Translations under genes and position numbers: made by a program
Notes under the pieces: generated by a model
The model's database searches: none
The model's input: only the letters and a program-made list of their open reading frames with translations
Told to the model about the DNA's origin: nothing
Part shown: positions 1 to 64,000 of the stretch, in pieces
Numbering within the stretch: the stretch's first letter is position 1
How the letters are laid out: each line of letters begins with the position of its first letter
Origin: a virus
DNA length: 64,000 bases
Direction: 5' to 3' (one strand)
IMG/VR virus record: IMGVR_UViG_3300034062_006900
Coordinates: 1-64,000 of that record

Positions 1-121
1 CATACACCAACCAAAATATTGCACCTATGGTATTAACTAATCGTAGTTTAAAAACATTCTCTATTAGAAAAGAAACCAATATAAGAACAGTCCCGATATA
101 CCCAAAAATTTCCCAATTCAT
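1..121 (-). CDS. YgjV-like small inner-membrane protein (3' end outside window)
   Basis: Manual translation MNWEIFGYIGTVLILVSFLIENVFKLRLVNTIGAIFWLVY; two hydrophobic helices with a KLRLVN motif. Confidence 0.6.
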   Translation of the reverse strand, partial: MNWEIFGYIGTVLILVSFLIENVFKLRLVNTIGAIFWLVY

Positions 122-141
122 ATTATATTATTTAAAAAGTT

Positions 142-164
142 AAAACCCCTTACGGGGTTTTTTT
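142..164. terminator. intrinsic terminator
   Basis: AAAACCCC-TTAC-GGGGTTTT hairpin at the end of the 163..633 gene. Confidence 0.7.
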
Positions 165-633
165 AATTTTGAACGAATGCTTTGTCGGCCCACGTTTTTG
201 TGTTTACCAACTCCCACAACTTCATGTCACACATATCAGGGAAAGATGTTCTCATATTTCCAACCGTTATTACCTCAAGGAATCCACGGTCAATTGAATA
301 CCATTTACCACCTTTGGTTGTCAATACATTGAACCAAATCACTTTACCGTCATCCCAAGTGTGTTTGACCTGAATGTTAAGAAGAGAATTTTTAGACCAA
401 CCGCTCATCATATCGGAAGCGGTCCCTTTACTATCGTGAATATTAATGAAACCCGCTTGACATTTGTTTGCAATACGAAATTCATATTCCTTATTCACAT
501 CTTTGATATGGTTGGAAACCATAACAGAGATTCTCTTATTCTTTACTGTGGTGTCAAAAGAGCCGTAGAATACGTCTCCGGCTAATGTTCCTGTTGTTAA
601 CTTTACTGCTGGGATTGTAGGTGTGTTGGTCAT
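163..633 (-). CDS. hypothetical protein
   Basis: ORF; start moved to 633 (MTNTP) because a promoter lies at 655-685. Confidence 0.7.
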   Translation of the reverse strand: MTNTPTIPAVKLTTGTLAGDVFYGSFDTTVKNKRISVMVSNHIKDVNKEYEFRIANKCQAGFINIHDSKGTASDMMSGWSKNSLLNIQVKHTWDDGKVIWFNVLTTKGGKWYSIDRGFLEVITVGNMRTSFPDMCDMKLWELVNTKTWADKAFVQN

Positions 634-654
634 ATATTTTGTGTTTTGTGAATA

Positions 655-685
655 CAAAGATAGGACTTTATAACTTACTGGCAAA
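655..685 (-). promoter_or_regulatory. Bacteroidota-type housekeeping promoter
   Basis: TTTG-N19-TATCTTTG on minus strand. Confidence 0.8.
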
Positions 686-697
686 AAATATTTTTAA

Positions 698-1210
698 TTA
701 ATTTGAAACCGCAAATCCATAGGATAAAATAATTCTCGGGATTTGACCCTCAACTCGGGTTGTAGAATGAGGAATTACCCCTGATTCCACTTTTAAGAGG
801 GTTCTTTCAGTTATATTTATGACTTTACCGTCATAAATTGGTAATCCTCCTTTTTCGGGTAATGATATAAAAACATTGTATCTTCTTGAATGTAATTCTT
901 TGTTACTTGGGTTGGCATCAACATGTTCTGGCACTTTAGCTCCGTTTCTTTGGACACTTACAAAATCTCCTCTGTATGGTTCAAATTTATTATTTTCTAA
1001 ATTTTCAATTTCAATTATCCTTTTTTTTATTTCGAAATTTAAATCCAACTTTTCAGGTATTTTTTTGAATAATTCTCGACTTCTGTAAGGTCCGGTTGGA
1101 TTTGGAATTAGATATTTTTCATTCCTCAGAGCCCACTCTCGAATAATTCTCTGTTCCTCTTCAGATATGAAATTATCATAGAAATATGTTGAACCAATTT
1201 CATGTTTCAT
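698..1210 (-). CDS. 2OG-Fe(II) oxygenase
   Basis: HxD (EHVD), distal His (PHST), RxxxS (RIILSY); start at MKHEIG downstream of TATTTAT. Confidence 0.8.
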   Translation of the reverse strand: MKHEIGSTYFYDNFISEEEQRIIREWALRNEKYLIPNPTGPYRSRELFKKIPEKLDLNFEIKKRIIEIENLENNKFEPYRGDFVSVQRNGAKVPEHVDANPSNKELHSRRYNVFISLPEKGGLPIYDGKVINITERTLLKVESGVIPHSTTRVEGQIPRIILSYGFAVSN

Positions 1211-1238
1211 ATTCATAAATATTATTATATTTATTAAC

Positions 1239-1616
1239 ATGTTTAAAGAGGAGCTCTTACAGGAGAAATTAAAATATTTGATAATGTCCGAACTTCAGGG
1301 GAAGTTCGAAATTTTGGACTTTCGTGTTGAATTCAGTTATTCTGAACCTCAAATTTTAGAAGCATATGACGTTGACGTTAAATTTGATTATTTATCGACA
1401 ATCGATAGTCAGGCAAGTGATTTCGGATATGATATCAATAAAATGTCTGATACGTTCAGAAAAGCAGTTCAAAAATATCAAATAAATAAGGAAGGCAAAA
1501 TTGTTACCAATTCAGAATATCTCGTAAGCGATGGCATGATTTGGGGCATCGAATTTCAAGCCGACACAAAACATGTTTTCGAAATGTCCTTTAATGTTAA
1601 TCTATGGTTAGATTAA
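1239..1616 (+). CDS. hypothetical protein
   Basis: ORF with TATTTAT motif upstream. Confidence 0.7.
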   Translation: MFKEELLQEKLKYLIMSELQGKFEILDFRVEFSYSEPQILEAYDVDVKFDYLSTIDSQASDFGYDINKMSDTFRKAVQKYQINKEGKIVTNSEYLVSDGMIWGIEFQADTKHVFEMSFNVNLWLD

Positions 1617-2038
1617 ACCTTATCACAATCATTAGGCTGGAAACAACCCTGTCCACCACCTTCAACATATCCCACTCTCATATCAATATGAGTTGATTTC
1701 AAATAGGGACTTTCTTTACCACAGATGACACACTTGTCAAAAGCATCAGAATTATCCTCCTCAGTTTTGAGAACACAACCCAAGTGGTCATACCCAACTA
1801 GATAGTCATAATCGATTTCAGAAGTGTCTCCACCACAGATAGAACAGGTATATGGATGAATAATCTTTTTGACAAGACCATCTTCACCAATAACAATTCC
1901 GAAATCTTCGTCATCGTATCGAGGACCTTCTTGGTCTCTTCTAGCTTGCCAGTATTTATTTCTTGTGAGTTCTCCCAACATAGAATCATTTGGAGTTTCT
2001 AATATTTCTTTTTCTGTTACTGTAACTTTGATTGACAT
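1613..2038 (-). CDS. hypothetical protein with CxxC motifs
   Basis: CSIC and CVIC motifs. Confidence 0.65.
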   Translation of the reverse strand: MSIKVTVTEKEILETPNDSMLGELTRNKYWQARRDQEGPRYDDEDFGIVIGEDGLVKKIIHPYTCSICGGDTSEIDYDYLVGYDHLGCVLKTEEDNSDAFDKCVICGKESPYLKSTHIDMRVGYVEGGGQGCFQPNDCDKV

Positions 2039-2096
2039 AGTAAAGTTTTTTTAAAAGATATAAACTCACTAATATAAAATAAAGGTATTTATTAAT

Positions 2097-2939
2097 ATGG
2101 AGGACAAAATAAAAAGATTAGCATCGAACTTATCAGAAATATTACCTGAACCAAAGGAACCTCAACAAGTTTGGGACAATTTAAGAGTTCTGATGAATGA
2201 ACAAAAAACCTACTTCGAAAAAATATCACCACAAAATATTATCAAAGTAATATTTTACATTTGGTCTTTAAAGGAAACAGGTAATTTCAAGTTAGCTGAG
2301 AAGATGCTAAATGAAATTTCTTTTGCACTCGTGTTCCATCATGAGGGTAATCATCATAAAGAATATTGTGGTTCTTGTAGAGGTGAAGGTGATTTTGATT
2401 GTGATGATTGTCGTTCGGGTATGGCTACGTGTGAAAATTGTGATGGTAGTGGATTAGAAGAATGTGCTGAGTGTGGTGGTAATGGTGCAGTAACCGAGGA
2501 TGGTGAGACCTTTACTTGTCCTGATTGTGGTGGTGAGGGTCAGGTTGAGTGTGGTGAATGTAGTGGACAGGGAGAGGTTGAGTGTAGTCAATGTAGTTAT
2601 GGAAGATTAACCTGTAATGAATGTGAGGGGTCTGGTGAGGTAGATACTGATGAATTTGAATATTTTGAACATTTCATAGTAACATGGAATAATTTCATTA
2701 AAAATAGATGCGAAATAACTGAAGAAGATACTGATGTCACAATGAGTGAATACGAATTTGACAGAATAAGTGATAAGTTCATAACTCTTGGTCATACGGA
2801 AAGTCACATGAAATTCGAAGATTGGGTCATAGAAAATGAAATGTATTGTGCATACTACAATGATAACCCAAGATTAATTTATGATAGTTATATGGAAATA
2901 TACACACCTGACTTCAGTTTAAAATATGCAGAAGCTTAA
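2097..2939 (+). CDS. protein with tandem DnaJ-type zinc-finger (CxxCxGxG) repeats
   Basis: About 8 CxxCxGxG-like repeats; no J domain (no HPD). Confidence 0.8.
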   Translation: MEDKIKRLASNLSEILPEPKEPQQVWDNLRVLMNEQKTYFEKISPQNIIKVIFYIWSLKETGNFKLAEKMLNEISFALVFHHEGNHHKEYCGSCRGEGDFDCDDCRSGMATCENCDGSGLEECAECGGNGAVTEDGETFTCPDCGGEGQVECGECSGQGEVECSQCSYGRLTCNECEGSGEVDTDEFEYFEHFIVTWNNFIKNRCEITEEDTDVTMSEYEFDRISDKFITLGHTESHMKFEDWVIENEMYCAYYNDNPRLIYDSYMEIYTPDFSLKYAEA

Positions 2940-2941
2940 TT

Positions 2942-3457
2942 ATGAGTAATTTAAAAACTTTCCTTAATATATTGTCCAAATCGGGTGGCTATCCAAACCC
3001 CGATATTCAATCTGTTGCCAAAATGATTGGTTATGATTTAGATAAATTACTTGAAGACTTAGTCAAAGAAATAGGAGAAGAGAAAGCCAATGACTTTGTT
3101 CAGAAAGCAGTTCAAAAGATGTCAAAAGGTGATGGAGTTAGAATTCAAGACCAAGATGACCCTGAACAATTCGCTAACATACACCTTATTAACCCACACA
3201 TTGACTTAGAAAATGATGAAACTACTGTATTATCTGATTGGGGTTGGGGTGATACCAATATTTTTTACAAAGATGATGATGGTAATGAAAGTTACAAAAC
3301 AATCTCTGAAATTGCTGACGAGGTTGGTATGGGAGAATGGGCAGATTTCGACGAAATGGTAGATGAAATCAGAGAAGAATGTAATCAATTATTTTACAAA
3401 AATTGTGGTTTTGGTATTTGGTGGGACGACCGAAAGGATATAGTAAATAACATATAA
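2942..3457 (+). CDS. acidic hypothetical protein
   Basis: ORF 2 nt after the upstream stop. Confidence 0.7.
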   Translation: MSNLKTFLNILSKSGGYPNPDIQSVAKMIGYDLDKLLEDLVKEIGEEKANDFVQKAVQKMSKGDGVRIQDQDDPEQFANIHLINPHIDLENDETTVLSDWGWGDTNIFYKDDDGNESYKTISEIADEVGMGEWADFDEMVDEIREECNQLFYKNCGFGIWWDDRKDIVNNI

Positions 3458-3484
3458 AAAAAGAGAGACCGAAGTCTCTCCTTT
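3456..3484. terminator. terminator between convergent genes
   Basis: GAGAGAC-CGAA-GTCTCTC hairpin with A tract. Confidence 0.7.
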
Positions 3485-3520
3485 AGGGCCGTCTGGTTTA
3501 GACAGCCTCCACCACCAAAT

Positions 3521-3814
3521 TTAACGAACTTGGAAACCTTTTTGCATTACTTGACTAACTAACTCAGCCATCTCTTCTCCTTTCATATAACCAATAACAT
3601 CATCACCCAATTCAGGTTTGAAGAACTTTGTTATAAAATCACCACTATCTCTGTCTATGATAGCAACCTCAAAGTCACTAACAAAGTCTCCGTAAAGACC
3701 ACTTCTACCACCAACGATTGAGAATTCAACATCCTCGTTATATATTCGAGTCATCTTACCACCTTCAAGTGGATGTGGTTTAGCCCACTCAATAATATTT
3801 TCTACTGTTATCAT
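3521..3814 (-). CDS. hypothetical phage protein
   Basis: ORF; ATGA overlap with upstream gene. Confidence 0.7.
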   Translation of the reverse strand: MITVENIIEWAKPHPLEGGKMTRIYNEDVEFSIVGGRSGLYGDFVSDFEVAIIDRDSGDFITKFFKPELGDDVIGYMKGEEMAELVSQVMQKGFQVR

Positions 3815-4074
3815 TGTTCAATTTTACTTTTATTTATTAAATGTTCAGTCAAGGTATATTCATTATTCGAAGTAAGAATAATTGAGTCAACCAAGTGTTT
3901 GTATGGAACGTGAACCAAAAAATCTATTCCATTGAAGAAATCCAAGTTTGACTTGGTTTCCAAACAAGCATTAACCATTTTAAGAAATAATTTGAACTGA
4001 ACTCCATTACTGAATGATTCGTTGACAATTACTCCAAAGGTCTCGTGTTGAATTTTAATAGTGTGTGATGTCAT
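3811..4074 (-). CDS. hypothetical protein
   Basis: ORF with TATCTTTG element at 4098-4105. Confidence 0.7.
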   Translation of the reverse strand: MTSHTIKIQHETFGVIVNESFSNGVQFKLFLKMVNACLETKSNLDFFNGIDFLVHVPYKHLVDSIILTSNNEYTLTEHLINKSKIEQ

Positions 4075-4194
4075 GTATTAGGTTTATTTGTGAGACACAA
4101 AGATATATTTTTAATTTCAAATAAAAAAGTCAATTCCCTTTTTATTCGGGTATAATACGTCTTTTTTTAAAAACACAAAATATTTATAGATTAC

Positions 4195-4479
4195 ATGGAA
4201 AAAGATTTGGACATATTAGAAACAATCCTCAGGGACCAAAATTACGCAACAGAATACATTGCAATGATTTTACAACACTTGGTTAAGGAATTAGGACAAT
4301 CCTCACTTGAGAGATTTACCCCGAATTTTATTTACTCAGCATTAGCATTTGAACTTGGAAGAGCTAAATCAAAGGAGATTGCAGAATATTTCGAGGAGTT
4401 CAAAGAAAAAGGTAGTTACAGAACAACTCTTCAAAAAGCAATGGAAGATTCTCCATCATTTTCGAAATACACAAAATAA
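4195..4479 (+). CDS. hypothetical protein
   Basis: ORF with TATTTAT at 4181-4187. Confidence 0.65.
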   Translation: MEKDLDILETILRDQNYATEYIAMILQHLVKELGQSSLERFTPNFIYSALAFELGRAKSKEIAEYFEEFKEKGSYRTTLQKAMEDSPSFSKYTK

Positions 4480-4510
4480 AAAACCCCATCCGTAGAAACG
4501 AACAGGGTTT
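4479..4510 (-). terminator. terminator of the large ncRNA
   Basis: Minus strand AAACCCTGTTCG-TTTCTA-CGGATGGGGTTT followed by a T tract. Confidence 0.65.
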
Positions 4511-4518
4511 GGCAAAAT

Positions 4519-5326
4519 AGGTTGAGAATACACCATCTTGTGAGAGTCTTTACAGGAGATTATTTGTTTCCTCCGATTTCCACTTCCTTTTGAGAAGTAA
4601 CTCCCAGTCACGGTCAATTAGATTAACCAATCCTTAAGTCGTAATATACTCTATTTTTACTCATCACTCTTCTAGGTTGCCACCCAAACTCATCCTTGCG
4701 GGATTAGAGAACTTCCAAAACAATCGTATCGGGCTTGGGACCCTTTACGGCCATGAACAACTCATGACTAAGTAGTGACCTGTCTACCACGACTGACGAA
4801 CACTTTTCCTTTTAGTTTTAATGATTTGTTAGAATCCTTATTTTAACAAAGGGTTTGATTTGTGGATGTTAGATGTAGCGGTTCGTCAACGCAGCCATCC
4901 CATCTTTTGAACGAGACGATACTGAACTACACCTTGAAGTCTCCCGACCTCCATACTTTGAGTTTACTTCATAACTGACCACTTGGTAGAGGTCTGATAA
5001 GGAGAACAACAGCACCATCTGTTTGAACTCTTACCTTTCGGTTTTAAGTCTACTCTAATATTGAACTCCGCAATTGTATAGTTGGATGACCATACTTCTC
5101 ACAACAGCTCTACGAGTTATTCTTATTGGTGTTCCCACCTCAACCAAACGACCCACATCGCTCGGTCACCCAACCACTTTCTCTACAGTGTCACCCTCAA
5201 TACTCAAGGTTAGATGATATCCCGCTTGTCTACTCGAGCTCCGTTACCGAAGCCGCAACCGTTCCAATCAAGAACAAGTCACTTTATACTACTTTCATAG
5301 TTTATTTATGGACTATAGACCGCCCA
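4519..5326 (-). ncRNA. large (~810 nt) structured ncRNA, GOLLD-like
   Basis: No credible ORF; GC above flanks; many GNRA-capped stems on minus strand (ACC-GAAA-GGT, ATCCC-GCAA-GGAT, GAGGTC-GGGA-GACTTC, CTTCG-GTAA-CGGAG), two CAAAAG-loop hairpins, G-U pairs favour minus strand; next to a tRNA, with own promoter and terminator. Family assignment rests on size, context and recalled motifs only. Confidence 0.65.
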
Positions 5327-5489
5327 ATATCTTTATCAGTCATTTCAAACTCAACCCGAAGGTCTCATCTTCAACTCCTGAACGGATAATATTTTTATTC
5401 AAAGAACTTTAAAATTAATGAAGAAAAGAGGAAACTTTACGACCCACCGAAGTAGGAACCTTTACTACCCCTTTTCTTCATTTGTCTTA

Positions 5490-5521
5490 CAAAATTAAGA
5501 ATGTTTTGGGAAACAGTCAAA
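5490..5521 (-). promoter_or_regulatory. Bacteroidota-type promoter P3 (drives large ncRNA)
   Basis: TTTG-N20-TAATTTTG followed by ACAAATG leader. Confidence 0.75.
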
Positions 5522-5646
5522 TTTTTGTAGAACTTTTTTTTTGAAGAACAATACAACAAATAATTCTACGGACCCCCTACTCTTAATAGGACAGGTTTAT
5601 TTGGTTATTCATTCAAAGAACTAAACGACTCTCGTCATTTGTTTTT

Positions 5647-5678
5647 CAAAGATAGGATGAATTTTTCAATTCGTCAAA
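5647..5678 (-). promoter_or_regulatory. Bacteroidota-type promoter P2
   Basis: TTTG-N20-TATCTTTG followed by ACAAATG leader. Confidence 0.75.
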
Positions 5679-5736
5679 TCTTTTTTAAAAAAAATAGGGA
5701 ACCTCGATTTTACGACCGCAGTCAACCTATTCTTAG

Positions 5737-5808
5737 TTGCGAAGGATGGATTCGAACCACCGACCTAAAGGTTATGAGCCTTCCGAGCTACCACTGCTCT
5801 ACCTCGCG
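5737..5808 (-). tRNA. tRNA-Met(CAT), initiator-like
   Basis: CGCGAGGTAGAGCAGTGGTAGCTCGGAAGGCTCATAACCTTTAGGTCGGTGGTTCGAATCCATCCTTCGCAA; cloverleaf, GTTCGAATC T-loop, C1:A72 mismatch; CCA not encoded. Confidence 0.92.
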
Positions 5809-5971
5809 ATATATCTTTATGATTACAAACCCACTTCCCCACGGTCACCTATCCACGTCATGCGCTGGTTGAACCAGCGGGTGTAATCAATATTTTTAAG
5901 AACTTATTTAGAAAATAAGTCCCACAAGCTTATGAATCTCTCGATAAAACACTTGTGGGACATTTGTTTCA

Positions 5972-6003
5972 CAAAGATAAGTAGAATTTTTGGTTCAGTC
6001 AAA
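5972..6003 (-). promoter_or_regulatory. Bacteroidota-type promoter P1 (drives tRNA)
   Basis: TTTG-N20-TATCTTTG followed by ACAAATG leader. Confidence 0.75.
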
Positions 6004-6083
6004 TCTTTTTTGAAACTTTTGGGTTTGGGGATATTCTGTCTTCTCAGACAGAGACATATAAATATCTACATATTTACCAAAAG

Positions 6084-6179
6084 TCATTCATCATCCAAAT
6101 TATCTATTTGTCTGTTCATATCAAGAACAGCCAAAACAACAAAGAGGAATAATATTACTACTACAAAACCTAAAATCAT
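6084..6179 (-). CDS. small single-TM protein (31 aa)
   Basis: Manual translation MILGFVVVILFLFVVLAVLDMNRQIDNLDDE; ATGA overlap with Nudix stop. Confidence 0.5.
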   Translation of the reverse strand: MILGFVVVILFLFVVLAVLDMNRQIDNLDDE

Positions 6180-6595
6180 TTTAATATAATTTCTGCAAGT
6201 TTAAAAAGATATTCACCCGAAGTTTCTTCCTTAATCTCTTCGATTGGAAAATATTTGGCGTCGGTATGTTCTTCACCATCAATCGCGTTAACCAAGTCAG
6301 GCATAATCTCATCATCAACATTTAGAAGATAAACATACATTAAACCTTTAACCTTTTTACCATCTCTTGTATGACGAGGAATTAACCCAACAAATTGGAG
6401 TTCTTGGTCATCGATGTTAATTGCGGTTTCTTCAAAGAATTCTCTTCGAGCACCCTCTTGAGTAGTTTCTCCATCCTCAAGTTTACCGCCAGGTATGGAC
6501 CACATTCCAGGGAATGAACCCAAGTTATTTCTCTTACATAGAAGAAGTTTGTTTTTACATTTTACGGCTACGCCAACGTATCTTTTTTTATCCAT
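6176..6595 (-). CDS. Nudix hydrolase
   Basis: Nudix box GGKLEDGETTQEGARREFFEETAI. Confidence 0.92.
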   Translation of the reverse strand: MDKKRYVGVAVKCKNKLLLCKRNNLGSFPGMWSIPGGKLEDGETTQEGARREFFEETAINIDDQELQFVGLIPRHTRDGKKVKGLMYVYLLNVDDEIMPDLVNAIDGEEHTDAKYFPIEEIKEETSGEYLFKLAEIILK

Positions 6596-6604
6596 AGTAT
6601 TTAT

Positions 6605-6958
6605 ATGTATATGAAGGTTAAAATTAATCAAAATATTTTTAATATCAAAACTTTAATCGATAAAAAATCCCAATCTATTGGAATGATGGGTAAGACTTTC
6701 GATTCTACGTTTGATGGTCTTCTTTTTCTTATGGGTGGAAAGAAACAATGTTTTTGGATGAAGAACTGTGTCATTCCTTTAGATATAATCATAATCAAAA
6801 ACAACGTCATCGTTAATATCCACCACAGTTGTCCCCCTTGTAATGAAGACCCTTGTCCTTCTTATTGTGGTAGAGGTAACATTGTATTAGAATTGGAGGG
6901 TGGAAGTTGTGAAGATTTGAATATCCAACCAGGTGATACAGTTGAATATCTATTCTAA
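6605..6958 (+). CDS. DUF192 family protein
   Basis: GMM...GLLF...FWMKNCVIPLDII...VLEL..G pattern. Confidence 0.85.
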   Translation: MYMKVKINQNIFNIKTLIDKKSQSIGMMGKTFDSTFDGLLFLMGGKKQCFWMKNCVIPLDIIIIKNNVIVNIHHSCPPCNEDPCPSYCGRGNIVLELEGGSCEDLNIQPGDTVEYLF

Positions 6959-7494
6959 TTCTTCCAAATCGTTTCTTTAACTTCTTCTTTGTGAGCAATA
7001 TATCTCGCCAAAACAAAAAAGTAATCACTCAATCTGTTTAGATACATTGATATCGGGTGAAGTTTTATAAAGTTATCCAAAACCTTACATTCAAGAACTT
7101 CAATTTCAGTTCTTCTTGCAATTGTTCTACAGATGTGTGCTGTGGCAACTGACCTACTACCCTTTGGTAAAATAAAATTTTTAAGTTCTGGTAATTCTTT
7201 ATTCATTGTATCCATAGCTTCTTCAAGTGATTTGATATCTTCTTGAGTTACTTCTGTCAGTTCAATGTTATTATCATTAATAATCATTGAACCAGCATTG
7301 AATAAATTCCATTGAATGATTTCAAATAGTCCATTAATATCTAATATCTCACTTCTAAGTAACCCCACAAATGAGTTCAACTCATCTAATGAACCAACCG
7401 CCTTTATTTCTTGAATTGTTTTGGAAACTCTTCGTCCTGATAACAGACTTGTTGTTCCGTCGTCACCTTTCTTCGTATATACTTTATTTGCCAT
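6955..7494 (-). CDS. pduO: PduO-type ATP:cob(I)alamin adenosyltransferase
   Basis: KVYTKKGDDGTTSL, GSLDELNS, FILPKG, HICRTIARR, YLNRLSDYFF. Confidence 0.92.
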   Translation of the reverse strand: MANKVYTKKGDDGTTSLLSGRRVSKTIQEIKAVGSLDELNSFVGLLRSEILDINGLFEIIQWNLFNAGSMIINDNNIELTEVTQEDIKSLEEAMDTMNKELPELKNFILPKGSRSVATAHICRTIARRTEIEVLECKVLDNFIKLHPISMYLNRLSDYFFVLARYIAHKEEVKETIWKN

Positions 7495-7514
7495 GGACAA
7501 ATAATATAAAATAA

Positions 7515-8930
7515 TTATGAAGTTTCAACTGATTGTTTGGATTGTTCAATCTTTTCTAATAACTTCTTTCTAAATTCTTCAGATAACATTTTCAAGAACT
7601 TAATGTAAGGTGCATCTTCTCTTTCAGGGTCGTATTTGTAAGAACCTGATGGAGGTCTTTTAGCTCTTCCTAAGTAGTTAAGACCTGATATGTTTGTGAT
7701 ACATTTGTGTCCTCCTGATTGAGATTGAATTAAATCCCAAGCATTGATACCGATTTTGTCCAACATTCCTTTTTGTTCTTCAGATAGTTCTGTGAATGGA
7801 GTATCCATCATTTCTTTGATGTCACCCAAAACCTTTTCGCCTCCGTCCATCATCATAAACTTCCCACCATAAAGAGCATCAAAATCTTTGAACGTGAACC
7901 CAACACTTTCGGGACCGACCGAAGTTTCACTAATCCATTTGATAGTCGATAAAGGTATTTTCTTTTCTTTGAGTTGACCTTCCCATTTCCCCAATACTTC
8001 TTGAGCGATTTCCCCAAGATTAACACCTTTAAGTTCCCTTTCCTTTTTGAACGGATTACAAGAAACCTGTAATAACCCAAGCGGCCATGCCATGATGAGA
8101 AAGTCTGCATCAGGATTGTTTCTAAATGGGGTATACCTATCATAGGACCCAGGTTTAAACATACTACCCCCACCGTATTGGAAAATAATATTGTCGCTGA
8201 CTTTCGGAAAGTCCTTCATTGCTTTCGCATAATCTTCTGCATTTTTTTGTAATTCTTTTGGCTTTGGTGCGTTTGTTGTTTTCATCCAACTCTTAATATT
8301 CGTAAGAATTGAAAGTAATGATGGTTCAGAGTCCATCACCAAACCTTCCAAAAATCCTGGTTTGTTTTTGAATGCTAATAATAGTTTGTTAATAACAAAA
8401 CCAAGAAGCATTTTATTCTTTTGTAGTGGAGTTTCTTTGTCAAATCTATATAGATAATTAACAACATCCTCAGCTGATAATCCGTATTTAGCGAAGTCAG
8501 CAGAATCCACCGTGTTAATCAATAAAATATCTGAGCTTGGGAACAAGTCTTTGGGTGATACAACTTGAGATATTGTCTCAACATTCGAACGAGCTTGTCT
8601 GAATGATTTTGACGTTCCTTTTTCAGCACCAACTTGTTTGTCGTGGTGGTCTGTGTGAATCTTGAACATTGGTTTACCATGTGCGAAATCAACTAAAACC
8701 GGCATCACATCACCTTCAGCATCATTCTTCTTAACCGCAAATTCTTTATCACCATATTGGATGATATGTGCTCCCACAACATCAATACCATTGTTTTCAA
8801 GGTATTTCTTCATTGCAATTGCTGTGGTAACACCATCCAAGTCTTGGTGAAAATAGATTTCGGCCTTGGGATATCTCTTCCTCAAAGCCGAAATATCTCT
8901 TATACCCGTCTCCTTAATTAATTTCTTCAT
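7515..8930 (-). CDS. DHH-family phosphoesterase-like protein
   Basis: HQDLDG, LVDF, TDHH, SGGH motifs. Confidence 0.75.
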   Translation of the reverse strand: MKKLIKETGIRDISALRKRYPKAEIYFHQDLDGVTTAIAMKKYLENNGIDVVGAHIIQYGDKEFAVKKNDAEGDVMPVLVDFAHGKPMFKIHTDHHDKQVGAEKGTSKSFRQARSNVETISQVVSPKDLFPSSDILLINTVDSADFAKYGLSAEDVVNYLYRFDKETPLQKNKMLLGFVINKLLLAFKNKPGFLEGLVMDSEPSLLSILTNIKSWMKTTNAPKPKELQKNAEDYAKAMKDFPKVSDNIIFQYGGGSMFKPGSYDRYTPFRNNPDADFLIMAWPLGLLQVSCNPFKKERELKGVNLGEIAQEVLGKWEGQLKEKKIPLSTIKWISETSVGPESVGFTFKDFDALYGGKFMMMDGGEKVLGDIKEMMDTPFTELSEEQKGMLDKIGINAWDLIQSQSGGHKCITNISGLNYLGRAKRPPSGSYKYDPEREDAPYIKFLKMLSEEFRKKLLEKIEQSKQSVETS

Positions 8931-9257
8931 TTAGAATGAGAACCAACCTGGTCTATATGAATCCCAAATTTTATACCACATAGGTTTTTTCTTTTCTAAA
9001 GCTTTTTCTGTTTCTTCACCCCATTTTCCATCTGTTGGATATACTCCCAACATACTCTGAAGTTTCATGATAGCCTTTTCAGTTTGTGAGTTTGGACCTG
9101 TTAGTCCATCAACCTCCAATCCTGCATTCATAACATTTTTATCGTTCAAAAATTTTTGAACAGCCATTGTCAATTTTCTATCCTCACCTTGTTCTTTGAT
9201 TACCATCTTAACAATTTTAGTTAAGTCAGCTTCAGTGAGTCTGATTACTTTTCCCAT
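8931..9257 (-). CDS. peptidoglycan-binding domain protein with N-terminal RLTEADL leader
   Basis: VQKFLN...VDGLTGPN..T.KAI..LQ...DGKWGEET pattern. Confidence 0.75.
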   Translation of the reverse strand: MGKVIRLTEADLTKIVKMVIKEQGEDRKLTMAVQKFLNDKNVMNAGLEVDGLTGPNSQTEKAIMKLQSMLGVYPTDGKWGEETEKALEKKKPMWYKIWDSYRPGWFSF

Positions 9258-9258
9258 A

Positions 9259-9630
9259 TTAATATTTTAAAGTTAGTAAGTATTTTGATTTATTGATTAA
9301 TGCTAACATTTCATCTCTGATGTTTAACAAGTCAGTATCATATCTACCATCAAGTTGGTCAGACATTCCTACTAAGAATTCAGTAATACCGTCCATAAAG
9401 TTTTGAACACTCAAAGACGTGATATCTTGAAACATCAAACCAAACTCAGGCTCGAACTCAGGTCTTCCGTATTTACCCATCATAGATTCAGTAAAATCAT
9501 CAATTAAGTCACCAAGTCCATCGTAAATTTTACCATAAGTTTTATGTTTTGCATCACCAAAAGTCTGCCAGTGTAAAAATTTAAATTGAAGTTGTATTTG
9601 AAGTAATTTTTTTATTAATTCCTCTTTCAT
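9259..9630 (-). CDS. Dps/ferritin-like protein (DUF5856-like)
   Basis: LHWQT...KH...IYD...DDFTE..MG and DLLNIRDEM motifs. Confidence 0.8.
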   Translation of the reverse strand: MKEELIKKLLQIQLQFKFLHWQTFGDAKHKTYGKIYDGLGDLIDDFTESMMGKYGRPEFEPEFGLMFQDITSLSVQNFMDGITEFLVGMSDQLDGRYDTDLLNIRDEMLALINKSKYLLTLKY

Positions 9631-9672
9631 AAAAATACTTTTCTATAAATATACTGACAATAAAAAAAGGGG

Positions 9673-10539
9673 TTATAAAACCCCTTCTTTAAAATCTAAT
9701 TTTGTTTGTTTGTTTTTATCAACGAAATGTTGGACTCTATCTTTGGCAACTTTCGCATAGTTTTCACTAAGTTCAATACCAATCCATCTTCTTCCTCCTA
9801 TCTCTGCGGCACATAAACTTGTTCCACTCCCAGCAAACGGGTCGAGAACCAAATCATTTCTATAAGTAAGAATCTTGATTGCTTTCATTGGGATATCCAA
9901 TGAGAACGTCGCTTTGGTCATTTGTTTTGTATCAGCAAAATAATCCCACTGACCATAAACCAAATCCATAAATTCTTTCTTATGTTCCTCTTGATAAACA
10001 GTTTTCTTTTTGGTTGTTCCGTCCTCTTGTTCTAAGTCCACGATTTCTCCAACCCACTCAGGTTCACCCTTAACTTTCTTGATATGTGTTTTCTTGTAAG
10101 CCAAAATTACACACTCCTTTGGGTTATATATGTATGGTGCTGACGGAGACATCCATGAACCCCAAGCAGTAGTCTTACTTCTATGAGGAGAATCTTCCTC
10201 CAAATCAACAATCCCATAAAACTTGAATCCAATGTTTTTCATAATCTGCCAAACCTCAGAGACCATTAAGATTCTTCCACCTTTATCTTGTCTGTTAATT
10301 TCATAAGGAATGTTAATCGCAATTCTACCATCGTCCTTCAATACTCTATACGCTTCTCTCAACCAATTGGCACTAAACACTTTATATTGGTCAAACTCCA
10401 AATCATCATCAAATGAATCATACGCAATACCAACACCATATGGTGGGGACGTTACAATCAAATCAACACATGATTCCGGCATTTCAGACATAACCTTAAT
10501 ACAATCACCATTGATAACCTTTCCTACGTAATTCTCCAT
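9673..10539 (-). CDS. beta-class DNA methyltransferase (N4-C or N6-A)
   Basis: TSPPY near N-terminus; VLDPFAGSGT and GIEL near C-terminus. Confidence 0.92.
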   Translation of the reverse strand: MENYVGKVINGDCIKVMSEMPESCVDLIVTSPPYGVGIAYDSFDDDLEFDQYKVFSANWLREAYRVLKDDGRIAINIPYEINRQDKGGRILMVSEVWQIMKNIGFKFYGIVDLEEDSPHRSKTTAWGSWMSPSAPYIYNPKECVILAYKKTHIKKVKGEPEWVGEIVDLEQEDGTTKKKTVYQEEHKKEFMDLVYGQWDYFADTKQMTKATFSLDIPMKAIKILTYRNDLVLDPFAGSGTSLCAAEIGGRRWIGIELSENYAKVAKDRVQHFVDKNKQTKLDFKEGVL

Positions 10540-10940
10540 TATAACTTTCCTTCTTGTTTTAATTGTTCTCTAATTTTTGTCGCAGATATTTCACTGACTT
10601 CTTGGGGTGGAATGTGTTCGATGATGTCATATCCAACACCTCTCCCGAAGTTTACAGATTCAATATCAGGTATAACCACAACTTTAACCCTTTCTTCAGC
10701 AATCAATTCCCAAAGCTCTTTCAGAATATTCGTGTGAACTTCGTGAGCGGCGAATGGATTTTTTTCATCAGGTTTCACATCTCTAATACAAATTAAAACG
10801 TTTTTACCCTCATTTAATCTTTGGTCAATTAACCACCTATGACCTGAATGCCATGGTTGCCATCTACCAATAAACATTGAATACTGTTTTGCCCCTGTGT
10901 TTTTGAGTTTGGGGTCACCCTCAACGTGAATTTTTTGCAT
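10539..10940 (-). CDS. small HxGH nucleotidyltransferase (cytidylyltransferase/ATP-sulfurylase superfamily)
   Basis: FIGRWQPWHSGH and ISATKIR motifs. Confidence 0.8.
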   Translation of the reverse strand: MQKIHVEGDPKLKNTGAKQYSMFIGRWQPWHSGHRWLIDQRLNEGKNVLICIRDVKPDEKNPFAAHEVHTNILKELWELIAEERVKVVVIPDIESVNFGRGVGYDIIEHIPPQEVSEISATKIREQLKQEGKL

Positions 10941-11361
10941 AATCTAATACTTTTTTTGTTGATTCCTCAACACTTTCATTTGTTGTGTCAATGCTGAGAT
11001 ATTTTTCTGTCGGTGCTTCATATTCTTTAACGAAGAAGTCTTCTCTACCTCTTACGTCAGTTGTATGAATATAAACCTCAACAAGATTATCCCCCATCTT
11101 TTGTTTGAACTTATCTCTTTGGTCTTTGTAGGGGGAGACCAAGGAAACCACAACATCACTCCCTTTTTTATGAAGATATTGTGCAATTTGTTGTGCGAGT
11201 TCGATGTTTTTTCTTCTTCCTGTTTCAGAATAATCTTTATTCTCGAATAAATCTCTGAGGTCATCACCATCAATGTGGAATACACCTGGTTTATCCCAAA
11301 GGATTCTTTTACAAATAGTTGTCTTACCTGAGCCAGGTTGTCCTGTTAACCAAATTATCAT
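10921..11361 (-). CDS. cysC: adenylyl-sulfate (APS) kinase
   Basis: IWLTGQPGSGKTT, IDGDDLR, YSETGRRKNI, VSLVSPY, YEAP. Confidence 0.9.
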   Translation of the reverse strand: MIIWLTGQPGSGKTTICKRILWDKPGVFHIDGDDLRDLFENKDYSETGRRKNIELAQQIAQYLHKKGSDVVVSLVSPYKDQRDKFKQKMGDNLVEVYIHTTDVRGREDFFVKEYEAPTEKYLSIDTTNESVEESTKKVLDYAKNSR

Positions 11362-12314
11362 TTTTCTAAGTTTTTAATTTTTCTATCGAGGTAAAATGCT
11401 GCCTTTTTCAAATCCTCCAATTCTTTGGTATCATCTTTCTTACCCGCCCTTGCAACATATTTAACCACATTGAAAAGATAAGCATCATATTCCAACCCCC
11501 ACGCTTCACATACTTTAATTACTTCGTAGGGGTTATCCACTCCACCATAGTGAGCAGGTCCATTTACCATTTCTTTTATATTAGAATTTTCGACTATATC
11601 TTTTGTAGTTTCAACAGTGTGTCGAAATAGTTCTTTACCTTCTAATTTTTTCATAACATCTGTAATTTCCATTTTAAAACTATTCTTCTTTTTTATAATT
11701 GGGCAGTAATATGTTTTCCAACTAGGATGCCAATAGAACCAACCATTCGTTGTTTGTTTATCTATATCATCAATTTTTTCCAATTCAAGCGTTTCGAATG
11801 TTATTTCACCCCATTCACTAAGAATTTCAAAATCTCGTTTAGCCATGTGTATTCCTTCTTCATCACCTCTCGGGTTGTTAAAAAAAGAAAAAATACCGTC
11901 GTCTTTCAAAATATTGGGGACGTGTTCTTCAAATCCATATATTTCCTCGTCCCATGTGTCTATATAAATCCCATCAAACTTTGGCATGTATTTAACATAC
12001 CATTGCCAATCTCCATACATTATCCTAACCCTCGGATTCAAGTGCCAACCATCCTCAAGTATTTTAGTATAAACATCAAGATGAGGTTCAATAATCCAAT
12101 GTTCTTGAATATCATATTTTTCGATAAACGAATCAACCAAACCCATTCCAAAACCTACATTAAGAATCTTACCACCTTTCTTACATATTATTTCCGCGGA
12201 TTTTTCCATAATTGGAGTTTCCCAATCCATCATTACAGCATTACCATTTTCATCTAAAAGTCTACCATCCTCAGTATAAGTAAGTTTTTGATTAATGTAG
12301 GCTTTGTTATTCAT
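11358..12314 (-). CDS. Rmt2/GAMT-like SAM methyltransferase fused to C-terminal DUF3310
   Basis: VMMDWETPIM, ILNVGFGMG, HWIIEPH, FDGIYIDTW; C-terminal MVNGPAHY...NVVKYVARAGKK...DLKKAAFYL. Confidence 0.8.
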   Translation of the reverse strand: MNNKAYINQKLTYTEDGRLLDENGNAVMMDWETPIMEKSAEIICKKGGKILNVGFGMGLVDSFIEKYDIQEHWIIEPHLDVYTKILEDGWHLNPRVRIMYGDWQWYVKYMPKFDGIYIDTWDEEIYGFEEHVPNILKDDGIFSFFNNPRGDEEGIHMAKRDFEILSEWGEITFETLELEKIDDIDKQTTNGWFYWHPSWKTYYCPIIKKKNSFKMEITDVMKKLEGKELFRHTVETTKDIVENSNIKEMVNGPAHYGGVDNPYEVIKVCEAWGLEYDAYLFNVVKYVARAGKKDDTKELEDLKKAAFYLDRKIKNLEK

Positions 12315-12337
12315 ATTTCCACGAATTTTTATCAATT

Positions 12338-12958
12338 TTAGTCATTATCTATCATAATATCAATTGGTTTGTTAACAATATTTCCAAGGTGTGCAATAAA
12401 AACAATACTGTTGTTTATAAAAATTGTTTGTCCATTCGAATATATTCCAGTTGAATGGTGTGCGTGGCCGAATAAATGATATTTTGGTTTTTTTATTTCG
12501 ACATATTTTTTCAAAGCTAAAGAACCAACACTTTGTCCATTTTTAATATCAAAAATTCCTTTAGGTGGTCCGTGTGTTACTAATATATCAACTTCATCAT
12601 CTTTAGTCATTTTTTCAATATCCACATCCTTGAAAACGTTATGGGTATTTTTCACAATTACTTCTTTCAAACACACACTCAATCCGTATATTTTTAGACT
12701 CAAAATTTCACAAACGTCGTTATTTAATATGAAAAAATTTTCATCACCTTTCATATTCTGAGTTTTTTGGTCATGATTACCAGGGACTAATATTTTATAT
12801 GTGTATGGTAAACTTTTGAACCATTGTGAAACATCTTGTTCAGTTAATTTTCCTTTCAAATCGAAAACATCTCCACTATGTATAAGGATATCTCCCCCGT
12901 TGAATTTTAGTTCTGAGTGTGAGCCATGTGTGTCCGAGATATGTGTTATTTTGACCAT
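12338..12958 (-). CDS. calcineurin-like metallophosphoesterase
   Basis: ISDTHG, HSGD, GNHD, THGPP, FGHAH. Confidence 0.9.
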   Translation of the reverse strand: MVKITHISDTHGSHSELKFNGGDILIHSGDVFDLKGKLTEQDVSQWFKSLPYTYKILVPGNHDQKTQNMKGDENFFILNNDVCEILSLKIYGLSVCLKEVIVKNTHNVFKDVDIEKMTKDDEVDILVTHGPPKGIFDIKNGQSVGSLALKKYVEIKKPKYHLFGHAHHSTGIYSNGQTIFINNSIVFIAHLGNIVNKPIDIMIDND

Positions 12959-12962
12959 TCTG

Positions 12963-13670
12963 TTATTGCTTCCATGAATTTTTTTCATATCCAAATATTT
13001 CAAAATACCTCGGCATTCTATAATATATTATGTCGGCAATCTCTTGAGTGTAAAATTTTCTCCAAAGATTTTCGTCCTCGTTTGAAACATTTATTTTTTT
13101 GTTAACCTCATTTTTCAATTCTCCACTTTTGAAATAATCACTTTCAACAATGAAAGGTATTTTACTATAATCCTCATATAAATTTTCTAATCTGACAGGA
13201 TAATCTGGAACCCTCTCAGTAAAGTCCATACAACTATCATGAAATAATTCTGAATTTAGAATTATTCTATAAATGTGTGTCCGAAAATTTTCCTTATTTT
13301 TTTCGGTATAAATGAATTCTTGGGGTATTCTATTAAATGTATAATCAGAAAAAAATCTTGTATATGGATTTCTAACGGCAGATACAATTTTAAAGTTTTC
13401 GTGTCCAACGAACAAGTTACAACTGTGATTTTTTCCAATCCCATTTTCGATTAAAGTTAAGTTATCATCTTCAACTTTATAGTATTTGAAATCATACTTG
13501 CTCATGATTTTAGTCATGTGGGTAGAACCACACTTTTTCCAAAGCCACAGAATAATTTTATGTTTCTGAGATAAATTGACAACAGTTTTCATACGCTCAA
13601 TGACCTCTGGGGCTAAAATATTGGCTTTAAAACAATTGTTATTTTCTCTAATTAGCTTATCTAGTGCCAT
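12963..13670 (-). CDS. sulfotransferase family 2 protein (copy A)
   Basis: KKCGST (5'-PSB-like), VRNPYTRFFSDY (3'-PB), RLENL.ED, FGY. Confidence 0.75.
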   Translation of the reverse strand: MALDKLIRENNNCFKANILAPEVIERMKTVVNLSQKHKIILWLWKKCGSTHMTKIMSKYDFKYYKVEDDNLTLIENGIGKNHSCNLFVGHENFKIVSAVRNPYTRFFSDYTFNRIPQEFIYTEKNKENFRTHIYRIILNSELFHDSCMDFTERVPDYPVRLENLYEDYSKIPFIVESDYFKSGELKNEVNKKINVSNEDENLWRKFYTQEIADIIYYRMPRYFEIFGYEKNSWKQ

Positions 13671-13685
13671 TTACCCACTTTTTTT

Positions 13686-13769
13686 TCATATAATCAATGA
13701 ATCTCTGAGGTCATCACCATAGTGGGTTGACCTATTTACCATTTCTTTTTTATTTTCTATGTTATTCAT
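13686..13769 (-). pseudogene. chimeric DUF3310/cysC remnant mini-ORF
   Basis: MNNIENKKEMVNRSTHY-GDDLRD; 13700-13720 is identical to cysC 11250-11270. Confidence 0.7.
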
Positions 13770-14466
13770 ATTTCCACGAATTTTTATCATATCCAAATAA
13801 TTCAAAATATCTTGGCATTCTATAATATATCATATCTGCCACTTCTTGAGTATAAAATTTCCTCCAAAGATTTTCATCCTCATTTGAAACATTTACTTTC
13901 TTGTTGACATCCTTCTCCAATTCGCCACTTCTGAAATATTCACTTTCAACAATGAAAGGTATTTTACTATAATCCTCATATAAATTTTCTAATCTGACGG
14001 GATAGTCGGGAACCCTTTGAGAAAAATCTACACACTCGTTTGAAAGAATATCAGAGTATACCGTTGACTGATAAATTGAGAGTCTAAATTTTTCTTTGTT
14101 TGTCTCGTTATAAATAAATTCTTCAGGTGCTCTGTTGAATGTAAAGTCAGAAAAAAATCTTGAGTATGGATTTCTAACCGCAGCTAAAATTTTATATTTT
14201 TCATGACCATGAAACAAATTACAGTAGTGCTTCTGAACTACGTGATTATTAAGTAAATTTAAACTACTTCCCTCAATTCTGTAATACTTAAAACCATATT
14301 TGTTCATGATTTTTGACATGTGAGATGTTCCACATTTTTTCCAAAGCCACAAAATAACTTTATGTTCTTGGGATAAATTTATTGTAGAATTAAGTTCTTC
14401 GAAATCCTTTGGGTCAATTGGTTTATCTACCCAAGAGTCGTTATCTCGAATCAATTTATCTATCAC
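13762..14466 (-). CDS. sulfotransferase family 2 protein (copy B)
   Basis: Close paralog of 12963..13670; GTG start (VIDKLIR aligns with MALDKLIR). Confidence 0.75.
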   Translation of the reverse strand: MIDKLIRDNDSWVDKPIDPKDFEELNSTINLSQEHKVILWLWKKCGTSHMSKIMNKYGFKYYRIEGSSLNLLNNHVVQKHYCNLFHGHEKYKILAAVRNPYSRFFSDFTFNRAPEEFIYNETNKEKFRLSIYQSTVYSDILSNECVDFSQRVPDYPVRLENLYEDYSKIPFIVESEYFRSGELEKDVNKKVNVSNEDENLWRKFYTQEVADMIYYRMPRYFELFGYDKNSWKYE

Positions 14467-14584
14467 CGTTTCCCCATTTTTTTTCCATATACTCAATATA
14501 TCGATGAGATTTATTACCATTATATAACATCCACACAAAATAGTAATCAATCCACCAATCAAGTTTTTTGAGAATTTTTTTCAT
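14456..14584 (-). CDS. small Trp/Tyr-rich protein (42 aa)
   Basis: Manual translation MKKILKKLDWWIDYYFVWMLYNGNKSHRYIEYMEKKWGNGDR; fills the operon gap. Confidence 0.6.
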   Translation of the reverse strand: MKKILKKLDWWIDYYFVWMLYNGNKSHRYIEYMEKKWGNGDR

Positions 14585-14593
14585 GGTATCTTA

Positions 14594-14809
14594 TTATGAA
14601 AAGTATTTTGTTAATGCTTCTATCTTGTCATCAGCGTCAACCAACATCTGAAGAGCCTCTTCAGCATTTTTGTAGAAGTCTCCTGTTGTGTGGTCTCCAA
14701 TTCCAACCGCATGATTTGTTAATAATTCTAAAGATAACAACGCTTTAGATTTTTGTGCTTGTGCCTCTAACAAAAGCATTTCCACCAAATTTTTCTTTAC
14801 GTTTCCCAT
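14594..14809 (-). CDS. hypothetical phage protein
   Basis: ORF with AVGIGDH motif. Confidence 0.7.
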   Translation of the reverse strand: MGNVKKNLVEMLLLEAQAQKSKALLSLELLTNHAVGIGDHTTGDFYKNAEEALQMLVDADDKIEALTKYFS

Positions 14810-15054
14810 TACTTAGATTTTTTTCTTGTTTTTACAAATGGTTCTTCACTTTGAACACCATCCATTTGTTTTGGATTTGATTTCTTTTCCTGTTTTGGTT
14901 CATCGGCAGTTTTAGCAAACTGAGCTTTATATTCCGACTTAGGAATGTATGCCCACATACTTCCTACCATGTTGTAAGCGGTTTTGTCATCAACTCTTTT
15001 GATGTCACCTACTTCCACCCCTTTGGATGGTTTGATTGCTTTAATACACTTCAT
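14809..15054 (-). CDS. hypothetical protein
   Basis: Coupled ORF. Confidence 0.65.
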   Translation of the reverse strand: MKCIKAIKPSKGVEVGDIKRVDDKTAYNMVGSMWAYIPKSEYKAQFAKTADEPKQEKKSNPKQMDGVQSEEPFVKTRKKSK

Positions 15055-15256
15055 TGGTTTTTTCCTCCATGTTTTGATTTATAATTAATAAAATTTGTGA
15101 CTCATTTTTTCCCTCTTGGTATAGTTCATATATTCTTGACGACACCTCGTCATCAAACAATAACATATCACTTTTACCATAATATCCTTTAAGGTCATTG
15201 TTCTCCAATGCCTTGATACTATCATCTAAACTAACAAATCTTTTGTTAAAACCCAT
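15041..15256 (-). CDS. hypothetical protein
   Basis: Coupled ORF. Confidence 0.65.
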   Translation of the reverse strand: MGFNKRFVSLDDSIKALENNDLKGYYGKSDMLLFDDEVSSRIYELYQEGKNESQILLIINQNMEEKTNEVY

Positions 15257-15273
15257 ACTAAAATATAAGTAAA

Positions 15274-16053
15274 TTATATTTCAGAGTCAAAATTTTTTAT
15301 CTTTTCAAAGTTAACAACTTGATAGACATATGCCATTATTTTCCTCTTCGCAATTGGAATAAGGGTTGGTTCCATGGGAAATTCTTGAGAGGTTTTCATT
15401 TCGAAAACAGGCAATTCTTGATAAAATGATTTACTATTCCAAGAAGAAAAGTTATCCAAGATTGTTGGAAGTGTCATGTCGACAGGTGAGTCTTCAAAAA
15501 TTAAGGATAGATAAGTCTTACTATTAATATCATCTCCTTTAATTTTTTTAATATCATATTCCCAAACTAAAATCTTATCTTCACTTTTTCTATAATAAAA
15601 AAGATAACCCTTACCATACCCCAAGTTTGATTTGTTTTTTCTTAGACTGATGGTAACGTTATCGTAGGCTAAGTTCCAAATTGATTTTGCTTGATTGAAC
15701 GCATCAAACAATTTGTTTCCTGAATATCTTATAGTCTTATCCAACTCTTCTTCCTCTTGAATTGTAAGTTCTCTCGGTTTCTTTGGATATAATTCTTTTA
15801 ATAAAATCTCATCATCACAAGATTCAAATTTCTTTTTGGTTAAAAGAAGAGTATTTTCTTTAATTAAGGATTGGAGATTTGCTAAGTGTAATGACAATTC
15901 AACAAAGTCAGGATAAATTTCAAAATTATCAAACCTTTGTTCACACTTCTGTAAATAATCAAGCAGAGTATATTTGTTGAACTCAAAATCAAGTGGTTCT
16001 TTTAATAACCATTCCGGGTCCAACTTGAATGTCATTTTTTTCTTTCTTGCCAT
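15274..16053 (-). CDS. conserved hypothetical protein
   Basis: W...PLDFEFNKYTLLDYLQ...IYP N-terminus, recalled from Bacteroidota-associated hypotheticals. Confidence 0.7.
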   Translation of the reverse strand: MARKKKMTFKLDPEWLLKEPLDFEFNKYTLLDYLQKCEQRFDNFEIYPDFVELSLHLANLQSLIKENTLLLTKKKFESCDDEILLKELYPKKPRELTIQEEEELDKTIRYSGNKLFDAFNQAKSIWNLAYDNVTISLRKNKSNLGYGKGYLFYYRKSEDKILVWEYDIKKIKGDDINSKTYLSLIFEDSPVDMTLPTILDNFSSWNSKSFYQELPVFEMKTSQEFPMEPTLIPIAKRKIMAYVYQVVNFEKIKNFDSEI

Positions 16054-16080
16054 AAGTGAATTATAACTTGAATTTTGGTG

Positions 16081-17832
16081 TTAATCAATTCTCATAACAT
16101 AAAATAATGTATCATTAACTCTTATCTCATCAACGTTACCATCGTAACCATTTACAACCCCATAACCATCAGCATCAATAACTCCTTGAACGAATTCATC
16201 TTTATCGATGTAATTCTCCCACTCTAGTCCGAACTCACTCATAAAATATTCAGGGTCTCTTCTTACATCACTTAATAAGTCTTCAACTTTTTCATCGATT
16301 AAATCTTGAGGAAATTCACCCTCGGGATTCGATTCTATTTCTTCAATTTCATCTTGTAATTCGGAAATAATATCATTCAACTCATCTATCTTTTCTTCGA
16401 TATCCTCACTATCTTCATCTCCGAAGTCATCCTCCAATTGGGAGATTAATCTTTCTGTTTGTGAAATTCTTTCTTTGTTAATCCCAATTTTTTCTTCCTG
16501 TTCATTGGATAATTCTCTCTCGCTTTCATCAAAATAAACATCAGGATTATTCTGAACATCTTCATTATAAACATCTTCAGCATAATCTAACACGGCTTGT
16601 TCATCAATATACCCTCTTGCGAAAGATGCACTAAAACCTGCATATCCTACATCATCAATCAAGTTTTCAACGTATTCTTCAGCACTTCTTTGCATATCAT
16701 CAGAATCACCAACAGCATACCTCTGACCATTTAAGCCTGCATTTATAACCTCGAATTCTGTCATGTTATAATATCGACCACTTGGAATTAAATTATAAAC
16801 ATCTATTTTTTCATCGAACTCCTCTAACTCATCTTCCAAATCACTTATCTCATCTAAAAGGTCTGTTCTTACGTCCTCACTGTTATCATATTCTGTCTGT
16901 AGCCTTTCAATTTCATCTCTGAGTCTTTGAATTTCAATTCTATCCTGAGTTGTTAGAGGTTCAATATCATTATTATCCGATAACCATTCGAAAAGAGCGT
17001 GTGCTTTCAAAGCAATATCGTCTGGGTCATCACTTAAACTCCATTCTCCATTCGCTCTTCTTTCATCAGCCTCCTCACTTAGTGCTCTCACTCTTTGTTG
17101 TTCTCTCACTCTCGCCAATCTATCTTTTTCTTTTCTGGCAGCATCTTTGTCCCTGTATACTTTCAATTGTTCAGCAAATTGACTTTCCATGTATTGGTCG
17201 ATTGCCGACATCAATGTCTTATAGTCCTCATCAGCAAAAATCCATCCTTTGTTGAAAGAATTGTCTTTTGCATCCCACCAAGATTTATCTCCTTCAAACT
17301 TATTTAATAAAGCAACTTTATAATATGGGTCATCTGCTTTAAGTCTCTTGTCGATAATATAAAATAGTTTACCATCCTCATTGTAACGATTGAATTGATT
17401 ATTCTCTTCTGCGGCGGTGCACCATTTTGTTCCTTTACCATAATAACAAGACGTTTTATGGTTAAGTGGGTTTACAATAAAAAATTTATCATTCTCGAAA
17501 ACAACATTACCACCCTCAACTTGTCTTACAACTCTTCTTTGTTTGGTTTGATAATCCTCTAATGCAGAGATTAATTGGTCGGGTGACTTATATTGATAAA
17601 GGTCGGTGATTGGTAAGTTCGAAGAAATTGTGTGGAACTTATTCACCGCGTTATATAGTTTTGAGAGTTTCTCGTCAAATTGTATCGCATCAAGATTTTT
17701 CCCAATCCAGTTCAAATATTTTGGAAGAAACATTTTAACAATCCTATCAATCTGCTCCTTACTAAATTTCTTTGAGTAACTGTTTTGGAAATCTTCAACC
17801 CTACCCTCATTTAAAATTTTCAAAAAATCCAT
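16081..17832 (-). CDS. TKWC-motif domain protein with acidic coiled-coil C-terminus
   Basis: SCYYGKGTKWCTA...FNRY...GKLFYIIDK; very acidic C-terminal half. Confidence 0.75.
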   Translation of the reverse strand: MDFLKILNEGRVEDFQNSYSKKFSKEQIDRIVKMFLPKYLNWIGKNLDAIQFDEKLSKLYNAVNKFHTISSNLPITDLYQYKSPDQLISALEDYQTKQRRVVRQVEGGNVVFENDKFFIVNPLNHKTSCYYGKGTKWCTAAEENNQFNRYNEDGKLFYIIDKRLKADDPYYKVALLNKFEGDKSWWDAKDNSFNKGWIFADEDYKTLMSAIDQYMESQFAEQLKVYRDKDAARKEKDRLARVREQQRVRALSEEADERRANGEWSLSDDPDDIALKAHALFEWLSDNNDIEPLTTQDRIEIQRLRDEIERLQTEYDNSEDVRTDLLDEISDLEDELEEFDEKIDVYNLIPSGRYYNMTEFEVINAGLNGQRYAVGDSDDMQRSAEEYVENLIDDVGYAGFSASFARGYIDEQAVLDYAEDVYNEDVQNNPDVYFDESERELSNEQEEKIGINKERISQTERLISQLEDDFGDEDSEDIEEKIDELNDIISELQDEIEEIESNPEGEFPQDLIDEKVEDLLSDVRRDPEYFMSEFGLEWENYIDKDEFVQGVIDADGYGVVNGYDGNVDEIRVNDTLFYVMRID

Positions 17833-17919
17833 GCACTTTTATTTGATAAATATTCTTTTTAATTTATATTTCCAATAAAGATAATATTTATTCTTATAAA
17901 CTAATCAAATTATTTCATT

Positions 17920-18102
17920 ATGGGATGCGGATGTAAAAATAAAGGGAATCAAACCCCAGCACCAGCCACTCAAACTACGGCTCAACAAACAGAACAGACA
18001 AATGTAACTCAAGAATCAGTTAAAAGTTCTATCAAAAAAACAATCGAAAAGTATTACAACGTAAATAAAACTTCTTCGACAAACGGATGGATTAAAGGGT
18101 AA
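17920..18102 (+). CDS. small MGCGCK protein
   Basis: ORF followed by a terminator at 18130-18156. Confidence 0.65.
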   Translation: MGCGCKNKGNQTPAPATQTTAQQTEQTNVTQESVKSSIKKTIEKYYNVNKTSSTNGWIKG

Positions 18103-18169
18103 TAATTCAATTTAAAACATTTATAGACTAAGGGACAAAAATTTGTCCCTTTTTTTGTATTTATAATCA

Positions 18170-19171
18170 ATGGAGATTGAAGAATTTATAGAGATGTTTA
18201 ATAACAATGACTTAGATGTTAAAAAATATTTTAACAACTACGCCACTTGGTTTTCCATTCTCAAAAAAAGAGGTCTTATGGGGGAAATTGACCCCAAAAA
18301 TGCTTCTGATGGTGAAGAATGGCAAAATGAATATCTTCTTTGGTTATATGATAACGATAGGGAAAATTATTACAAATGGATTCCGAGTTTGTTGGACGAT
18401 GTAATTTTCGAAAACGGTCAGGCATATTTAGAAGTTTCTGATAGAGGTGATTTAGCCAAGTTATTTTGTGATGGTCATAGATATGACTTATCAAGAGACA
18501 CAATTGAAAATATTTTATCAGGTGATAGTGATGTATGGGAACATTATTGGGACACAACAGATAATGTATACAGAGATGTTATTGAAGAACTAACACCTGA
18601 TAATGATAAAAGGTTAGGTAAATACATAGTTGACACTTTGAACGGTCAACAAATTTCAGCAGAAACGGATGAACTTCAACTTATAGCCACTGAACAGGGT
18701 CATCCAGAATACGCAGTAATAACTATGGAAAACGTCAAAAGAATTATCGATAATGAGGAAACTATGAAAGAATTACTTGATAACCAATTGAGTGATTTAA
18801 AAAATGAATTATATTCCATTCATAATTCTGCATATAATTCTGCATATGAATCTCAGGTTTGGGATGAGATATGGAGTGAATTAGAAACTTATTTCGAAGG
18901 TCATGGTGAATGGGTTACAAGACCCCACCCTTACAAGAAAAACACTGAAATTCAATATTTCAAAATACCGATAACAAACTTTGAAAAAGATGTAAATGAC
19001 TACCTATTTAATGCTAAGGGATGGGGTAATTCAGGCACTTTGGAATATCATGGAAGTTACTTAGAAATTATGCGAGAAGATAGAGATTGTTTAAGTGCTC
19101 AAGCACCCGATTACCCTGACAGTCGCAGGGTAGATAAAAACATAAATGAGTTTTTCAAGGAATATATTTAA
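18170..19171 (+). CDS. acidic hypothetical protein
   Basis: ORF with TATTTAT at 18158-18164. Confidence 0.75.
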   Translation: MEIEEFIEMFNNNDLDVKKYFNNYATWFSILKKRGLMGEIDPKNASDGEEWQNEYLLWLYDNDRENYYKWIPSLLDDVIFENGQAYLEVSDRGDLAKLFCDGHRYDLSRDTIENILSGDSDVWEHYWDTTDNVYRDVIEELTPDNDKRLGKYIVDTLNGQQISAETDELQLIATEQGHPEYAVITMENVKRIIDNEETMKELLDNQLSDLKNELYSIHNSAYNSAYESQVWDEIWSELETYFEGHGEWVTRPHPYKKNTEIQYFKIPITNFEKDVNDYLFNAKGWGNSGTLEYHGSYLEIMREDRDCLSAQAPDYPDSRRVDKNINEFFKEYI

Positions 19172-19962
19172 TGAACATCGATAATATCATATCTAAAGTT
19201 TTGGGAGAGGAGAGAGGTTTTACCCCACCCAAGAATCCTCCAAAGAATATCAAAAACATATTGAGCCAAGTTCAGTTGTTCGAAGTATACCCAAGCATAT
19301 TTGCCGTTGTTATTAAAGATGACAGATTAAGAGCCAGAGTTTTTATGCGTTACCAAGAATTCTATGAATCAGACTCAGACACATTCAGAGGTAAAGGATT
19401 CAAATGGAAAGATTATACAAAGTATTACAAAGAAAAAACTAAGAACAATATACTCACTTACCATGAAGATTGGGCTGGTTACAACATCCCTTGTAATTCA
19501 ATTGAGTCTTGTATCGCATTAATCCCCGACATTAACTATTACGATTTAATTATGTTTAGCATCGTTGATACCGTAAGAGCTGTAGTTGGTGATGATGATT
19601 ATTATTTAATTGGTATCGACCAAAGTAATGGTGAAGACCCATCTTTAATATATCATGAGGTTGCTCACGGTCTTTGGTTCTCATCACCTGAATACAAAAG
19701 CCAACAGTCCTACAACATCGAAAACATGGACCAAGTCACAAGAAATCAAGTTGCAAAAAAGATTTCAGGTATGGGTTATGGAGAAAATGTTATAGATGAT
19801 GAGATTCAAGCATATTTATCTACAGGTATTGGTGATGATATGAAAAGAATCAAAGGTATCAAAGAAGCTCAAATCCCTTTTAAAGATACTTTTGATGAAT
19901 ACTCAACTCAAATCAAACCTAAACAAATACCAATCGATTGGAGAACTGACTTAGACAAATGA
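19171..19962 (+). CDS. HExxH zincin-like protein
   Basis: IYHEVAHG...DEIQAY. Confidence 0.65.
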   Translation: MNIDNIISKVLGEERGFTPPKNPPKNIKNILSQVQLFEVYPSIFAVVIKDDRLRARVFMRYQEFYESDSDTFRGKGFKWKDYTKYYKEKTKNNILTYHEDWAGYNIPCNSIESCIALIPDINYYDLIMFSIVDTVRAVVGDDDYYLIGIDQSNGEDPSLIYHEVAHGLWFSSPEYKSQQSYNIENMDQVTRNQVAKKISGMGYGENVIDDEIQAYLSTGIGDDMKRIKGIKEAQIPFKDTFDEYSTQIKPKQIPIDWRTDLDK

Positions 19963-20807
19963 TGAAATTTATACCCATATTAGAAACTGTTATTTTAGAA
20001 CAAAAGAGATTTAAGTTTGACCCCGAGACATATGCAAATATGGTAAGAATCACTGAGAAGTTATGGGGATTAAGAAATAAAGAATTGACAAGAAAGACAC
20101 AAGTTGATGGGTTTAAATTCAAAACTTCTGATGGAACTGACGGTTATGTCAAAATAATTATTAACCCAAGATTAAAATATATTGGATATATGGATACAAG
20201 ACCTAAGGATTCTCGTGACCCAATGGATTTTGTAATGGAAGTTCAACCAAAAGAATATGTTTCGAAGAAGAATTTATTCTTAACGATATACCATGAAATG
20301 CTTCACGCTACTGACCCATCACAATCAACAAAACTTAACCAAAAGTATCAGACAACATACAACGAAAAAAGTGACAAACAGTATTGGGGCCATCCTATCG
20401 AGTTCAGAGCAATTACAAATGAATTCTTGGAAGGTTTGGTTTTAGAATATAAGAGAAGATTCGGTAGACTTAGAAATCAAGAAAACAGAAAGTTTCTTTC
20501 TAAATCCCTTAAGAATATTCTAAACTACTTTGCTAAAGGTGAACCCTTATCTAAATTATCTCTTGATGTTATTAGCAGAATAAATGATGAAAATGTTTTA
20601 GATAATAAAATATCTCAACTTGTTTCTGATATGCCAACAGATTTCCCTGGTGTCTCTGAATTTATGGGCACAAAGGAGGAACCTTATTACATCACATACA
20701 TTGAATTAATTAAGAAACATAATCCTGAAATATGGAAAAGATTCTTAACCATGTTATACAATACATCTTATGAGATTGAAGATATTCTAAAAGAAAAAGG
20801 GGTTTAA
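19959..20807 (+). CDS. HExxH zincin-like protein
   Basis: IYHEMLHA...[10 protein letters not shown]. Confidence 0.65.
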
Positions 20808-22843
20808 ATTAACCCCTTTTCTTTTGCTATAATTTCTAATGTTTCTAATTTAGACTCGCTATCATCAAGAATAGCTGATTGTTCTTTAATTGCTTCTAAA
20901 CATAACGCAATCATATCATAATACTTTATCTGATAATATGAATTTTCACTATCTGATTTGAAGACTAATTCAGGAACTACGTGTTGAACTTCTTGTGCAA
21001 TAAAACCTATTTCACGTTCAGTCTCTCTATTTTCTGCTTGATAATCAAAATTCTTCCAATCGTAGTATACACCTCTAAGTTTGAGAACTTTATCTAATGC
21101 TCCTTCGATGGTTTTAATTTCTTTCTTAAATCTTTTATCTGACGGTCCTGGTGCACCTGTTGCTCCTTGAGCACCTTGTGGTCCTCCTGGTCCTGGTCCT
21201 CCTGCAGGTCCTTGTCCTCCTGGAACTCCCTGGAAACCTGTTGGTCCTCCAGCTCCTCCCGGTCCTATAAATCCTGTAGGTCCAGTTGCACCTTGAGCCC
21301 CTTGTGGACCACCACCTCCACCAGGTCCCCCAGCACCTTGAGCACCTGTTGCTCCACCACCTCCTTGAGCTCCTTGGAATCCTACAGGGCCTTGAGGACC
21401 TTGGGCTCCTTGTGGACCTTGTCCTCCTTGAGAACCTTGCGAACCTTGTGGCCCAACAGAGCCTTGTCCTCCTTGCGGACCACGTCCACCTTGTGAACCT
21501 TGTGGTCCTACGGCACCTTGTGAACCTTGTGGACCTGTCGGTCCTTGAGCTCCTTGAGCACCCTGTCCACCAGCAGGACCTTGTCCACCTTGAGGACCTC
21601 GTCCTCCTTGTGAACCTTGTGGTCCTACGGCACCTTGTGAACCTTGTGGACCTGTCGGTCCTTGAGCTCCTTGAGCACCCTGTCCACCAGCAGGACCTTG
21701 TCCTCCTTGGGGACCTCGTCCTCCTTGCGAACCTTGTGGTCCAACAGCACCTTGAGCACCTTGAGGACCCGTTGGTCCTTGAGAACCTTGGGCTCCTTGA
21801 CCTCCTCCAGGTCCTTGAGCTCCTTGCGAACCTTGACCTCCTTGAGAACCTTGTGGTCCTACAGGACCTTGAGCTCCTTGTGGACCTTGTCCCCCTTGAG
21901 AACCTTGGGCTCCTTGACCTCCTGTTGGTCCCTGAGCACCTTGCGAACCTTGACCTCCTTGAGCACCTTGAGCTCCAACAGCTCCTTGGGCACCTTGCCC
22001 ACCTTGTGAACCTTGACCTCCTTGAGCACCTTGTCCACCTGCAGCCCCACCAGCACCTTGAGCACCTTGACCACCTTGTGAACCTTGTGGTCCTACTGGT
22101 CCTTGGGCTCCTTGTGGTCCTTGACCACCTTGAGCACCTTGAGCACCTTGACCTCCCGCGGTTCCTTGAGCACCTTGTGAACCTTGACCTCCTTGAGCTC
22201 CTTGAGGTCCAGTATCACCTTGTGAACCCTGTAATCCTTGACCTCCTTGAGCACCTTGTGCTCCTTGACCTCCTGTCGGACCTTGGAACCCTTGAGCACC
22301 CTGTGCACCAGCGGCTCCCTGAGCACCCTGACCACCTGTTGTTCCCTGAGCACCTTGACTTCCTTGTGCACCGGCAGTTCCTTGAGCACCTGTTCCTCCT
22401 GAGTTTCCTTGAGCACCTTGGAAACCTTGAGCACCTGCTAGTCCTTGAGCTCCTTGAGCACCTGTGGGACCTTGGAAACCTTGAGCTCCTGTTGCACCTT
22501 CAGTTCCTTGTGCACCTTGTCCTCCAACAACTCCTTGCGACCCAGTAAAACCTGAAGCACCTTGAAAACCTTGAGGACCTTTCGGTTGTTGGTTTCCACG
22601 CCATCCTGTAGAGTTTATGATAGGGTTAACCGCAAAATTTGTGATACTAGCAAATCTGAGGTCAGCACTAGTAATCCTAAAGTTTGGATAAGAATTATCA
22701 ATGTTCAGATTCCATGATTTTGCACCTTCGAAAAATCTTAAGGTTCCAGATTGTATTCTCCACCCAATAATTGTATCATCAAAACTTTGAAAGTTTATTA
22801 TAGGGACAACGGGAATTATATTAATATTTTCATTTCCGGGCAT
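20804..22843 (-). CDS. collagen-like fibre protein with peptidase S74 chaperone (C)
   Basis: About 160 Gly-X-Y units then [10 protein letters not shown]...GFIAQEV..VPELV. Confidence 0.9.
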
Positions 22844-24948
22844 TATATTAATTCTTTTAACACATTTATTCTTTCGAGTATTGACTCAATTTTTTTCTGA
22901 TTCTCTTGAACACTACCAACACCTATACTTACCATATAATTATATTGAACTGACTTATATCCATCATAATCTGTAAAAACAACTTCAGGTAAAACCTCTT
23001 CCAAATCTTGAGCAATAAATCCTATCGAAGAACCTGTAAAAGCAAACTTATTTAAATTTAGTTTATTGTTCTTTATTTTATCATGTTCTTCATCCCATGT
23101 AAAAGAAACTCCTTCAATTTGTTTTGCAATTGATAACGGATTCTCAATTTTCTTGATATTATCTTTTAACCTTCTGTCCGATGGTGGTCCTGTTGGCCCT
23201 TGAGCACCTTCAGGCCCTGTTCCTCCTGGAGGACCTGGATTACCTGTAGGTCCTGGAGGACCTGCAGCTCCTGGACCTCCTGGCCCACCTGCTGGTCCTG
23301 GAGGTCCTTGTAGTCCTTTAGGACCTGGTGCACCTGTTGGTCCTGTTCCACCTCCTGGTCCTGGAGGACCTTGAGCACCTTGACCTCCTGTTCCACCTGT
23401 TGCACCAGCAGCTCCTCCTGTTCCTGTAAATCCTTGAGCCCCTATAAAACCTGGCGGTCCTACAGCTCCTTGAGCACCTTGAGTTGAACTTTGAGAACCT
23501 TGAGCTCCTTGGAATCCTGTAACGCCTTGAGCTCCTTGAACACCACTTTGAGAACCTTGGGCACCTGTTGGTCCTGTTGGACCAGGAGCTCCTTGAGCAC
23601 CTGTATTTCCTCCTTGCGAACCTTGAGCTCCTTGGAATCCTGTAACACCTTGAGCTCCTTGAACTCCACTTTGAGCACCTTGGGCTCCTGTTGGTCCTGT
23701 TGGACCTGGAGCTCCTTGAGCACCTGTATTTCCTCCCTGTGAACCTTGAGCTCCTTGGAATCCTGTAACTCCCTGAGCACCTTGAGTTGAACTTTGAGAG
23801 CCTTGTGCTCCTGTTGGTCCTGTTGGCCCTATATTACCTTGAGCTCCTTGACTAGGTCCTTGTGAACCTTGAGCACCTTGAGCACCTGTGTTTCCTGTTG
23901 CACCTGGTGTTGTGCTTTGAGAACCTTGGGCTCCTGTGAAACCTGCAGGTCCTGTCGCTCCTTGAGCTCCTTGCGTCACTCCTGTAGGACCCGGATTACC
24001 TGTAAATCCTTTTGGTCCTGTTGCACCCGCAACTGCACTTTGAGCACCTTGTGCTCCTGTGCTACCAGGTGCACCTATATTACCTTGAGCACCTGTATTG
24101 GCTCCTTGAGGACCTTGTGCTCCTTGTGCTCCTGTATTACCAGTCGCACCCGCATTTCCACTTTGAGCTCCTTGAGCACCTGTGAAACCTGTCGGACCTG
24201 TTGCTCCTTGTGCTCCTGTATTGGCACCTTGTGTTCCTTGTGCACCTGTATTACCTGTTGGACCTGTAGCACCTGCCGTTGTGCTTTGGGCACCCTGAGC
24301 ACCTTGGAAACCTGTCGGTCCTGTTGCACCTTGAGCACCCTGTGTAACTCCTTGGGGGCCAGGAAAACCTGCAAATCCTTTCGGACCTTGAGAACCCTGA
24401 GCACCTGTATTTGCACCTTGTGTTCCTTGAGCACCTGTATTACCTGTAGCTCCCTGAGAACCTTGTGCTCCCTGAAACACTCCCTGTGCACCTTGAGCCC
24501 CTGTAAATCCTGTGTCTCCCTGAGCACCTGATGCACCTGAAACATTACTTGTTGGTCCCTTAGGACCTGTTGCACCTTTCGGACCCTGAGCACCTTGTGC
24601 TCCACCAGCACCTCCCTGTGCACCTTGAGCACCTTGAGCACCTGTGATACCTTGAGCTCCCGTGTCTCCTGTTAAACCCTTAATACCATCCAATGGACCA
24701 ATCCATACACCTACGGTGTTTATCATGGCAACACCACCAACGTAAGTAATACCATTTGTAATTGAAGCTCCTGATGATGTTATGTTGGTATTACTTATTT
24801 CGAAACCTGCAGATACGGTTGCTGAAGATAAAGACAAAGCACCCGTAGACTTAACGTTGAATTGTAATTTAGACGTGTCATCATCAAAAACAATATGAGG
24901 GTCTGAATTTCCAGTTGTTCCTGTAGGATATATAATAACATTAGGCAT
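22843..24948 (-). CDS. collagen-like fibre protein with peptidase S74 chaperone (B)
   Basis: Gly-X-Y with periodic one-residue stutters then [10 protein letters not shown]...GFIAQDL..LPEVV. Confidence 0.9.
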
Positions 24949-27242
24949 TATGATAATTTGTTTTCAAGTTCGTTAATTTGTTCTTTGATATCTTCTATAA
25001 ATACTTGTTGTGATTTTATAGCCTCAACCAACACACTATTCAATTTATTGTAATCAATATAATAATATCCTTCTCCATTTATTGATACCACTTCAGGAAA
25101 ATATAATCTCACATTCTGAGCAATTAGTCCGATAGCGTGAAGTCTTTGATGTTTTTCGAAATATGCATATTCAGATTTATTTAAATTAGTATTCCAATCA
25201 TACTCTACCGCCTCCAACATCATTACCTTTTCTAATGCGTCATATATTGTTTCAATTTTTGTTTTTAAATTGACATCAGAAAAGTAACTACCGCAATCAG
25301 AATTATAATTTCCAAACCCACAAGTATTAGCAACATCATAACACACGCTTGATTCTACGGCTCTAGTCCAATAACTGTTCCAATCACAAGTTCCATTGAC
25401 ACAGTTTGTAACATTAAGATATTTGGCTTCAAGCATACCTGTTGCAGCATTATTTTGGCGAACAGATTGAGTGGACGGCATATTACACGCCGCTGTACAG
25501 CTACCACCCACAAAAAAAGCATATATTCCACAGGTTACTGCTGCAGGTCCCGTAGCACCCTGTGCTCCTTGAGCACCTGTTGGGCCTGTTGGACCTGAAG
25601 GTCCTGGTCCTCCCGTTGGGCCACCACCACCCTGAGGACCTCTTGGTCCTGGCGGACCATCAACACCTTGGAATCCTTGTCCTCCTTGAGCACCTTGAGC
25701 ACCCTGTCCACCTCCACCACCTGGAGGTCCTTGAGCACCTTGGCTTCCTTGGCCTCCACCACCTCCGGGACCGCCTTGTGGTCCTCTTGGTCCTACAAAA
25801 CCTACAGGACCACCTGGTCCTCCCGGACCTGTCGCACCTGTGGGTCCTAATAATCCTGTGTCTCCTCCTGCTCCTGTCGGACCAGCAGCACCTGTAGGCC
25901 CTAATAGACCTTGAGCTCCTGTTGGTCCTGTAGGTCCTAATGGTCCTGTTGCACCTTGTGCTCCAGGATGTCCTGTTCCTCCACCCGCTCCTGTCGGACC
26001 AGCAGCACCTGTTGGTCCTAATAGACCTTGAGCTCCTGTTGGTCCTGTAGGTCCTAATGGTCCTGTTGCACCTTGTGCTCCAGGATGTCCTGTTCCTCCA
26101 CCCGCTCCTGTCGGACCAGCAGCACCTGTTGGTCCTAATAGACCTTGAGCTCCTGTTGGTCCTGTAGGTCCTAATGGTCCTGTTGCACCTTGTGCTCCAG
26201 GATGTCCTGTTCCACCTTGTGAACCCGTGGCTCCCTTTGGTCCTGTCGGTCCTAATAAACCTGTTGCACCCGTCGGTCCTGTTGGGCCTCCTGGTCCTGT
26301 AGCACCCGTCGGTCCTGGAGGACCGTCTACTCCTTGAAATCCTGTGGCTCCTTTTGGTCCTGTGGGTCCTAAAGCACCTTGAGCTCCCACAGCTCCACCT
26401 GGACCTGTTCCTCCTGTCGCACCTTGTGCTCCAGCAAATCCTGTAGCACCTTGAGCTCCAACAGCTCCACCTGGACCTGTTGCACCTATGGCTCCTTGAG
26501 CTCCCGCAGAACCTCCTGGCCCTGTTGGTCCTGTAGCACCTTGAGCACCTGGATTTCCCGTTCCTCCTTGAGACCCCGTTGCACCCTTTGGTCCTGTTGG
26601 TCCTAATAAACCTTGAGCACCTGTTGGTCCTGTTGCACCTGTTGCACCAGCAGCTCCTGTTGGTCCTGGTGGACCATCAACTCCTTGAAATCCTTGAGCA
26701 CCTGTGTTACCCGTGGCACCTTGAGCACCTGGATGTCCTGTTGCACCTTGAGCACCCACATTACCCTGTGCACCTATTGAACCTTGAGGTCCTAAGTTAC
26801 CCTGTGCTCCTATTGGACCTTGAGGTCCTGTATTTCCTTGTGAACCCGTTGGTCCAGGAGAACCATCAACTCCTTGAAAACCTTGAGCCCCTTGAGCTCC
26901 CACAGCACCTTGAGCTCCATTATGCCCTGTCGAGCCCTGAGCTCCTTGAGGACCTTGAGCTCCTTGAAGACCTTGGGCACCTGTAAGTCCACTCAGTGAA
27001 CCTACCCAATCAGCTGTTCCATTAATTACCTGAACTCCACCTACCGTATAGTTGTCTATAACATTAATAGTATTTCCTGACACAATTCCACTCGCTAATG
27101 CAAGACTCGGTGTAGAACCGAAAGTAAGTGTTCCTGTCGTTAACATTCTAACACGAATACTAGCACTATTAATGAAATCAATATATGGGACCCTATCAGG
27201 AGTTCTAAAAATCGCGTTACTTGGGACAATTGTTATTGGCAT
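24948..27242 (-). CDS. collagen-like fibre protein with Cys-rich tip and peptidase S74 chaperone (A)
   Basis: Gly-X-Y tract, ~85-aa Cys-rich segment, [10 protein letters not shown]...GLIAQNV..FPEVV. Confidence 0.9.
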
Positions 27243-27368
27243 GAAAATAATTTCTTAACTATAAATACCATATAGAACAAATATCTCACATAAAATTTTA
27301 AGATATTATTCAATTGGTATTTTAAATTTATTATACTTTGATTTGTAATAAATATTTAGAAAAAAATA

Positions 27369-28121
27369 ATGATACTAAAAAACACAAAAAACAAATTGTC
27401 CGAGATTAATTTGTTCTCAGATTATATTTTGAATCAAATACCTAACTCTGAAAGAAGTATAATCAAAATTGCTGATTGTGGTAATTTTCTAATCATCAAG
27501 GGTAAAACGACCCACAATGAATTATTAGATTTATCTAAAATAAAAACAGAATTTTGTGAGAAGTTTAATATAAATTCTGACCCCAAATCTATTTTCAGTC
27601 ATATGATAGATTTGATTGAATATGGTGTAAATCTACAACCAACAGAATCTATCACTCACAACTACTTCAACAGCGAAAACTGTTCTTACAGTTATAAACA
27701 AGTTGAATCCTTTAAAAATAATCCTGAGTCTTCTTATGATTATTGTTTAAAGGTAAAGGAAGTCGATGAGAACGATTTGATTCTTGTTTCTGAGTTCCCT
27801 CACGGTCATTCATTAGAAATGGGAAGATTACTTTATTACTATGGTAAGAAAATAACTTACTCAATTCCACCCACTTACCCATACACTTCTGTCGTGATGA
27901 CCATCCCATCAAAAGACCCTGAAGAAAATTTCTCTGTTTATGATAATTTCTTGGAGTCTGAAGATGATAGTCTTAGGTCAGCTGTCTTAGATGTGTTTGA
28001 TTTTGACATGACTGAATTAAATAAAAAACTCAAAGAAGTTGATTTCTACGATGAGATAACCAACCCTTTGAGTGATTATGATTTCCTTAAAGAAAGGAAT
28101 AAAGATTTCTTTGTTATCTAA
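27369..28121 (+). CDS. hypothetical protein, possibly a degenerate MetK-like fold
   Basis: NLFSDYIL...LIIKGKTT loosely echoes MetK DQISDAIL...VLVGGEITT. Confidence 0.55.
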   Translation: MILKNTKNKLSEINLFSDYILNQIPNSERSIIKIADCGNFLIIKGKTTHNELLDLSKIKTEFCEKFNINSDPKSIFSHMIDLIEYGVNLQPTESITHNYFNSENCSYSYKQVESFKNNPESSYDYCLKVKEVDENDLILVSEFPHGHSLEMGRLLYYYGKKITYSIPPTYPYTSVVMTIPSKDPEENFSVYDNFLESEDDSLRSAVLDVFDFDMTELNKKLKEVDFYDEITNPLSDYDFLKERNKDFFVI

Positions 28122-28417
28122 ACGATACCAACTTTCTTACGATGTTTCTTTACAATATCTAACGCTTCAGTTAGTTCCATATAGTCTCTATCAGGTGCAT
28201 ATAAGAAAGATTTAGGATTTGTATTTGAATCTTCAATGATTAAAAGTGCTGGTATCATATCATTTTTTGTTACCTCACTGAAAATATCATACTCTTCTTT
28301 ATATTCATCAATATCTCTATCGATGTATTCTATTTTATTTTCCTCCAACATTTTTTTGAAGTCCGTGCAATGAGGACAACCTTTCATTGTATAAACAACC
28401 ACGTTTAAATCTTTCAT
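28118..28417 (-). CDS. glutaredoxin/NrdH-like protein
   Basis: VYTMKGCPHC, IP cis-Pro motif. Confidence 0.85.
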   Translation of the reverse strand: MKDLNVVVYTMKGCPHCTDFKKMLEENKIEYIDRDIDEYKEEYDIFSEVTKNDMIPALLIIEDSNTNPKSFLYAPDRDYMELTEALDIVKKHRKKVGIV

Positions 28418-28423
28418 AATAAA

Positions 28424-28747
28424 TTAATTTAATAAGGTCATTACCTCATTAGGAGACATTACGCCAGCCTTTGAGAATACCTCTTTGCCTTCTTTGAAGA
28501 TTTTTATTGTTGGAACACTTCTGATTCCGAGTTCAGTCATCACATATTCTTTGTCTGTGTCGATATCATATTTGTAAATGTTATAAGATGGTGAACCATT
28601 TGATTCTTTGATTAAAGATTCATTCACCTTTGATAGGTTGTTGAGCATGATTTTGCAAGGTCCACACCATGTGGCGAAAAGGTCCAACACAAAGTTTTCA
28701 CCTTCACTAATTTTTTGTTTAAGTTCTGCTGTTGTTAGTTGTTTCAT
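28424..28747 (-). CDS. trxA: thioredoxin
   Basis: FATWCGPCK, IRSVPT. Confidence 0.9.
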   Translation of the reverse strand: MKQLTTAELKQKISEGENFVLDLFATWCGPCKIMLNNLSKVNESLIKESNGSPSYNIYKYDIDTDKEYVMTELGIRSVPTIKIFKEGKEVFSKAGVMSPNEVMTLLN

Positions 28748-29072
28748 TTTTATATTGTTTTAATAATTGTGACAAGAACAGATATAATTCATTATACTGT
28801 TCAACGTTATAATAAATAGTTAATTTCGAAATTGTATCTGATTGAGGAATCACTCGGATTTTAACATGTAAATAAAAGTTTTGTTGACTCTTGAAAATTA
28901 CTTCTTCGAATTTTGTAAAGCCCATCTCAGTCATCGAGGATTTTTCATAAACTCTTGTCAATTTTCTTTCGTGGAGAAACTTTAAAAATTCTCCTTTGAG
29001 TTCGTAACAAACCATAACTGAAAAGAAATTATCTTTCGATTCTAAATTTTGTATGTATTCTGGTTTTTCCAT
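28719..29072 (-). CDS. hypothetical protein
   Basis: Coupled ORF. Confidence 0.65.
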   Translation of the reverse strand: MEKPEYIQNLESKDNFFSVMVCYELKGEFLKFLHERKLTRVYEKSSMTEMGFTKFEEVIFKSQQNFYLHVKIRVIPQSDTISKLTIYYNVEQYNELYLFLSQLLKQYKNETTNNSRT

Positions 29073-30715
29073 TAGATTGGTAAATAAAAATTTGAATAAT
29101 TGTTTTCGATGTTAGTAAAAGTCCACCTTAATAGTCCACTATCATTCCAATGCGTATCAGAATTTAACGTCATTCCATTGTTACACTTCTTAATCAATTT
29201 AACGGTCTCAAATCTTTTATCTCTAACACAAGATAATACTACTTGGTCTAATTTCAAGAGAACAGTTGTCCAATCTTCCTCCAACTTTTGGTTGAACTTC
29301 CCCAAACTTTGGACTCTATCCGCATAAATGACATCATCTTTTTTTGTCAGTCTATATTCTATCGTTGCTCTTTCGTTTAGAGATTCACCAGTCCTCACAG
29401 AAATAATCAAACAACTTGGTTTTCCGATATACCCTTTCACGCAGTTTGATTGGTGATTACTTTCCTCGTTATATCCATCACTTGTATCAAGAAGGACAGG
29501 GTGAAAATCATCATAAATTGGTTGAGCAATCATTTCATACATATACTCTGGGTATATCCTTGTGTAAATCCCCTTTCTGTAGTGTTGAAGTTTATCTGTC
29601 CAATCCAAATGTTCTCTGTTAAAATCGTATTTGTTTTCAAATGAATACCATTTCAAATCATGTTCTCCAAACATTTTTAATTCTGTATACATTCTGATGT
29701 GGTCAACGAAAGTATATGTGTCTAAGTTCTGATGAACGTATGTTTCTTTGAATAAAGAATAAACTCTTTTTAATTCATCTGTTGTAACTAATTCGAGGAA
29801 TAATTCAGGAACCGCAAATGACCCGATGATTGAGTTCAATAAATCCAATATTACATTTCCATCTTGATTCAACCAATCATCACCAAATAGTTTTCTTGCT
29901 GTAATATAAAGACTTATATTCAGGTTGGTGCATTCATGCAATGCTTTTTTGATTTTCTTTCCATGAAGTCCATGCTTCGCCATTACAGCGTCAACAAGTC
30001 TACCATTCTTTTTCTTTATCAACTTTTTGATTTCGGGACCAAACAGGGCTTCAGTGTATATGTTGAAATTGTTCGGATATTTGATTCCTCTTTTATTAAG
30101 ATAAAATCTCAATAGTCTATCACTATAATTCAATTGTTCAAAATTGGTTCTCTCGTCAATAGCGAACATGAACTCAGAAACTGCTTGGGTTACTTCATCA
30201 TATGCATTATCTGTATAGTGAGTAAAAAGATTCTTCATTTGGGATTTTAGTCCATTCAACGGGTCATTGATAAAACAATTTCTTCTTATACTTTTAACAC
30301 ACTTTTTTTTTCTTTGATACCCATGAATGTGTCCGTGATAGACATCACCAGTCTTAGTATTAACTGAAATGTAATTAACATTCTTGCTAACCTTGAACCA
30401 TGGTCTTCCTTCTCTTCTATTTTTATACCCTTGAAACATTTTGATAGCAACCTTATCCCCATTTCTTTCAACCACAACCATTACGTATTCGACCATTACA
30501 GAATATAGTTGGTTTGCAAAGTTTTCAACAAAACATTCTTCTGTTGTATTTGAAGATTCCCTAACGAATAATGGGTGTTTTTGTGTAGGTGTTTCCTCTA
30601 TAACCAATCCGAACAATTCGGACATGTGAGTATTTTTTGATTTAATAACATTACAGTCTCTGAACTTAATACTATTATACTTCTTAAAACTTATCTTATA
30701 GATTTCTTCTTTCAT
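29072..30715 (-). CDS. PcfJ domain protein
   Basis: EESNHQSNCVKGY...RATIEY...Q.LGKFN; TATATTTG element at 30721-30728. Confidence 0.75.
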   Translation of the reverse strand: MKEEIYKISFKKYNSIKFRDCNVIKSKNTHMSELFGLVIEETPTQKHPLFVRESSNTTEECFVENFANQLYSVMVEYVMVVVERNGDKVAIKMFQGYKNRREGRPWFKVSKNVNYISVNTKTGDVYHGHIHGYQRKKKCVKSIRRNCFINDPLNGLKSQMKNLFTHYTDNAYDEVTQAVSEFMFAIDERTNFEQLNYSDRLLRFYLNKRGIKYPNNFNIYTEALFGPEIKKLIKKKNGRLVDAVMAKHGLHGKKIKKALHECTNLNISLYITARKLFGDDWLNQDGNVILDLLNSIIGSFAVPELFLELVTTDELKRVYSLFKETYVHQNLDTYTFVDHIRMYTELKMFGEHDLKWYSFENKYDFNREHLDWTDKLQHYRKGIYTRIYPEYMYEMIAQPIYDDFHPVLLDTSDGYNEESNHQSNCVKGYIGKPSCLIISVRTGESLNERATIEYRLTKKDDVIYADRVQSLGKFNQKLEEDWTTVLLKLDQVVLSCVRDKRFETVKLIKKCNNGMTLNSDTHWNDSGLLRWTFTNIENNYSNFYLPI

Positions 30716-30769
30716 CCTTGCAAATATAGGGAAAATAAAAATGGGAGACAATTTGTCCCCCATTTATTT

Positions 30770-31519
30770 TTAACAATAAGATTCGGCTAACTCCCACAAC
30801 CCTGTGTTAACCTTGTTGATGTTATAAAAGTTTTTCAACTCTCTCATAGAAACGACTCTTCCTTTTTTTGAATTATACTTCATTCCACCACGAACGAACT
30901 TCTCTTGAATTACATTGAAGGTCTTCCATACACTGTTACCAACATCCCCATCTCTTTCAGGACGTAAGAACTCTTCCACGTTGAACTTAGGTATTGAACC
31001 TTTTTCCCAACGAATCATTGCAGATTTGTTTACGAAGTCTACTAATTGTCCTTCACCTAAGAATGTTGTTTCCATCTTACCAACAGACCTCTGAATAACT
31101 GGTAGTCTTTCAGCGAATTGGTCTGTGATTTCTCTCACCATACCCAAGTCAAAGTTCATGTGTCTAACTGAAATTGCGTCAGCAACTGAGGTAGGGACAG
31201 TGAGTCCGTTAGAACATACCAATCTGTATAATCCTGAACTCACAGAGAAGGAACTAATTCCATTGTGAGAGTTTCTGATTACAGCCTCAATTAATGAGTC
31301 ACCAACTTGTGGCATTTGACCATTACGAAGACGAAGCTCATGTTGAGCATAATTTCCTTTACCGACTTGTTTGGCTGAATAAACCTTCCAACCCTCTCTA
31401 TCAAAGTTTTCAACGACTTCAATAGTTGGAACGAAGGTATACTTGTCAGACATCTTGGGTGATGGACTCGTTGCGAATACTGAAGGGGCAACTTCCTGTA
31501 GGGTTTCTATTGATAACAT
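30770..31519 (-). CDS. DUF932/DUF945 family protein
   Basis: APSVF...SDKYTFVPT...NSHNG...GLYRLVCSNGL...N.GLW. Confidence 0.88.
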   Translation of the reverse strand: MLSIETLQEVAPSVFATSPSPKMSDKYTFVPTIEVVENFDREGWKVYSAKQVGKGNYAQHELRLRNGQMPQVGDSLIEAVIRNSHNGISSFSVSSGLYRLVCSNGLTVPTSVADAISVRHMNFDLGMVREITDQFAERLPVIQRSVGKMETTFLGEGQLVDFVNKSAMIRWEKGSIPKFNVEEFLRPERDGDVGNSVWKTFNVIQEKFVRGGMKYNSKKGRVVSMRELKNFYNINKVNTGLWELAESYC

Positions 31520-31538
31520 ATCTTATTGTTTTAGAACA

Positions 31539-31570
31539 CAAAGATAAGCCCAACAATTTAATCTGCCAAA
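31539..31570 (-). promoter_or_regulatory. Bacteroidota-type promoter
   Basis: TTTG-N20-TATCTTTG. Confidence 0.75.
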
Positions 31571-31571
31571 A

Positions 31572-31853
31572 TTAATTTAAGCAAATATCCCCAAATTTCG
31601 TTTTTTGAAAAATTTTTGAGTTTGTAACATTCTCTTCTATAACCTGACCGTTAAGTTCACGACAGATATCAATCATCTGTTTTTGAGTTAAGGGAACCTC
31701 TTTACCTCCATCATAGTTTGACAATGCTGTCTCTTTGACTTTAACATAAAATTTTTCTTCCATGTTTTTTGGAACAAGATTTAATAAATCTTTCGGGTTT
31801 TCCCTGAAAAACTTCATGATGTTTGACATATATATTTCAACATCAACACTCAT
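31572..31853 (-). CDS. hypothetical protein
   Basis: ORF starting MSVDVEIY. Confidence 0.65.
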   Translation of the reverse strand: MSVDVEIYMSNIMKFFRENPKDLLNLVPKNMEEKFYVKVKETALSNYDGGKEVPLTQKQMIDICRELNGQVIEENVTNSKIFQKTKFGDICLN

Positions 31854-31863
31854 GGTAATAAAT

Positions 31864-33216
31864 TTAAGATACGTTTTGTAAATCGAACATGTTGTCACCG
31901 TAACTAGTTGACCTGTCAAGAATCGATTGAGGCACTTTCACGTTTGGACTTCCCTTTAAATTCAAGAACAATAAACTCGGTAAATCATTCACACATTCAG
32001 GGATTGAGGTCAACTTAGGGTTGTTAATTAACGCCAAAAATCTCAATTTAGGTAACGTGCAAACAGAATCAGGAATACTATCGATACAATTATCAAGTAA
32101 AATCATCTTAAGATTTTTGAATCTTCCGATTGATTCAGGAATAGGAATTAAAATGTCAGTCTTATCTCTGTTGTTGATAATTTGGAATTCAGTAATACTT
32201 TCAGGTAAAGAATCAATTAACTCATCTAAACCATAAAGAGCAATGAACTTACCAATCGCACCATGTTGGAAACTATCAACAACAAATTTCTCACCACCAA
32301 CTGTTAATCCTCTTGCAAACTCAGGTTTGAAATATTGTTTAAGTTCTTCCATCGGACCATTAAGGAATTGAACCAAGTCAATACTATGGTCATGAACATC
32401 CATAAATTGATTAGAAGGGAAATGGAATTGATATCTATCAGCAGGTAATCCAGACTTTTGTCCTAATTTACCTTCCTTAGCTTCATTAGGGATAACAACA
32501 TACAATGGACCATCTTTGATATATCTATCAAAATAAGTTAATCCAGGTCCTGATGTGCACCATCTTGTTTCTCCTTTACTAGGTTCAAGATAATAACCAC
32601 CATAGAAACATGCGGCATCTTTACCTAATTGGGTCTTGTCTGTAATTCTAACAACAGTCCACTTGTCACCTCTATACACTACTTCACCACCAGGGTGAGC
32701 ATATGTTTTTGAAGCCTCTTCTTTTTCCTGAGCACTTGCCTTAGTTTTTTCTAATGAGAAATCTTTTACAGCGTCGTAAAGTTGTGATGGAGTTAATTTG
32801 TTTAAATCTCTTTCACCTTCGATACGAGATTTAAATCTATCAAACTTCATTAAGTCATTAGTAATCTTAGCCAAATCTTCGATGTATACGTCCTTAAATC
32901 TCTTAACTTCTTCTTCATATCCTCTATCACCAGGTTGTCTTTCAGTTATAGGTAATAAGTAATTCTTGATAATCCAATTCACATACTTACCAGCTTTAAC
33001 TTTTTGTAAGTCATCACTTTGAGCAGTTTCCAAATCAACATTGTTCAATTTGGTAGTAGGGTCAGCCTGAAGCAAAGTGTAGAACTCCTCCTTACTTAAT
33101 TTTGGTTTAACCGATTTACCCTCTTTGTTTTTTGTTGGTTTTGTTAAAGCATCAAACAAAACCTCAAACTTGGTTTGTTCCAAAATGACAGACTTCAATA
33201 ATGACGTAAATTTCAT
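31864..33216 (-). CDS. TRWC-motif domain protein with C-terminal leucine-rich repeats
   Basis: ACFYGG...ETRWCTS...FDRY...GPLYV; IPESIGRFKNLKMILL / IPDSVCTLPKLRFLAL repeats. Confidence 0.8.
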   Translation of the reverse strand: MKFTSLLKSVILEQTKFEVLFDALTKPTKNKEGKSVKPKLSKEEFYTLLQADPTTKLNNVDLETAQSDDLQKVKAGKYVNWIIKNYLLPITERQPGDRGYEEEVKRFKDVYIEDLAKITNDLMKFDRFKSRIEGERDLNKLTPSQLYDAVKDFSLEKTKASAQEKEEASKTYAHPGGEVVYRGDKWTVVRITDKTQLGKDAACFYGGYYLEPSKGETRWCTSGPGLTYFDRYIKDGPLYVVIPNEAKEGKLGQKSGLPADRYQFHFPSNQFMDVHDHSIDLVQFLNGPMEELKQYFKPEFARGLTVGGEKFVVDSFQHGAIGKFIALYGLDELIDSLPESITEFQIINNRDKTDILIPIPESIGRFKNLKMILLDNCIDSIPDSVCTLPKLRFLALINNPKLTSIPECVNDLPSLLFLNLKGSPNVKVPQSILDRSTSYGDNMFDLQNVS

Positions 33217-33259
33217 CTAAAAGAATTTAATAATAAATATATTGTTTCAGCAAAAATAA

Positions 33260-34099
33260 CTAATAATTCAATATCAACAGCTCTTCCCCCATATTTTGTT
33301 TTGTATTTTTTTTCGCCGCAGCCGCTTTCGCAAATTCTTTTTTCTCCCATCTGTATTGGTTCTCAGGAAACCAATCGTGTAATAAGGGAAAATCATAATA
33401 TGATAAACTGAAATTACCCTCAACCTGTTTCAACACATTTGCTAGTCTTTCGTGGTCTCCACTGTCAAAATCATGGTTATTATAATAGTTCTCAGTTTTC
33501 CAATATGGAGGGTCCAAATAAATATAAGTCGACGGTGAGTCATACTTTTCAATTACTTGTTGGAAGTCCATATTCTCAACATTGGTGATTTTTTCAAAAT
33601 GCGATATCCAATCAGGTTTTGATAACTTGTCCCTAAACGAAAGGTATTTGGACCTGTATTTTCCCTTCAAATCAATAAACGATGAAGTCTCAGGCTTACT
33701 ACCCGAAAAGACCTGTGTGAGGACATATGCGTATTTGGCAGCTACCTCATAGTCAGGATAGTTTATTGTAAAACCACTACCAAATATTTCCTGTTGATAT
33801 GTAACAAATTTTTCCCTGAATTCAGGTGGTGTTGCATCCACACCAACTTGTTGGACTGTTATCGAATCCAACGCTCTTTGTAGTTCACTTGGATTTTGAA
33901 CACATTGGAATAGATTGTAGTTTAATGGGTTGAAGTCGTTATAAACAACTCGTTTAAGATTTGGGTATTTACTCAAATCCATATTAAAGAAACACCAAAA
34001 CATTCCACCGAATGTTTCTACATATGTTTCCATGTCTTCGGAATAAAATGGAACTATCCATTTACCGATTTTTGATTTTCCTCCTATATAACTTAACAT
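33260..34099 (-). CDS. dam: D12-class (Dam-like) DNA adenine methyltransferase
   Basis: YIGGKS, YVETFGG, VYNDFN, YLDPPY, EELLILNY. Confidence 0.9.
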   Translation of the reverse strand: MLSYIGGKSKIGKWIVPFYSEDMETYVETFGGMFWCFFNMDLSKYPNLKRVVYNDFNPLNYNLFQCVQNPSELQRALDSITVQQVGVDATPPEFREKFVTYQQEIFGSGFTINYPDYEVAAKYAYVLTQVFSGSKPETSSFIDLKGKYRSKYLSFRDKLSKPDWISHFEKITNVENMDFQQVIEKYDSPSTYIYLDPPYWKTENYYNNHDFDSGDHERLANVLKQVEGNFSLSYYDFPLLHDWFPENQYRWEKKEFAKAAAAKKNTKQNMGEELLILNY

Positions 34100-34135
34100 A
34101 TAAGAATTATAATAAAAAAAATATAAAAGGCAAAT

Positions 34136-34309
34136 TTACTTGTAACAATTTTTATAAGGTCTGCAAGATGCTTTCTGTGTGAATCCCATTTCTTTACATG
34201 AGGTTGACTCACAATAGGATTTACTATATTTTCTAGGTTTCTTAAATTTCTTTTGTCCCTTCTCCTCTAAGTAGGTGTAGAGGACTCTCCTAATTTGTTC
34301 ACTTAACAT
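34136..34309 (-). CDS. small basic Cys-containing protein (57 aa)
   Basis: Manual translation MLSEQIRRVLYTYLEEKGQKKFKKPRKYSKSYCESTSCKEMGFTQKASCRPYKNCYK; TATTTAT at 34314-34320. Confidence 0.6.
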   Translation of the reverse strand: MLSEQIRRVLYTYLEEKGQKKFKKPRKYSKSYCESTSCKEMGFTQKASCRPYKNCYK

Positions 34310-34319
34310 AATTATAAAT

Positions 34320-34472
34320 ATGCAGGAAACTACTACTGGTTGTAAAAAATGTAGACAACGTGATAGACGTGGTTATCAATGGTTGATGGTTGTCTTTGGA
34401 TTCTACGTAATCTTTTCTTCGATTTACGGGTCAATTACTCTATTCAAAGAATTTCTAAAACTTATTAAATAG
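34320..34472 (+). CDS. small CxxC plus TM protein (50 aa)
   Basis: Manual translation MQETTTGCKKCRQRDRRGYQWLMVVFGFYVIFSSIYGSITLFKEFLKLIK. Confidence 0.55.
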   Translation: MQETTTGCKKCRQRDRRGYQWLMVVFGFYVIFSSIYGSITLFKEFLKLIK

Positions 34473-35391
34473 GTCTGTCGTATTTGAGAATTAATTTCAA
34501 ATACATATCTCCATTGAAATATCCTTTCCCTCTTAACCTTAGTGGTTTAGATGTGTCGATTGTTTTCGGTGCTTGGACAATTAATTCCCCATCTGGGTGA
34601 GGTATTGAAAACTTATCCTGTTGAATACCATTCAAGTCTAATACCAAATTGTATATCAAATCATTATTTAATTTTTCAAATCCATCGTGTGGAACTGTCT
34701 CAATCTGAATCAACAAGTCACCATATTCTCCGTTCCTGAAATCTCCAACATCACCAACCTTTAGAAACTGTCCACTGTCTGCACCCACAGGTATGTTAAT
34801 CTTCAATTCACTTGTTGATTGTTTTGTTCCTCTACCATCACAGTAATAACATTTATGGACTAAGGTATATCCTTTACCACCACAGGTATTACAAACAGTT
34901 CTGATTTGTTGAACCATAAATCCTGTTCCAAATTGTTTTACTTGGAATCCTGCACCTCCACATGTTTGACAAGCCTGTTGGTCTCCACCACCTCCACCAC
35001 AATTATTACAATGAATATCCCTGAAGTAACTCACATTCTTTTCCGTTCCCAAGTAAGATTCTTGAGGAGTTATTTGAACTCTTATGATTTTATCTGGTGC
35101 ACTTTTTCTTCTTGATTGTTGTTGTCTGAATCCATTAGCCCCTCCAAACATTTGACTGAACATGTTTTCAAAGTCACTACCAGCATACGGATTAGTCTTT
35201 CTTTGATTGTATTGTTGTCTTTTCTCAGTATTACCTAACGTTTCATACGCCTCATTAATCTCTTTGAATTTTTCAGCTCCATCGGGATTAACATCAGGAT
35301 GAAACTTTTTGGATAGACTTCTATAACTTTTTTTTATGTCCTCATCTGAAGCATTCTCTTCAACTTCTAAAATTTTGTAGTAATCTTTCAT
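34465..35391 (-). CDS. dnaJ: DnaJ chaperone
   Basis: J domain with HPD, four CxxCxGxG motifs, C-terminal domain. Confidence 0.93.
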   Translation of the reverse strand: MKDYYKILEVEENASDEDIKKSYRSLSKKFHPDVNPDGAEKFKEINEAYETLGNTEKRQQYNQRKTNPYAGSDFENMFSQMFGGANGFRQQQSRRKSAPDKIIRVQITPQESYLGTEKNVSYFRDIHCNNCGGGGGDQQACQTCGGAGFQVKQFGTGFMVQQIRTVCNTCGGKGYTLVHKCYYCDGRGTKQSTSELKINIPVGADSGQFLKVGDVGDFRNGEYGDLLIQIETVPHDGFEKLNNDLIYNLVLDLNGIQQDKFSIPHPDGELIVQAPKTIDTSKPLRLRGKGYFNGDMYLKLILKYDRPI

Positions 35392-35393
35392 AT

Positions 35394-36038
35394 ATGCATA
35401 GATATTCTGTTATCTTATTCAAGGATAAAGTAAGGAGAAAAATAATAAAGAAATTTATTTCTCTCAAGAAGGCTGATGAGTTTTTTATTAAGGAAAAATC
35501 AAAGTCTGATGAGGTATCATTTGATGTCATCTATGAGAATGGTATGGAATGCAAATATGAAATTGCTCTTGTGGATTCTCAACCAAATCACTCCGCACCT
35601 GTTTATCTCACAGATGAATTTGGTAGAAACATAAGAGTTAAGTTGGATGATACGAACAATTCTATTCTGAAGATATCTAACTATAGGAAGGAAGAATTGA
35701 TATTTGATTTGACTAAAAAGAAAAAGATATCTTTCGGAGAATTTGTAAAAACATATTTGGGAACTCAATCCTTAAAAATGGTTTCATCACTGAACAATAA
35801 GGTTGTTGTTCAAAACGACGAAAAAACAAATCTATTCTCCTTGAAGACTGAATCTGAAGCCGATAGATTCATTGATAGTCTATCGAGTTACTTCTTTAAA
35901 AATAAAAGAGCCGATTGTATCTTCATAAAAGATAACTCATCAGCTCAAAGAAAGTATATGTTGAAATTATTGGAGGAACAAGGATTTGATAAAAAGATTT
36001 TATATAGAAAATCTACGACTCATCCTCGTCTAAAATAA
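35394..36038 (+). CDS. hypothetical protein
   Basis: 214-aa ORF. Confidence 0.7.
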   Translation: MHRYSVILFKDKVRRKIIKKFISLKKADEFFIKEKSKSDEVSFDVIYENGMECKYEIALVDSQPNHSAPVYLTDEFGRNIRVKLDDTNNSILKISNYRKEELIFDLTKKKKISFGEFVKTYLGTQSLKMVSSLNNKVVVQNDEKTNLFSLKTESEADRFIDSLSSYFFKNKRADCIFIKDNSSAQRKYMLKLLEEQGFDKKILYRKSTTHPRLK

Positions 36039-36243
36039 AGTGGAACTCTGTTCCTGAAATATCAATTGAAAATTGTTTGTGATGTCTATCAATTTCTCTG
36101 AAATGAGAAATCACCTTTTCGTATTCGTCTTTCTTAAGTTCGAATACTATAGTTCCTTTTCCAATGAAAGTGCTTTGTATTGATTCGGCAATAAGTGCCA
36201 GTTTTTCTAAGTCCCCAATAGGAGTATCTTGATTTTCTGCCAT
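36013..36243 (-). CDS. hypothetical protein
   Basis: Overlapping operon ORF. Confidence 0.6.
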   Translation of the reverse strand: MAENQDTPIGDLEKLALIAESIQSTFIGKGTIVFELKKDEYEKVISHFREIDRHHKQFSIDISGTEFHFILDEDES

Positions 36244-36389
36244 AAGGTTATTTTTTTTGGTTTTGGAACTAAGTCTTCTCTTTTCAAAGACTTAAGGTCC
36301 TTTAATATTTTCCGTTTGTAAGCTTCAATCTCTTTAGAGTCTTTCTGTTGCTCACTCTTCAGCCAATCCAAGAGTTGTTGGTTCTTCAT
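36207..36389 (-). CDS. hypothetical protein
   Basis: Overlapping operon ORF. Confidence 0.55.
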   Translation of the reverse strand: MKNQQLLDWLKSEQQKDSKEIEAYKRKILKDLKSLKREDLVPKPKKITLWQKIKILLLGT

Positions 36390-36786
36390 CTTCTTCTTCG
36401 TCAATTAAATCATTATCAGGTAGTTCAAAGTCAAAATACAAATTCTGTAGTTTATCCAAATCATTCTTCTCAAATGTTTGTTTCAACTGTTCTATTGTTT
36501 GTTTGAATAACTTCTCTTTAAGTTCCTTCTCTTTGTTTAATTTAATTATCTTGGCAACTTTATTCAAAGTTGTTCCCATGGCGGCTTCATTAATTTCGGT
36601 TACAAATGAAATGCCTTTGAAGTTTGAATCATCTGATTCGAACCCAACCACTTGACCTTCCTCAACGATACTCTTAGGTAGAGACCATTTGGTTGGTAAC
36701 TTTAAATCTATACTCAAATAGTTCTTTAACTTTCTTATTGAATGAATGTATTCAATGAAAGGTTCTAATTCTCTATAAAAACTCAT
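36352..36786 (-). CDS. hypothetical protein
   Basis: Operon ORF. Confidence 0.7.
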   Translation of the reverse strand: MSFYRELEPFIEYIHSIRKLKNYLSIDLKLPTKWSLPKSIVEEGQVVGFESDDSNFKGISFVTEINEAAMGTTLNKVAKIIKLNKEKELKEKLFKQTIEQLKQTFEKNDLDKLQNLYFDFELPDNDLIDEEEDEEPTTLGLAEE

Positions 36787-36971
36787 CTAAAAAAAATATA
36801 TGTTATTATGTAGCTTACTGATAAGCCAAGGAATATGAGTTCCCTGTTACTGTAATCCAATGGTTTTGGTTCTCTCTGTAACAGGGCACTCATAAATTTT
36901 AGGACATTTTTCAATGACACTAATATTGTGAATACTAATATAAAAAAATATATAGATTCAATATTATGCAT
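36783..36971 (-). CDS. small two-TM membrane protein
   Basis: Two hydrophobic segments. Confidence 0.6.
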   Translation of the reverse strand: MHNIESIYFFILVFTILVSLKNVLKFMSALLQREPKPLDYSNRELIFLGLSVSYIITYIFFR

Positions 36972-37146
36972 TAGGTTCAGTCTTTTTGTGGTCAAGAATT
37001 TCTCCTCTTAATTTTTGAAGAAGAGCTTTGATTTCCTGAGCTGTCTTTCTTGCTCTTGTGCCAGCGCTTTTGTTTCCTTTGAAAAACTTAGTGCTATCTA
37101 CAGAAAGAAGTTCAGTCATTTCTTTGATTTGTTCTAAAGTGTCCAT
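36964..37146 (-). CDS. Hc1 histone H1-like protein (Bacteroidota type)
   Basis: KFFKGNKSAGTRARK...LR. Confidence 0.85.
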   Translation of the reverse strand: MDTLEQIKEMTELLSVDSTKFFKGNKSAGTRARKTAQEIKALLQKLRGEILDHKKTEPNA

Positions 37147-37214
37147 TTTAAAAATGAATTTAAAAGTTTATTAATAAGGGAAATATAATTTTTTCTCCAC
37201 TGGTGTAAATAGAA

Positions 37215-37685
37215 TCAAGCTTTTTCTAATTCTATATTTTTTTCGAGTAACTTATACATCTCAGTTAAGATATCCAAATCCGACTTACTAAAAGGTTTAT
37301 CGACATCAAACACATCATCCAAAAATCTTGGAATAGCATCTTTAAGATTTTTTTCTTTCTGATTATAAAAACTATCAAAGAAAAAACTTTTAAAATAATC
37401 CTTGTGTTGACCTCCGTGTTTTATTATAATATTCTCTTTGGAAAAATTATCAAGAACTTTATCCCAACACCATTCGAAGTGAAGGTTGTTGTCATCTTCA
37501 GATATACTGATTCGTGTTTCTGAATCCTCACTACCCAAATAGGTATCCAAAATAGTATGATTAAGTGATTTAAATATATCACCATAAAGTTCAATCTTTT
37601 CATAATTCATATTATGAACATTGAACCAAATTAATACTTCATCTTTTGGGACAGGCTTAGACATCCAATTAAAAAAATTCTCCAT
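37215..37685 (-). CDS. hypothetical protein
   Basis: ORF. Confidence 0.7.
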   Translation of the reverse strand: MENFFNWMSKPVPKDEVLIWFNVHNMNYEKIELYGDIFKSLNHTILDTYLGSEDSETRISISEDDNNLHFEWCWDKVLDNFSKENIIIKHGGQHKDYFKSFFFDSFYNQKEKNLKDAIPRFLDDVFDVDKPFSKSDLDILTEMYKLLEKNIELEKA

Positions 37686-37732
37686 AGAAATTATCTATGG
37701 AGAATATAATAAAGTTGATTTAAATGTGAATT

Positions 37733-39424
37733 TTATTGGGTCTTTCTATTATATGTTATAAGATTTTTAATCTTTTCCATATCTTCGTTAACCTTAACTT
37801 TTTTCTTTTCTTCTTGCTTAGACTCTAATTGATTCATAATTTTTTGAGCCTTGTTCGTTGAACCCTTTCTGATACTTTTTAATGAACCATCCATTTTGTC
37901 ACTTCCTCCAACATCAACTGGTTGTGGTTGTCTTTTGTATGAAACATTCATTTGTTCAGCACCATATAAGTTTTCATCGTAGTTCTTTTTGAATCTATCT
38001 CCTAAGTCACTTGGAGCAACATTACCTAATGGTTTACCATCTTTATCTCTAACAGCATTTCCTGTTGTAGAATCACCTTTAAGGTATTTGTCAATCTTTT
38101 TATCGTCAGGTTTGATTTCATCATAAACTAAATTTGTCATACCAGGATGTGAGAAAGCTTCAATGTATTCATCAACTGCTTGTGATGGATGATACTTCAT
38201 AGTTTTTTCTTTCATCTTATCCATAGTATAGTTACTTTGAGGGAAAGTTTCAGGTGATTCATTATATTCATCCTTCGAACCTGCTTTAACATACTTCTTC
38301 ATTTTTTCAACAACTTGTTTTGCGTAGTCTTCATTCTCTTTCTTACTAGCCGCTTGAACTTTTTCAGTCTTCTTAAGACCTGTTGCTTCTTTCTTTGAGA
38401 TGTTATTTTTTTCTGCTTTGTCTTTAACTTTTTGTTCTAAAACTATTTTTTCAATCATATCCACTAATTCATCTTCAGTTAATGTTAATTTGTTTACACT
38501 TTCTTTGATGTCTTTCAGAGTCAATGCCAAGTTTACTTGTTTTAATAATTTAGAATCCGCAGCTGTAAGTTTTTTATCTCCCTCACCTTTCTTCGTTAAT
38601 TCTTTCTTTATTGCCTTTAACTTTGCTTGTGGAATCTTATCTCCTTCAGTAACACCTAATTTCTTATGTAAAGCACCTTTCTTCATATCGGTCTTCTGAA
38701 TCCATTTTTCTTTAGCCTCCTTAACAGGATAAGTTTTACCATCAACTTCAAAGGATTTTTTACCTTCTTTCTTTGCATCCGCTAACGCACCTGTAAATTC
38801 ATTCCCTTCTTCTGTTTCTTGTTCTCCCATATCTCTACGAGTTCTAATTTTCATAGGTCCATATTTTTTCTTATACATATCAAACAATCTTTGACCTCTC
38901 TCACCTGGTGAGAACCATCTTGTTTTATCACCAAATTTGTCATACATAGATGAGAAATCGTCGAACTCTTCTTCATCGTAGTCAAAATCAAATTCACCTT
39001 CGAAGTCTTCGTCATCTTGGTTATACCATCCATGATTATCAGAAAATGAGCCAAAGATTTTTCCTGGTTTGTTATCTGATAATCCTCTACCTACATACGT
39101 AGGTTCTTGAGCTGATAATTCTTCAGCTTCATCTTCTGCCTCTTCATCACCTTCGTAATCTCCAGGTGTTGATTCATCTTCATCTTTATCAAAATAGAAC
39201 CATTCATCCATTTCTTCAGATTCTTTAGTTTCCTTTTTCTGACTTCTGAGTTTCTTGAAATCAGCGGCTGTTATTTTACCTTTCGGTGCGGCAACATCAA
39301 TTTTACTTTGTTTACCTTTTAAGTCCTCTTCGAGTTCGTCTGCCATTTTCATCGATTTACTGTCGATTTCTTCAGAAAGAATTCTTGAGATAAGACTATC
39401 AATACTATTGTTAGAATTTTTCAT
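37733..39424 (-). CDS. charged low-complexity protein, putative virion-internal/core protein
   Basis: Several I/L-x-E leader-like helices, KGALHKKLGV..G.KIP motif, TATTTAT upstream. Confidence 0.65.
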   Translation of the reverse strand: MKNSNNSIDSLISRILSEEIDSKSMKMADELEEDLKGKQSKIDVAAPKGKITAADFKKLRSQKKETKESEEMDEWFYFDKDEDESTPGDYEGDEEAEDEAEELSAQEPTYVGRGLSDNKPGKIFGSFSDNHGWYNQDDEDFEGEFDFDYDEEEFDDFSSMYDKFGDKTRWFSPGERGQRLFDMYKKKYGPMKIRTRRDMGEQETEEGNEFTGALADAKKEGKKSFEVDGKTYPVKEAKEKWIQKTDMKKGALHKKLGVTEGDKIPQAKLKAIKKELTKKGEGDKKLTAADSKLLKQVNLALTLKDIKESVNKLTLTEDELVDMIEKIVLEQKVKDKAEKNNISKKEATGLKKTEKVQAASKKENEDYAKQVVEKMKKYVKAGSKDEYNESPETFPQSNYTMDKMKEKTMKYHPSQAVDEYIEAFSHPGMTNLVYDEIKPDDKKIDKYLKGDSTTGNAVRDKDGKPLGNVAPSDLGDRFKKNYDENLYGAEQMNVSYKRQPQPVDVGGSDKMDGSLKSIRKGSTNKAQKIMNQLESKQEEKKKVKVNEDMEKIKNLITYNRKTQ

Positions 39425-39448
39425 TTGTATTTTTTTATATAAATATCT

Positions 39449-40261
39449 TTATTTGTTTCTTTTTTGGTTTTTTTCATACTCGTGTTCCAAAATAGTCTTA
39501 ATCACATTTTCGCTAATTCCCATGTTTTTTGCAACATTTTTAATTGCTTCTTTAACTGATTCGTTCTTAGTTATTTTCAATGCATTGATATCACCTTGAT
39601 TACAATAAGGGAATTTAGTGCACTTCTTTTTTACTTTAACAAAACCTCCACCAGGTATTTGAGTCTTTCTACTTGGTCCCCAATCTTTCTTCTTAGTTGA
39701 TTTAGCCCACATTGCTGGACTTGAATATCCACCAACAGAACCTGAACCTGTGGCTTCTTTAGCCTCAACTTTATCTAATCCCATTGCACCTACTGCAATT
39801 CCTTCGTCTAATTTCGGGGTTTCAGAATCGCTTTTTTTAGCAAACTCAGTTTCTCCACCAAAGAGTGGACCTTCAAACGCACCAGATGAACCAGAACTTG
39901 TCGCTTCGTCAGTTTCCTGTCTTTCAATTTTTTTAAGTTTAGTATAATAATTTGGGTCTTCTACTAAATGGTCCATAGTAATTTCCTTAGCCTTTTGTTT
40001 GTCCTTGGTATGTTCCATTTCAACTTTCATTCCTTTATGGAATTGTTTAGTTAATTTTGCAATATCAACTTTGTGTTTCTTTGCAATTTCTTCTAAACTC
40101 ATGTTATCAGATTTCCCTCCTTTAAGTTTATTTGTTTCTTTCATTTCCGAAGAGTATTTTACCATATCCCTCATCATACCGCTAGGAGATGCACTCTTAC
40201 CGATTTTAGTCGAATATGCGTTAGCTAACCCTTGTTTGAATTGTTGTGATGCACTTTCCAT
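39449..40261 (-). CDS. DUF5661-like domain protein
   Basis: GMKVEMEHT...AKEITMDHL.EDPNYYTKL. Confidence 0.7.
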   Translation of the reverse strand: MESASQQFKQGLANAYSTKIGKSASPSGMMRDMVKYSSEMKETNKLKGGKSDNMSLEEIAKKHKVDIAKLTKQFHKGMKVEMEHTKDKQKAKEITMDHLVEDPNYYTKLKKIERQETDEATSSGSSGAFEGPLFGGETEFAKKSDSETPKLDEGIAVGAMGLDKVEAKEATGSGSVGGYSSPAMWAKSTKKKDWGPSRKTQIPGGGFVKVKKKCTKFPYCNQGDINALKITKNESVKEAIKNVAKNMGISENVIKTILEHEYEKNQKRNK

Positions 40262-40262
40262 A

Positions 40263-40508
40263 TTAAGCGTTCTTTAGTTTTGGTTCCCAGAATCCTCTGT
40301 TGGACCACATAAACGAATAAAACTCACGGAACATTCTGACCGTAAGTTCTTTAATCTCACCTTCGAGTTTACCCTTCTTGATTTCTTTTTGAATTCTATC
40401 CATAAGTTTGTCTTCAAACTGTTTTATGGTATTGTTATTCATAAAACTTTTGATTTCCTTACGGACAATAACTTCAATCTCTTTTACTTCTGAACTAGTG
40501 AGTGCCAT
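40263..40508 (-). CDS. hypothetical protein
   Basis: Operon ORF. Confidence 0.65.
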   Translation of the reverse strand: MALTSSEVKEIEVIVRKEIKSFMNNNTIKQFEDKLMDRIQKEIKKGKLEGEIKELTVRMFREFYSFMWSNRGFWEPKLKNA

Positions 40509-40919
40509 TTATTTTGCGATTAAGAAAATTGTTAATACTGCAATTAAGCCAGTTCCTAAAATAGATTTGAATTTACCTTTAGCCTTTTCTTTTTTCAAAT
40601 CCCATTCAAGTTTCTTTGAATAATCTTCAACGATTCCAAACTTTTGTTTTTCAGCATCAATGATTGTAAGATAGTTCACCTCTTTAAGTCTTAAAGTTGT
40701 GATGATACTATCTTTTAATACCACCTTCTTTTCAGTTTCAACTAACTGAGCCTCAGTAAGTTTTAACTCAGCTTTAGCTGCATCACCTGATATTAAGTCT
40801 TTCATTATTTGTCTCACAACCGGAATCGGGAAACATTTTGTATTATTACTTGTATCTGTCTGTGAAAAAGCTATCGAGCTCACGAACAGTAAGCTTATCA
40901 ACACTACTAATTTTTTCAT
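40509..40919 (-). CDS. signal peptide plus coiled coil plus C-terminal TM protein (spanin-like?)
   Basis: N-terminal signal sequence, C-terminal TM; overlaps the upstream TM-coiled-coil gene. Confidence 0.55.
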   Translation of the reverse strand: MKKLVVLISLLFVSSIAFSQTDTSNNTKCFPIPVVRQIMKDLISGDAAKAELKLTEAQLVETEKKVVLKDSIITTLRLKEVNYLTIIDAEKQKFGIVEDYSKKLEWDLKKEKAKGKFKSILGTGLIAVLTIFLIAK

Positions 40920-41205
40920 GATATATTTCTTTTACTACGGTCTTTTGACCTTTAATTTTATCGATGTGGTTGTCTAACTCATCAATTTTTTTATCATATT
41001 CGTTAATTTCTTTCTCTAACTCAACATTATCTTCATGTAATTGTTTTACTAATACATTCAAAGAATCAAGTTGTTTTTTTTGGTCAACAGACATGTTAAC
41101 CTTTGGAGTTAAGAAATAAATTAAATAATAAAGAACGAATAATCCGAACAATACTTTAAGTATTGTCATAAAGTTTTCCTTTAAAAAATTAATTATCTTT
41201 TGCAT
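40846..41205 (-). CDS. N-terminal TM plus coiled-coil protein (i-spanin-like?)
   Basis: TM then heptads; near amidase-like gene. Confidence 0.55.
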   Translation of the reverse strand: MQKIINFLKENFMTILKVLFGLFVLYYLIYFLTPKVNMSVDQKKQLDSLNVLVKQLHEDNVELEKEINEYDKKIDELDNHIDKIKGQKTVVKEIYHEKISSVDKLTVRELDSFFTDRYK

Positions 41206-41797
41206 TTGTTTCACTGGTTTTCTTTCTACTTGCGATTATCTTGGACCATTTCGATTTGAATTTCTGATAATACTGTTGAAGTTTATGAACTAACTCATCA
41301 AAGTTTTCATCAATCTTAATCATAGTTCCGTCTATATATATTCCACTATCTTCACCAATTGTGAATGTGAAGTTTAAGTCTTCGTCGATTAGGTGTCCTG
41401 ACCACTCAACGTTGTTTGGATAAACATTAAGTGTGTTGAAGTCAACCAAGTCCGACACCTCCTCAATAAACTCATCCATTGTTTCTTGGAATGCAAGTTT
41501 ATCGTCGGTTGTGATATCCAAATCCATTCTGTTCTTACCATGTAAGGCTAAGATACCACCTGAGATTCTATACTTCTGAGTCTTGTCATCAGGAGATGAT
41601 TTTTTATCATCAGCCTGTGCAGTTTCATACTCTTTGTTATCTTGAGACGCTCTTGCCTCAATATCTTTAGCAATATTTATTTGTGTGTCAGGTTCTGATT
41701 CTGTATCAGAAGTCATTGCCGATTGTTCAAATATAAATCTCGACTTCTTTAAAAGAGATTTTATTTCATCGTATCTTTCGTTATGCAAATTGCTCAT
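41189..41797 (-). CDS. hypothetical protein
   Basis: Operon ORF. Confidence 0.7.
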   Translation of the reverse strand: MSNLHNERYDEIKSLLKKSRFIFEQSAMTSDTESEPDTQINIAKDIEARASQDNKEYETAQADDKKSSPDDKTQKYRISGGILALHGKNRMDLDITTDDKLAFQETMDEFIEEVSDLVDFNTLNVYPNNVEWSGHLIDEDLNFTFTIGEDSGIYIDGTMIKIDENFDELVHKLQQYYQKFKSKWSKIIASRKKTSETNAKDN

Positions 41798-42386
41798 TTT
41801 CTATAAATTTTGTGAAGGTTTCAAAGTTGAATGAAGGACTTAGGTCAGTGTATCTACTACTTAAATTACTTCGGGAAATGATACCTTCGAAGGCCTCCAC
41901 TCCATCAATTTTAGTATTGTGACCCAAACATCTTTTTTCGATGGATAACTCTTCTGACAACTTAACACATAATTTCGCAGCTGATTCAATCTGGGAATTT
42001 GTGTATGGTTGCCAAAAAAAGAAATCTCTCCATTTCTTCTCGAAAACCTGTCCTTTATAAATACTCCCTTTCCAGTTAATGTAATCGTTGGTCAATGGTT
42101 TCTTTTCCAACCATCCCATGTTCTCAAGAACAATGATTACAGAGTTCCTATTGATGTTATCTTCATCAAAGAAATTAGTATAGGAGGTGTCTCCCATAAG
42201 TTGAATAATCTTACCTCTTTGGGTTACCAAATAATTAGGAACTCGGTCAAACTTACCGTTGTATCTAAACTCAAGGGAGGCTAAGTATTCGTTAGCCTCC
42301 CTTGATGTATGACACAAAATAATTTGTCTCTTCTTTTTTTGTTTTCCTAATTGCTTAAAGTTTCCATATTTTTCAATGTTAAGCAT
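41781..42386 (-). CDS. N-acetylmuramoyl-L-alanine amidase (Amidase_2)-like protein, divergent
   Basis: IILCHT, YLVTQRGKIIQL, NSVIIVLEN, YTNSQIESA..L, GHN, DLSPSF. Confidence 0.7.
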   Translation of the reverse strand: MLNIEKYGNFKQLGKQKKKRQIILCHTSREANEYLASLEFRYNGKFDRVPNYLVTQRGKIIQLMGDTSYTNFFDEDNINRNSVIIVLENMGWLEKKPLTNDYINWKGSIYKGQVFEKKWRDFFFWQPYTNSQIESAAKLCVKLSEELSIEKRCLGHNTKIDGVEAFEGIISRSNLSSRYTDLSPSFNFETFTKFIENEQFA

Positions 42387-43053
42387 CTCTTTTTGAATAA
42401 ACGAGTCTTTTAATCTTATCTTCTCGAGGTTCCTCATCTGTTGATTCAAACTTTTGAAGTTGTCTTTTCAACTCTTCCAAATCCTCTTCTGTTGGTTTAT
42501 ATCTTTGTTCCTCAACTTGAGCCTCTTCTTTACCAATTATGGTAGCAAGTTGTTCGAGTGGGATATCTAAATTAGGTGAAGCCTTCTTCTTTTCTTCCTC
42601 TTCAAATTTTACTAACATATGTAGGAAAGATAAAGATATAATTGGAAGCATTCCACCAGAAAATAATGCCAAGAATCTTTTGTGACCAACAAGGTCTCCT
42701 GATTCAACGCCCAGGAATGAAACGATAGGGTCAACCATATCAACCCAATCTTTAAATGATTGACTATTCACATCAATGTATTGATATGCGAAGAATATGT
42801 TTCCTATAAATTGAATAAGGGTTACAATAGCAAAGGGAAAATAAACTTTCTTTCCCATCTGAGCTGATATCGCAGCCAAAGCAGATAATGCAGCAATTTC
42901 GATACCAACAGAGAGATATATCGCCCAACTTGTTGGGTTAGATAAACCATACCATTTAGTTACGTGTGATATTGATACCACTGCAACAGTTATAATTGGA
43001 ACTAAAAAAGCAACATAAATTATTGTTTTAAAGTTTTTTTGAAACCAATTCAT
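42379..43053 (-). CDS. four-TM membrane protein
   Basis: Four hydrophobic helices plus a charged tail. Confidence 0.7.
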   Translation of the reverse strand: MNWFQKNFKTIIYVAFLVPIITVAVVSISHVTKWYGLSNPTSWAIYLSVGIEIAALSALAAISAQMGKKVYFPFAIVTLIQFIGNIFFAYQYIDVNSQSFKDWVDMVDPIVSFLGVESGDLVGHKRFLALFSGGMLPIISLSFLHMLVKFEEEEKKKASPNLDIPLEQLATIIGKEEAQVEEQRYKPTEEDLEELKRQLQKFESTDEEPREDKIKRLVYSKRDA

Positions 43054-43335
43054 TTATTTTTGTTTTAATTTATTTATCTCCTCTTCGATTTCAGTTTGTC
43101 TTCTAACATCCAATAACTTTCTGTCAGTAGCTTGAATCATTCTTTTTTCCGCTTCAAGACCAGAAATCTTAAGTTCTCTTTTCAACTCGTCTTTTGTATA
43201 AGTTGAATCTTTAATCGCCTGAATTTCTTTTTTTATTTTACCCAAATCTCTTGAGTCACCGCAGGACTTAAAAAAACTCAAAAGTGCAATCACTAATACG
43301 ATTACGGTAAAATTTGTTTGTATAAATTTTTTCAT
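43054..43335 (-). CDS. TM-anchored or lipoprotein-like protein
   Basis: Hydrophobic stretch ending FKSCG. Confidence 0.6.
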   Translation of the reverse strand: MKKFIQTNFTVIVLVIALLSFFKSCGDSRDLGKIKKEIQAIKDSTYTKDELKRELKISGLEAEKRMIQATDRKLLDVRRQTEIEEEINKLKQK

Positions 43336-43340
43336 ATAAT

Positions 43341-43520
43341 TTATTTTTTAGGTATGATTATCATTGCCAGTAAATAGAAAAGGATTGTAGGGAACGGAGC
43401 AAAAATTAATGCAACAAATATTAACCTCCAAATCGCTGGGTCACTATCTGTATATTCTGCAATTCCTCCACACACTCCACCTATTTGTTTATCAGTTGAA
43501 CTTCTATACAATTTTCTCAT
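43341..43520 (-). CDS. pspC: PspC domain protein (59 aa; absent from ORF track)
   Basis: Manual translation MRKLYRSSTDKQIGGVCGGIAEYTDSDPAIWRLIFVALIFAPFPTILFYLLAMIIIPKK. Confidence 0.88.
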   Translation of the reverse strand: MRKLYRSSTDKQIGGVCGGIAEYTDSDPAIWRLIFVALIFAPFPTILFYLLAMIIIPKK

Positions 43521-43582
43521 AACTTTTATTTTATCACCTAAAAATAAAAAAGGTGTATTATAAATACACCCTTTTAATTGTT

Positions 43583-44380
43583 TTATAGATAATCGAACAG
43601 ACTACCCGTCTCATTTCTCAATTTTCGGAGAGCCTTTTCTTTAATCTGTCTCACCCTTTCTTTTGTTAAATCGAAGTCATTACCAATATCTTCCAATGTT
43701 CTTGTTGAACCTGATAGACCAAAATAATCCTCAACAATAACCCTTTCTCTCTCATCCAACACGTCCAACATATTCATAAGTTTATCTTTCAATGTTTGGT
43801 CGGTAGATAATCCTGAGTCAGCACTATCGGCATTTGGGTTATTCAATATATCCATCAACGTATCTCCTTCTTCATTCAAAGGACTATCCAAATTAACGGT
43901 ATACGGCAAGTTATCGAACTTCTCAGGTAAATCAGCACCTGTCTTATCCAACTCCTTCTTAGCTCTTTGTAACTCTTGAACCACATTCACTGGTAGTCGG
44001 ATAGTTCTTGCATTCTCATTCAAAGATTGCAAGATAGATTGACGAACCCACCACACAGCATATGAGATGAATCTCAATCTCTTGGACCAGTCAAAGTTTT
44101 CAATTGCCTTGAGGAGACCATAGTTTCCTTCAGCAACCAAATCTGCAAAGTCCAATCCCTGATTCTGATACTGTTTACTCACAGTGATTACGAACCTGAG
44201 GTTTCCCTCCAATAATTCTTTTTTGATTTCTTCTTTCTCTCTAAGAGTAGTCTTAGAAGATAACATCTTTTCCGCCAAAACTCTCTCCCTCTCAGGAGTC
44301 ATAACGGTCAACTTTCTAATGTCTTTTAAATAACAGGCAATTTCGTCTTGATTAATTGGTATTACTGCTTTCTCTTTCAT
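43583..44380 (-). CDS. RNA polymerase sigma-70 factor (short, Bacteroidota SigA-like)
   Basis: YLKDI, NLRFVITVSKQYQNQG, RFISYAVWWVRQSI, RTIRLP, LTKERVRQIKEKALRKLR. Confidence 0.95.
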   Translation of the reverse strand: MKEKAVIPINQDEIACYLKDIRKLTVMTPERERVLAEKMLSSKTTLREKEEIKKELLEGNLRFVITVSKQYQNQGLDFADLVAEGNYGLLKAIENFDWSKRLRFISYAVWWVRQSILQSLNENARTIRLPVNVVQELQRAKKELDKTGADLPEKFDNLPYTVNLDSPLNEEGDTLMDILNNPNADSADSGLSTDQTLKDKLMNMLDVLDERERVIVEDYFGLSGSTRTLEDIGNDFDLTKERVRQIKEKALRKLRNETGSLFDYL

Positions 44381-44392
44381 ATGTATTTTTTT

Positions 44393-44899
44393 CTATTTAC
44401 TATAAGATTCTAAAGTGTCTTTTTCAAACTGTGATAAGGACTCGAACCCGTTCGACAACGCTTTGTCTAAAATAAAGTCCAATGAAGGTTTTTTTACTTC
44501 CTTCTTCAGGTTCTCCAATAATAGTGCCACAAAATCGTCATCGTCTTCTTCTCCATCGTTCATAGAACGATTTGAAGGCGTTATATTAATATGTATTTCA
44601 TCATTCGAATTTTCTAAGTCCAAAAGATGTTCTTTTAATCCATCAGGTAAGAAAAGTGACACCTTGTCAGTATACTCCGTCAAGATAAACGAACTACAGA
44701 TATCAAACAAACTACCAATGATATAATCATTAATCTCATCCTGAGAAATCTCACTGGCAAAATGGAAAACCAAACTACCATCAGACTTTTGGAACTTAAG
44801 ATGTGGTGAATCGACGAGGGGTGTTATAGTTAAAGCAATCTCCTGACTAACATCATCAGACTCAAACTTTCCAAACAAAACTAACAGGTATTTCTTCAT
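44393..44899 (-). CDS. hypothetical protein
   Basis: ORF; TACATTTG element at 44919-44926. Confidence 0.7.
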   Translation of the reverse strand: MKKYLLVLFGKFESDDVSQEIALTITPLVDSPHLKFQKSDGSLVFHFASEISQDEINDYIIGSLFDICSSFILTEYTDKVSLFLPDGLKEHLLDLENSNDEIHINITPSNRSMNDGEEDDDDFVALLLENLKKEVKKPSLDFILDKALSNGFESLSQFEKDTLESYSK

Positions 44900-44954
44900 A
44901 TTATATTTTATATTTTGACAAATGTAGTTAAATAATTAATAAAAAAATTTTTAA

Positions 44955-45428
44955 TTAAAAATAAACTCTTCCGTTTTTTCCTGAATGTTGTTCATACCAT
45001 TTACCTTCTTTATCCATCCAAACATATGGGTCTGATGGGTCTTCAGTCCACTCGTATTGATTATAGAAATCAGGTTCTTTTTTTAATAGGTTGGCTCTGT
45101 GTGAAGAATGAAACTTCTCATTACCAAACCATTTAGGATATACGATATCTTCCTCAAACGCTTCAAAGCTCATTGTGTTTTTAAATCCACGAGCAACCCA
45201 CTCGTCAATTGAAAGATTAAGATATAACTTAAGTGCAGGAACATAGTCTTTCCACATAATAGTGCAAGGATGATTTAACCAACCCTTATAAGGTGTTCCA
45301 TCTAATTTTGGTCTACAAGTGATTGCAGATATAATCTGATATGTTTCAACTCGTTGTTTACCCAATCTCTTATTATCCAATACTCGAAGAGATTTTCTAA
45401 AGTCGTCGTATGGTAGGAATATTTGCAT
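44955..45428 (-). CDS. pyrimidine-dimer DNA glycosylase-like protein (MSMEG_6728 family)
   Basis: MQIFLPY...LDNKRLGKQRVE..QI, HPCTIMW, SHRANLLKK.P.FY. Confidence 0.85.
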   Translation of the reverse strand: MQIFLPYDDFRKSLRVLDNKRLGKQRVETYQIISAITCRPKLDGTPYKGWLNHPCTIMWKDYVPALKLYLNLSIDEWVARGFKNTMSFEAFEEDIVYPKWFGNEKFHSSHRANLLKKEPDFYNQYEWTEDPSDPYVWMDKEGKWYEQHSGKNGRVYF

Positions 45429-45445
45429 GTTGTAAAGATATGAAA

Positions 45446-46687
45446 TTATATTTTATCTGACTTTTGAAGATTATCTTCTTTCAATAATAATTGACCATTT
45501 TCCAAAGTTGTTTCACCTCCAAAGGTATAAGGGTCAATATGGTCAGCATGAACTAAATTACCATTTAAAGCTTGTAGAACTGTTAGTTGAACTTCACTAC
45601 CATCCAATCTCTTAACAACACCACCGGATTGTTTATACATCTTGATTTTATCATCAATGTTGAACAATCTCTTAGCATCCAACTTAATGAAAAAAGTATC
45701 AATATAAGGGATAAAATCTGATAGGATTTTATCTGATTTCTCTTTTAACTTCTTGGGCGCATATCTAAGATTATCTTTCCACAAATCAATCTCCAATAAT
45801 CTTCTACCCTCCAATTCGAGATACACATTTAAGAACTCTGTAATCAACTTATCATTAATCTTTCTTCCTGAGTTATGATAAATCTCATAAAGGAAAAGAA
45901 ATAAATTCATAACCAACGATTTATCAATCTTAATTTTCCTCTCGCCCATCTTCTTAACAATCATAGACCAAGCCGAGATTATTATTTTGAATTCTTTTTC
46001 ATTATCAATATTTCGTCTGTCATATAGGGATTTCAAAAGTGCCGCAGAAATATTTGCACATGGGTGTTGATGATATGTAAGCATCATTGCAAACAACTCA
46101 TCATCTTGCATCCTATCGGAGTTGAGCCCTGAAATTAATTGAGTTGTTTGAGTGTTCGACATATCGAAGGAAATGTCTCTTATGAAGTCAGAGACATACC
46201 CAAAGATAGCGTTTCTATCTTCCTGTTTGTTCCAAGCAATTCCCTTGTTTGTTCTAATTGCAATTAAGTGCATATCTTCCCTTGAACAACTTCTGAAGAT
46301 TGTAATCGGAATTTGTCTTTCTCTGAAGAATGTTTCTTCATCGGTGGTCATATTTTCTTTATCAATTTTGTTCCATTCGTTAAGACAATAGTTAGTTCTA
46401 TTGTTACCATCAATTGAAACAAATTTGAATCCTTTTTCTTTAACACTTTTGAAGTAGTTCAGGTCACTTTGATTTCCGTTAATCTCAGCTCTTTCGATAC
46501 AACTTTCAACTGACACTAAAATTATCGGATTGGCAATCGTATTCTCAATTACAGAAGTTCTAAATCCTTTTTTACTGGATATCTTCCATACTTTTTTTCT
46601 TTGAAATCGTGGGTCTACATAGGTCTTGAGTGCATAACTCTTTACGAAGTTTTCGATGGTGGTTTCTGTGGTTTGTCTGTATAACAT
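45446..46687 (-). CDS. DUF262 plus HNH nuclease (GmrSD-like)
   Basis: FQR..VW and IDGNNR (DUF262); HADHIDPY..GG.T..ENGQLL....N..K (HNH). Confidence 0.8.
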   Translation of the reverse strand: MLYRQTTETTIENFVKSYALKTYVDPRFQRKKVWKISSKKGFRTSVIENTIANPIILVSVESCIERAEINGNQSDLNYFKSVKEKGFKFVSIDGNNRTNYCLNEWNKIDKENMTTDEETFFRERQIPITIFRSCSREDMHLIAIRTNKGIAWNKQEDRNAIFGYVSDFIRDISFDMSNTQTTQLISGLNSDRMQDDELFAMMLTYHQHPCANISAALLKSLYDRRNIDNEKEFKIIISAWSMIVKKMGERKIKIDKSLVMNLFLFLYEIYHNSGRKINDKLITEFLNVYLELEGRRLLEIDLWKDNLRYAPKKLKEKSDKILSDFIPYIDTFFIKLDAKRLFNIDDKIKMYKQSGGVVKRLDGSEVQLTVLQALNGNLVHADHIDPYTFGGETTLENGQLLLKEDNLQKSDKI

Positions 46688-46701
46688 AGGTTGATTTTTT
46701 A

Positions 46702-46732
46702 CAAAGGTATGTAAAGAAATCTTAACGGCAAA
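46702..46732 (-). promoter_or_regulatory. Bacteroidota-type promoter
   Basis: TTTG-N19-TACCTTTG. Confidence 0.7.
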
Positions 46733-46734
46733 AT

Positions 46735-46762
46735 AAAACCCCACCTTCGAGGGGTGGGGTTA
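46735..46762 (-). terminator. terminator (family repeated at 48672-48696 and 50368-50395)
   Basis: AAAACCCCACC-TTCGAGG-GGTGGGGTT. Confidence 0.75.
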
Positions 46763-46768
46763 CTATTT

Positions 46769-47299
46769 TTAAGAATTTTCTAATTTTGCAATCATTCTTT
46801 GTATTTTTTCTAATTCAGTTCTCAATTCTTCTAATTCTTCCTCTTTTGATTTTTGAACAGGTCTCGAATCTATAGACATGTCCCATTGTCCCCCACCAAA
46901 ATCAAACCCCATAATTGGTGTCTCTACATTACTATCTTTTAAATTTAGAAAATACAAACTTTCCATATTATTGACACATTCAGGTATGTTTCTCAATTCT
47001 TTGTTACCCGTCAGTGCAAGAAATCGTAATTTAGGTATTTGACATACTGAGTTTGGAATACTATTCACACAGTTGTGAAATGTTATGTGACCTAAATTCG
47101 ATAAAGAGCCGATTGACTCAGGAACTTTCAATTTAAAATCACTTTTCGAATAATTACGTATTTGAATTTGAACTAAATCTGAAGGTAAATCTGAAAAAAC
47201 GTTTTTAATACTTCCGACATTCTCATCAGTAATATCTAAATCTAAGTGTCTCCCTTGTATATAAGGATTACGTTGCTCTATCTTTTGTGGTTTAGCCAT
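46769..47299 (-). CDS. stand-alone LRR protein, paralog of the C-terminus of 31864..33216
   Basis: VPESIGSLSNL / IPNSVCQIPKLRFLAL..N..L..IPECVN. Confidence 0.8.
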   Translation of the reverse strand: MAKPQKIEQRNPYIQGRHLDLDITDENVGSIKNVFSDLPSDLVQIQIRNYSKSDFKLKVPESIGSLSNLGHITFHNCVNSIPNSVCQIPKLRFLALTGNKELRNIPECVNNMESLYFLNLKDSNVETPIMGFDFGGGQWDMSIDSRPVQKSKEEELEELRTELEKIQRMIAKLENS

Positions 47300-47358
47300 A
47301 CACCTTTTTAGAATAAATACAAATTAAAATAAAAAACCCAACTCATTAGTGGAGTCAT

Positions 47359-48132
47359 TTATAAAATCTCATCTAATTTGATAATCAATTCATTCTTTGG
47401 AATACTTCGAGGTCCTGTGGTATCTCCTGAACTGAAGGTCAACTGTGAAATCAACTCGTAAGCCCGATTCGGATTTTCCACCCTCAAAAAATAGTGTGAT
47501 GGTTCTGAAACATTCACATCAGTAAAGACGTTTCCAGCATTGATTCCAACTCTACGAATCGCCAAATTAGAATTTTCTTTGTTTGTGAATGTAAACTTGG
47601 TCGGTCTTAACTTAATCTCCTTTTCTCTCAACACATCTGATTTTCTGATAACTACCCAAACACAAGGGACCATAAAGTCCTTACCTTCGAATGTGAATAA
47701 ATCATCTTCCAAATCTTCAATCATAACGATTTCAAAGTTCAGAGGAATTTTATCAATCATAGACCTTTTCTTAAATCCTTTAGGTAGGATAAATGCAACA
47801 GTATCACCATACTCACAACACTTTCTCACGAACTTTAATGCCAGACTTGAGTTCCTACCAAAAGGAGGATTTCCAAAAAATAACACCTTCTTACCATTTA
47901 GGAAACTTAAGTCTTTCTCTAAGAAATCTGCTCTCTCAATATCATCTGATTTAGGTTCCACATCATAACCAAACTTATTTTCATGTTGAGCCATGTGGAG
48001 GAAAACTCCTTCACCTGCAGATGGTTCAATAATGGTATAGTAGTCACCCAAATTTAATGTCTCCAAACATTTTCTTGCAACCGCTGGTTTGGTGTAAAAT
48101 TGGTCCAAACCATACTTATTTTTTTTGGGCAT
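47359..48132 (-). CDS. gamma-class N6-adenine DNA methyltransferase
   Basis: DQFYT, IEPSAGEGVF, GNPPFG, AFILP. Confidence 0.85.
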   Translation of the reverse strand: MPKKNKYGLDQFYTKPAVARKCLETLNLGDYYTIIEPSAGEGVFLHMAQHENKFGYDVEPKSDDIERADFLEKDLSFLNGKKVLFFGNPPFGRNSSLALKFVRKCCEYGDTVAFILPKGFKKRSMIDKIPLNFEIVMIEDLEDDLFTFEGKDFMVPCVWVVIRKSDVLREKEIKLRPTKFTFTNKENSNLAIRRVGINAGNVFTDVNVSEPSHYFLRVENPNRAYELISQLTFSSGDTTGPRSIPKNELIIKLDEIL

Positions 48133-48637
48133 ATTCTAAAAACAAATCTATATTTTTATAAGCCACCGCAGATTGAATTCTACGTTGCGTCTTGTGGTCT
48201 CTTTTGAATCTGGGTTGAACTATTCTATCTTTACCCCACCTTTCCTTCCATTCTTTTACCTCAGATTTCCAAGTCATATCATAAGAATAACTGTTCGAAA
48301 CTAAATTCTTAATCCAATTATTGAGTCCATCATAGTGAGTCCAATCGAATAACTCTCTCCACTTTGTGATATCAATAAATACAACTCTTTCCTCTATAAT
48401 ATTGGACTTCTTTCCCTTCCAAACACCATATATCAAATAGAAATCCCTATCCCTTGAAAAGTTATTGAAGATATCCGCTAGTGGTAGTTCGGACCCATGT
48501 TTGAATGTCTTTATCACACAAGGAATCCCATCAGGTCTGTAAGCATCCCACATACCAGTATAGTTTTCATCGGACAGTAAATTGTGTCTCTCACACATCA
48601 ACTGTTGATATTCAAAACCATGACCTTGTCTTTCCAT
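48116..48637 (-). CDS. putative restriction endonuclease
   Basis: Overlaps the MTase; WDA...IK PD-(D/E)XK-like pattern; QRRIQ tail. Confidence 0.5.
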   Translation of the reverse strand: MERQGHGFEYQQLMCERHNLLSDENYTGMWDAYRPDGIPCVIKTFKHGSELPLADIFNNFSRDRDFYLIYGVWKGKKSNIIEERVVFIDITKWRELFDWTHYDGLNNWIKNLVSNSYSYDMTWKSEVKEWKERWGKDRIVQPRFKRDHKTQRRIQSAVAYKNIDLFLEYAQKK

Positions 48638-48695
48638 ACCACAATATTAGTAAAAGTATTTCATATAATCAAAAACCCCACTTTGAGGGTGGGGT

Positions 48696-50342
48696 CTATT
48701 TAATTCCTAATTTTTTTAGTATGTATGATTCTATATCTTCCTTCTTCATCGTGTAAGGTATACGGATAAGTTTGATTCCGTTTTTCTTACAGTATTGGTT
48801 TTTTATTTCATCTCTGATTTTTTGTCTCTCAAAAGCTTCTTCACCACCAAAAGTATCAATCGCCATAAAATGTTGCCTTCCATCATATTCCACGCACACA
48901 TTCTTTATTGGTATGTAAAAATCGAATGGTAGTTTTCTACAAAATCTTCCTTCTTTTTTATTCGTACAATCCACAAATTTATATTGTTTTATAAAATCTA
49001 TTTTTTGTTTTTCTAATATGGCTGCAATTAATTTTTCTCCAGTTGATTCGTTACAAATTGGACATCCTTGTCCGCTTAAGTGGGCACCAGGTCTTTGTTT
49101 AAAAGTTCCATGAACCGGACAAACAATATCAACATATTTGTTTCTATTTTTATAGTCGACTAAAGAATAATTGTATTTTTTGCCGTGAACAATTTTAGCC
49201 GACTTAATAAAATCTTCTGTGTTACTAACATTACTCTTAGATATTGATTCAAAACCACATTTTTGACATCCACTTCCACTCATATGAGCGTGAGGTGTTT
49301 GTAAAAACTCCCCATGAATTGGGCAAATAATTTTTACACGATTATTAATACCATCGTATTCAACTTTCGAATAATCATATTTATCATCATGAACAAGATT
49401 AGATTTGTTAATAAATTCATCTTGAGTTAAACTATTTGCTTTACCAGTATTTTCTCGGGCACATTTTGGACATCCAGCACCGTCAAGTAAGTGATGTGCC
49501 GTAACTTTAAAGTCTCCGTGTTTTGGGCAGGTAACTATAACTTTTTCTGATGCCCCTTTGTATTGGGTTTTGGAAAAATCATATTTATCTCCATGAACAA
49601 TTTTTATTTGTTTGAGAAATTCTTCAGGTGATTTTCTTTGTTTTTCTGCCGAGCTTTCTATTCCACATTTTGAACAACCACTACCCCTTAAATGACTTGT
49701 AGATGTTTGGAAAAATTTTCCATGTTCTGAACAAATAATTTCAATTGGTGTATAATTGTTTTTATAAACAGATTTTGAATAATCATATTTATCTCCGTGA
49801 ATTTCTTTAGCATTTTCTATGAATTTTTGGGTATTTGTTGATGTTAAAGATTCTCTCTTTGACTTCCTATTTTGAAGGTCTTTTTCTTTGGCACAGGATG
49901 GACATCCGTAACCCATTAAATGATTTCCTGGTGTTTGTCCAAAATCTCCATGAATGGGACAGGTAATGACTACTTTTTTTCCTCCTCCTTGATAATCCAC
50001 TTTTTTATATCCGTATTTGTCTCCGTGCTTTTCAATCGCTTTGTTCACAAAACTATCCTTATTACTTGTTAACTTTTCTTTAGCACTTTCACGACCACAT
50101 TTTGGACAACCTTGTGGATTAACATTTGATATAAATTTATTTGGTGTTTTGGTAAATTCCCCATGTATTGGACAAACAATGGTGACAGGTTCTCCGCTAT
50201 TTTTATACTTTACCTTTGAATAATCATATTTGTCTCCGTGAATTGTTTTAGCCTTTTCAATAAATTCAGGAGTAGTTGTTTTTTTTATCTCACCAATCTC
50301 CTTCGTATGTTCACGCAATATATGTCTAATCAGTTGTTTCAT
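48696..50342 (-). CDS. endonuclease with seven zinc-ribbon repeats and a Vsr/DUF559-like C-terminus
   Basis: 7x HGDKYDYSK..Y....V.I.CP.HG.F...P..H..G.GCPKC; LPFDFY, VEYDGRQHF, KLIRIPY. Confidence 0.85.
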   Translation of the reverse strand: MKQLIRHILREHTKEIGEIKKTTTPEFIEKAKTIHGDKYDYSKVKYKNSGEPVTIVCPIHGEFTKTPNKFISNVNPQGCPKCGRESAKEKLTSNKDSFVNKAIEKHGDKYGYKKVDYQGGGKKVVITCPIHGDFGQTPGNHLMGYGCPSCAKEKDLQNRKSKRESLTSTNTQKFIENAKEIHGDKYDYSKSVYKNNYTPIEIICSEHGKFFQTSTSHLRGSGCSKCGIESSAEKQRKSPEEFLKQIKIVHGDKYDFSKTQYKGASEKVIVTCPKHGDFKVTAHHLLDGAGCPKCARENTGKANSLTQDEFINKSNLVHDDKYDYSKVEYDGINNRVKIICPIHGEFLQTPHAHMSGSGCQKCGFESISKSNVSNTEDFIKSAKIVHGKKYNYSLVDYKNRNKYVDIVCPVHGTFKQRPGAHLSGQGCPICNESTGEKLIAAILEKQKIDFIKQYKFVDCTNKKEGRFCRKLPFDFYIPIKNVCVEYDGRQHFMAIDTFGGEEAFERQKIRDEIKNQYCKKNGIKLIRIPYTMKKEDIESYILKKLGIK

Positions 50343-50402
50343 CTCACAATAAATATCTTTGGAATTAAAAACCCCCACCGTTGAGGGTGAGGGTTGATAT
50401 TT

Positions 50403-50957
50403 TTACTTCTTAAGTTCTTCGATTTTATTCTTCGCCCCTATGAACACTTGTTCTATATCACTTGATGTGCCGCTCGGGAAAATTGTATTGTCTCTCCCAA
50501 ATTTCTCTAATTGTAAATACCAACTAATTTTTCCACCACTACTGAAGTATCCAAGTTCAAATCCATCTGAAGTTCTAAATTTATTTTCAGTATAATTTGG
50601 ATTAGTTGCGTCAGAAATCTCACTTTGTTTCAATACTGTAATTGCTTTAAGAATTTCAAGGACATCTGTATACTCAATCATCGCTGTTGATGTTGAGTAT
50701 TGACTTTCATTTGTAACTTTGAAATAATAACGTGATTCATTGTTACCATTAGTTACTTTTCTGATAACCGCAGAACCTGACTGATATTTACGTTTCAAAT
50801 TATCAACAGTGTAATCAGTAAATCTAACGATTGTTCCGTATTTAGAACTGAATTGTTCGAATTTCGTTTCCACTTTAACAGAAGTTTCTGTTTTTTGTTG
50901 ACCGTAAGATACTACCGATGCAATTAGGATGATTGCGACCATCATGATTTTTTTCAT
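50403..50957 (-). CDS. secreted hypothetical protein
   Basis: Signal peptide MKKIMMVAIILIASVVSYG-Q; promoter at 50986-51017. Confidence 0.7.
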   Translation of the reverse strand: MKKIMMVAIILIASVVSYGQQKTETSVKVETKFEQFSSKYGTIVRFTDYTVDNLKRKYQSGSAVIRKVTNGNNESRYYFKVTNESQYSTSTAMIEYTDVLEILKAITVLKQSEISDATNPNYTENKFRTSDGFELGYFSSGGKISWYLQLEKFGRDNTIFPSGTSSDIEQVFIGAKNKIEELKK

Positions 50958-51055
50958 ATTGTATTTGTTTATTTGTTTGTGAATACAAAGATATGGAACC
51001 CATTTTAATCCACCAAATAAAAGTTATCCACATTCTAAGATTAGTTTATAGTTTT

Positions 51056-51388
51056 CTATGTATTGAATAGATGATTATTTTGTTCTTTGATTCCTCTTTC
51101 CATTTCTACCGCTAACTCTCTTGTCTCTGTTTCTATTGTTCTGTATTCAAGATTTTCCCAATTATCTAAAATGTAATTTTGTTTTTTATAGTTACTTCTT
51201 CCTGCAGTTCCATATGGTTGAGGGTATAACGATTTCATTCTTGTCTTACATTTTTTTCCAATACCAAACAAAATTAGTTCATTTGAGTTTTTATTTCTAA
51301 TTTGATAAACTCCAGCCTCTTTGGGTCCTTCAATAGTTCTACAGGTTTCAGGTGTTGGCATCGATTTCCAATTGGTCCAATTTGTCAT
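51056..51388 (-). CDS. GIY-YIG-like nuclease
   Basis: GVYQI...FGIG...RM...E...FN; promoter at 51410-51441. Confidence 0.65.
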   Translation of the reverse strand: MTNWTNWKSMPTPETCRTIEGPKEAGVYQIRNKNSNELILFGIGKKCKTRMKSLYPQPYGTAGRSNYKKQNYILDNWENLEYRTIETETRELAVEMERGIKEQNNHLFNT

Positions 51389-51455
51389 ATATCTTGTGTT
51401 TTGTGAATACAAAGATAATTACAACCAACCAATCCACCAAATAAAAAAAGTCCCA

Positions 51456-53834
51456 CTATTGTGAGACTTTTGATACATTATCAGTTTTTGTAATATGAAC
51501 TACATTATCCGCCCAATTTGAGATTAATGGGTTGTGGCTAATCACAAATATCTTTTCGAAATAATCCTTTAACTTCATAAAGAAGTCCCCAACCATCTCA
51601 AGGTTATCATTAGAAACCTTACCCCAAGTCTCATCGTAAACTGATATGTTTGGTTTTGGAAGTGAACATACCTTAGCCAATACAGCTCTGATAGCCAACG
51701 CTCCCACAGTCTTCTCATATCCTGAACCTGCGGTCATAGGTTTTTCGATACCTGTTCCGTTATCAATCATGATGAAGTCAACCTCATTCTTGTCATTGAT
51801 ACGAATCTCCAAGTTGAAGAAACAAGAGTCTTGAAGTAATCTTTGAAGTTCAGAGTTAATCAATGGCATCATTGTCTTCATGATAACTTTTGTGATTCCA
51901 TTCTTTCCGAATACCTCAAGATATATTTTGTATATCTTTTCTCTTTCGAATTCTTCGGCAATCTTTAGGATGGTCTCGTTGTTCTTTTCAATTCGAGCTT
52001 GAAGATTTTCAATCTGAGTTGAATTGGTTGTTTGAGTTCTCTCATACCCTCTCTTCTCAGAAATCAATTCATCAATTCTCATTTCGGCTTTAACCAACTG
52101 AGCTTCAATCTCATTATTCTTCTTAATCTTATCTTGAACTTCTTCGTATCTCCTTAACTTGTCTTCAGATTGTTCCAATTTTAAATTATTGGCTTCAAGA
52201 GTCGCCTCATATTTTTCCTTAACAAGTTTCGCTCTTTCATATTCATCAAAGTCTTTCTTAAGTTGAGTAAAAGATTCTTCTTTCTTTTCAAGGCCTTCAA
52301 TTTCTTTTTTGAATTCCTTAACAAGTTTTTTATATCCTTCAAGTTGGTCAATCTTTTTCTTGGTCAACTCAGCTTCCATCAATTTGATTCCACAGTGTTC
52401 ACACTGAATTCCATCACCATATTTTTCAATAAGGTCTTGGATTTCTTCCACCTTATTCTCACAGGTTACTTGTTCAGCAAAACGGGATTTGATAACTTCT
52501 TTAACCGCATCGTGTCTATCTTCATGATAAAACTCTTTTGGTTCAGATATTTTAACATCATCAATCTGACCTTGGATTCTTCTTCCAACTACTTTAAATT
52601 CGTCAATCTGACCCTTAAGTCTTTCAGGATTCAGAATAACCAAATCTTGGTCTAAGTCAGTGAATTTTGATTTCAATAAGTCATCCTTATAAGTTTGACC
52701 CTTTTGTAATCTCTTGTCAACATCCTTGATTTTGGTAACAGCCTCTGCAATTTCATTCTCGAGTCTTTCAATTTCTTCTTTTGACGTGGTGCTATCTTGT
52801 TTTAAGGATTCTGTATTGTATACGTTGGATAACATACCTTTTGAAAACTCAGAATAGATTTCTTTTCCCGTCTCTTCTTTCTTCTTTAAGAATTCAAGAC
52901 CCAAGAATCTACTTAACACCTGACCACGAGCTGTTGGTTTTGCTTCCAACAAATCCTCAAGGTTTGACGCTGTCGTTACAATGGTCATCAAGAAGTCATC
53001 CATCTCACCAATTGATGTTTTGATAAAGTTCTCAGTCTCCCTTCTTTGTTCACCAGTGAAGTTCTGTAATTGACCGTCAGCCAACTTCTTGAAGAAGTCC
53101 AACTCAGTCTTAACATTCCATTCACCAGCCTTAGATTTTTTTCTTTCAATCTTTCGAGCGATGATATATTCCTCGCCATCAATGATGATGTCACCCTTAA
53201 CTGATACCACATTCTTATCTGTGAATCTGTTGAAGATTTCCTCAGCCTTCTGAGTCTTGGTTGTCGTGTTGAAGAATAAGAACAATAACAAGTCCACGGT
53301 CAATACCGTCTTACCTCCGAAGTTCGGTGGGTCTGATTCAACCACTGTGATACCATTACATTTATCAAAATCGATAACCTGGTTCTCACCATACGATAAG
53401 AAGTTACTGAATTCAATCTTCTTGATATACCATCTTTTGAATGGTGTAACCTCAACCTCATTAGCCATCATTCTGTTTTCAACAGCAAGGTCAATGTTCA
53501 TGACTTGGTCATAAAACTGGTCTTGTCCTTTTGACTCAAGAAGAGATTTGATAAGTTCTTTCTGATAGTTCTTATCCATAATGTTAACCGCTACATCGAT
53601 TGTCTGTTGAGTTTCCTCAGTTGTCTTCGCCTTGGTTATAACATTGATATTTGCGGAACTATACTTCTTCATGAAGTATTGTTTCACAGACTTGATTCTT
53701 TCTTGGGTGAAATTCTCTGGAGCATCCTCCCATATTACTTGTATGTTAGGATTCTCCAAAGTAGATATATCTAATTTTGTTGACATATGTTTGTAGTTAT
53801 ACTCTGGATGTGGATTGAATAAATCCCATTTCAT
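51456..53834 (-). CDS. Rad50/SbcC (gp46-like) ATPase
   Basis: FSNFLSYG, NFGGKT, CEHC hook, SGYEK signature, VYDE Walker B, ISH. Confidence 0.92.
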   Translation of the reverse strand: MKWDLFNPHPEYNYKHMSTKLDISTLENPNIQVIWEDAPENFTQERIKSVKQYFMKKYSSANINVITKAKTTEETQQTIDVAVNIMDKNYQKELIKSLLESKGQDQFYDQVMNIDLAVENRMMANEVEVTPFKRWYIKKIEFSNFLSYGENQVIDFDKCNGITVVESDPPNFGGKTVLTVDLLLFLFFNTTTKTQKAEEIFNRFTDKNVVSVKGDIIIDGEEYIIARKIERKKSKAGEWNVKTELDFFKKLADGQLQNFTGEQRRETENFIKTSIGEMDDFLMTIVTTASNLEDLLEAKPTARGQVLSRFLGLEFLKKKEETGKEIYSEFSKGMLSNVYNTESLKQDSTTSKEEIERLENEIAEAVTKIKDVDKRLQKGQTYKDDLLKSKFTDLDQDLVILNPERLKGQIDEFKVVGRRIQGQIDDVKISEPKEFYHEDRHDAVKEVIKSRFAEQVTCENKVEEIQDLIEKYGDGIQCEHCGIKLMEAELTKKKIDQLEGYKKLVKEFKKEIEGLEKKEESFTQLKKDFDEYERAKLVKEKYEATLEANNLKLEQSEDKLRRYEEVQDKIKKNNEIEAQLVKAEMRIDELISEKRGYERTQTTNSTQIENLQARIEKNNETILKIAEEFEREKIYKIYLEVFGKNGITKVIMKTMMPLINSELQRLLQDSCFFNLEIRINDKNEVDFIMIDNGTGIEKPMTAGSGYEKTVGALAIRAVLAKVCSLPKPNISVYDETWGKVSNDNLEMVGDFFMKLKDYFEKIFVISHNPLISNWADNVVHITKTDNVSKVSQ

Positions 53835-53836
53835 TT

Positions 53837-54022
53837 TTATTGATTTGCTGTAAGACCTGAAACCTGCTCAGCATCTTTTTGTTTTAACGCCTCAATTTGA
53901 GCTTTCATTGATTCGTTGAACAACTTTTGCATTGCAGATTGTTCGGCCTTCAATGTGTTATTTCTTTGCTGAAGTCTTTTTCTGTGGGCTTTCTCACCAC
54001 CTCTTTTTTTAGATTTTGCCAT
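53837..54022 (-). CDS. small basic protein
   Basis: MAKSKKRGGEKAHRKR. Confidence 0.6.
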   Translation of the reverse strand: MAKSKKRGGEKAHRKRLQQRNNTLKAEQSAMQKLFNESMKAQIEALKQKDAEQVSGLTANQ

Positions 54023-54032
54023 TTTTATTGTT

Positions 54033-54392
54033 TTAATGTAAATTTTTATTTGGTCTATTTTCTTCGAACCATTCAACGATTGAGTTTATCGCCCATGTTG
54101 CTCCTGATGCTAACATTCCATCAAAGAACCATGAAACCCATAAAGTTACACCTAACATCTCGTGTATTGGTGAATATAAGAAAATTCCGAAGAAAAATCC
54201 AACCCACACTGGTGTGCACATCATACAAGATAACATTCCTTTAAGAAACTTATAAAATTCTGTAAACAAACCATCTCCATAGTCTGCTTCGTTGAAAATG
54301 TAATTTCTCGGTGTATTAAAAATACTTCCGTAAACTAAAATGTTTGAAAGTCCGTAGATGGATATAATCCATGTTAATAGTTGTGTTATCAT
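54033..54392 (-). CDS. DUF1360-like membrane protein
   Basis: IFN.PR...LSCMMCTPVW.G plus TM helices. Confidence 0.65.
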   Translation of the reverse strand: MITQLLTWIISIYGLSNILVYGSIFNTPRNYIFNEADYGDGLFTEFYKFLKGMLSCMMCTPVWVGFFFGIFLYSPIHEMLGVTLWVSWFFDGMLASGATWAINSIVEWFEENRPNKNLH

Positions 54393-54595
54393 AATTTGTG
54401 TTTAAATTCGTTAGTTAATTCTATTTTCCTAATACCTGGGTCTTTGGCTTCACACTTATTACAGTGCCATACAATTTCGAAGTGCTGTTTACCATTACAA
54501 CACTTACAGTCGACATCGTATTCGAAATACGTTCTCCCCAAACCTCCTTCATTTCCACAGAACTCACAGGTTCCCCATTCCATTTCTCCCATCAT
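54389..54595 (-). CDS. small zinc-finger protein
   Basis: CEFC, CKCC, CNKC. Confidence 0.6.
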   Translation of the reverse strand: MMGEMEWGTCEFCGNEGGLGRTYFEYDVDCKCCNGKQHFEIVWHCNKCEAKDPGIRKIELTNEFKHKL

Positions 54596-55392
54596 AATGT
54601 TTTATTTAAATTTGAACCACTCAAATAAACAGCCTTTCTGTCTTCCTGAAATTTTTGAATATCTTGAATAGTTTGTTCGTATTCTCTTATTTTTTTGTCT
54701 TTCTCTAAAGTTTCTTGTCTTAGTTTCATTACTGTAGATTGGAGAGCATCCAATTTAGATTTATCCCCACCTTCACCAACTACCTCTTTAATTACTTCTA
54801 CAATTTTTTCCTGAATGACGATTTTCTCAACAGGAACCTCAATAGTCTTCTCTTGAATAACAACTCTGTCAACAGGAACCTCTTTGATAACCTCAACCAC
54901 TTTTGGTGGCATCTCCTCCAACTGTTGTATTTTTGACAACAATTCGTTTATCTGAGTATCATCACTAACGTATTCTGTTTTGGTGATAACTTTTTCAACA
55001 GGTATTTCTTTGATTACTTCTTGAACCACCACCTTCTCAACAGGAACCTCTTTGATAACCTCGACTATTTTCTCAACCACTCTTTCAACAGGAACCTCTT
55101 TGATAACCTCGACTATTTTCTCAACCACTCTTTCAACAGGAACCTCAACATACTCAACCTGAACAATCTCCTTGATTACTTCAACAGGTATTTCCACTCG
55201 TTTTTCGACAACAACCTCTTTTATCACCTCTTTTTCTTGGTTCCCACCCGGATTTAGCAGACCATACCTTTCAATATTGAAACCAGTTGTAAATGATTTC
55301 TTAGCAACCTCACTTATCAACAAGTCATTAAGATTACAGTAAGACAATAAGTCCTTGTGTTCCGTATTTGAAAGTTTAATCTTTATCTCCAT
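54592..55392 (-). CDS. VPV-repeat protein
   Basis: Repeated EVPVE(K/R)VVEKIVEVIK; 48-bp tandem DNA repeat around 55035-55147. Confidence 0.8.
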   Translation of the reverse strand: MEIKIKLSNTEHKDLLSYCNLNDLLISEVAKKSFTTGFNIERYGLLNPGGNQEKEVIKEVVVEKRVEIPVEVIKEIVQVEYVEVPVERVVEKIVEVIKEVPVERVVEKIVEVIKEVPVEKVVVQEVIKEIPVEKVITKTEYVSDDTQINELLSKIQQLEEMPPKVVEVIKEVPVDRVVIQEKTIEVPVEKIVIQEKIVEVIKEVVGEGGDKSKLDALQSTVMKLRQETLEKDKKIREYEQTIQDIQKFQEDRKAVYLSGSNLNKTL

Positions 55393-55393
55393 C

Positions 55394-56173
55394 TTAGTAG
55401 TTCACCAACTTTTCTGTTCCTTCAGATAAACAATCAATCGAATTGATGTAAAATGATAGGAATGGTTTAGGGTTTGGTAGGTCAACGAATGTGTATTCGT
55501 CCTTCTCTATATCATATACTCCATACCCGTGTTTTCTAACAGTCTCTCCAAAGTTTTGTTGAATGGTTGAACCAACCATGTATGCCTTCTTTCCACCAGG
55601 AATATCGAACACTTGTCTCTTGTGGATATCACCACACAATACAAGGTCACACCCTTTGAACTTACTAGCATCAAACCCATCTTCGAACTTATATCCAATG
55701 TCTGTGTATAAACCTTGAATCGGACCGTGGAATAAACCAATGTTCTTGTTCTTTGATTTTTGGATGTCAGGAGGGATGTTATGGTCCATTAAGGAGTAAA
55801 CACACCAGTTGATATTATCATCCTCATATACCCCTCTATTCTTCAAATAAACGATGTTCTCGTTCTTTAAAGAATCAATGATTGGTGTAAGAGCATCCAA
55901 CCTTGAATTATTATTCTCAAGGAAGTCGTGGTTACCAATGATAACAATCGTTTTGGTTATACTTGCACATTCAGTCAATACCCAAGCAACGAACTCAACG
56001 AGTTCAGGTGTCATTTGATTCTTGCTGTGAACCAAGTCTCCAGTGAATACAATTCTGTCAGGTGCGAGTGTCTTCCACTCTTTCAATGCAGATTCAAGGA
56101 TGCCACGATATACGTCGTGGTCCTTGAATAATCTGATGTGTAAATCTGAGAAATGTATAATTCGATTAATCAT
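55394..56173 (-). CDS. Mre11/SbcD (gp47-like) nuclease
   Basis: FSDLH, TGDL, GNHD, FHG, GDIHKRQ, GSTIQQNFGE. Confidence 0.92.
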   Translation of the reverse strand: MINRIIHFSDLHIRLFKDHDVYRGILESALKEWKTLAPDRIVFTGDLVHSKNQMTPELVEFVAWVLTECASITKTIVIIGNHDFLENNNSRLDALTPIIDSLKNENIVYLKNRGVYEDDNINWCVYSLMDHNIPPDIQKSKNKNIGLFHGPIQGLYTDIGYKFEDGFDASKFKGCDLVLCGDIHKRQVFDIPGGKKAYMVGSTIQQNFGETVRKHGYGVYDIEKDEYTFVDLPNPKPFLSFYINSIDCLSEGTEKLVNY

Positions 56174-56405
56174 TAATTAATGTTTTTTCCTCTTCTTCGA
56201 ATGGATTGAATCCTTTATTGACATGGTCACATTTCATACACATGTAAATTGGGAATGGAATTGGTTGGTCTTCAGCAGCACCTTGTAGTTTAGATACCCA
56301 CTTTAGATATAAAGCCTCTTTGAAATAAACGCTTCCGCATTTCTCACATTTGATAGTTGGACAATCACGAACGTTAATTCTTGGCTGTTGTAAATCTTGC
56401 ATCAT
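56166..56405 (-). CDS. zinc-ribbon protein
   Basis: CEKC...CMKC. Confidence 0.7.
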   Translation of the reverse strand: MMQDLQQPRINVRDCPTIKCEKCGSVYFKEALYLKWVSKLQGAAEDQPIPFPIYMCMKCDHVNKGFNPFEEEEKTLIND

Positions 56406-57255
56406 TTAAATTTTTAACTAGGTTATTTATTTTTTCTTGTATATCTGAAATATAATCAATTTTTCGGTTTTGTTCAAGTATACCCAAATGTTCTAACAAA
56501 GATTCAAAATTTAACTTTGTTAAAGTATCGGAGAACTGTGTCACAAAATCTTTGGACTTTTTGAGTTTCTTTTCTCTTAAAAAGACTAATCTGAACAATG
56601 TTGTCAATCTCATGATTTCTTCTTCAGACCATCCCCCATCAGTAAGATTATCAGTGTAAACATGTGAATCAGCAGAATTATATATCTGAATACCACTTGC
56701 TATAACATCATTAGTGAATGCCAAATAAAACGCCACCTTATTATAATTTTTAGTCTTTGTTTCTTTTTTATCTATCAAATAAAAAAGTAATCCATTTCTA
56801 TTATATCTTCTGAAAACATCAGGGTCATTTTTTGAAGCCGTGCACCATTTTGTTTGAGCACCATATCTTAAGGAACCTCTGTGTGTTAATGGTTGTAAGA
56901 GTAAAAATTCTTCATTTTCCATGTAAACCGTTGCATGTTCTTCTCTAACGAATGTTTTTTCTTCTTTCACTTCTTCGGCTCGTGCGATTACAAGTTTAAG
57001 ATAAGAAACATCTGTAAATTCTTTTGCATAGATGTCTTTGTTTGGAATATATGATAACAATTGGTCGAACTGCAATACGAGACTAATAAGTCCTTGAGTT
57101 GTGTTCGGACAAGAATTTTGACTTCTCGAAACCCATGATTTTAGGAGATATTCCAAATATTTTTTGGTTGGAGTTTTGTCAGCCTCAACGAACTTATTAA
57201 AAGTTGCTAATGATATCGTTGAATACTTTGACCTTAACTCATCTACTTTTGACAT
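56374..57255 (-). CDS. TKWC-motif domain protein
   Basis: SLRYGAQTKWCTAS...FRRY...GLLFYLIDK...KVA; promoter at 57275-57306. Confidence 0.75.
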   Translation of the reverse strand: MSKVDELRSKYSTISLATFNKFVEADKTPTKKYLEYLLKSWVSRSQNSCPNTTQGLISLVLQFDQLLSYIPNKDIYAKEFTDVSYLKLVIARAEEVKEEKTFVREEHATVYMENEEFLLLQPLTHRGSLRYGAQTKWCTASKNDPDVFRRYNRNGLLFYLIDKKETKTKNYNKVAFYLAFTNDVIASGIQIYNSADSHVYTDNLTDGGWSEEEIMRLTTLFRLVFLREKKLKKSKDFVTQFSDTLTKLNFESLLEHLGILEQNRKIDYISDIQEKINNLVKNLNDARFTTAKN

Positions 57256-57299
57256 ACTAATACATTTTGAAGACCAAAGGTAAGATAAAAAAATCTTTT

Positions 57300-58136
57300 C
57301 TACAAATATTTTTTCATGTCCATTTCTAAAACTGTATCCATAATATCTTTCGGAACTCTATATTCATCATAAGAAGTATCATCTTTTAAATGAGAAATAA
57401 TACATCCATACAATTTGATGTTTTCGTATTTTGTTCCTTGTAGCATTTTGATTAACAATTTTGCATACAATGGAAGTTGAAGATAGTAGTGACCTAATGC
57501 AGTGTTAGGATATTTTTCAAAAGGTTTATACATCCTTTCAGTATACCTTGTCTCTTCAAAGTTTTTTGGTTTGTTGGTTTTCCAATCCGTAACAAGTAAT
57601 CCAAATTCATCTCCTGTTTTATTCAAGGTTAACCAAATTTTATCTGGTTGTCCTGTATATCCCAACTCAGGGTCTCCCAAAACCATCTCCGTATCAAGTA
57701 ATACAACTTTTCTTGATTCCATTAAATCGAGGTATCTTCTACCTGCAGAAATCATGTTATCACTTTTCATAAGTTGGGTTAAGTCACATTCGAAAACAGG
57801 TTGTCTAACTTCTTTGTAACCACCGTATTTGTCAATTAGAACTTTCTCCAAAACATAGTGAACCCTACTACCTAAGTTTGTTGAGTAGTCACCAGCTGCC
57901 GCCCACTCTTCAATTAATTGTTGTTGTTTTTCAGGGTCACCACCTGCTTTATTATATGCCGCTTCCTCAGTTGGGAAGGGTTTATAGAACTTCTTCAATA
58001 CTTTGGATACAGATGGATAGTCTTTCCTTCCATTCATAGTATAAATGTGTTTGTCTTCTTCGAACGTTAGACCGAGAGACTTTTGTTTTTGAGAGATAAT
58101 CTCCCTTATTTCTTGTGAAATCTTTATTAAATCCAT
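57300..58136 (-). CDS. PD-(D/E)XK exonuclease
   Basis: H.Y, SVS, GSRVH..LE, GQPD, DWKT, Y.LQL..Y. Confidence 0.85.
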   Translation of the reverse strand: MDLIKISQEIREIISQKQKSLGLTFEEDKHIYTMNGRKDYPSVSKVLKKFYKPFPTEEAAYNKAGGDPEKQQQLIEEWAAAGDYSTNLGSRVHYVLEKVLIDKYGGYKEVRQPVFECDLTQLMKSDNMISAGRRYLDLMESRKVVLLDTEMVLGDPELGYTGQPDKIWLTLNKTGDEFGLLVTDWKTNKPKNFEETRYTERMYKPFEKYPNTALGHYYLQLPLYAKLLIKMLQGTKYENIKLYGCIISHLKDDTSYDEYRVPKDIMDTVLEMDMKKYL

Positions 58137-58137
58137 G

Positions 58138-59052
58138 TTACTTTATTTCGTGGTAATACTCGTCAATTTGACCTTTCAAGTCACAAATATCCTTATCTTT
58201 TGGCAATTTAACAATTTTAATTTTGTTATATAACCTACCCCCATTCAATTCGTTATATATTTTAACCCCATCATCCCATGCATCCCCGTCACAACACACA
58301 ACAATACTAGCGTTTGCTCGTAGGTATAAATTCTCGAATATCAATTTACTCATCTTCTTACCTAACATAACCAATGGATTATCAAGAAAGAATGAATCAA
58401 ATGCCCCTTCCACCAAGTATATATCCTTATCCCAATCAATTAGACCTTCATTGAAGATTATCTCGTCTTTTGGAACTGAGGGGTTTTTATACTTCATTTT
58501 TTTGGGTGTCCACGCTCTTGCAACATAATAGTTTAGTTGACCTTCAGAGTTGAAGGATGGGACGATAATTCTGTAGGCAAAGTCTCCTTTAACAGTGTAA
58601 CCTATCTTATATTTTTTGATTATTTCATCGGTGATACCTCTACTAATAAGGTATTTGTATGCTTCAATGTGAGGAATGAATCTTGGGTTTGAGTCTTCAA
58701 ATGTTGTATAACCTTCAGGTAGACGTAACCAAACCTTTTTCTTTTCCTCTTGTTTGAGTTCTTCAGGTTTAATTAGTTCATAAACCTTCTTTTGCTTTTT
58801 GGTTCCGAACTTGTCGAATAATTTACCAAGTGGTCCGTGAGTTCCGAGTGTTTCTCCACAAGCCCAACACTTGTATACGTGACGTGAATAGTTGATTTCA
58901 AGGTTACCCTTACCATCTCCGTTTTCGAGACCCTTCTCAGCAGCACAAACAGGACAGTCAAAAGATATCTGACCCTTTGATTCATAATGCTGGTGTGGAG
59001 CTCCTAAAACATCCGACAACAATTCTACCAATACCTCAACTTCATCTATCAT
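58138..59052 (-). CDS. DNA primase (zinc finger plus TOPRIM)
   Basis: CPVC...CWAC, YL.SRGI, RIIVP, YKNP, VEGAFD, CCDGD, KDI. Confidence 0.9.
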   Translation of the reverse strand: MIDEVEVLVELLSDVLGAPHQHYESKGQISFDCPVCAAEKGLENGDGKGNLEINYSRHVYKCWACGETLGTHGPLGKLFDKFGTKKQKKVYELIKPEELKQEEKKKVWLRLPEGYTTFEDSNPRFIPHIEAYKYLISRGITDEIIKKYKIGYTVKGDFAYRIIVPSFNSEGQLNYYVARAWTPKKMKYKNPSVPKDEIIFNEGLIDWDKDIYLVEGAFDSFFLDNPLVMLGKKMSKLIFENLYLRANASIVVCCDGDAWDDGVKIYNELNGGRLYNKIKIVKLPKDKDICDLKGQIDEYYHEIK

Positions 59053-59069
59053 ATTACAAATATAATAAA

Positions 59070-59243
59070 TTATTCTGTATTGTCATCTTTCAAGTCTTCA
59101 GGGTCTGTTGCAATAACATTACGTCTCCACCACTTTTTGATAGGGTGTGATTCATCAAAGTTTTTTTCGATGATACCCGCAACTAAAATGAATAAAGCAG
59201 TGAAACCCAACAAGAAAAAATATATGTAAGCAAATATTTTCAT
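59070..59243 (-). CDS. small membrane protein (57 aa)
   Basis: Manual translation MKIFAYIYFFLLGFTALFILVAGIIEKNFDESHPIKKWWRRNVIATDPEDLKDDNTE. Confidence 0.55.
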   Translation of the reverse strand: MKIFAYIYFFLLGFTALFILVAGIIEKNFDESHPIKKWWRRNVIATDPEDLKDDNTE

Positions 59244-59244
59244 A

Positions 59245-59610
59245 TTAAATCCATTTTGTCTTTTTTATTTGAGAGTAGTCTTCAAGTTTAACACCAAAGT
59301 AATTTAAATACATTTTAACTTCAGATAGACACATTTTTTTGATAAATCGGTTGATTTTAACTTTGGAAACTCTCTTTCCTTTATCAGATAGAAGTGATGA
59401 ATCGAACCATTCTAATTTTCCCCAACTTACTCTTGCATGTATTTTACCAGTAAACTCGATATCAATTTCTTCACTATGAGTATATTTTCTGTATCCTACA
59501 ACCTTAACAGAGCCTTTTATTTTGTCTGTGTTGAGGGTTATTGAACCATACTTTGGCATCAACTTTTTTAAACCTTTTGTTGTCTCATTTTGAATTACGT
59601 ATCTTCCCAT
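59245..59610 (-). CDS. hypothetical protein
   Basis: ORF; promoter at 59618-59649. Confidence 0.7.
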   Translation of the reverse strand: MGRYVIQNETTKGLKKLMPKYGSITLNTDKIKGSVKVVGYRKYTHSEEIDIEFTGKIHARVSWGKLEWFDSSLLSDKGKRVSKVKINRFIKKMCLSEVKMYLNYFGVKLEDYSQIKKTKWI

Positions 59611-59641
59611 ATTGGGACAAAGATACTACGTTAATATTAAA

Positions 59642-60247
59642 CTACCAAATTTCTTTTGACTTCATAAAACCAAGTGCAGCACAATAAGCATCGGTTTGGT
59701 CGTAGTTTTCCTTCTTTAAGGTATTGTTCTTGGTATATTGCCAAGTAATCTGAGGTTCTCGTTTAGCAACCAATTCCCATATTACAACTTTCTTATCTAT
59801 GTCTTTCGGGAATCCACCAAAAAGAACAAACTTATCACTGGTGTTCTTTTGAACTAAATGTGGGAATGCAAATTTTCTTGAATTGTATGTTGAGATAAAC
59901 TCAGGGATAACACCCAAAACTTCATAAACCTCTTTACAGATTAATGTGTTATATCTCATTAAGGTTCCGACTGTGTATACGTTGTTTGAGTTAAGAAGTG
60001 GTTCTTCTATCACAACTGTCTTAATTCCAAGTCCAACATATGCCTCGAGTTTGTTTCTGAAGACATTACTTTTTAACATTAATTCTTCAATCTTACTGTC
60101 AGTAGTTGGTTTAGGTCTTGGTGAGATATGAGTTAATTCTAATAAATTCTTTGATTCAATATCAAATAATGCCCAACCAATAGTTTTGGTGCTAATGTCT
60201 AATCCAAGAACCTTGGGTGAATCTTCGTTTAATTCTTTGTTTGCCAT
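59642..60247 (-). CDS. RuvC-like Holliday junction resolvase
   Basis: VLGLDISTKTIGW, VIEE, DQTDAY. Confidence 0.8.
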   Translation of the reverse strand: MANKELNEDSPKVLGLDISTKTIGWALFDIESKNLLELTHISPRPKPTTDSKIEELMLKSNVFRNKLEAYVGLGIKTVVIEEPLLNSNNVYTVGTLMRYNTLICKEVYEVLGVIPEFISTYNSRKFAFPHLVQKNTSDKFVLFGGFPKDIDKKVVIWELVAKREPQITWQYTKNNTLKKENYDQTDAYCAALGFMKSKEIW

Positions 60248-60330
60248 AATTGGAAATACGGTTCGGCAATTTTATGCCACAACACTGCCTGTAATCTTAC
60301 GTCAATAATTGAATTTGTAAAGTTCAGCAA

Positions 60331-62538
60331 TTAAAAATCAAGTTTCACCACATACTGTTGAATACCTTGTCTGAGCTCAGGTGATTGTAATTTAGATACT
60401 ACAATCAAATCTTTGTTCTCATCGAATAAACCAATCTCAGTAACATAAGATGTTGTTCCCGAAGTCCAAGTTGGGTTAGATGTGTTTGTAAATTGGTTTC
60501 TTCCCAAGTTAATAAGGTATTTCATCTCATAGATAGTTGCACTGATATCAGTTTCAATGTTACCATAAAAATAATACTCATCACCGAAGTTTAATACCTC
60601 AGGTTGAGCATTTGTAGGTAAATCTATATAGTCATTCAAATTGTATGGATAGGTTGCAGTATTATACATGTCAGGGTCAATTTGGAATGTTGTTCCTGTT
60701 AAACCACTCAATGTAATAAACCCATTCACTGTTGTAGCACTGATATCTGAGGTTACATCACTAATTCTCCAATTGGATGAAACTGGTCTTGTATCACCTG
60801 TAACAATTTGGTAAATCAACTGTAATGAGTTAGCACAAAATCCACTCAAATTAGTTGAGCTGAAGTTATCATTCAAGAACGGAAACTCGTCACCAAATCT
60901 TACAGATACGTTAACCGTGTTAGCCGATACAGTATTTGGTGCCTGAAGGACTGTATAATAATTACAATGTAATGACTCTGTGAAGGCAGTCGAACCAAAT
61001 CTATAAGAAACCCAAATTCTTTCTTCAGGGTTTGTTAAAAGTCCCGTAGATGTAGTATTTGTGAAACAAGTATTAGGCGTTAACGTTGCAACCTTAGGTG
61101 CTGGCAATGTCCAGTTTCTATTTGACTTATAAGATAAAGCAGCAACTACTTCTTCATCATCAATAATAACAATTTCTTGGTCAGGGAACACTTTACCAAT
61201 TCTATTTAAGTTTCCGTTAGAATCAGGATTTGTATCCCATAAATGATAGTATCTGATACCAGGGTCATTCATGTCAAGATTTCTTGTTGACTTAATATAG
61301 TATGGTGTGCATAAATCATAGTTTGGTGGGTCAATAAAGAATGTTTCACCGATTGTGTTTCCTGTTGATTTGTGCCACATCAATGTTGGAATAGACAATT
61401 TAAAGTGTCTTGCCAATCCTATACTGTTTGTTGGGTTTTGAGGGTCAAAAGGAACTGTTGCAAATTTTTCACCATAAACATGGTCAATGTCTTGATTCGT
61501 GTAGTGAATTATTGCAATTGCCTTTTGGTCTCTTGGATAGACAATAACTTTTTCATCAAAAGAATTATAATAATAAACCTCACTTGTATCTGTTTGACCT
61601 GTCGCCTCTTGATATCCCAAATATTCTTTTGTTCCGATATAGGTTACCGAACCATAATTAGGATATCCTTCATAAGTATTTGGTAATAAACCTGCAGGAT
61701 TTTCACTCCAAGGAATATTCATGTTCCAAATTAAAGTATTTTCTCTGTTCTGAATATCACAAGGTGTTTCAAAGTTCAACGCGTCTGTTTCCCAATAAGG
61801 TGCTGGTGTAATGAAATCATATAACACAGTCATTCCTGACGGATATATTAAAGTCCTACCATATTGTCCACTCAAGGAATATGGTGTATAGTCCGGTATC
61901 TCTCTATCAACAGTAACTATCCAAGGTGTTTGACCTGTTGTTCCTGTTAATGGTGATAATCCCTGAACTTTATATGTGAGTATTGGGTTAGTATTTACTT
62001 GCCCACCAGCTCCAAGTCCATCGACAAATATTGTAATAAAATCACCTACTGAAGGAGTTCCTGATGTTGGGCTAATTGGGTCTAAAATTAAATTAAGTTG
62101 TGTTCCTCCTGTCAGAGTATCTAATTCTACGAAATAATTCGATGTAATTGTGTAAGCTGAAGACGTTTGAGCAGTCCAACTATTATTGGTATTTCCCGTA
62201 AAAAATCCTTTTGGTCCTGCAGAGTTATAAACTTCCTCTACCGAACTATCCATAAAAGGAATTCCATAAGTGCTTCCCTGACCTCCACTAACATAATAAG
62301 GGTATTTTACGTTCTGTTTGTTTGATTCAGGAAATCCTGTATCATTCTGAGCATTAAATGCTGGCATCAAGATATTATTGTTCACTTGATTATAATTCGG
62401 CACCGCTGAATAGTTTACTTCACTATCTCCAATTTGGAAGTAAGAGATATTAAAATTCCCTTGTGAAATGTTTCTCCTTCCAACGTCAGTTAATCTTGTG
62501 TTAACTAAACCCGAAGTATTTTTTATGATATATGCCAT
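60331..62538 (-). CDS. tail/baseplate structural protein
   Basis: LTDVGRR..F...DSEVNY N-terminus; VTEIGLFDENKDLIVVSKL..P C-terminus; TATTTAT upstream. Confidence 0.7.
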   Translation of the reverse strand: MAYIIKNTSGLVNTRLTDVGRRNISQGNFNISYFQIGDSEVNYSAVPNYNQVNNNILMPAFNAQNDTGFPESNKQNVKYPYYVSGGQGSTYGIPFMDSSVEEVYNSAGPKGFFTGNTNNSWTAQTSSAYTITSNYFVELDTLTGGTQLNLILDPISPTSGTPSVGDFITIFVDGLGAGGQVNTNPILTYKVQGLSPLTGTTGQTPWIVTVDREIPDYTPYSLSGQYGRTLIYPSGMTVLYDFITPAPYWETDALNFETPCDIQNRENTLIWNMNIPWSENPAGLLPNTYEGYPNYGSVTYIGTKEYLGYQEATGQTDTSEVYYYNSFDEKVIVYPRDQKAIAIIHYTNQDIDHVYGEKFATVPFDPQNPTNSIGLARHFKLSIPTLMWHKSTGNTIGETFFIDPPNYDLCTPYYIKSTRNLDMNDPGIRYYHLWDTNPDSNGNLNRIGKVFPDQEIVIIDDEEVVAALSYKSNRNWTLPAPKVATLTPNTCFTNTTSTGLLTNPEERIWVSYRFGSTAFTESLHCNYYTVLQAPNTVSANTVNVSVRFGDEFPFLNDNFSSTNLSGFCANSLQLIYQIVTGDTRPVSSNWRISDVTSDISATTVNGFITLSGLTGTTFQIDPDMYNTATYPYNLNDYIDLPTNAQPEVLNFGDEYYFYGNIETDISATIYEMKYLINLGRNQFTNTSNPTWTSGTTSYVTEIGLFDENKDLIVVSKLQSPELRQGIQQYVVKLDF

Positions 62539-62568
62539 TGGTTATAAATATTCTTTTTTTTATTTCTC

Positions 62569-64000
62569 TTACGAAGCAAGGGTTGTGTATAAAACTTTAT
62601 AGGTTGCACCTGTCTCATTAAAGTTTTGTGGGGTTGCAAATACCACAGGAACTTCATACACTGAATCAGGGTAGAAAAATGAATTTAACGTTTCAGAACC
62701 TACTTCAATTCCATTTTTATAGATTATTATCGTCACTGATTGATTACCAGAGTTGTTAACAGAGAAGTTAGCAACGTATGTTTTGATAGGAGTAGTGTAG
62801 AAAGTTGGTATTGTAAATATTTTAGTTCTAACAGAACCATTATTCAGCAACGGAGTATCTTCGTCTGACATCCTAATGTTCAAATTACATCCTGTAGGAT
62901 AAACATCAGAGCAAACAATTCCCGCAACATAAACAGGATTGTTAACAAACACCCCAACGGATGGATTTATTTGCCACTCGAATGTCATTGTTTGTTCTTG
63001 TGATTGTGCTATTAGTGTTTGATTTGAAATTCCTTGTGAAGTTTGAATCATATTAACTGAACAACAACTACATCCGTCGATAATAGCAGATACAGGAACT
63101 ATTGATACGGATTGAACTCCAGTTGCTACGCAACCATTAGCTGTCGCATAGTTTAATGGTGTAATCACTGATGTTGTTTGTCCTGAAATTATATCTGTAG
63201 GTGATACTGTGACAGTAATAGTTTCTGTGTAAGTTGTCTGTTGTGTCTGGTTAGGTGAACAATTTGGTCTATCAATCAACCGAACGACAGGAGTTGATGA
63301 AGTTGGCGAAATTAATACTCCATTATCATAAAAATTATTTGTTGCAGATATTATGAATGTAGAAGCTGGTATATTATTGTAGAATGGTCCTTCAATTTTT
63401 TGAACTACATTAGCATTCAAACTTATTGTTGCGGTTGTTCCTTGAGGTAATGGTGGATTAATACCAAGAGTCCATGAGAATATTTGAGTCGTAGCGTTTA
63501 ACTGTTGTATTCCAACTACTTGAATTGATACATCATGGTTAATAGGATTATTATTAACCTGTAATTGAAGTATCTGAGATACTATTTGTCCATTACTATC
63601 TTTAGTGAACACTGTAAATTGTCCTGCACAAAGACCGTTGAAGATATTAGATTGTTGATAGTTTATACCATCAATAGAATATGAATATGGACCAACTCCA
63701 CCTGTAGTTGGTAATATAATTGAACCATTGCATGGTCCTGATGAACATCCTGTATTTGTCACTTGAGCATTTGATATTAAAGGTAATGATGTTGGGCAAT
63801 TTCCTTGACTTGCACTAACGATAAGTTGATTTGAATTAGTTCCAGCAATACTCCAAGAAGATAATGGTATTAAAGCTTGTGAATAGCTCACAGGAATTCC
63901 ACCACCTGTAAATCCGTCAATTTGCCATCTATTGATATTGTTACTGTTGTTCCAATACATTGTAAGTCCGTTCGCAGAACTTGTCCACTTATATCTACCA
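62569..64000 (-). CDS. beta-rich structural protein with SprB-like repeat (5' end outside window)
   Basis: C..GSI....TGGVGPYSYSIDG..Q..N.F.GL.AG pattern; T/S/N-rich. Confidence 0.7.
   Translation of the reverse strand, partial: GRYKWTSSANGLTMYWNNSNNINRWQIDGFTGGGIPVSYSQALIPLSSWSIAGTNSNQLIVSASQGNCPTSLPLISNAQVTNTGCSSGPCNGSIILPTTGGVGPYSYSIDGINYQQSNIFNGLCAGQFTVFTKDSNGQIVSQILQLQVNNNPINHDVSIQVVGIQQLNATTQIFSWTLGINPPLPQGTTATISLNANVVQKIEGPFYNNIPASTFIISATNNFYDNGVLISPTSSTPVVRLIDRPNCSPNQTQQTTYTETITVTVSPTDIISGQTTSVITPLNYATANGCVATGVQSVSIVPVSAIIDGCSCCSVNMIQTSQGISNQTLIAQSQEQTMTFEWQINPSVGVFVNNPVYVAGIVCSDVYPTGCNLNIRMSDEDTPLLNNGSVRTKIFTIPTFYTTPIKTYVANFSVNNSGNQSVTIIIYKNGIEVGSETLNSFFYPDSVYEVPVVFATPQNFNETGATYKVLYTTLAS

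What the first reader, a model, noticed from the sequence alone, without database searches (positions are those of the whole stretch)
4519..5326. ~810-nt highly structured phage ncRNA (GOLLD-like) with its own promoter and terminator
Seen: an ORF-free, GC-enriched 0.8 kb in an otherwise gene-packed genome. Read on the minus strand it has many GNRA-capped stems, two CAAAAG-loop hairpins and G-U wobbles, and is bracketed by a promoter (5490-5521) and a terminator (4479-4510). Known: GOLLD RNAs are giant ~800-nt structured RNAs of unknown function found in phages and lake metagenomes next to tRNAs. Inference: this is a GOLLD member or a new giant RNA class carried by a Bacteroidota jumbo phage.
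Basis: partly seen in the sequence, partly recalled or inferred. Interest (0 to 1): 0.85.

Follow-up and report, generated by a model that had tools for sequence, protein, structure and literature searches.

The report
GOLLD giant RNA in jumbo phage
The gene-free 0.8 kb is a genuine member of the known GOLLD family of giant phage RNAs, which assemble into RNA-only cages; it is abundant in river RNA samples and sits behind a ribosomal-RNA-style leader, but what GOLLD RNAs do remains unknown.

Summary
Confirmed, and already known in kind. Window 4519-5328 (minus strand) is a full-length GOLLD RNA.

- **3' half:** 4519-4934 matches Rfam RF02032 end to end (320.6 bits, cut-off 150).
- **5' half:** 4935-5328 is conserved in more than 100 IMG/VR phage loci. 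It shows strong covariation: 88 of 119 pairs have compensatory changes. It is the same 5' domain type as GOLLD env-38, whose 14-mer nanocage structure is solved.
- **Expression:** contigs from four river and lake metatranscriptomes cover 4520 to about 5361 at high depth. Both flanks are silent.
- **Flanking signals:** The terminator (4481-4510) is real.
- **Leader:** between promoter and RNA lie a strong hairpin and GTTCTTTGAA. That word is the boxA I found upstream of 16S rRNA in 13 of 19 sampled Bacteroidota-phylum genomes. A second promoter-hairpin-boxA unit lies upstream, and the neighbouring initiator-like tRNA-Met has a third.
- **Earlier work:** this scan has already reported the same rRNA-style leader before phage GOLLD on other DNA. 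I reached it independently here.

The biological function remains unknown. It is a new member of a known kind, of moderate-to-low interest.

The parts
4519..4934 (-). GOLLD 3' domain, the universally conserved half
   Evidence: Rfam RF02032 matches model positions 1-416 of 416 at 320.6 bits (cut-off 150), E 5e-91. Covarying helices in the 63-sequence alignment.
4935..5328 (-). GOLLD 5' domain, the cap domain in the env-38 cage
   Evidence: nhmmer hits lie contiguous with the 3' domain in all 127 loci then held (the window's own L001 and huge-phage loci L002-L003 included). It has 119 pairs in 25 helices. 95.5% of cells are paired, against 36-42% in slid controls. 88 pairs show changes on both sides. 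Motifs are shared with the env-38 construct sequence.
4803..4862 (-). A-rich variable linker. It corresponds by position to the disordered linker that faces the cage interior in env-38. No tRNA is embedded here.
   Evidence: It forms an unpaired loop of about 58 nt in the consensus fold. Its sequence varies among homologues. No tRNA is found inside it. Linker description is from PMC12286853.
4471..4510 (-). Intrinsic terminator: 13-bp hairpin (4481-4510) plus U-run
   Evidence: Terminator scan. Fold dG -16.6 kcal/mol, z -4.2. Metatranscriptome contigs stop at 4521 and 4541, with zero depth in 4200-4519.
5327..5336 (-). ATAAAGATAT motif abutting the GOLLD core. The same 10-mer precedes tRNA-Met at 5811-5820.
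   Evidence: 4 matches in the window against 0.6 expected. It is conserved as GATAAAGATAtt in most homologues.
5342..5392 (-). Variable spacer with a UUCG hairpin. It is absent in relatives whose boxA abuts the core.
   Evidence: Upstream comparison. The fold is not better than shuffles, z -0.7. A metatranscriptome variant lacks it (joint 5335 to 5417).
5398..5407 (-). boxA-like word GTTCTTTGAA of the proximal (P2) leader
   Evidence: The box is present upstream of 56 of 63 non-redundant GOLLD loci. The same word, GTTCTT[TA][GA]A, lies upstream of 16S rRNA in 13 of 19 sampled Bacteroidota-phylum genomes. It matches the gamma-proteobacterial consensus GYTCTTTAANA at 10 of 11 positions.
5418..5482 (-). 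Leader hairpin in the boxB position
   Evidence: dG -26.8 kcal/mol, z -6.6, with 0 of 200 shuffles folding as well.
5490..5521 (-). Proximal promoter (P2), Bacteroidota type: TTTG-N20-TAATTTTG
5612..5678 (-). Distal unit (P1): promoter 5647-5678 (TTTG...TATCTTTG), small hairpin 5623-5640, boxA GTTCTTTGAA 5612-5621
5736..5808 (-). tRNA-Met(CAU) with a C1xA72 mismatch (initiator-like), on the same strand upstream of GOLLD
   Evidence: ARAGORN and Rfam, 62.5 bits. Acceptor ends read.
5894..6003 (-). The tRNA's own unit: promoter 5972-6003, hairpin, box GTTCTTAAAA 5894-5903

Best explanation
**Identity.** Window 4519-5328 (minus strand) is the gene for a GOLLD RNA of about 810 nt. This is a known family of giant, ornate phage RNAs. 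The gene lies in a fragment of an uncultured jumbo phage of about 300 kb, probably infecting Bacteroidota.

**Shown here**
- Family membership of both halves.
- A conserved, covarying fold.
- Presence of exactly this stretch, and not its flanks, in environmental RNA libraries.
- Host-type promoter motifs and an intrinsic terminator.

**Inferred**
1. Host RNA polymerase starts at two tandem Bacteroidota-type promoters (5647-5678 and 5490-5521).
2. Each promoter is followed by a hairpin and the word GTTCTTTGAA. This is the same boxA word found before 16S rRNA in the sampled genomes of the presumed host phylum (Bacteroidota). The elongating polymerase is therefore probably converted by NusB/NusE and partners into the termination-resistant rRNA-type complex. 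That would let it finish an 0.8-kb untranslated, heavily folded RNA.
3. The leader is trimmed off, leaving an RNA that runs from about 5330-5360 to 4519.
4. By homology in both domains to GOLLD env-38 (PDB 9MEE), the RNA self-assembles into a closed homo-14-mer nanocage, with its A-rich linker (4803-4862) facing inward.

**Function.** The biological role is not established for any GOLLD RNA. My best guess, at about 1 in 3, is a translation-linked role during infection, such as holding or shielding tRNA or ribosome components. The grounds are its recurrent pairing with tRNA genes, especially initiator-like tRNA-Met.
For: **Identity**
- RF02032 matches full length at 320.6 bits, E 5e-91.
- The 5' half gives nhmmer hits contiguous with the 3' half in all 127 loci then held, which include the window's own locus and two GenBank huge-phage loci.
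- 102 of these loci are full length. 63 are non-redundant at under 93% identity, with lengths of 781-860 nt.

**Structure**
- 41 consensus helices.
- In the 5' domain, 95.5% of cells are paired against 36-42% when partners are slid.
- 88 of 119 pairs show changes on both sides, against 34-50 when slid.
- The covariation score is 0.545 against 0.08-0.11, and 0 of 500 shuffles reach it.

**Same 5' domain as the solved cage**
- The env-38 construct printed in the supplement of PMC12286853 begins ATGGCCGCTATGGTCG..AAATAAATACGAAAGTAGGATAAAGTG..GGAGCTTGAGTAGGCAAGTGAGATATCA..GAGGGTAACAC.
- It matches window 5328 onward motif for motif.

**Expression**
- 22 metatranscriptome runs hold 30-41% of the words of 4400-5900.
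- Contigs of 4 runs, coded as 4 different studies, cover 4520 to about 5361 at k-mer depths from hundreds to 78,000.
- Depth is zero in 4200-4519 and 5928-6100, and 0-20 over most of the leader and the tRNA.

**Promoter, terminator, leader**
-.

**boxA**
- The box lies upstream of 56 of 63 GOLLD loci at variable distance.
- Exact GTTCTT[TA][GA]A lies upstream of 16S in 13 of 19 sampled genomes of the phylum; a looser form in 17 of 19. The reversed-sequence control gives 2 of 19.
- It matches the published consensus GYTCTTTAANA at 10 of 11 positions.
- A metatranscriptome contig of a relative joins hairpin, boxA and core in one RNA.

**tRNA linkage**
- tRNA-Met is the nearest tRNA in 25 of 46 cases: 17 of 30 upstream and 8 of 16 downstream. 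About 18 of 28 tRNA-Met genes found in these flanks carry a position 1:72 mismatch.
Against: - The RNA evidence comes from assembled contigs. It shows neither strand, true ends nor level. Many laid contigs are 90-95% variants from related phages, so depths sum over a population.
- No host is identified directly. Neighbouring proteins are mostly without family.
- Cage formation is by homology only.
- The comparison with env-38 was made by eye on the first 190 nt or so printed in a supplement, not by an alignment tool.
- boxA function is inferred from sequence identity and position. Nus factor binding is untested.
- GTTCTTTGA-like boxA words also occur in other phyla, so the word alone does not name the host.
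- A distant GOLLD, in Caulobacter phage Ccr34, has no such box upstream. The leader is therefore a trait of this subclass, not of GOLLD as a whole.
- The consensus structure used for pair counts was derived from the same alignment.
Confidence: 0.9

Rival explanations
1. It is a new class of giant structured RNA that only resembles GOLLD.
For: Rfam's model covers only the 3' half, and GOLLD 5' halves are described as variable. A novel 5' domain was therefore conceivable.
Against: The 3' half matches the whole model at twice the cut-off. The 5' half is the common type found in more than 100 phage loci and in env-38 itself.
Confidence: 0.01
2. It is GOLLD, but the GTTCTTTGAA word is not an antitermination signal. 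Instead it would be a conserved piece of the GOLLD precursor, such as a processing site or a partner for a long-range pairing, or a promoter-proximal element of another kind.
For: No Nus binding is shown. The word is followed in many loci by the conserved TAAAGATATT that abuts the core. The same ATAAAGATAT precedes the tRNA, which could point to a shared processing signal. Ccr34 GOLLD lacks the box.
Against: The distance from the core varies from 10 to 105 nt, which argues against a fixed structural role. The word is identical to the one upstream of 16S rRNA in the phylum. The promoter-hairpin-box order mirrors the order in those rrn leaders. The unit also heads a tRNA gene.
Confidence: 0.25
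3. It is a decaying or silent GOLLD copy with no function, and the RNA signal comes from DNA carry-over or from other phages' GOLLDs.
For: Contigs cannot prove transcription of this exact copy. 40 of the 140 contigs laid in run X1 are only 90-95% alike.
Against: 62 of the 140 contigs laid in run X1 are at least 99% identical. Flanks on the same DNA have zero depth, so DNA carry-over is unlikely. All consensus helices are intact in this copy: 223 of 233 pairs are canonical or G-U. The promoter and terminator are intact.
Confidence: 0.03
4. Functional rival: the assembled RNA is not a container but a decoy or sponge. It would soak up a host RNA-binding defence or a ribosome-associated factor on its outer surface.
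For: Ribosome binding in pull-downs is cited in PMC12286853. Abundance in RNA libraries is very high.
Against: Nothing here discriminates between this and the container idea. In other GOLLDs the inward-facing linker sometimes carries a tRNA, which favours an interior role.
Confidence: 0.2

Closest known systems
GOLLD RNA (Rfam RF02032; Weinberg et al. 2009, from memory), in particular env-38, whose 14-mer D7 nanocage was solved (PDB 9MEE; Kretsch et al. 2025, PMC12286853)
   Same: The 3' domain matches the full model. The 5' domain is of the same type. The length is about 810 nt against 833 nt. An A-rich internal linker sits at the same place. The gene lies downstream of a tRNA-Met gene in a phage or environmental context.
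   Different: This copy is about 30% divergent or more. It has no tRNA in the linker. It sits in a fragment of a phage of about 300 kb. Assembly state was not tested.
GOLLD copies in the 635-kb and 642-kb huge phages LR745206 and LR756502 (Al-Shayeb et al. 2020, PMC7162821; GOLLD is not mentioned there)
   Same: Both have full-length GOLLD (287 and 275 bits) with an adjacent tRNA. The 5' domain is 68-74% identical. They belong to the genomes over 634 kb that the paper predicts to replicate in Bacteroidetes.
   Different: Their 5' domain has longer inserts. Their genomes are about twice as large.
Bacterial rrn operon leader: tandem P1/P2 promoters, boxB hairpin, boxA, and the Nus/SuhB antitermination complex
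   Same: Two tandem host-type promoters are each followed by a hairpin and by the word GTTCTTTGA. That word lies 78-140 nt before 16S rRNA in most of the sampled Bacteroidota-phylum genomes that carry it.
   Different: The cargo is a phage non-coding RNA and a tRNA, not rRNA. No boxC or leader-trailer helix was identified. Factor binding is untested.
ROOL RNA (octameric cage)
   Same: It is a large phage-associated RNA near tRNAs that forms an RNA-only cage.
   Different: Its sequence and fold are unrelated. No ROOL hit appears in the window at gathering or permissive thresholds.

Membership tests
GOLLD RNA (RF02032) | Match to the Rfam covariance model of the conserved 3' domain above the gathering score | tested here: met
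   320.6 bits against a cut-off of 150. Model positions 1-416 of 416, E 5e-91, minus strand 4519-4934.
GOLLD RNA (RF02032) | Two-domain architecture of about 800 nt: a less conserved 5' domain directly joined to the 3' domain | tested here: met
   The 5' domain (4935-5328) is contiguous with the 3' domain. The same layout is seen in 102 full-length relatives of 781-860 nt.
GOLLD RNA (RF02032) | Conserved secondary structure supported by covariation in the 5' domain | tested here: met
   88 of 119 pairs show compensatory changes. 95.5% of cells are paired, against about 40% for slid controls. Caveat: the structure was derived from the same alignment.
GOLLD RNA (RF02032) | 5' domain homologous to that of the structurally solved env-38 | tested here: met
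   Motif-by-motif agreement with the construct sequence printed in the supplement of PMC12286853. The comparison was by eye over about 190 nt. The sequence could not be entered into an aligner.
GOLLD RNA (RF02032) | Phage or prophage location near tRNA genes | tested here: met
   IMG/VR virus record. tRNA-Met lies about 400 nt upstream on the same strand. 30 of 60 relatives have an upstream tRNA.
GOLLD RNA (RF02032) | Self-assembly into a homo-oligomeric nanocage (14-mer for env-38) | not testable with these tools
   Inferred from homology only.
GOLLD RNA (RF02032) | Accumulates as a discrete RNA | tested here: inconclusive
   Metatranscriptome contigs cover 4520 to about 5361 only, with silent flanks. 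Contigs give no strand, ends or size.
rrn-type boxA antitermination leader | boxA word matching the rrn boxA found in the sampled genomes of the presumed host phylum (Bacteroidota) | tested here: met
   GTTCTTTGAA lies at 5398-5407 and 5612-5621. GTTCTTTGA lies upstream of 16S in the phylum sample. It matches GYTCTTTAANA at 10 of 11 positions.
rrn-type boxA antitermination leader | Promoter, then hairpin (boxB position), then boxA, with tandem promoters | tested here: met
   The same order is seen in Flavobacteriaceae-family rrn leaders.
rrn-type boxA antitermination leader | NusB-NusE binding and resistance to Rho-dependent termination | not testable with these tools
   No experiment is available. 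No phage NusG was found in the 76.7 kb held.
ROOL RNA | Match to the Rfam ROOL model | tested here: not met
   No hit at the gathering threshold or at E up to 1.
Hatchet ribozyme (RF02678) | Match above the gathering score with conserved core | tested here: not met
   22.4 bits against a cut-off of 51, E 0.16, partial model, at 5342-5446. This spacer is missing in many relatives.

The most novel reading that the evidence does not exclude
In phages of Bacteroidota the GOLLD cage RNA is made as a 'pseudo-rRNA'. The host rRNA antitermination complex, loaded at the copied boxA leader, would do two things. It would shield the 0.8-kb untranslated transcript from Rho, and it would chaperone its co-transcriptional folding and assembly. 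Together with the recurrent initiator-type tRNA-Met neighbour, this would tie GOLLD to a take-over of translation initiation. This scan has already raised the boxA part on other phage DNA. The initiator-tRNA link is the only element I have not seen noted.
Probability: 0.35. Interest if true: 0.55.

Novelty: new member of a known kind. Interest (0 to 1): 0.3.

Why it matters
GOLLD is one of the largest and most elaborate bacterial or phage non-coding RNAs. Its cage structure is solved, but its function is unknown.

This copy adds no new kind of object. It does supply useful handles:
- a clean transcription unit (tandem host promoters, hairpin-boxA leader, terminator) that suggests how such a long untranslated RNA is completed;
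- evidence that the RNA is abundant in river and lake communities;
- a recurrent partnership with an initiator-like tRNA-Met.

These point experiments toward Nus-dependent synthesis and toward translation-related roles in Flavobacteriia-type hosts.

Tried and rejected
- **Weak Rfam hits in the permissive scan.** Hatchet ribozyme (5342-5446, 22 bits, E 0.16), L10 leader and sar RNA are all far below their cut-offs. They lie in non-conserved or terminator sequence, so I treat them as chance.
- **Genome-collection scan.** I scanned genome contigs with the 5'-domain word GAGCTCGAGTANNCAAG to find prophage hosts. All but one are chance matches by nhmmer; the exception is a 272-bp contig in a Clostridium aciditolerans assembly. 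No host information came from it.
- **First boxA regex on rrn leaders.** It found nothing in 9 rrn loci (7 genomes) of the Flavobacteriaceae family. Reading the leaders showed a looser variant there. The exact word appeared in the wider phylum sample.
- **Neighbouring and large proteins.** PHROG and Pfam scans of 19 different proteins gave only a NUDIX hydrolase and a few domains of unknown function. They give no taxonomic or functional help.
- **Phage NusG.** No NusG was found in the 76.7 kb held. The record is only about a quarter of the genome.
- **Literature.** Searches for GOLLD together with boxA, antitermination or jumbo phages found no paper in the held library.
- **Caulobacter phage Ccr34 GOLLD.** No boxA-like word lies upstream.
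- **Not used.** Protein structure and complex tools were not relevant to an RNA gene.

Full report
**What is there**

Read on the minus strand, window 4519-4934 matches the whole Rfam GOLLD model: RF02032, positions 1-416 of 416, 320.6 bits against a gathering score of 150, E about 5e-91. That model covers only the conserved 3' half of GOLLD RNAs. A tRNA-Met(CAU) gene lies upstream on the same strand at 5736-5808.

The stretch has no ORF of 100 aa or more. Its GC is 0.40-0.42, against roughly 0.30-0.38 around it.

**The 5' half**

A blastn search of GenBank phages found only two records, the 635-kb and 642-kb 'huge phages' LR745206 and LR756502. Both matched in the part upstream of the Rfam hit. 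Both carry a full GOLLD (287 and 275 bits) beside tRNAs.

A 17-nt word from this upstream part (GAGCTCGAGTANNCAAG) retrieved more than 119 IMG/VR loci. A second 5'-domain word retrieved a few more. With the window's own locus and the two huge-phage loci, 127 loci were scored. Every one has nhmmer matches to the 5' half with the 3' half directly following, wherever the contig reaches that far.
- 102 loci are full length.
- 63 are non-redundant at under 93% identity, with lengths of 781-860 nt.
- Several sit on contigs of 200-480 kb.

**Fold and covariation**

An RNAalifold consensus on the 63-sequence alignment (A2) gives 41 helices and 233 pairs. For the 5' domain alone (119 pairs, 25 helices), one search gives:

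| Measure | This structure | Partners slid by 1-3 columns |
|---|---|---|
| Cells forming standard pairs | 95.5% | 36-42% |
| Pairs with changes on both sides | 88 | 34-50 |
| Covariation score | 0.545 | 0.08-0.11 |

None of 500 shuffles reaches the observed values. The structure was derived from the same alignment, so these numbers lean its way, but the margin is very large.

**Link to the solved structure**

Kretsch et al. 2025 (PMC12286853) solved GOLLD env-38 (833 nt, found downstream of a Met-tRNA) as a closed homo-14-mer cage with D7 symmetry.
- The 5' domain (residues 1-420) forms the caps.
- The 3' domain (421-833) forms the ring.
- A disordered linker faces inward.

The construct sequence printed in their supplement starts ATGGCCGCTATGGTCG...AAATAAATACGAAAGTAGGATAAAGTG...GGAGCTTGAGTAGGCAAGTGAGATATCA...GAGGGTAACAC. 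This agrees motif for motif with window 5328 onward (ATTGGGCGGTCTATAGTCC...AAATAAACTATGAAAGTAGTATAAAGTG...GGAGCTCGAGTAGACAAGCGGGATATCA...GAGGGTGACAC). The window's RNA therefore has the same 5' domain type, and its structural 5' end is at about 5328.

I made this comparison by eye, because the env-38 sequence could not be entered into a tool. Cage formation by this copy is an inference from homology.

**Expression**

22 river and freshwater metatranscriptome runs hold 30-41% of the sampled words of 4400-5900. GOLLD makes up about 54% of that stretch. I laid contigs of four runs, coded as four different studies, on 4200-6100 at 90% identity or more.
- Depth of hundreds to 78,000 is confined to 4520 to about 5361.
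- Depth is zero in 4200-4519 (the neighbouring ORF and the terminator) and in 5928-6100.
- Depth is 0-20 over most of the leader and the tRNA.
- Contigs end at 4521 or 4541, and at 5334, 5360 or 5361.

The silent flanks argue against DNA carry-over. The limits are real, though. Contigs give no strand, no true ends and no level, and many of them come from 90-95% variants, so the depths sum over a population of related phages.

One contig from a relative joins the leader hairpin to the core through the word AGTTCTTTGAC. In that relative, hairpin, box and core lie on one RNA (tables 5 and 5c).

**Transcription signals**

That pattern occurs 12 times in the window against 3.1 +/- 1.7 expected, with 0 of 100 shuffles reaching 12; 11 of the 12 are on the gene strand.

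*Terminator.* The terminator at 4481-4510 is a 13-bp hairpin plus a U-run, with dG -16.6 kcal/mol and z -4.2.

*Leader.* Between promoter and core lie:
- a strong hairpin at 5418-5482 (dG -26.8 kcal/mol, z -6.6);
- the word GTTCTTTGAA at 5398-5407;
- a variable spacer with a UUCG hairpin;
- ATAAAGATAT abutting the core.

*Further units.* A second unit lies upstream: promoter 5647-5678, small hairpin, and GTTCTTTGAA at 5612-5621. A third heads the tRNA: promoter 5972-6003, hairpin, and GTTCTTAAAA at 5894-5903.

**The box is boxA**

In 56 of 63 non-redundant GOLLD loci the box lies 10-105 nt upstream of the core, usually after a small hairpin and a TAnnTTTG promoter. The variable distance argues against a fixed role inside the GOLLD fold.

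I then fetched 16S rRNA loci from genomes of the family and phylum of a Flavobacteriaceae MAG.
- 17 of 19 genomes with enough upstream sequence carry G[TC]TC[ATC]T[TA][GA]A within 400 nt before 16S.
- 13 of 19 carry exactly GTTCTT[TA][GA]A, mostly GTTCTTTGA at -78 to -140.
- The reversed-sequence control gives 2 of 19.
- Flavobacteriaceae-family leaders show the same promoter-hairpin-box order, sometimes twice.

The gamma-proteobacterial boxA consensus is GYTCTTTAANA (PMC5725501). The phage word matches 10 of 11 positions.

The most economical reading is that this phage, like most of this GOLLD subclass, places its giant RNA and its tRNA behind copies of the rrn leader found in that phylum. 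It would thereby recruit the Nus-dependent, Rho-resistant transcription complex. This is inference; no factor binding has been tested.

The box is not universal to GOLLD. Caulobacter phage Ccr34, whose GOLLD scores 165 bits and has a tRNA-Gly embedded in it, has no such word upstream.

**Prior notes in this scan**

After I had written this idea down, the scan's own notes showed two things.
- Follow-up agents had reported an 'rRNA-style boxA leader before phage GOLLD' on several other phage genomes.

I found no paper in the held library linking GOLLD with boxA.

**Host and genome**

The record is an IMG/VR virus contig of 76,752 bp, judged 26% complete, which implies about 300 kb. Neighbouring proteins are mostly orphan; the only clear neighbour is a NUDIX hydrolase at 6176-6631.

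A Bacteroidota host rests on three indirect lines:
- the promoter type;
- the rrn-like leader;
- kinship of the GOLLD with that of huge phages predicted to replicate in Bacteroidetes.

No direct host link was obtained. The genome-collection scan was swamped by chance matches.

**Function**

No GOLLD function is known. Published ideas are encapsulation of tRNAs, ribosomes or other macromolecules.

Two things here bear on this. First, this copy has a plain A-rich linker without a tRNA. Second, among the 63 relatives, tRNA-Met(CAU) is the nearest tRNA in 25 of 46 cases, 17 of 30 upstream and 8 of 16 directly (2-11 nt) downstream. About 18 of 28 tRNA-Met genes found in these flanks start with C opposite A or U at position 72, the mismatch typical of bacterial initiator tRNA. 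This includes the window's own tRNA.

I therefore lean, weakly, toward a translation-linked role. Nothing here tests it.

**Verdict**

This is a new member of a known family, in a setting that this scan has already described elsewhere: a large Bacteroidota-type phage, an rrn-like leader, and a tRNA-Met neighbour. Interest is moderate to low. The main open question, what the cage does, is unchanged.

Noticed in passing
window 5736-5808 (minus); relatives in loci L056, L120, L104, L049, L108, L065, L099, L027 and others: The tRNA-Met(CAU) beside GOLLD has a C1xA72 mismatch and A11:U24, which are initiator-tRNA hallmarks. It has only two of the three G:C pairs usual in the initiator anticodon stem. 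Among 63 related GOLLD loci, tRNA-Met is the nearest tRNA in 25 of 46 cases, and about 18 of 28 tRNA-Met genes found in these flanks share the position 1:72 mismatch.
   Followed up: partly
window 5811-5820 and 5327-5336 (minus): The same 10-mer, ATAAAGATAT, lies directly before both the tRNA-Met 5' end and the GOLLD core. It occurs 4 times in the window against 0.6 expected. It may be a shared processing signal or part of the duplicated leader cassette.
   Followed up: partly
window 5530-5611 (minus): About 80 nt lie between the distal boxA and the proximal promoter, with no match to any RNA family. They are covered only at depth of about 7-19 in one metatranscriptome. They may be just a spacer between the tandem promoters.
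   Followed up: no
window 5820-5893 (minus): About 75 nt lie between the tRNA unit's box and the tRNA. They include a GC-rich hairpin (CCGCTGGTTCAACCAGCG). Function is unknown.
   Followed up: no
L198 (NZ_JAEEGB010000114.1, a 272-bp contig of a Clostridium aciditolerans DSM 17425 assembly): A 272-bp contig in an isolate assembly matches the GOLLD 5' domain of this Bacteroidota-phage subclass (nhmmer E 4e-55). It is probably a stray or contaminant fragment rather than a Clostridium gene.
   Followed up: no
L260 (Caulobacter phage Ccr34, KY555147 102300-104600): The GOLLD of this cultured 216-kb phage has a tRNA-Gly inside the Rfam match. A permuted tmRNA lies about 500 nt upstream on the other strand. 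No boxA-like word precedes the GOLLD.
   Followed up: partly
window 6176-6631 (minus): A NUDIX hydrolase gene (phrog_1198, E 4e-25) is the nearest recognisable protein gene upstream of the RNA cassette.
   Followed up: no

Follow-up and report, generated by a model that had tools for sequence, protein, structure and literature searches.

An rrn-Style Stable-RNA Cassette with Candidate boxA Leaders for tRNA-Met and GOLLD RNA in a Freshwater Phage

GOLLD belongs to the largest and most elaborate non-coding RNAs of bacteria and phages, and the structure of its cage, a 14-mer nanocage, has been solved; the GOLLD RNA studied by cryo-EM (env-38) lies downstream of a tRNA-Met gene (10.1101/2024.12.08.627333). 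How a phage would have so long an untranslated RNA transcribed is the question raised by a locus in the IMG/VR record IMGVR_UViG_3300034062_006900, of which positions 1 to 64,000 were analysed (the window). The complete record of 76.7 kb amounts to 26 % of the phage genome by completeness estimate. Its source is a freshwater (lake) jumbo phage that would infect Bacteroidia, a host assignment drawn solely from the type of its promoters and the identity of its boxes. On the minus strand it carries a gene-free cassette with three predicted stable products, namely a tRNA-Met, a small hairpin RNA and a GOLLD RNA of ~810 nt.

Architecture of the cassette and its transcripts

All elements listed in a first-pass annotation were recovered on the minus strand. 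They form three units, in each of which a Bacteroidota-type promoter precedes first a hairpin and then an AGTTCTTWRAA box. The three tandem promoters P1 (5972-6003), P2 (5647-5678) and P3 (5490-5521) share the pattern TTTGAC...TA(T/A)(C/T)TTTG with a 20-nt spacer and match exactly the Bacteroidota sigma-A promoter (-33 TTTG, -7 TAnnTTTG, 19-21-nt spacer), a motif that also precedes 16S in the sampled Bacteroidia genomes. P1, with TATCTTTG as its -7 element and an A-rich tract upstream, was assigned by pattern match, P2 and P3 by pattern match and alignment of relatives; the -33 and -7 elements of P1 are kept in 10 relatives amid variable flanking sequence. Throughout the window TTTG-N19-21-TAnnTTTG occurs 11 times compared to 2.3 expected matches, a count reached by none of 100 shuffles, and 10 of the 11 matches lie on the gene strand. 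Upstream of the -33 element, the fraction of A is 0.56 in the cassette promoters and 0.55 in host rrn promoters, compared to 0.41 in other phage promoters (p = 4e-5). None of the other eight promoters of the window has a box.

Together with the ACAAATG behind it, each promoter forms a 55-nt repeat unit present in three copies of 64-80 % identity. The ACAAATG does follow every promoter as had been proposed, but it is not specific to the cassette: ACAA(A) is also found after other promoters of the same phage and is their usual initial transcribed sequence rather than a signal of the cassette. A TATTTAT motif at 6058-6064, likewise counted among the cassette elements, turned out to be an ordinary AT-rich word with 38 copies compared to 27 expected.

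AGTTCTTWRAA boxes occur three times in the 64 kb, all inside the cassette and 25-82 nt downstream of consensus promoters, compared to 0.58 expected (2 of 100 shuffles reach three). Box 1 (5894-5904, AGTTCTTAAAA) is the weakest boxA variant and, with GTTCTTAAA, deviates from the boxA consensus, relatives having GCTCTTTAA or GTTCTTTAA at this place; its GUUCUUAAAAAU resembles the short lambda boxA variant CGCUCUUA plus an A-rich spacer. Box 2 (5612-5622), identified by pattern match and logo comparison, reads AGTTCTTTGAA and equals the consensus boxA. The GOLLD-proximal box 3 (5398-5408) has the same AGTTCTTTGAA and, like the box of host rrn leaders, continues into TAAAAATATT. The bare 9-mer GYTCTTTRA is found 11 times in the genome compared to seven times for the reversed control, common enough for chance, so that the weight rests on position and conservation rather than on word count; the sole other sense-strand copy sits within an ORF.

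The hairpins were found to be of unequal strength. In the P1 leader, CCCACAAG...CTTGTGGG folds into a hairpin at 5919-5961 (MFE -21.5 kcal/mol, z -4.46) with a stem conserved in relatives, and the P3 leader has a long hairpin at 5417-5482 with two GGNNGTAAAGNNTCC modules (MFE -26.8 kcal/mol, z -4.34), the inner stem of which covaries from CCTAC/GTGGG to CCAAG/CTTGG in relatives. The claim of a hairpin after each promoter stands for these two, but P2 is followed only by the mini-hairpin ACGA-GAG-TCGT (5623-5640), which is weak by itself (z -1.26). Across lineages, a hairpin before the box is no general feature: z < -1.5 was reached by 48 % of the phage lineages, compared to 24 % for host leaders and 12 % for controls. 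The share of boxes left unpaired in the MFE structure (0.47 in phages, 0.42 in hosts) is uninformative.

Between box 1 and the tRNA lies a conserved element (5822-5888) with a nearly invariant core of ~45 nt, in which an alignment of 14 lineages revealed no covariation. The tRNA-Met (CAT) with its C1/A72 mismatch occupies 5736-5808 (ARAGORN; Rfam tRNA 62.5 bits) and is followed by a terminator-like hairpin with a U8 run (5685-5734, MFE -13.2 kcal/mol, z -2.66) that is missing or shorter in some aligned relatives. The sole product of the P2 unit would be a small conserved hairpin at 5570-5595, for which a compensatory change from CCTA/TAGG to CCCA/TGGG is seen in relatives. An optional spacer hairpin (5328-5388, z -2.91) stands between box 3 and GOLLD and is missing in lineages with the box 16-23 nt from the conserved GOLLD start GGGCGG. 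GOLLD itself extends from GGGCGGTCTATAGTCC at 5325, where the 5' domain begins, to 4519, with the Rfam 3' domain at 4934-4519, and an intrinsic terminator of a 13-bp stem and T-run follows at 4471-4510 (z -3.5).

The identity of the giant RNA is firm, as the Rfam RF02032 covariance model scores 320.6 bits at full model coverage against a gathering score of 150, and nhmmer matches relatives across ~800 nt. In the isolate and GenBank phage collection, blastn retrieved only two GOLLD relatives, both from uncultured huge phages, and no cultured system with a GOLLD relative. Hits to other Rfam families in 4400-6100 (Hatchet with 22 bits and E = 0.16, L10 leader with 25 bits, and others) were dismissed as sub-threshold noise.

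Four metatranscriptomes from as many studies contain RNA contigs that span GOLLD at 4521-5361 with depths of 10^2-10^4, and in metatranscriptome X19 contigs also lie over the leader of P3 and the stretch between P2 and P3. One RNA contig of a relative, with a depth of 485, joins a AGTTCTTTGAC box directly to GOLLD, which shows that the box is transcribed. With consensus promoters upstream, RNA contigs that include the box and no credible ORF found in the leaders that carry the boxes, these lie in transcribed, untranslated leaders. The flanking coding stretches 4300-4500 and 5908-6300 have no contig in any of the four RNA runs, and in three of the four no contig extends into the leader beyond ~5371. 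Contigs end near 5334, 5362 and 5378; such gaps and ends, known from contigs alone, mark the position of no 5' end and of no processing site. Leader RNA contigs are far fewer and shallower than those of the GOLLD body.

The box in host rrn operons and across phage lineages

In bacteria, boxA is both essential and sufficient for forming the rrn antitermination complex, and in Bacillus subtilis rrn a small 5' hairpin is followed at once by the boxA-like AUGAUCUUUGAAA that binds NusB (PMC13753749). Genome contigs were scanned with the 16-mer GGGCGGYYTATAGTCC, which served only as an entry to Bacteroidia genomes; as GOLLD loci its matches were rejected, being mostly chance hits in high-GC genomes, with four Bacteroidota matches lacking GOLLD. 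In 25 of 30 sampled Bacteroidia rrn operons [ACT]GTTCTTTGAA lies 83-141 nt upstream of the 16S 27F site, and 24 of 27 operons have a second copy, GTTCTTTGACATATTG, in the 16S-23S spacer, whereas no copy was found inside 16S in 44 kb. This distribution over leader and spacer, outside the mature rRNA, identifies the host word as boxA. For the GOLLD-proximal box of the phages the logo is [AC]GTTCTTTGAA, the same as in the hosts, with an 11-nt core that the phage box shares with both leader and spacer boxA, and the AAAATAT(T) extension behind the box is common to phage and host rrn leaders. The host operons have tandem promoters as well, each with its own box, and the distance from promoter to box has a bimodal distribution, with ranges of 16-33 and 59-85 nt for phages and of 7-28 and 44-82 nt for hosts. 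NusB (PF01029), the reader of boxA, is encoded in 60 of 61 Bacteroidia genomes.

Two independent samples of phages were used to assess conservation. Of 73 dereplicated lineages, 69 have a box at the GOLLD 5' edge, at a chance of ~0.005-0.02 per site. Sample A was collected by a 5'-motif scan of IMG/VR, from which 12 of 41 clusters were removed by nhmmer as chance matches in coding DNA; in 28 of the 29 true-GOLLD clusters a box lies <=150 nt upstream (4.7 per kb compared to a background of 0.033 per kb). Sample B, gathered through an independent scan for the 3' domain, has the box at the GOLLD 5' edge in 41 of 44 clusters compared to 0.022 expected. In most lineages the order promoter, box, tRNA-Met, promoter, optional box, promoter, box, GOLLD is repeated, with two to three boxes per cassette. 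Four lineages have a box between tRNA-Met and GOLLD with no intervening promoter, similar to the boxA of an rrn spacer. The box is lacking at one GOLLD locus that is well assembled (LR756502) and in a clade with a GC content of 0.23-0.25.

Proposed mechanism and alternative readings

The presence of rrn-type promoters and of the boxA word before tRNA-Met and GOLLD implies that both RNAs are probably made by the termination-resistant rRNA transcription machinery of the host. We consider it likely that the three host-sigma-A promoters and the rrn boxA leaders with (A/C)GUUCUUUGAA load an rrn-type antitermination complex for stable-RNA synthesis. Each promoter would start a short untranslated leader containing the (A/C)GUUCUUUGAA word, usually behind a hairpin, and the box, on leaving RNA polymerase, would be bound by host NusB-NusE(S10). 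The bound box would then nucleate the complex with NusA, NusG and probably SuhB and S4, rendering the polymerase fast and Rho-resistant on untranslated RNA and possibly chaperoning co-transcriptional folding as well. A polymerase so equipped could finish tRNA-Met, the small hairpin RNA and the ~810-nt GOLLD at rRNA-like rates, and the leaders would probably be trimmed away afterwards. The original proposal, that the phage copies host leader logic in an rrn-style stable-RNA cassette, is strongly supported on comparative grounds by the box core shared with host boxA, its retention in the 69 lineages, the A-tract promoters and the abundance of GOLLD RNA. With a conserved, host-matching box and an abundant GOLLD RNA, the rrn-style reading is well supported by comparison, Nus binding and antitermination being the inferred part of it. 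The very high abundance of GOLLD in freshwater metatranscriptomes fits such a production by the host rRNA machinery.

The rrn antitermination complex is also known to act as an RNA chaperone ring (PMC8632103). In a more far-reaching version, the complex would be required beyond Rho resistance, as the chaperone that enables GOLLD to fold during transcription and to assemble into the 14-mer cage, and the boxes, transcribed at rRNA-like rates, would divert NusB/NusE from host rrn in infected cells; to this we assign a rather low probability.

Slightly less probable still is that the boxes and their AU-rich AAAGATAT flanks act in processing or in the structure of the precursor, for instance as an endonuclease site, by pairing of leader and trailer or as a guide for RNase P, instead of as Nus loading sites. 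Such a role would draw on the sequence ATAAAGATAT, which indeed stands directly before both RNAs as had been noticed, once at 5811-5820, 2 nt upstream of the tRNA 5' end (5808), and once at 5327-5336, 1 nt upstream of GGGCGG; both junctions have U at -1, and the window holds four copies in total compared to 0.59 expected. In 11 close relatives AAGATAT is found before both RNAs, and A[AG]ATA[TA] lies <=12 nt from GGGCGG in 16 of 29 lineages compared to 4 % in the background. The exact 10-mer, however, is confined to a close clade and is only a lineage-specific form of a loose, AU-rich AnATAT(T) flank, which no more than 6 of 21 lineages have at both sites; where the box adjoins GOLLD, the flank is simply the 3' extension of the box, as in host GTTCTTTGAAAATAT. 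The further claim that GOLLD is matured like a tRNA 3' of ATAAAGATAT found no support: ARAGORN and Rfam found no tRNA-like fold, as an RNase P substrate would have, at the GOLLD 5' end (5325), the sole tRNA being that at 5736-5808, and RNA contigs cross the proposed cut to ~5361 at a depth like that of the GOLLD body. Moreover, the same box precedes 16S and 23S in hosts without GOLLD, its distance to GOLLD varies from 16 to 112 nt, and inspection of the GOLLD 3' end revealed no complement of the box, nor was a leader-trailer helix found in the cassette.

Loading of the host complex was also weighed against a phage-encoded factor (N-, Q- or LoaP/NusG-like) that binds the box for phage-specific antitermination, the likeness to host boxA then being partial mimicry. 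With only 26 % of the genome in hand such a gene could lie elsewhere, and the lack of a NusG or NusB domain in the 76.7-kb record says little at this completeness. Nevertheless, box and host word agree over 11 nt, down to the A/C preference at -1, and the order of hairpin and box is that of rrn rather than lambda nut, so we regard this reading as improbable. More improbable again, a main role of the boxes as a decoy that soaks up NusB/NusE and starves host rrn antitermination for host shut-off would suit the several boxes per cassette and the very high transcript levels, but one box always stands directly before GOLLD, even in the promoterless spacer-type arrangement, which fits a role in cis, and the leader contigs are scarce and shallow next to those of GOLLD. 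That the leaders are passive, functionless relics of recombination with host rrn operons is very hard to credit despite their host-rrn-like promoter, A-tract and box, as 69 of 73 lineages retain the box within leaders that have otherwise diverged in sequence, spacing and hairpins, and the initial transcribed sequence is phage-type ACAA instead of host-type CAGCCCC.

Relation to known boxA systems

The closest counterpart of the cassette is the bacterial rrn operon with its tandem P1/P2 promoters, boxB-boxA-boxC and the factors NusA/B/E/G, SuhB and S4. Both combine tandem strong host promoters with a boxA word, identical here to that of Bacteroidia rrn and in part of the leaders preceded by a hairpin, both place an extra box immediately ahead of the large RNA, in some cases behind a tRNA, and co-transcribe tRNA, and the products of both are untranslated, highly structured and very abundant. 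In contrast, the cassette is phage-encoded, begins its transcripts in phage fashion and has no defined boxC, and its cargo is GOLLD and tRNA-Met instead of rRNA.

Among phages, the T7 early region carries a functional boxA behind the tandem host-RNAP promoters A0-A3 (Savalia et al. 2010, as cited in PMC3709561). This, too, is an rrn-type boxA downstream of several strong host promoters, and it needs no N protein. The T7 boxA serves a translated early mRNA in E. coli, whereas the cassette boxes serve untranslated stable RNAs and every promoter of the Bacteroidia-phage cassette has its own box. Lambda nutL/nutR, where boxA-boxB acts with N protein and Nus factors, shares with the cassette the use of boxA by a phage and, presumably, of host Nus factors. 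Short lambda-type boxA variants bind NusB-NusE ~10-fold weaker than rrn boxA (PMC2800207). Unlike lambda nut, the cassette has hairpin and box in rrn order, and its consensus boxes should be of rrn strength by sequence; no N-like protein or nut-type boxB was identified in the 26 % of the phage genome available. Outside rrn operons, boxA upstream of CRISPR arrays shields a long untranslated transcript from Rho, and suhB boxA represses (PMC5725501; PMC13753749). These two are chromosomal and gammaproteobacterial, and the suhB effect is repression instead of antitermination.

The mechanism is therefore already known from rrn, T7, CRISPR and suhB boxA, while GOLLD is a new cargo. Our GOLLD is a full-scoring member of the family beside tRNA-Met, as is env-38, but the published accounts deal with structure and gene neighbourhood and describe no promoter, leader or boxA, and our literature search found no paper tying GOLLD to boxA in the relevant sense. 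The host-type boxA at the GOLLD 5' edge in nearly all lineages of these Bacteroidia phages suggests that the host rRNA machinery produces GOLLD as a stable RNA, which would bring stable-RNA operons of phages into boxA/Nus biology, in a phylum hardly studied for boxA, and offers a handle for expressing or perturbing GOLLD through boxA mutants, NusB or Rho inhibition. As a by-product, the comparison defines the boxA of Bacteroidia rrn operons as GTTCTTTGAA for leaders and GTTCTTTGACATATTG for spacers.

Cassette layout

The source record (76.7 kb in IMG/VR, with the window as its first 64 kb) is estimated to be 26% complete and is therefore a fragment of a large phage. A 1.6-kb stretch without a credible ORF, located between the end of a small membrane-protein ORF (~6084) and that of a convergent gene (~4479), carries the cassette on the minus strand. 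Promoter P1 (6003-5972) is followed by a strong leader hairpin (5961-5919, z-score -4.5), box 1 (AGTTCTTAAAA, 5904-5894), a conserved ~65-nt element, the tRNA-side copy of the 10-mer ATAAAGATAT (5820-5811), tRNA-Met (5808-5736) and a hairpin with a U8 run. Promoter P2 (5678-5647) precedes a weak mini-hairpin, box 2 (AGTTCTTTGAA, 5622-5612) and a small hairpin (5595-5570). Promoter P3 (5521-5490) leads into a long hairpin (5482-5417, z-score -4.3), box 3 (again AGTTCTTTGAA, 5408-5398), a spacer hairpin, the GOLLD-side copy of ATAAAGATAT (5336-5327) and the ~810-nt giant RNA GOLLD, which has its conserved start GGGCGGTCTATAGTCC at 5325, contains the Rfam 3' domain at 4934-4519 (320.6 bits vs a gathering score of 150) and is followed by an intrinsic terminator (4510-4481). 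This arrangement of promoters, hairpins, boxes and ATAAAGATAT before both RNAs confirms, on the minus strand and position by position, what the first-pass annotation had described. The upstream TATTTAT, which it had counted among the cassette motifs, is an ordinary word by its count in the window.

The pattern shared by the three promoters, the Bacteroidota-type TTTG-N19-21-TAnnTTTG, occurs 11 times in the window vs 2.3 expected, 10 of these on the gene strand, and the cassette holds three copies of a 55-nt promoter unit. All three copies of AGTTCTTWRAA in the 64 kb (0.58 expected) fall into the cassette, and ATAAAGATAT reaches four copies in the window vs 0.59 expected. Taken alone, the 9-mer GYTCTTTRA is no rare word, with 11 copies vs 7 for the reversed control, and the single further sense-strand copy outside the cassette lies within an ORF. 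What carries the case is therefore position and comparison, not the word counts.

Several details of the cassette deserve mention. The small hairpin RNA (5570-5595, minus strand) is apparently the sole product of the P2-box unit, and relatives preserve its stem by replacing CCTA/TAGG with CCCA/TGGG, a compensatory change. A ~45-nt core ACCCGCTGGTWCAACCAGCGCATGACGTGGATAGGTGAC located between box 1 and tRNA-Met (5840-5885, minus strand) is almost invariant across 14 diverged lineages and exceeds tRNA-Met in conservation; neither covarying pairs among these lineages nor an Rfam family match were found for it. The module GGNNGTAAAGNNTCC has three copies vs 0.02 expected, two placed symmetrically within the P3 leader hairpin (5455-5469 and 5430-5444) and the third inside the GOLLD 3' domain (4738-4752, all minus strand), a layout kept in relatives, and the related GGTCGTAAAATCGAGGTTCC lies in the hairpin 3' of the tRNA. 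The tRNA-Met itself features an initiator-like C1/A72 mismatch atop the acceptor stem and just two G-C pairs adjoining the anticodon loop.

Comparison with related phages and Bacteroidia rrn operons

Conservation of the boxes in related phages was assessed in two samples. For the first, IMG/VR was scanned for the GOLLD 5' motif and the loci were dereplicated and restricted to true GOLLD by nhmmer; GTTCTTT[GA]A was found ≤150 nt upstream of GOLLD in 28/29 lineages, at a density of 4.7 per kb vs a background of 0.033 per kb, with LR756502, an uncultured huge phage, as the single exception. The second sample, collected independently with a 3'-domain pattern, yielded 78 usable loci, all new and none with the strict 5' motif, and here the box sits at the GOLLD 5' edge in 41 of 44 lineages (0.022 expected). 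A clade of GOLLD contigs with a GC content of 0.23-0.25 (L286, L290, L309, L351, L354) is devoid of a GTTCTTTRA box at this edge; these phages may infect a different host group or use a different signal. The distance between box and GGGCGG, the conserved GOLLD start, ranges between 16 and 112 nt, which makes the box a module of its own, outside the GOLLD fold. Most lineages show the order P-box-tRNA-Met-P-(box)-P-box-GOLLD. Four lineages, including the 635-kb phage LR745206, carry a box between tRNA-Met and GOLLD with no intervening promoter, resembling the boxA of rrn spacers.

Among 30 16S genes with flanks from Bacteroidia genomes, reached via an unrelated locus, 25 carry [ACT]GTTCTTTGAA 83-141 nt upstream of the 27F site, and in many leaders a further TTTG/TAnnTTTG promoter lies upstream, followed by a second box of its own. 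A further copy, GTTCTTTGACATATTG, lies in the 16S-23S spacer of 24/27 operons, with no copy within 16S (44 kb). Such a double occurrence, leader plus spacer, is what classically marks an rrn boxA. The phage proximal box, nearest to GOLLD, and the host leader box have the same logo across 11 nt, down to the A/C preference at -1, and the window box (GTTCTTTGAATAAAAATATT) also shares the 3' continuation AAAATAT(T) with the host box. The word moreover fits the published boxA consensuses of E. coli (UGCUCUUUAACA) and B. subtilis (AUGAUCUUUGAAA), the latter binding NusB and lying just 3' of a small 5' hairpin (PMC13753749). Judged by sequence, we thus regard the phage box as the Bacteroidia rrn boxA. 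NusB is present in 60/61 Bacteroidia genomes sampled; the NusB-domain open frames in genomes G001-G064 mostly span ~315 aa, far above the 133-position Pfam domain, so Bacteroidia NusB seems to bear a long N-terminal extension.

The likeness extends to the promoters. Promoter-to-box distances are bimodal in phages and hosts alike, and cassette and host rrn promoters have an A-rich tract in common (e.g. AAAAAAGATTTG), with A fractions of 0.56 and 0.55, respectively, vs 0.41 for other phage promoters (p = 4e-5). The initial transcribed ACAA, however, is phage-typical and also found behind other promoters of the window phage, whereas host rrn transcripts start with CAGCCCC. Host-box identity and conservation at GOLLD support the earlier proposal of an rrn-style stable-RNA cassette with boxA-like leaders, as far as comparison of sequences can tell.

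In the 635-kb uncultured phage LR745206.1, an exact ~100-nt repeat (1337-1435 and 2527-2625) lies on both sides of GOLLD and contains a tRNA-like gene with a long insert. In the vicinity of GOLLD, at this locus and at others, ARAGORN reports several genes as 'tRNA-???'.

The 10-mer at the GOLLD 5' end

The first-pass annotation also had GOLLD matured at its 5' end like a tRNA, by an RNase P cut 3' of ATAAAGATAT, which would make the 10-mer a signal shared with tRNA-Met. In 11 close relatives, AAGATAT is indeed retained in front of both RNAs, and A[AG]ATA[TA] lies ≤12 nt from GGGCGG in 16/29 lineages vs 4% background, but the word precedes tRNA-Met in just 9/21 lineages and both RNAs in just 6/21. 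Where the box adjoins GOLLD, the motif is merely its 3' extension (GTTCTTTGAATTAAAGATATT followed directly by GGGCGG), resembling the host GTTCTTTGAAAATAT. Neither ARAGORN nor Rfam found a tRNA-like fold at the GOLLD 5' end, and RNA contigs of body-like depth cross 5326 to ~5361. Taken together, these points lend no support to RNase-P-like processing and render a shared tRNA-like maturation signal improbable. The window motif looks like a duplicated junction flanking an inserted spacer hairpin.

ATAAAGATAT is also the reverse complement of the near-consensus -7 element TATCTTTAT (5811-5822 vs 5969-5979), so that in read-through RNA it could base-pair with the -7 region transcribed from the next promoter; this complementarity may simply stem from AT-rich composition.

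Transcripts and proposed function

The window stretch was found in lake-water DNA runs and six river or freshwater metatranscriptomes. Contigs of four RNA runs from four studies, which give neither ends nor levels, span GOLLD (4521-5361), with depths that sum to 10^2 to 10^4; those of the metatranscriptome run X19 extend to the P3 leader (5372-5505), the P2-P3 region (5478-5692) and the tRNA as well. In one relative's contig (depth 485), the AGTTCTTTGAC box is joined directly to GOLLD, showing that the box is part of an RNA.

In rrn operons, NusB-NusE bind to boxA on the nascent RNA, and this element suffices to nucleate an antitermination complex. Besides blocking Rho and suppressing pausing, the complex builds a ring at the exit channel that acts as an RNA chaperone (PMC13753749, PMC8632103). 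By analogy with this established biology, boxA on nascent cassette transcripts would bind NusB-NusE and nucleate such a complex, which would protect untranslated GOLLD from Rho during synthesis. An untranslated RNA of 800 nt offers Rho an obvious target, and placing a box immediately in front of GOLLD therefore makes sense functionally. The boxA mechanism itself is already known, and lambda nut sites are a precedent outside rrn. CRISPR arrays and suhB are further ones (PMC5725501), as is T7, with its boxA behind promoters A0-A3 (PMC3709561). Within the literature searched, neither GOLLD and tRNA-Met as boxA cargo in Bacteroidia phages nor a definition of the Bacteroidia boxA appears to have been published.

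In river and freshwater metatranscriptomes from four studies, contigs of GOLLD-like RNA (window 4521-5361) attain depths in the thousands to tens of thousands, which places it among the abundant RNAs of these communities.

Follow-up and report, generated by a model that had tools for sequence, protein, structure and literature searches.

Three adjacent collagen-like genes in a phage genome raise the question of whether their products wind together into one mixed triple helix or build three fibres of their own. The genes lie on the minus strand at 20804-27242 of the window, the whole stretch of 64,000 nucleotides that was analysed (positions 1 to 64,000 of IMG/VR record IMGVR_UViG_3300034062_006900), and their carrier is a freshwater jumbo phage, as yet uncultured, with a genome of roughly 300 kb. 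A Megablast search of phage records with 18000-30000 gave no match to a cultured relative, and tblastn of the first protein in cultured phages returned only S74- and tip-level matches.

Gene and domain organization of the trio

The ORF parse of the window and Pfam searches identified gene A (24948-27242, minus strand), a tip-bearing chain of 764 aa, gene B (22843-24948, minus strand), an interrupted chain of 701 aa, and gene C (20804-22843, minus strand), a plain chain of 679 aa without a tip. An earlier note on this DNA had described three translationally coupled paralogs, each with a common N-domain, about 160 Gly units and a C-terminal S74 domain, and this description held. Alignment, parse and Pfam found in each chain an ~85-aa paralogous N-domain, followed by ~160 Gly triplets and then Peptidase_S74, and both gene junctions are TAATG. 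At the A/B junction (24946-24950) the stop of A and the start of B have one base in common, as do the stop of B and the start of C at the B/C junction (22841-22845), and both overlaps are read from the sequence as translational coupling. No Shine-Dalgarno was found ahead of the B and C starts in the sequence at the two junctions. The operon begins with an AT-rich leader (27243-27368, minus strand), a putative promoter region with a TATTTAT box ~20 nt ahead of the A start.

The N-domains, delimited by paralogue alignment, lie at 26991-27242 in A (aa 1-84, beta-rich, 18 orthologues aligned), 24688-24948 in B and 22580-22843 in C. They are pairwise 25-29% identical and have P2, P19, I21, F23, G37, L39, I73, N74, W79 and G81 in common, and a fold search gave no convincing match (best Z 5.5; nothing with Foldseek). 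The S74 domains lie at 24951-25280 in A (counted from the S-D-x-x-x-K motif, with the Pfam match at aa 655-719), 22846-23181 in B and 20807-21139 in C. They match Peptidase_S74 (PF13884) with E-values of 2e-10, 2e-15 and 4e-17 and scores of 41, 57.4 and 62.8 bits, respectively, the Pfam cut-off being 22. The three domains are 37% identical and all carry the S-D-x-x-x-K motif, whose S, D and K are invariant in the three paralogues and 18 tip-chain orthologues. By structure, the S74 domain of A matches the MyRF ICA domain 7dc3 (Foldseek probability 0.98, VIA Z 5.0), the endosialidase chaperone 3gw6 (Z 5.0) and T5 pb1 4uw8 (Z 3.6), and that of B has a sequence match to the S16 long-tail-fibre 6F45 (E 9e-8).

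A Cys-rich tip had been noted in A alone, and the parse agrees: it separates the collagen from the S74 Ser in A only, while in B and C the Ser stands directly behind the collagen. The tip (25281-25541, ~87 aa) is hypervariable with four conserved Cys in the orthologue alignment. Modelled alone, it forms a compact alpha/beta domain as a single chain (pLDDT 74-85), a weak structural hint in favour of a mixed helix, and its fold search gave no convincing match.

The collagen regions were recognized by Pfam with E-values of 9e-48 (A), 2e-41 (B) and 9e-38 (C). With regard to the long (Gly-X-Y)n of PF01391, A has 161 perfect, uninterrupted triplets (25542-26990) and C has 160 (21140-22579), the final GPS of C including the S74 cleavage Ser. 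B (23182-24687) has 161 triplet-equivalents with 19 one-residue insertions spaced every 6-7 triplets; its 502 residues comprise 136 triplets, 13 four-residue units and 6 seven-residue units. Formation of a triple helix by these regions is predicted. A search of the contig for a prolyl-hydroxylase (PF13640) gave only a sub-threshold match (17.9 bits).

Using Tandem Repeats Finder, a 117-nt array was detected in C (21398-22285, 7.6 copies) and a 117-nt, 13-triplet array in A (25854-26213, 3.1 copies, 97%), for which a longer call (25872-26635, 6.5 copies) extends the overall span to 25854-26635. In B, 123-nt arrays occupy 23464-23973 and 24023-24339. The period in the window is thus 13/13/13 triplets for A/B/C, or 39/41/39 residues, and the equal unit count that had been reported despite differing sequence was recovered, with 117 nt in A and C and 123 nt in B. 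In a layout anchored at the C-terminus, the youngest repeat copies sit at an equal level in the three chains. Public short-read (Logan) contigs end within the youngest repeats, at 25929-26184 in A and at 21518-21674 in C, so the copy numbers of these two chains, which the contigs neither support nor contradict, rest on the original assembly; the B array at 23465-24238 is spanned by public contigs with zero differences. No RNA data set is listed among the sequencing runs that contain this DNA.

Length and period across relatives

More than 40 viral contigs from fresh water carry the conserved trio, their trio loci being labelled L plus a number, and 21 dereplicated complete trios were used for length comparison. 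Across these trios the collagen spans 118-361 triplets, and in 13 of the 21 the chains differ by no more than a few triplets. The triplet-equivalents for A/B/C are 161/161/160 in the window, 156/156/157 in L059, 142/142/140 in L007, 118/120/118 in L060, 119/119/118 in L063, 262/264/262 in L037, 270/270/269 in L038, 174/174/178 in L003, 144/143/141 in L001, 158/157/156 in L076, 221/221/222 in L009 and 361/361/362 in L049. On a tree of the non-collagen domains, sister genomes shift in step (+14/+14/+15, +14/+14/+17 and +140/+140/+140). Independent contrasts, computed with two zero-branch variants dropped or branches floored, gave r(AB) 0.62, r(AC) 0.75 and r(BC) 0.91 (p <= 0.0014); raw contrasts are weakly correlated because three assemblies with identical flanks and differing repeat numbers create zero-length branches. 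The check for length co-variation that the earlier note had proposed thus shows that the lengths are not independent. About a quarter of the genomes (5/21) are mismatched by about whole periods (L066, 151/139/165; L056, 134/134/104; L012, 131/160/145; L088; L089); short-read assembly may have collapsed repeats in these cases, or such differences may be tolerated.

The match is one of triplets. In B the insertions add 8-52 residues relative to A and C, though the triplets match, and globular inserts in one chain (PA14 or a ~200-aa domain) are not counted in it. For example, A of L005 has 90 triplets, PA14 and 82 triplets, 172 in total, and its C has 172, and in L009 and L049 a ~200-aa insert accounts for a constant excess of +77. 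The proposal that lengths are independent, as A is 200-300 aa longer in some relatives, was rejected for this reason. Gene conversion was also rejected as the source of equal lengths, since paralogues of one genome are only 63-69% identical in their collagen DNA and lack extended stretches in common. The N and S74 domains are ~32% identical between paralogues versus 38-60% between orthologues, which places the duplication before the family, inside which lengths vary three-fold.

The family-wide period is 7/14 triplets, with one chain gaining one residue per 7 triplets. In residues it is 42/44/42 or 42/43/41 in relatives, and 39/41/39 in the window and L023-L026; the 13-unit super-period earlier seen in all three chains is real and a derived variant of 7/14. 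Since an AU test did not reject L023-L026 and the window as one clade (p 0.36), the 13-triplet period can be counted as one or two events, and an independent origin in L023-L026 was set aside. In the C-terminus-anchored layout, the arrays of the three chains hold common columns for 8-14 periods.

Interruptions do not occur at matching levels in different chains: only B is interrupted in the window, and in the L007/L059 clade B gains and C loses one residue every 14 triplets, offset by ~7 triplets. Counted from the C-terminal end, the interruptions of L059 lie at 19, 32, 46, 60, 74, 88, 102 and 116 in B and at 12, 23-27, 36, 49, 62, 75, 88 and 101 in C, an index that assigns no triplet to the two-residue units of C. 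When each two-residue unit is converted by hand to one defective triplet, the series become ~20, 33, 47 ... 117 for B and ~13, 26, 40 ... 110 for C. As B and C interleave, one interruption per 7 triplets is held at the level of the trio. Conserved partner triplets facing the B insertions were considered and rejected, for the phase relation varies by clade and the A and C residues opposite the insertions differ between clades. In the window, three of the six aromatic residues of A line up with aromatics of C without any shift. Such irregular landmarks coincide in the window only, and cross-correlation of aromatic and hydrophobic landmarks between chains gave no general signal in other genomes.

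Every complete locus, permuted ones included, encodes a single chain of each kind: tip-bearing, interrupted and plain. The gene order is A-B-C in most relatives and A-C-B in one clade. In L009 and L049 the N-domains have changed places cyclically relative to the collagen and S74 modules, yet every N type and every S74 type is still present once. The point that homotrimers of B or C would lack a distal domain holds across the family, as every relative has exactly one tip-bearing chain.

One mixed helix or three fibres

Beside the observed gene structure, domain families, length lock, period lock, lack of gene conversion and one chain of each type, the reading towards which we lean is that A, B and C wind into one ABC heterotrimer nucleated by three diverged S74 domains. 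Each gene would supply one strand of a single collagen triple helix, ~138 nm long here, which would be the rod of a phage adhesin fibre. The TAATG-coupled operon would yield the chains in near-equal amounts, and the S74 domains would join one of each at the C-termini, comparable to procollagen C-propeptides and the gC1q heads of C1q. This S74 trio would fix the register of the chains and start the helix zipping from C to N, after which each S74 domain would self-cleave at its Ser. The three diverged N-domains would form a one-of-each proximal knob docking on the virion. The mature fibre would bear one hypervariable Cys-rich tip, from A, and in some lineages one lectin-type domain (PA14 or the ~200-aa beta-rich domain) would loop out of one chain. 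Seven triplets make one superhelical turn of the 7/2 collagen helix, and the residue that B adds at about this interval would bulge from that chain alone, each time on one face of the rod.

Structure prediction of the three N-domains with 18 collagen residues gave an ipSAE of 0.56 (runs 0.53, 0.63 and 0.56; best control 0.02), with partner pLDDT of at least 59 and at least 73% of contacts in agreement, which the tool rates as weak support. This mark was reached by 58/80 solved complexes and 2/110 mismatched pairs; the range of 0.60 or under holds 7/80 solved complexes and both mismatches, and the prediction does not separate ABC from AAA/BBB/CCC, as close cousins of a true partner also pass. 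Several findings speak against one helix: each chain has its own complete S74, five of the 21 genomes are mismatched, the A and C residues opposite the B insertions differ between clades, irregular landmarks coincide in the window only, and nothing in A or C matches the 19 insertions of B. Within a mixed helix these insertions would have to bulge, because a single-chain shift of +1 otherwise breaks the Gly stagger, and they may cause kinks; a B homotrimer would accommodate them easily.

The strongest alternative, which we consider possible and clearly the less likely account, is that each chain forms a homotrimeric fibre of its own, with its own S74 and N-domain (A3 carrying a trimeric tip, B3 and C3 as bare whiskers), and that selection keeps the periods equal because the fibres work as a set, for example for the same reach from the virion. 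In each chain the N-domain and the S74, including its Ser-Lys motif, are indeed complete, characterised S74 fibres are all homotrimers (PMC4690869 for T5 pb1), and the interruptions of B, unmatched in A and C, sit naturally in B3. Lengths change in quanta of 7-14 triplets, so the near-exact equality needs only an equal period number, which separate fibres under selection could keep too, and the quarter of genomes mismatched by whole periods also fits them. However, separate fibres leave unexplained why the match is in triplets and not residues, why in-line globular inserts are ignored by it, and why the period is 13 in all chains here and 14 in all chains elsewhere. They also do not account for the interleaving of B +1 and C -1 ~7 triplets apart or for two tipless rods kept 1:1:1 with an adhesin chain in more than 40 contigs, and a difference of 6-12 nm should hardly affect flexible fibres that are 35-100 nm long.

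Three homotrimers side by side in one in-register bundle, with the 7-triplet period as lateral contact on one face, would fit the period and length lock, the 21-residue period being one supercoil turn of the 7/2 helix, and would tolerate the overhang of mismatched genomes, but this is improbable, since B3 with 22 residues per period drifts ~0.3 nm per period against the 21-residue A3 and C3, the match is in triplets and not residues, most relatives have no recurring lateral-contact residues (charges, aromatics), and we know of no phage fibre bundle of this kind.

Comparison with known collagens and S74 fibres

To our knowledge, mixed three-chain collagen has so far been physically shown for animal collagens only, and bacterial and viral collagens are treated as homotrimers. 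The chances are about even that the trio is a natural obligate ABC collagen outside animals, with register set by co-diverged self-cleaving S74 and N-domains, a one-residue bulge per superhelical turn in one chain, and 7/13/14-triplet periods gained and lost in step. If so, chain-selective collagen assembly evolved independently in viruses. Heterotrimer composition and register control are a long-standing problem of collagen design, for which the trio would offer small removable registration domains (S74) and hydroxyproline-free sequences with GAQ-type triplets, available in nature in dozens of lengths from 35 to 100+ nm. It would also be a new adhesin design, in which a rod carries a single tip or lectin domain, monomeric and hypervariable, and three genes that gain and lose repeats in concert adjust the length of the rod. 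If the fibres are separate, a length lock to a single period and a period lock over three genes would still be an unexplained constraint.

Every experimentally studied S74/ICA protein known to us (endosialidase, T5 pb1, MyRF) is a homotrimer. K1F endosialidase, T5 pb1, S16 gp37 and MyRF resemble the trio in having a C-terminal S74 with S-D-x-x-x-K behind a trimeric rod, and autocleavage of the trio S74 domains after trimer folding is predicted. The known S74 fibres are homotrimers of one gene product, their rods are beta-structured and they have a distal domain for binding, whereas in the trio three diverged S74 types always occur together, two of them directly behind bare collagen, and the rods are locked in length and period. 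The comparative evidence from the genes argues for one of each chain type.

In C1q a cluster of three genes encodes the A, B and C chains, and only some of these have an interruption. The trio would work in a similar way, with clustered paralogues, equal-length collagen regions and C-terminal trimerising domains for chain selection and register; it has no sequence relation to C1q beyond G-X-Y. Unlike in C1q, its registration domain would be a self-cleaving S74 that is discarded, and its rods are 4-13 times the C1q length and evolve by whole-period gain and loss. Scl1/2, BclA and prophage EPclA-type side tail fibres are hydroxyproline-free G-X-Y rods with flanking trimerisation domains that serve as surface fibres or adhesins. 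They are described as single-gene homotrimers with few or no interruptions, whereas the phage genes form an obligate trio with one periodically interrupted chain. The PCL triplets of Pasteuria ramosa, bacterial spore-surface and not phage proteins, are comparable by analogy only: their group 1, 2 and 3 collagen-like genes keep a fixed order and orientation, and heterotrimers have been raised as a possibility for them (PMC7743900).

The three collagen genes of the window

The three adjoining collagen genes lie on the minus strand in the order A (24948-27242, 764 aa), B (22843-24948, 701 aa) and C (20804-22843, 679 aa), each an ORF with Pfam Collagen and Peptidase_S74 matches. The sequence TAATG is found at the A/B and B/C junctions and no ribosome-binding site was seen upstream of either, indicating that the genes constitute one translationally coupled operon. 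Their N-domains, of about 85 aa, are paralogous (25-29% identity), and their C-terminal S74 chaperone domains, predicted to be self-cleaving, share 37% identity and keep the S-D-x-x-x-K cleavage motif. In A, 161 uninterrupted triplets lead into a Cys-rich tip of about 87 aa and then S74, while C carries 160 triplets with the S74 Ser directly after them. The B collagen of 502 residues is made of 136 triplets, 13 four-residue units and 6 seven-residue units, a total of 161 triplet-equivalents (Gly-X-Y triplets counted without one-residue insertions or globular inserts) plus 19 extra residues.

All elements of the earlier note's observation were borne out, namely the paralogous N-domains, the roughly 160 triplets, the S74 domains, the Cys-rich tip in A only and the repeat periods. 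Using Tandem Repeats Finder, the 117-nt period was recovered in C (7.6 copies) and in A (6.5 copies overall, with 3.1 copies at 97%). Public contigs break at the youngest repeats of both genes, so that the copy number of these repeats rests on the original assembly. The 123-nt period of B was recovered as well, and its array is bridged by public contigs without differences.

Just upstream of the operon (28118-28747, minus strand) are a glutaredoxin-like gene (99 aa) and a thioredoxin-like gene (107 aa, WCGPC), whose synteny is kept in relatives at 64-79% identity. A role for them in the disulfide chemistry of the Cys-rich tip is a guess.

Composition, length and period among relatives

Relatives were collected by scanning IMG/VR with a neighbouring gene and a B N-domain alignment, and JGI metagenomes with a C N-domain alignment. 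This yielded 93 loci, all from metagenome assemblies and nearly all from lake water, with the same trio on more than 40 contigs. N-domains were typed with HMMs and the collagen region was parsed in every locus. Every complete locus carries exactly one tip-bearing, one heavily interrupted and one plain chain. Synteny with the window is kept in the flanking genes at 65-80% identity, as against 38-60% for the fibre N-domains and S74 domains, so that the trio diverges more rapidly than the region around it. Three loci (L009, L048 and L049) have the genes in the order A-C-B and show a cyclic permutation of the N-domains relative to the collagen and S74 modules: the A-type N-domain is joined to interrupted collagen and a B-type S74, the C-type to the tip and an A-type S74, and the B-type to a C-type S74. 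Each N type and each S74 type is still represented once in these loci.

Collagen lengths were compared by A-, B- and C-type chain, counting collagen only and leaving out globular inserts. The A/B/C triplet-equivalents are 161/161/160 in the window, and in relatives 118/120/118 (L060), 119/119/118 (L063), 142/142/140 (L007), 144/143/141 (L001), 156/156/157 (L059), 158/157/156 (L076), 174/174/178 (L003), 262/264/262 (L037), 263/270/262 (L029), 270/270/269 (L038) and 172/159/172 (L005, its A chain divided 90 + 82 around a PA14 domain). The permuted loci L009 and L049 have 221/221/222 and 361/361/362. The earlier note had proposed checking whether lengths co-vary across related phages, and on a tree of the non-collagen domains sister genomes do shift equally in all three genes, by +14/+14/+15 triplets from L001 to L076, +14/+14/+17 from L007 to L059 and +140/+140/+140 from L009 to L049. 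Independent contrasts of log length gave r = 0.62 (A-B), 0.75 (A-C) and 0.91 (B-C) with permutation p <= 0.0014, a result that requires flooring branch lengths or dropping two assemblies that share identical flanks with L007 and whose zero-length branches swamp the unfloored contrasts. Five genomes (L066, L056, L012, L088 and L089) are mismatched, by about one to three whole periods, which would fit short-read repeat collapse or a tolerated single-step mismatch.

Two sources of equal length through copying were rejected. Gene conversion is ruled out by the paralogue collagen DNA within one genome, which is just 63-69% identical with many off-diagonal alignments. Recent duplication is disfavoured by the paralogue N and S74 domains, which are about 32% identical, below the level of orthologues across the family. 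The triplication thus predates the family, inside which collagen length varies three-fold.

The match extends to the repeat period. By autocorrelation, the uninterrupted chains repeat every 21/42 residues across the family and the interrupted chain every 22/44, equivalent to one extra residue per 7 triplets. In the clade of L007, L059, L056 and L066 the periods are 42/43/41, B gaining and C losing one residue per 14 triplets, and the interruptions of B and C interleave about 7 triplets apart when counted from the S74 end. In L059, the computed B interruptions fall at 19, 32, 46, 60, 74, 88, 102 and 116, and those of C, where two-residue units were scored as zero triplets, at 12, 23-27, 36, 49, 62, 75, 88 and 101. 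Conversion by hand, with a two-residue unit taken as one defective triplet, places C at about 13, 26, 40 ... 110 and B at about 20, 33, 47 ... 117. On this hand-converted index, the trio as a whole has one interruption per 7 triplets, split over two genes.

The window has periods of 39/41/39 residues, or 13 triplets in each of A, B and C. Elsewhere this period is found only in L023-L026, there in every chain seen. Grouping L023-L026 with the window as one clade was not excluded by the AU test (p 0.36), pointing to one or two coordinated period shifts. When the window chains are written in 13-triplet rows from the C-terminus, the arrays remain aligned by column over about 8 periods, and the youngest copies, which are nearly identical, stand at an equal level in all three.

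One heterotrimeric helix or three fibres

The length match acts on triplets rather than residues, disregards globular inserts in one chain, covers repeat period and interruption phase between chains, and is accompanied by a strict composition of one tip and one chain of each type. These are the requirements of an in-register triple helix with one chain from each gene (ABC), and the balance of the evidence leans towards A, B and C forming such a heterotrimer. An apparent objection to in-register assembly, A chains 200-300 aa longer in some relatives, was discarded, as the excess consists of globular inserts. A PA14 lectin-type domain of about 175-185 aa sits mid-collagen in the A-type chains of L005 (13430-16396, Pfam E 5e-10) and L066 (1289-4063, Pfam E 3e-9; flanking triplets 77 + 74). 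A beta-rich, Cys-containing domain of about 200 aa, which had no Pfam match, lies between N-domain and collagen of one chain in L004 (13456-16527, with a second insert of about 92 aa), L079, L009 (1780-5187) and L049 (78-4805).

Several observations weigh against the ABC heterotrimer. To our knowledge, every S74 protein studied so far is a homotrimer. The B insertions are unmatched in the other chains, lengths step by 7-14 triplets so that 'exact' equality means an equal number of periods only, and the three lengths disagree in a quarter of the assemblies. A set of three homotrimeric fibres of matched length (A3, B3 and C3) is a possible arrangement, though a rather doubtful one: if the fibres were independent and flexible, the triplet, period and phase match and the one-of-each composition would be poorly explained. 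Homotrimers held in a lateral in-register bundle are improbable.

An ABC rod is predicted to measure about 138 nm in this phage. In such a helix, each B insertion would bulge from a single strand, as A and C have no counterpart. From textbook collagen geometry we infer that a 21-residue period would equal one supercoil turn of the 7/2 helix and that the bulges or kinks would fall on the same face.

Structure prediction was applied to the three N-domains plus 18 collagen residues, using 18-genome alignments. The A/B/C complex gave an ipSAE of 0.56 (runs 0.53, 0.63 and 0.56) against 0.02 for the best control, rated by the tool as 'weak support'; paralogues of a homotrimer could score as well, and the result does not tell hetero- from homotrimers. 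In the reference sets, 58 of 80 solved complexes and 2 of 110 mismatched pairs passed the tool's mark; both mismatches but only 7 of the 80 complexes did so with a value of 0.60 or under. Partner pLDDT was at least 59 and contact agreement at least 73%. The B N-domain was modelled as a beta-meander (pLDDT 72) with no convincing match in fold searches (best Z 5.5). In the tip + S74 model, the tip from one chain is a compact alpha/beta domain (pLDDT 74-85), and the S74 fold matches MyRF ICA (7dc3), the endosialidase chaperone (3gw6) and T5 pb1 (4uw8), with a sequence match to the S16 fibre 6F45.

Collagen repeats and the S74 chaperone are already known parts. Neither a phage collagen heterotrimer nor a length-locked collagen trio was found described in full-text literature searches. 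In its working, C1q is the nearest analogue, having collagen stalks of equal length, registration domains at the C-terminus and three genes in a cluster; in genome layout it is the PCL 'triplets' of Pasteuria ramosa, where three collagen-like genes, from three groups, stand in fixed order (PMC13233619; 10.1101/2025.03.22.644704). The hypervariable tip with four conserved Cys, the PA14 and beta-rich inserts of some lineages and the faster divergence than neighbouring genes point to a predicted glycan- or surface-binding adhesin fibre.

The phage contig and its occurrence in lakes

The IMG/VR record, of which the window makes up the first 64 kb, is 76,752 bp long, and a CheckV completeness of 26% implies a genome of about 300 kb. 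Phage replication genes on the contig include a DNA primase, an exonuclease, an SbcC-like protein and methyltransferases. At 48696-50378 and 51456-53834 (minus strand), a gene for a 560-aa HNH/homing-endonuclease-like protein made up of several repeated modules (PHROG 559/681, E ~1e-116) adjoins an SbcC-like gene. Prolyl hydroxylases belong to the 2OG-Fe(II) oxygenase superfamily, to which 698-1240 (minus strand) has a sub-threshold match too weak to call (PF13640, 17.9 bits, E 3.6e-4). Past the window end, the contig breaks off within a fourth collagen-like gene (75436-76752, minus strand), in which at least 94 triplets, nearly all GSS/GTS, are followed by a non-S74 C-terminal domain of about 150 aa.

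Across 19 studies dated 2020-2025, sequence near-identical to 20600-27400 (78-96% of sampled words) was detected in 19 metagenome runs of lake water, so that the phage is widespread or persistent in lakes. Unique segments of the phage were unchanged across lake-water runs from 2020 to 2024.
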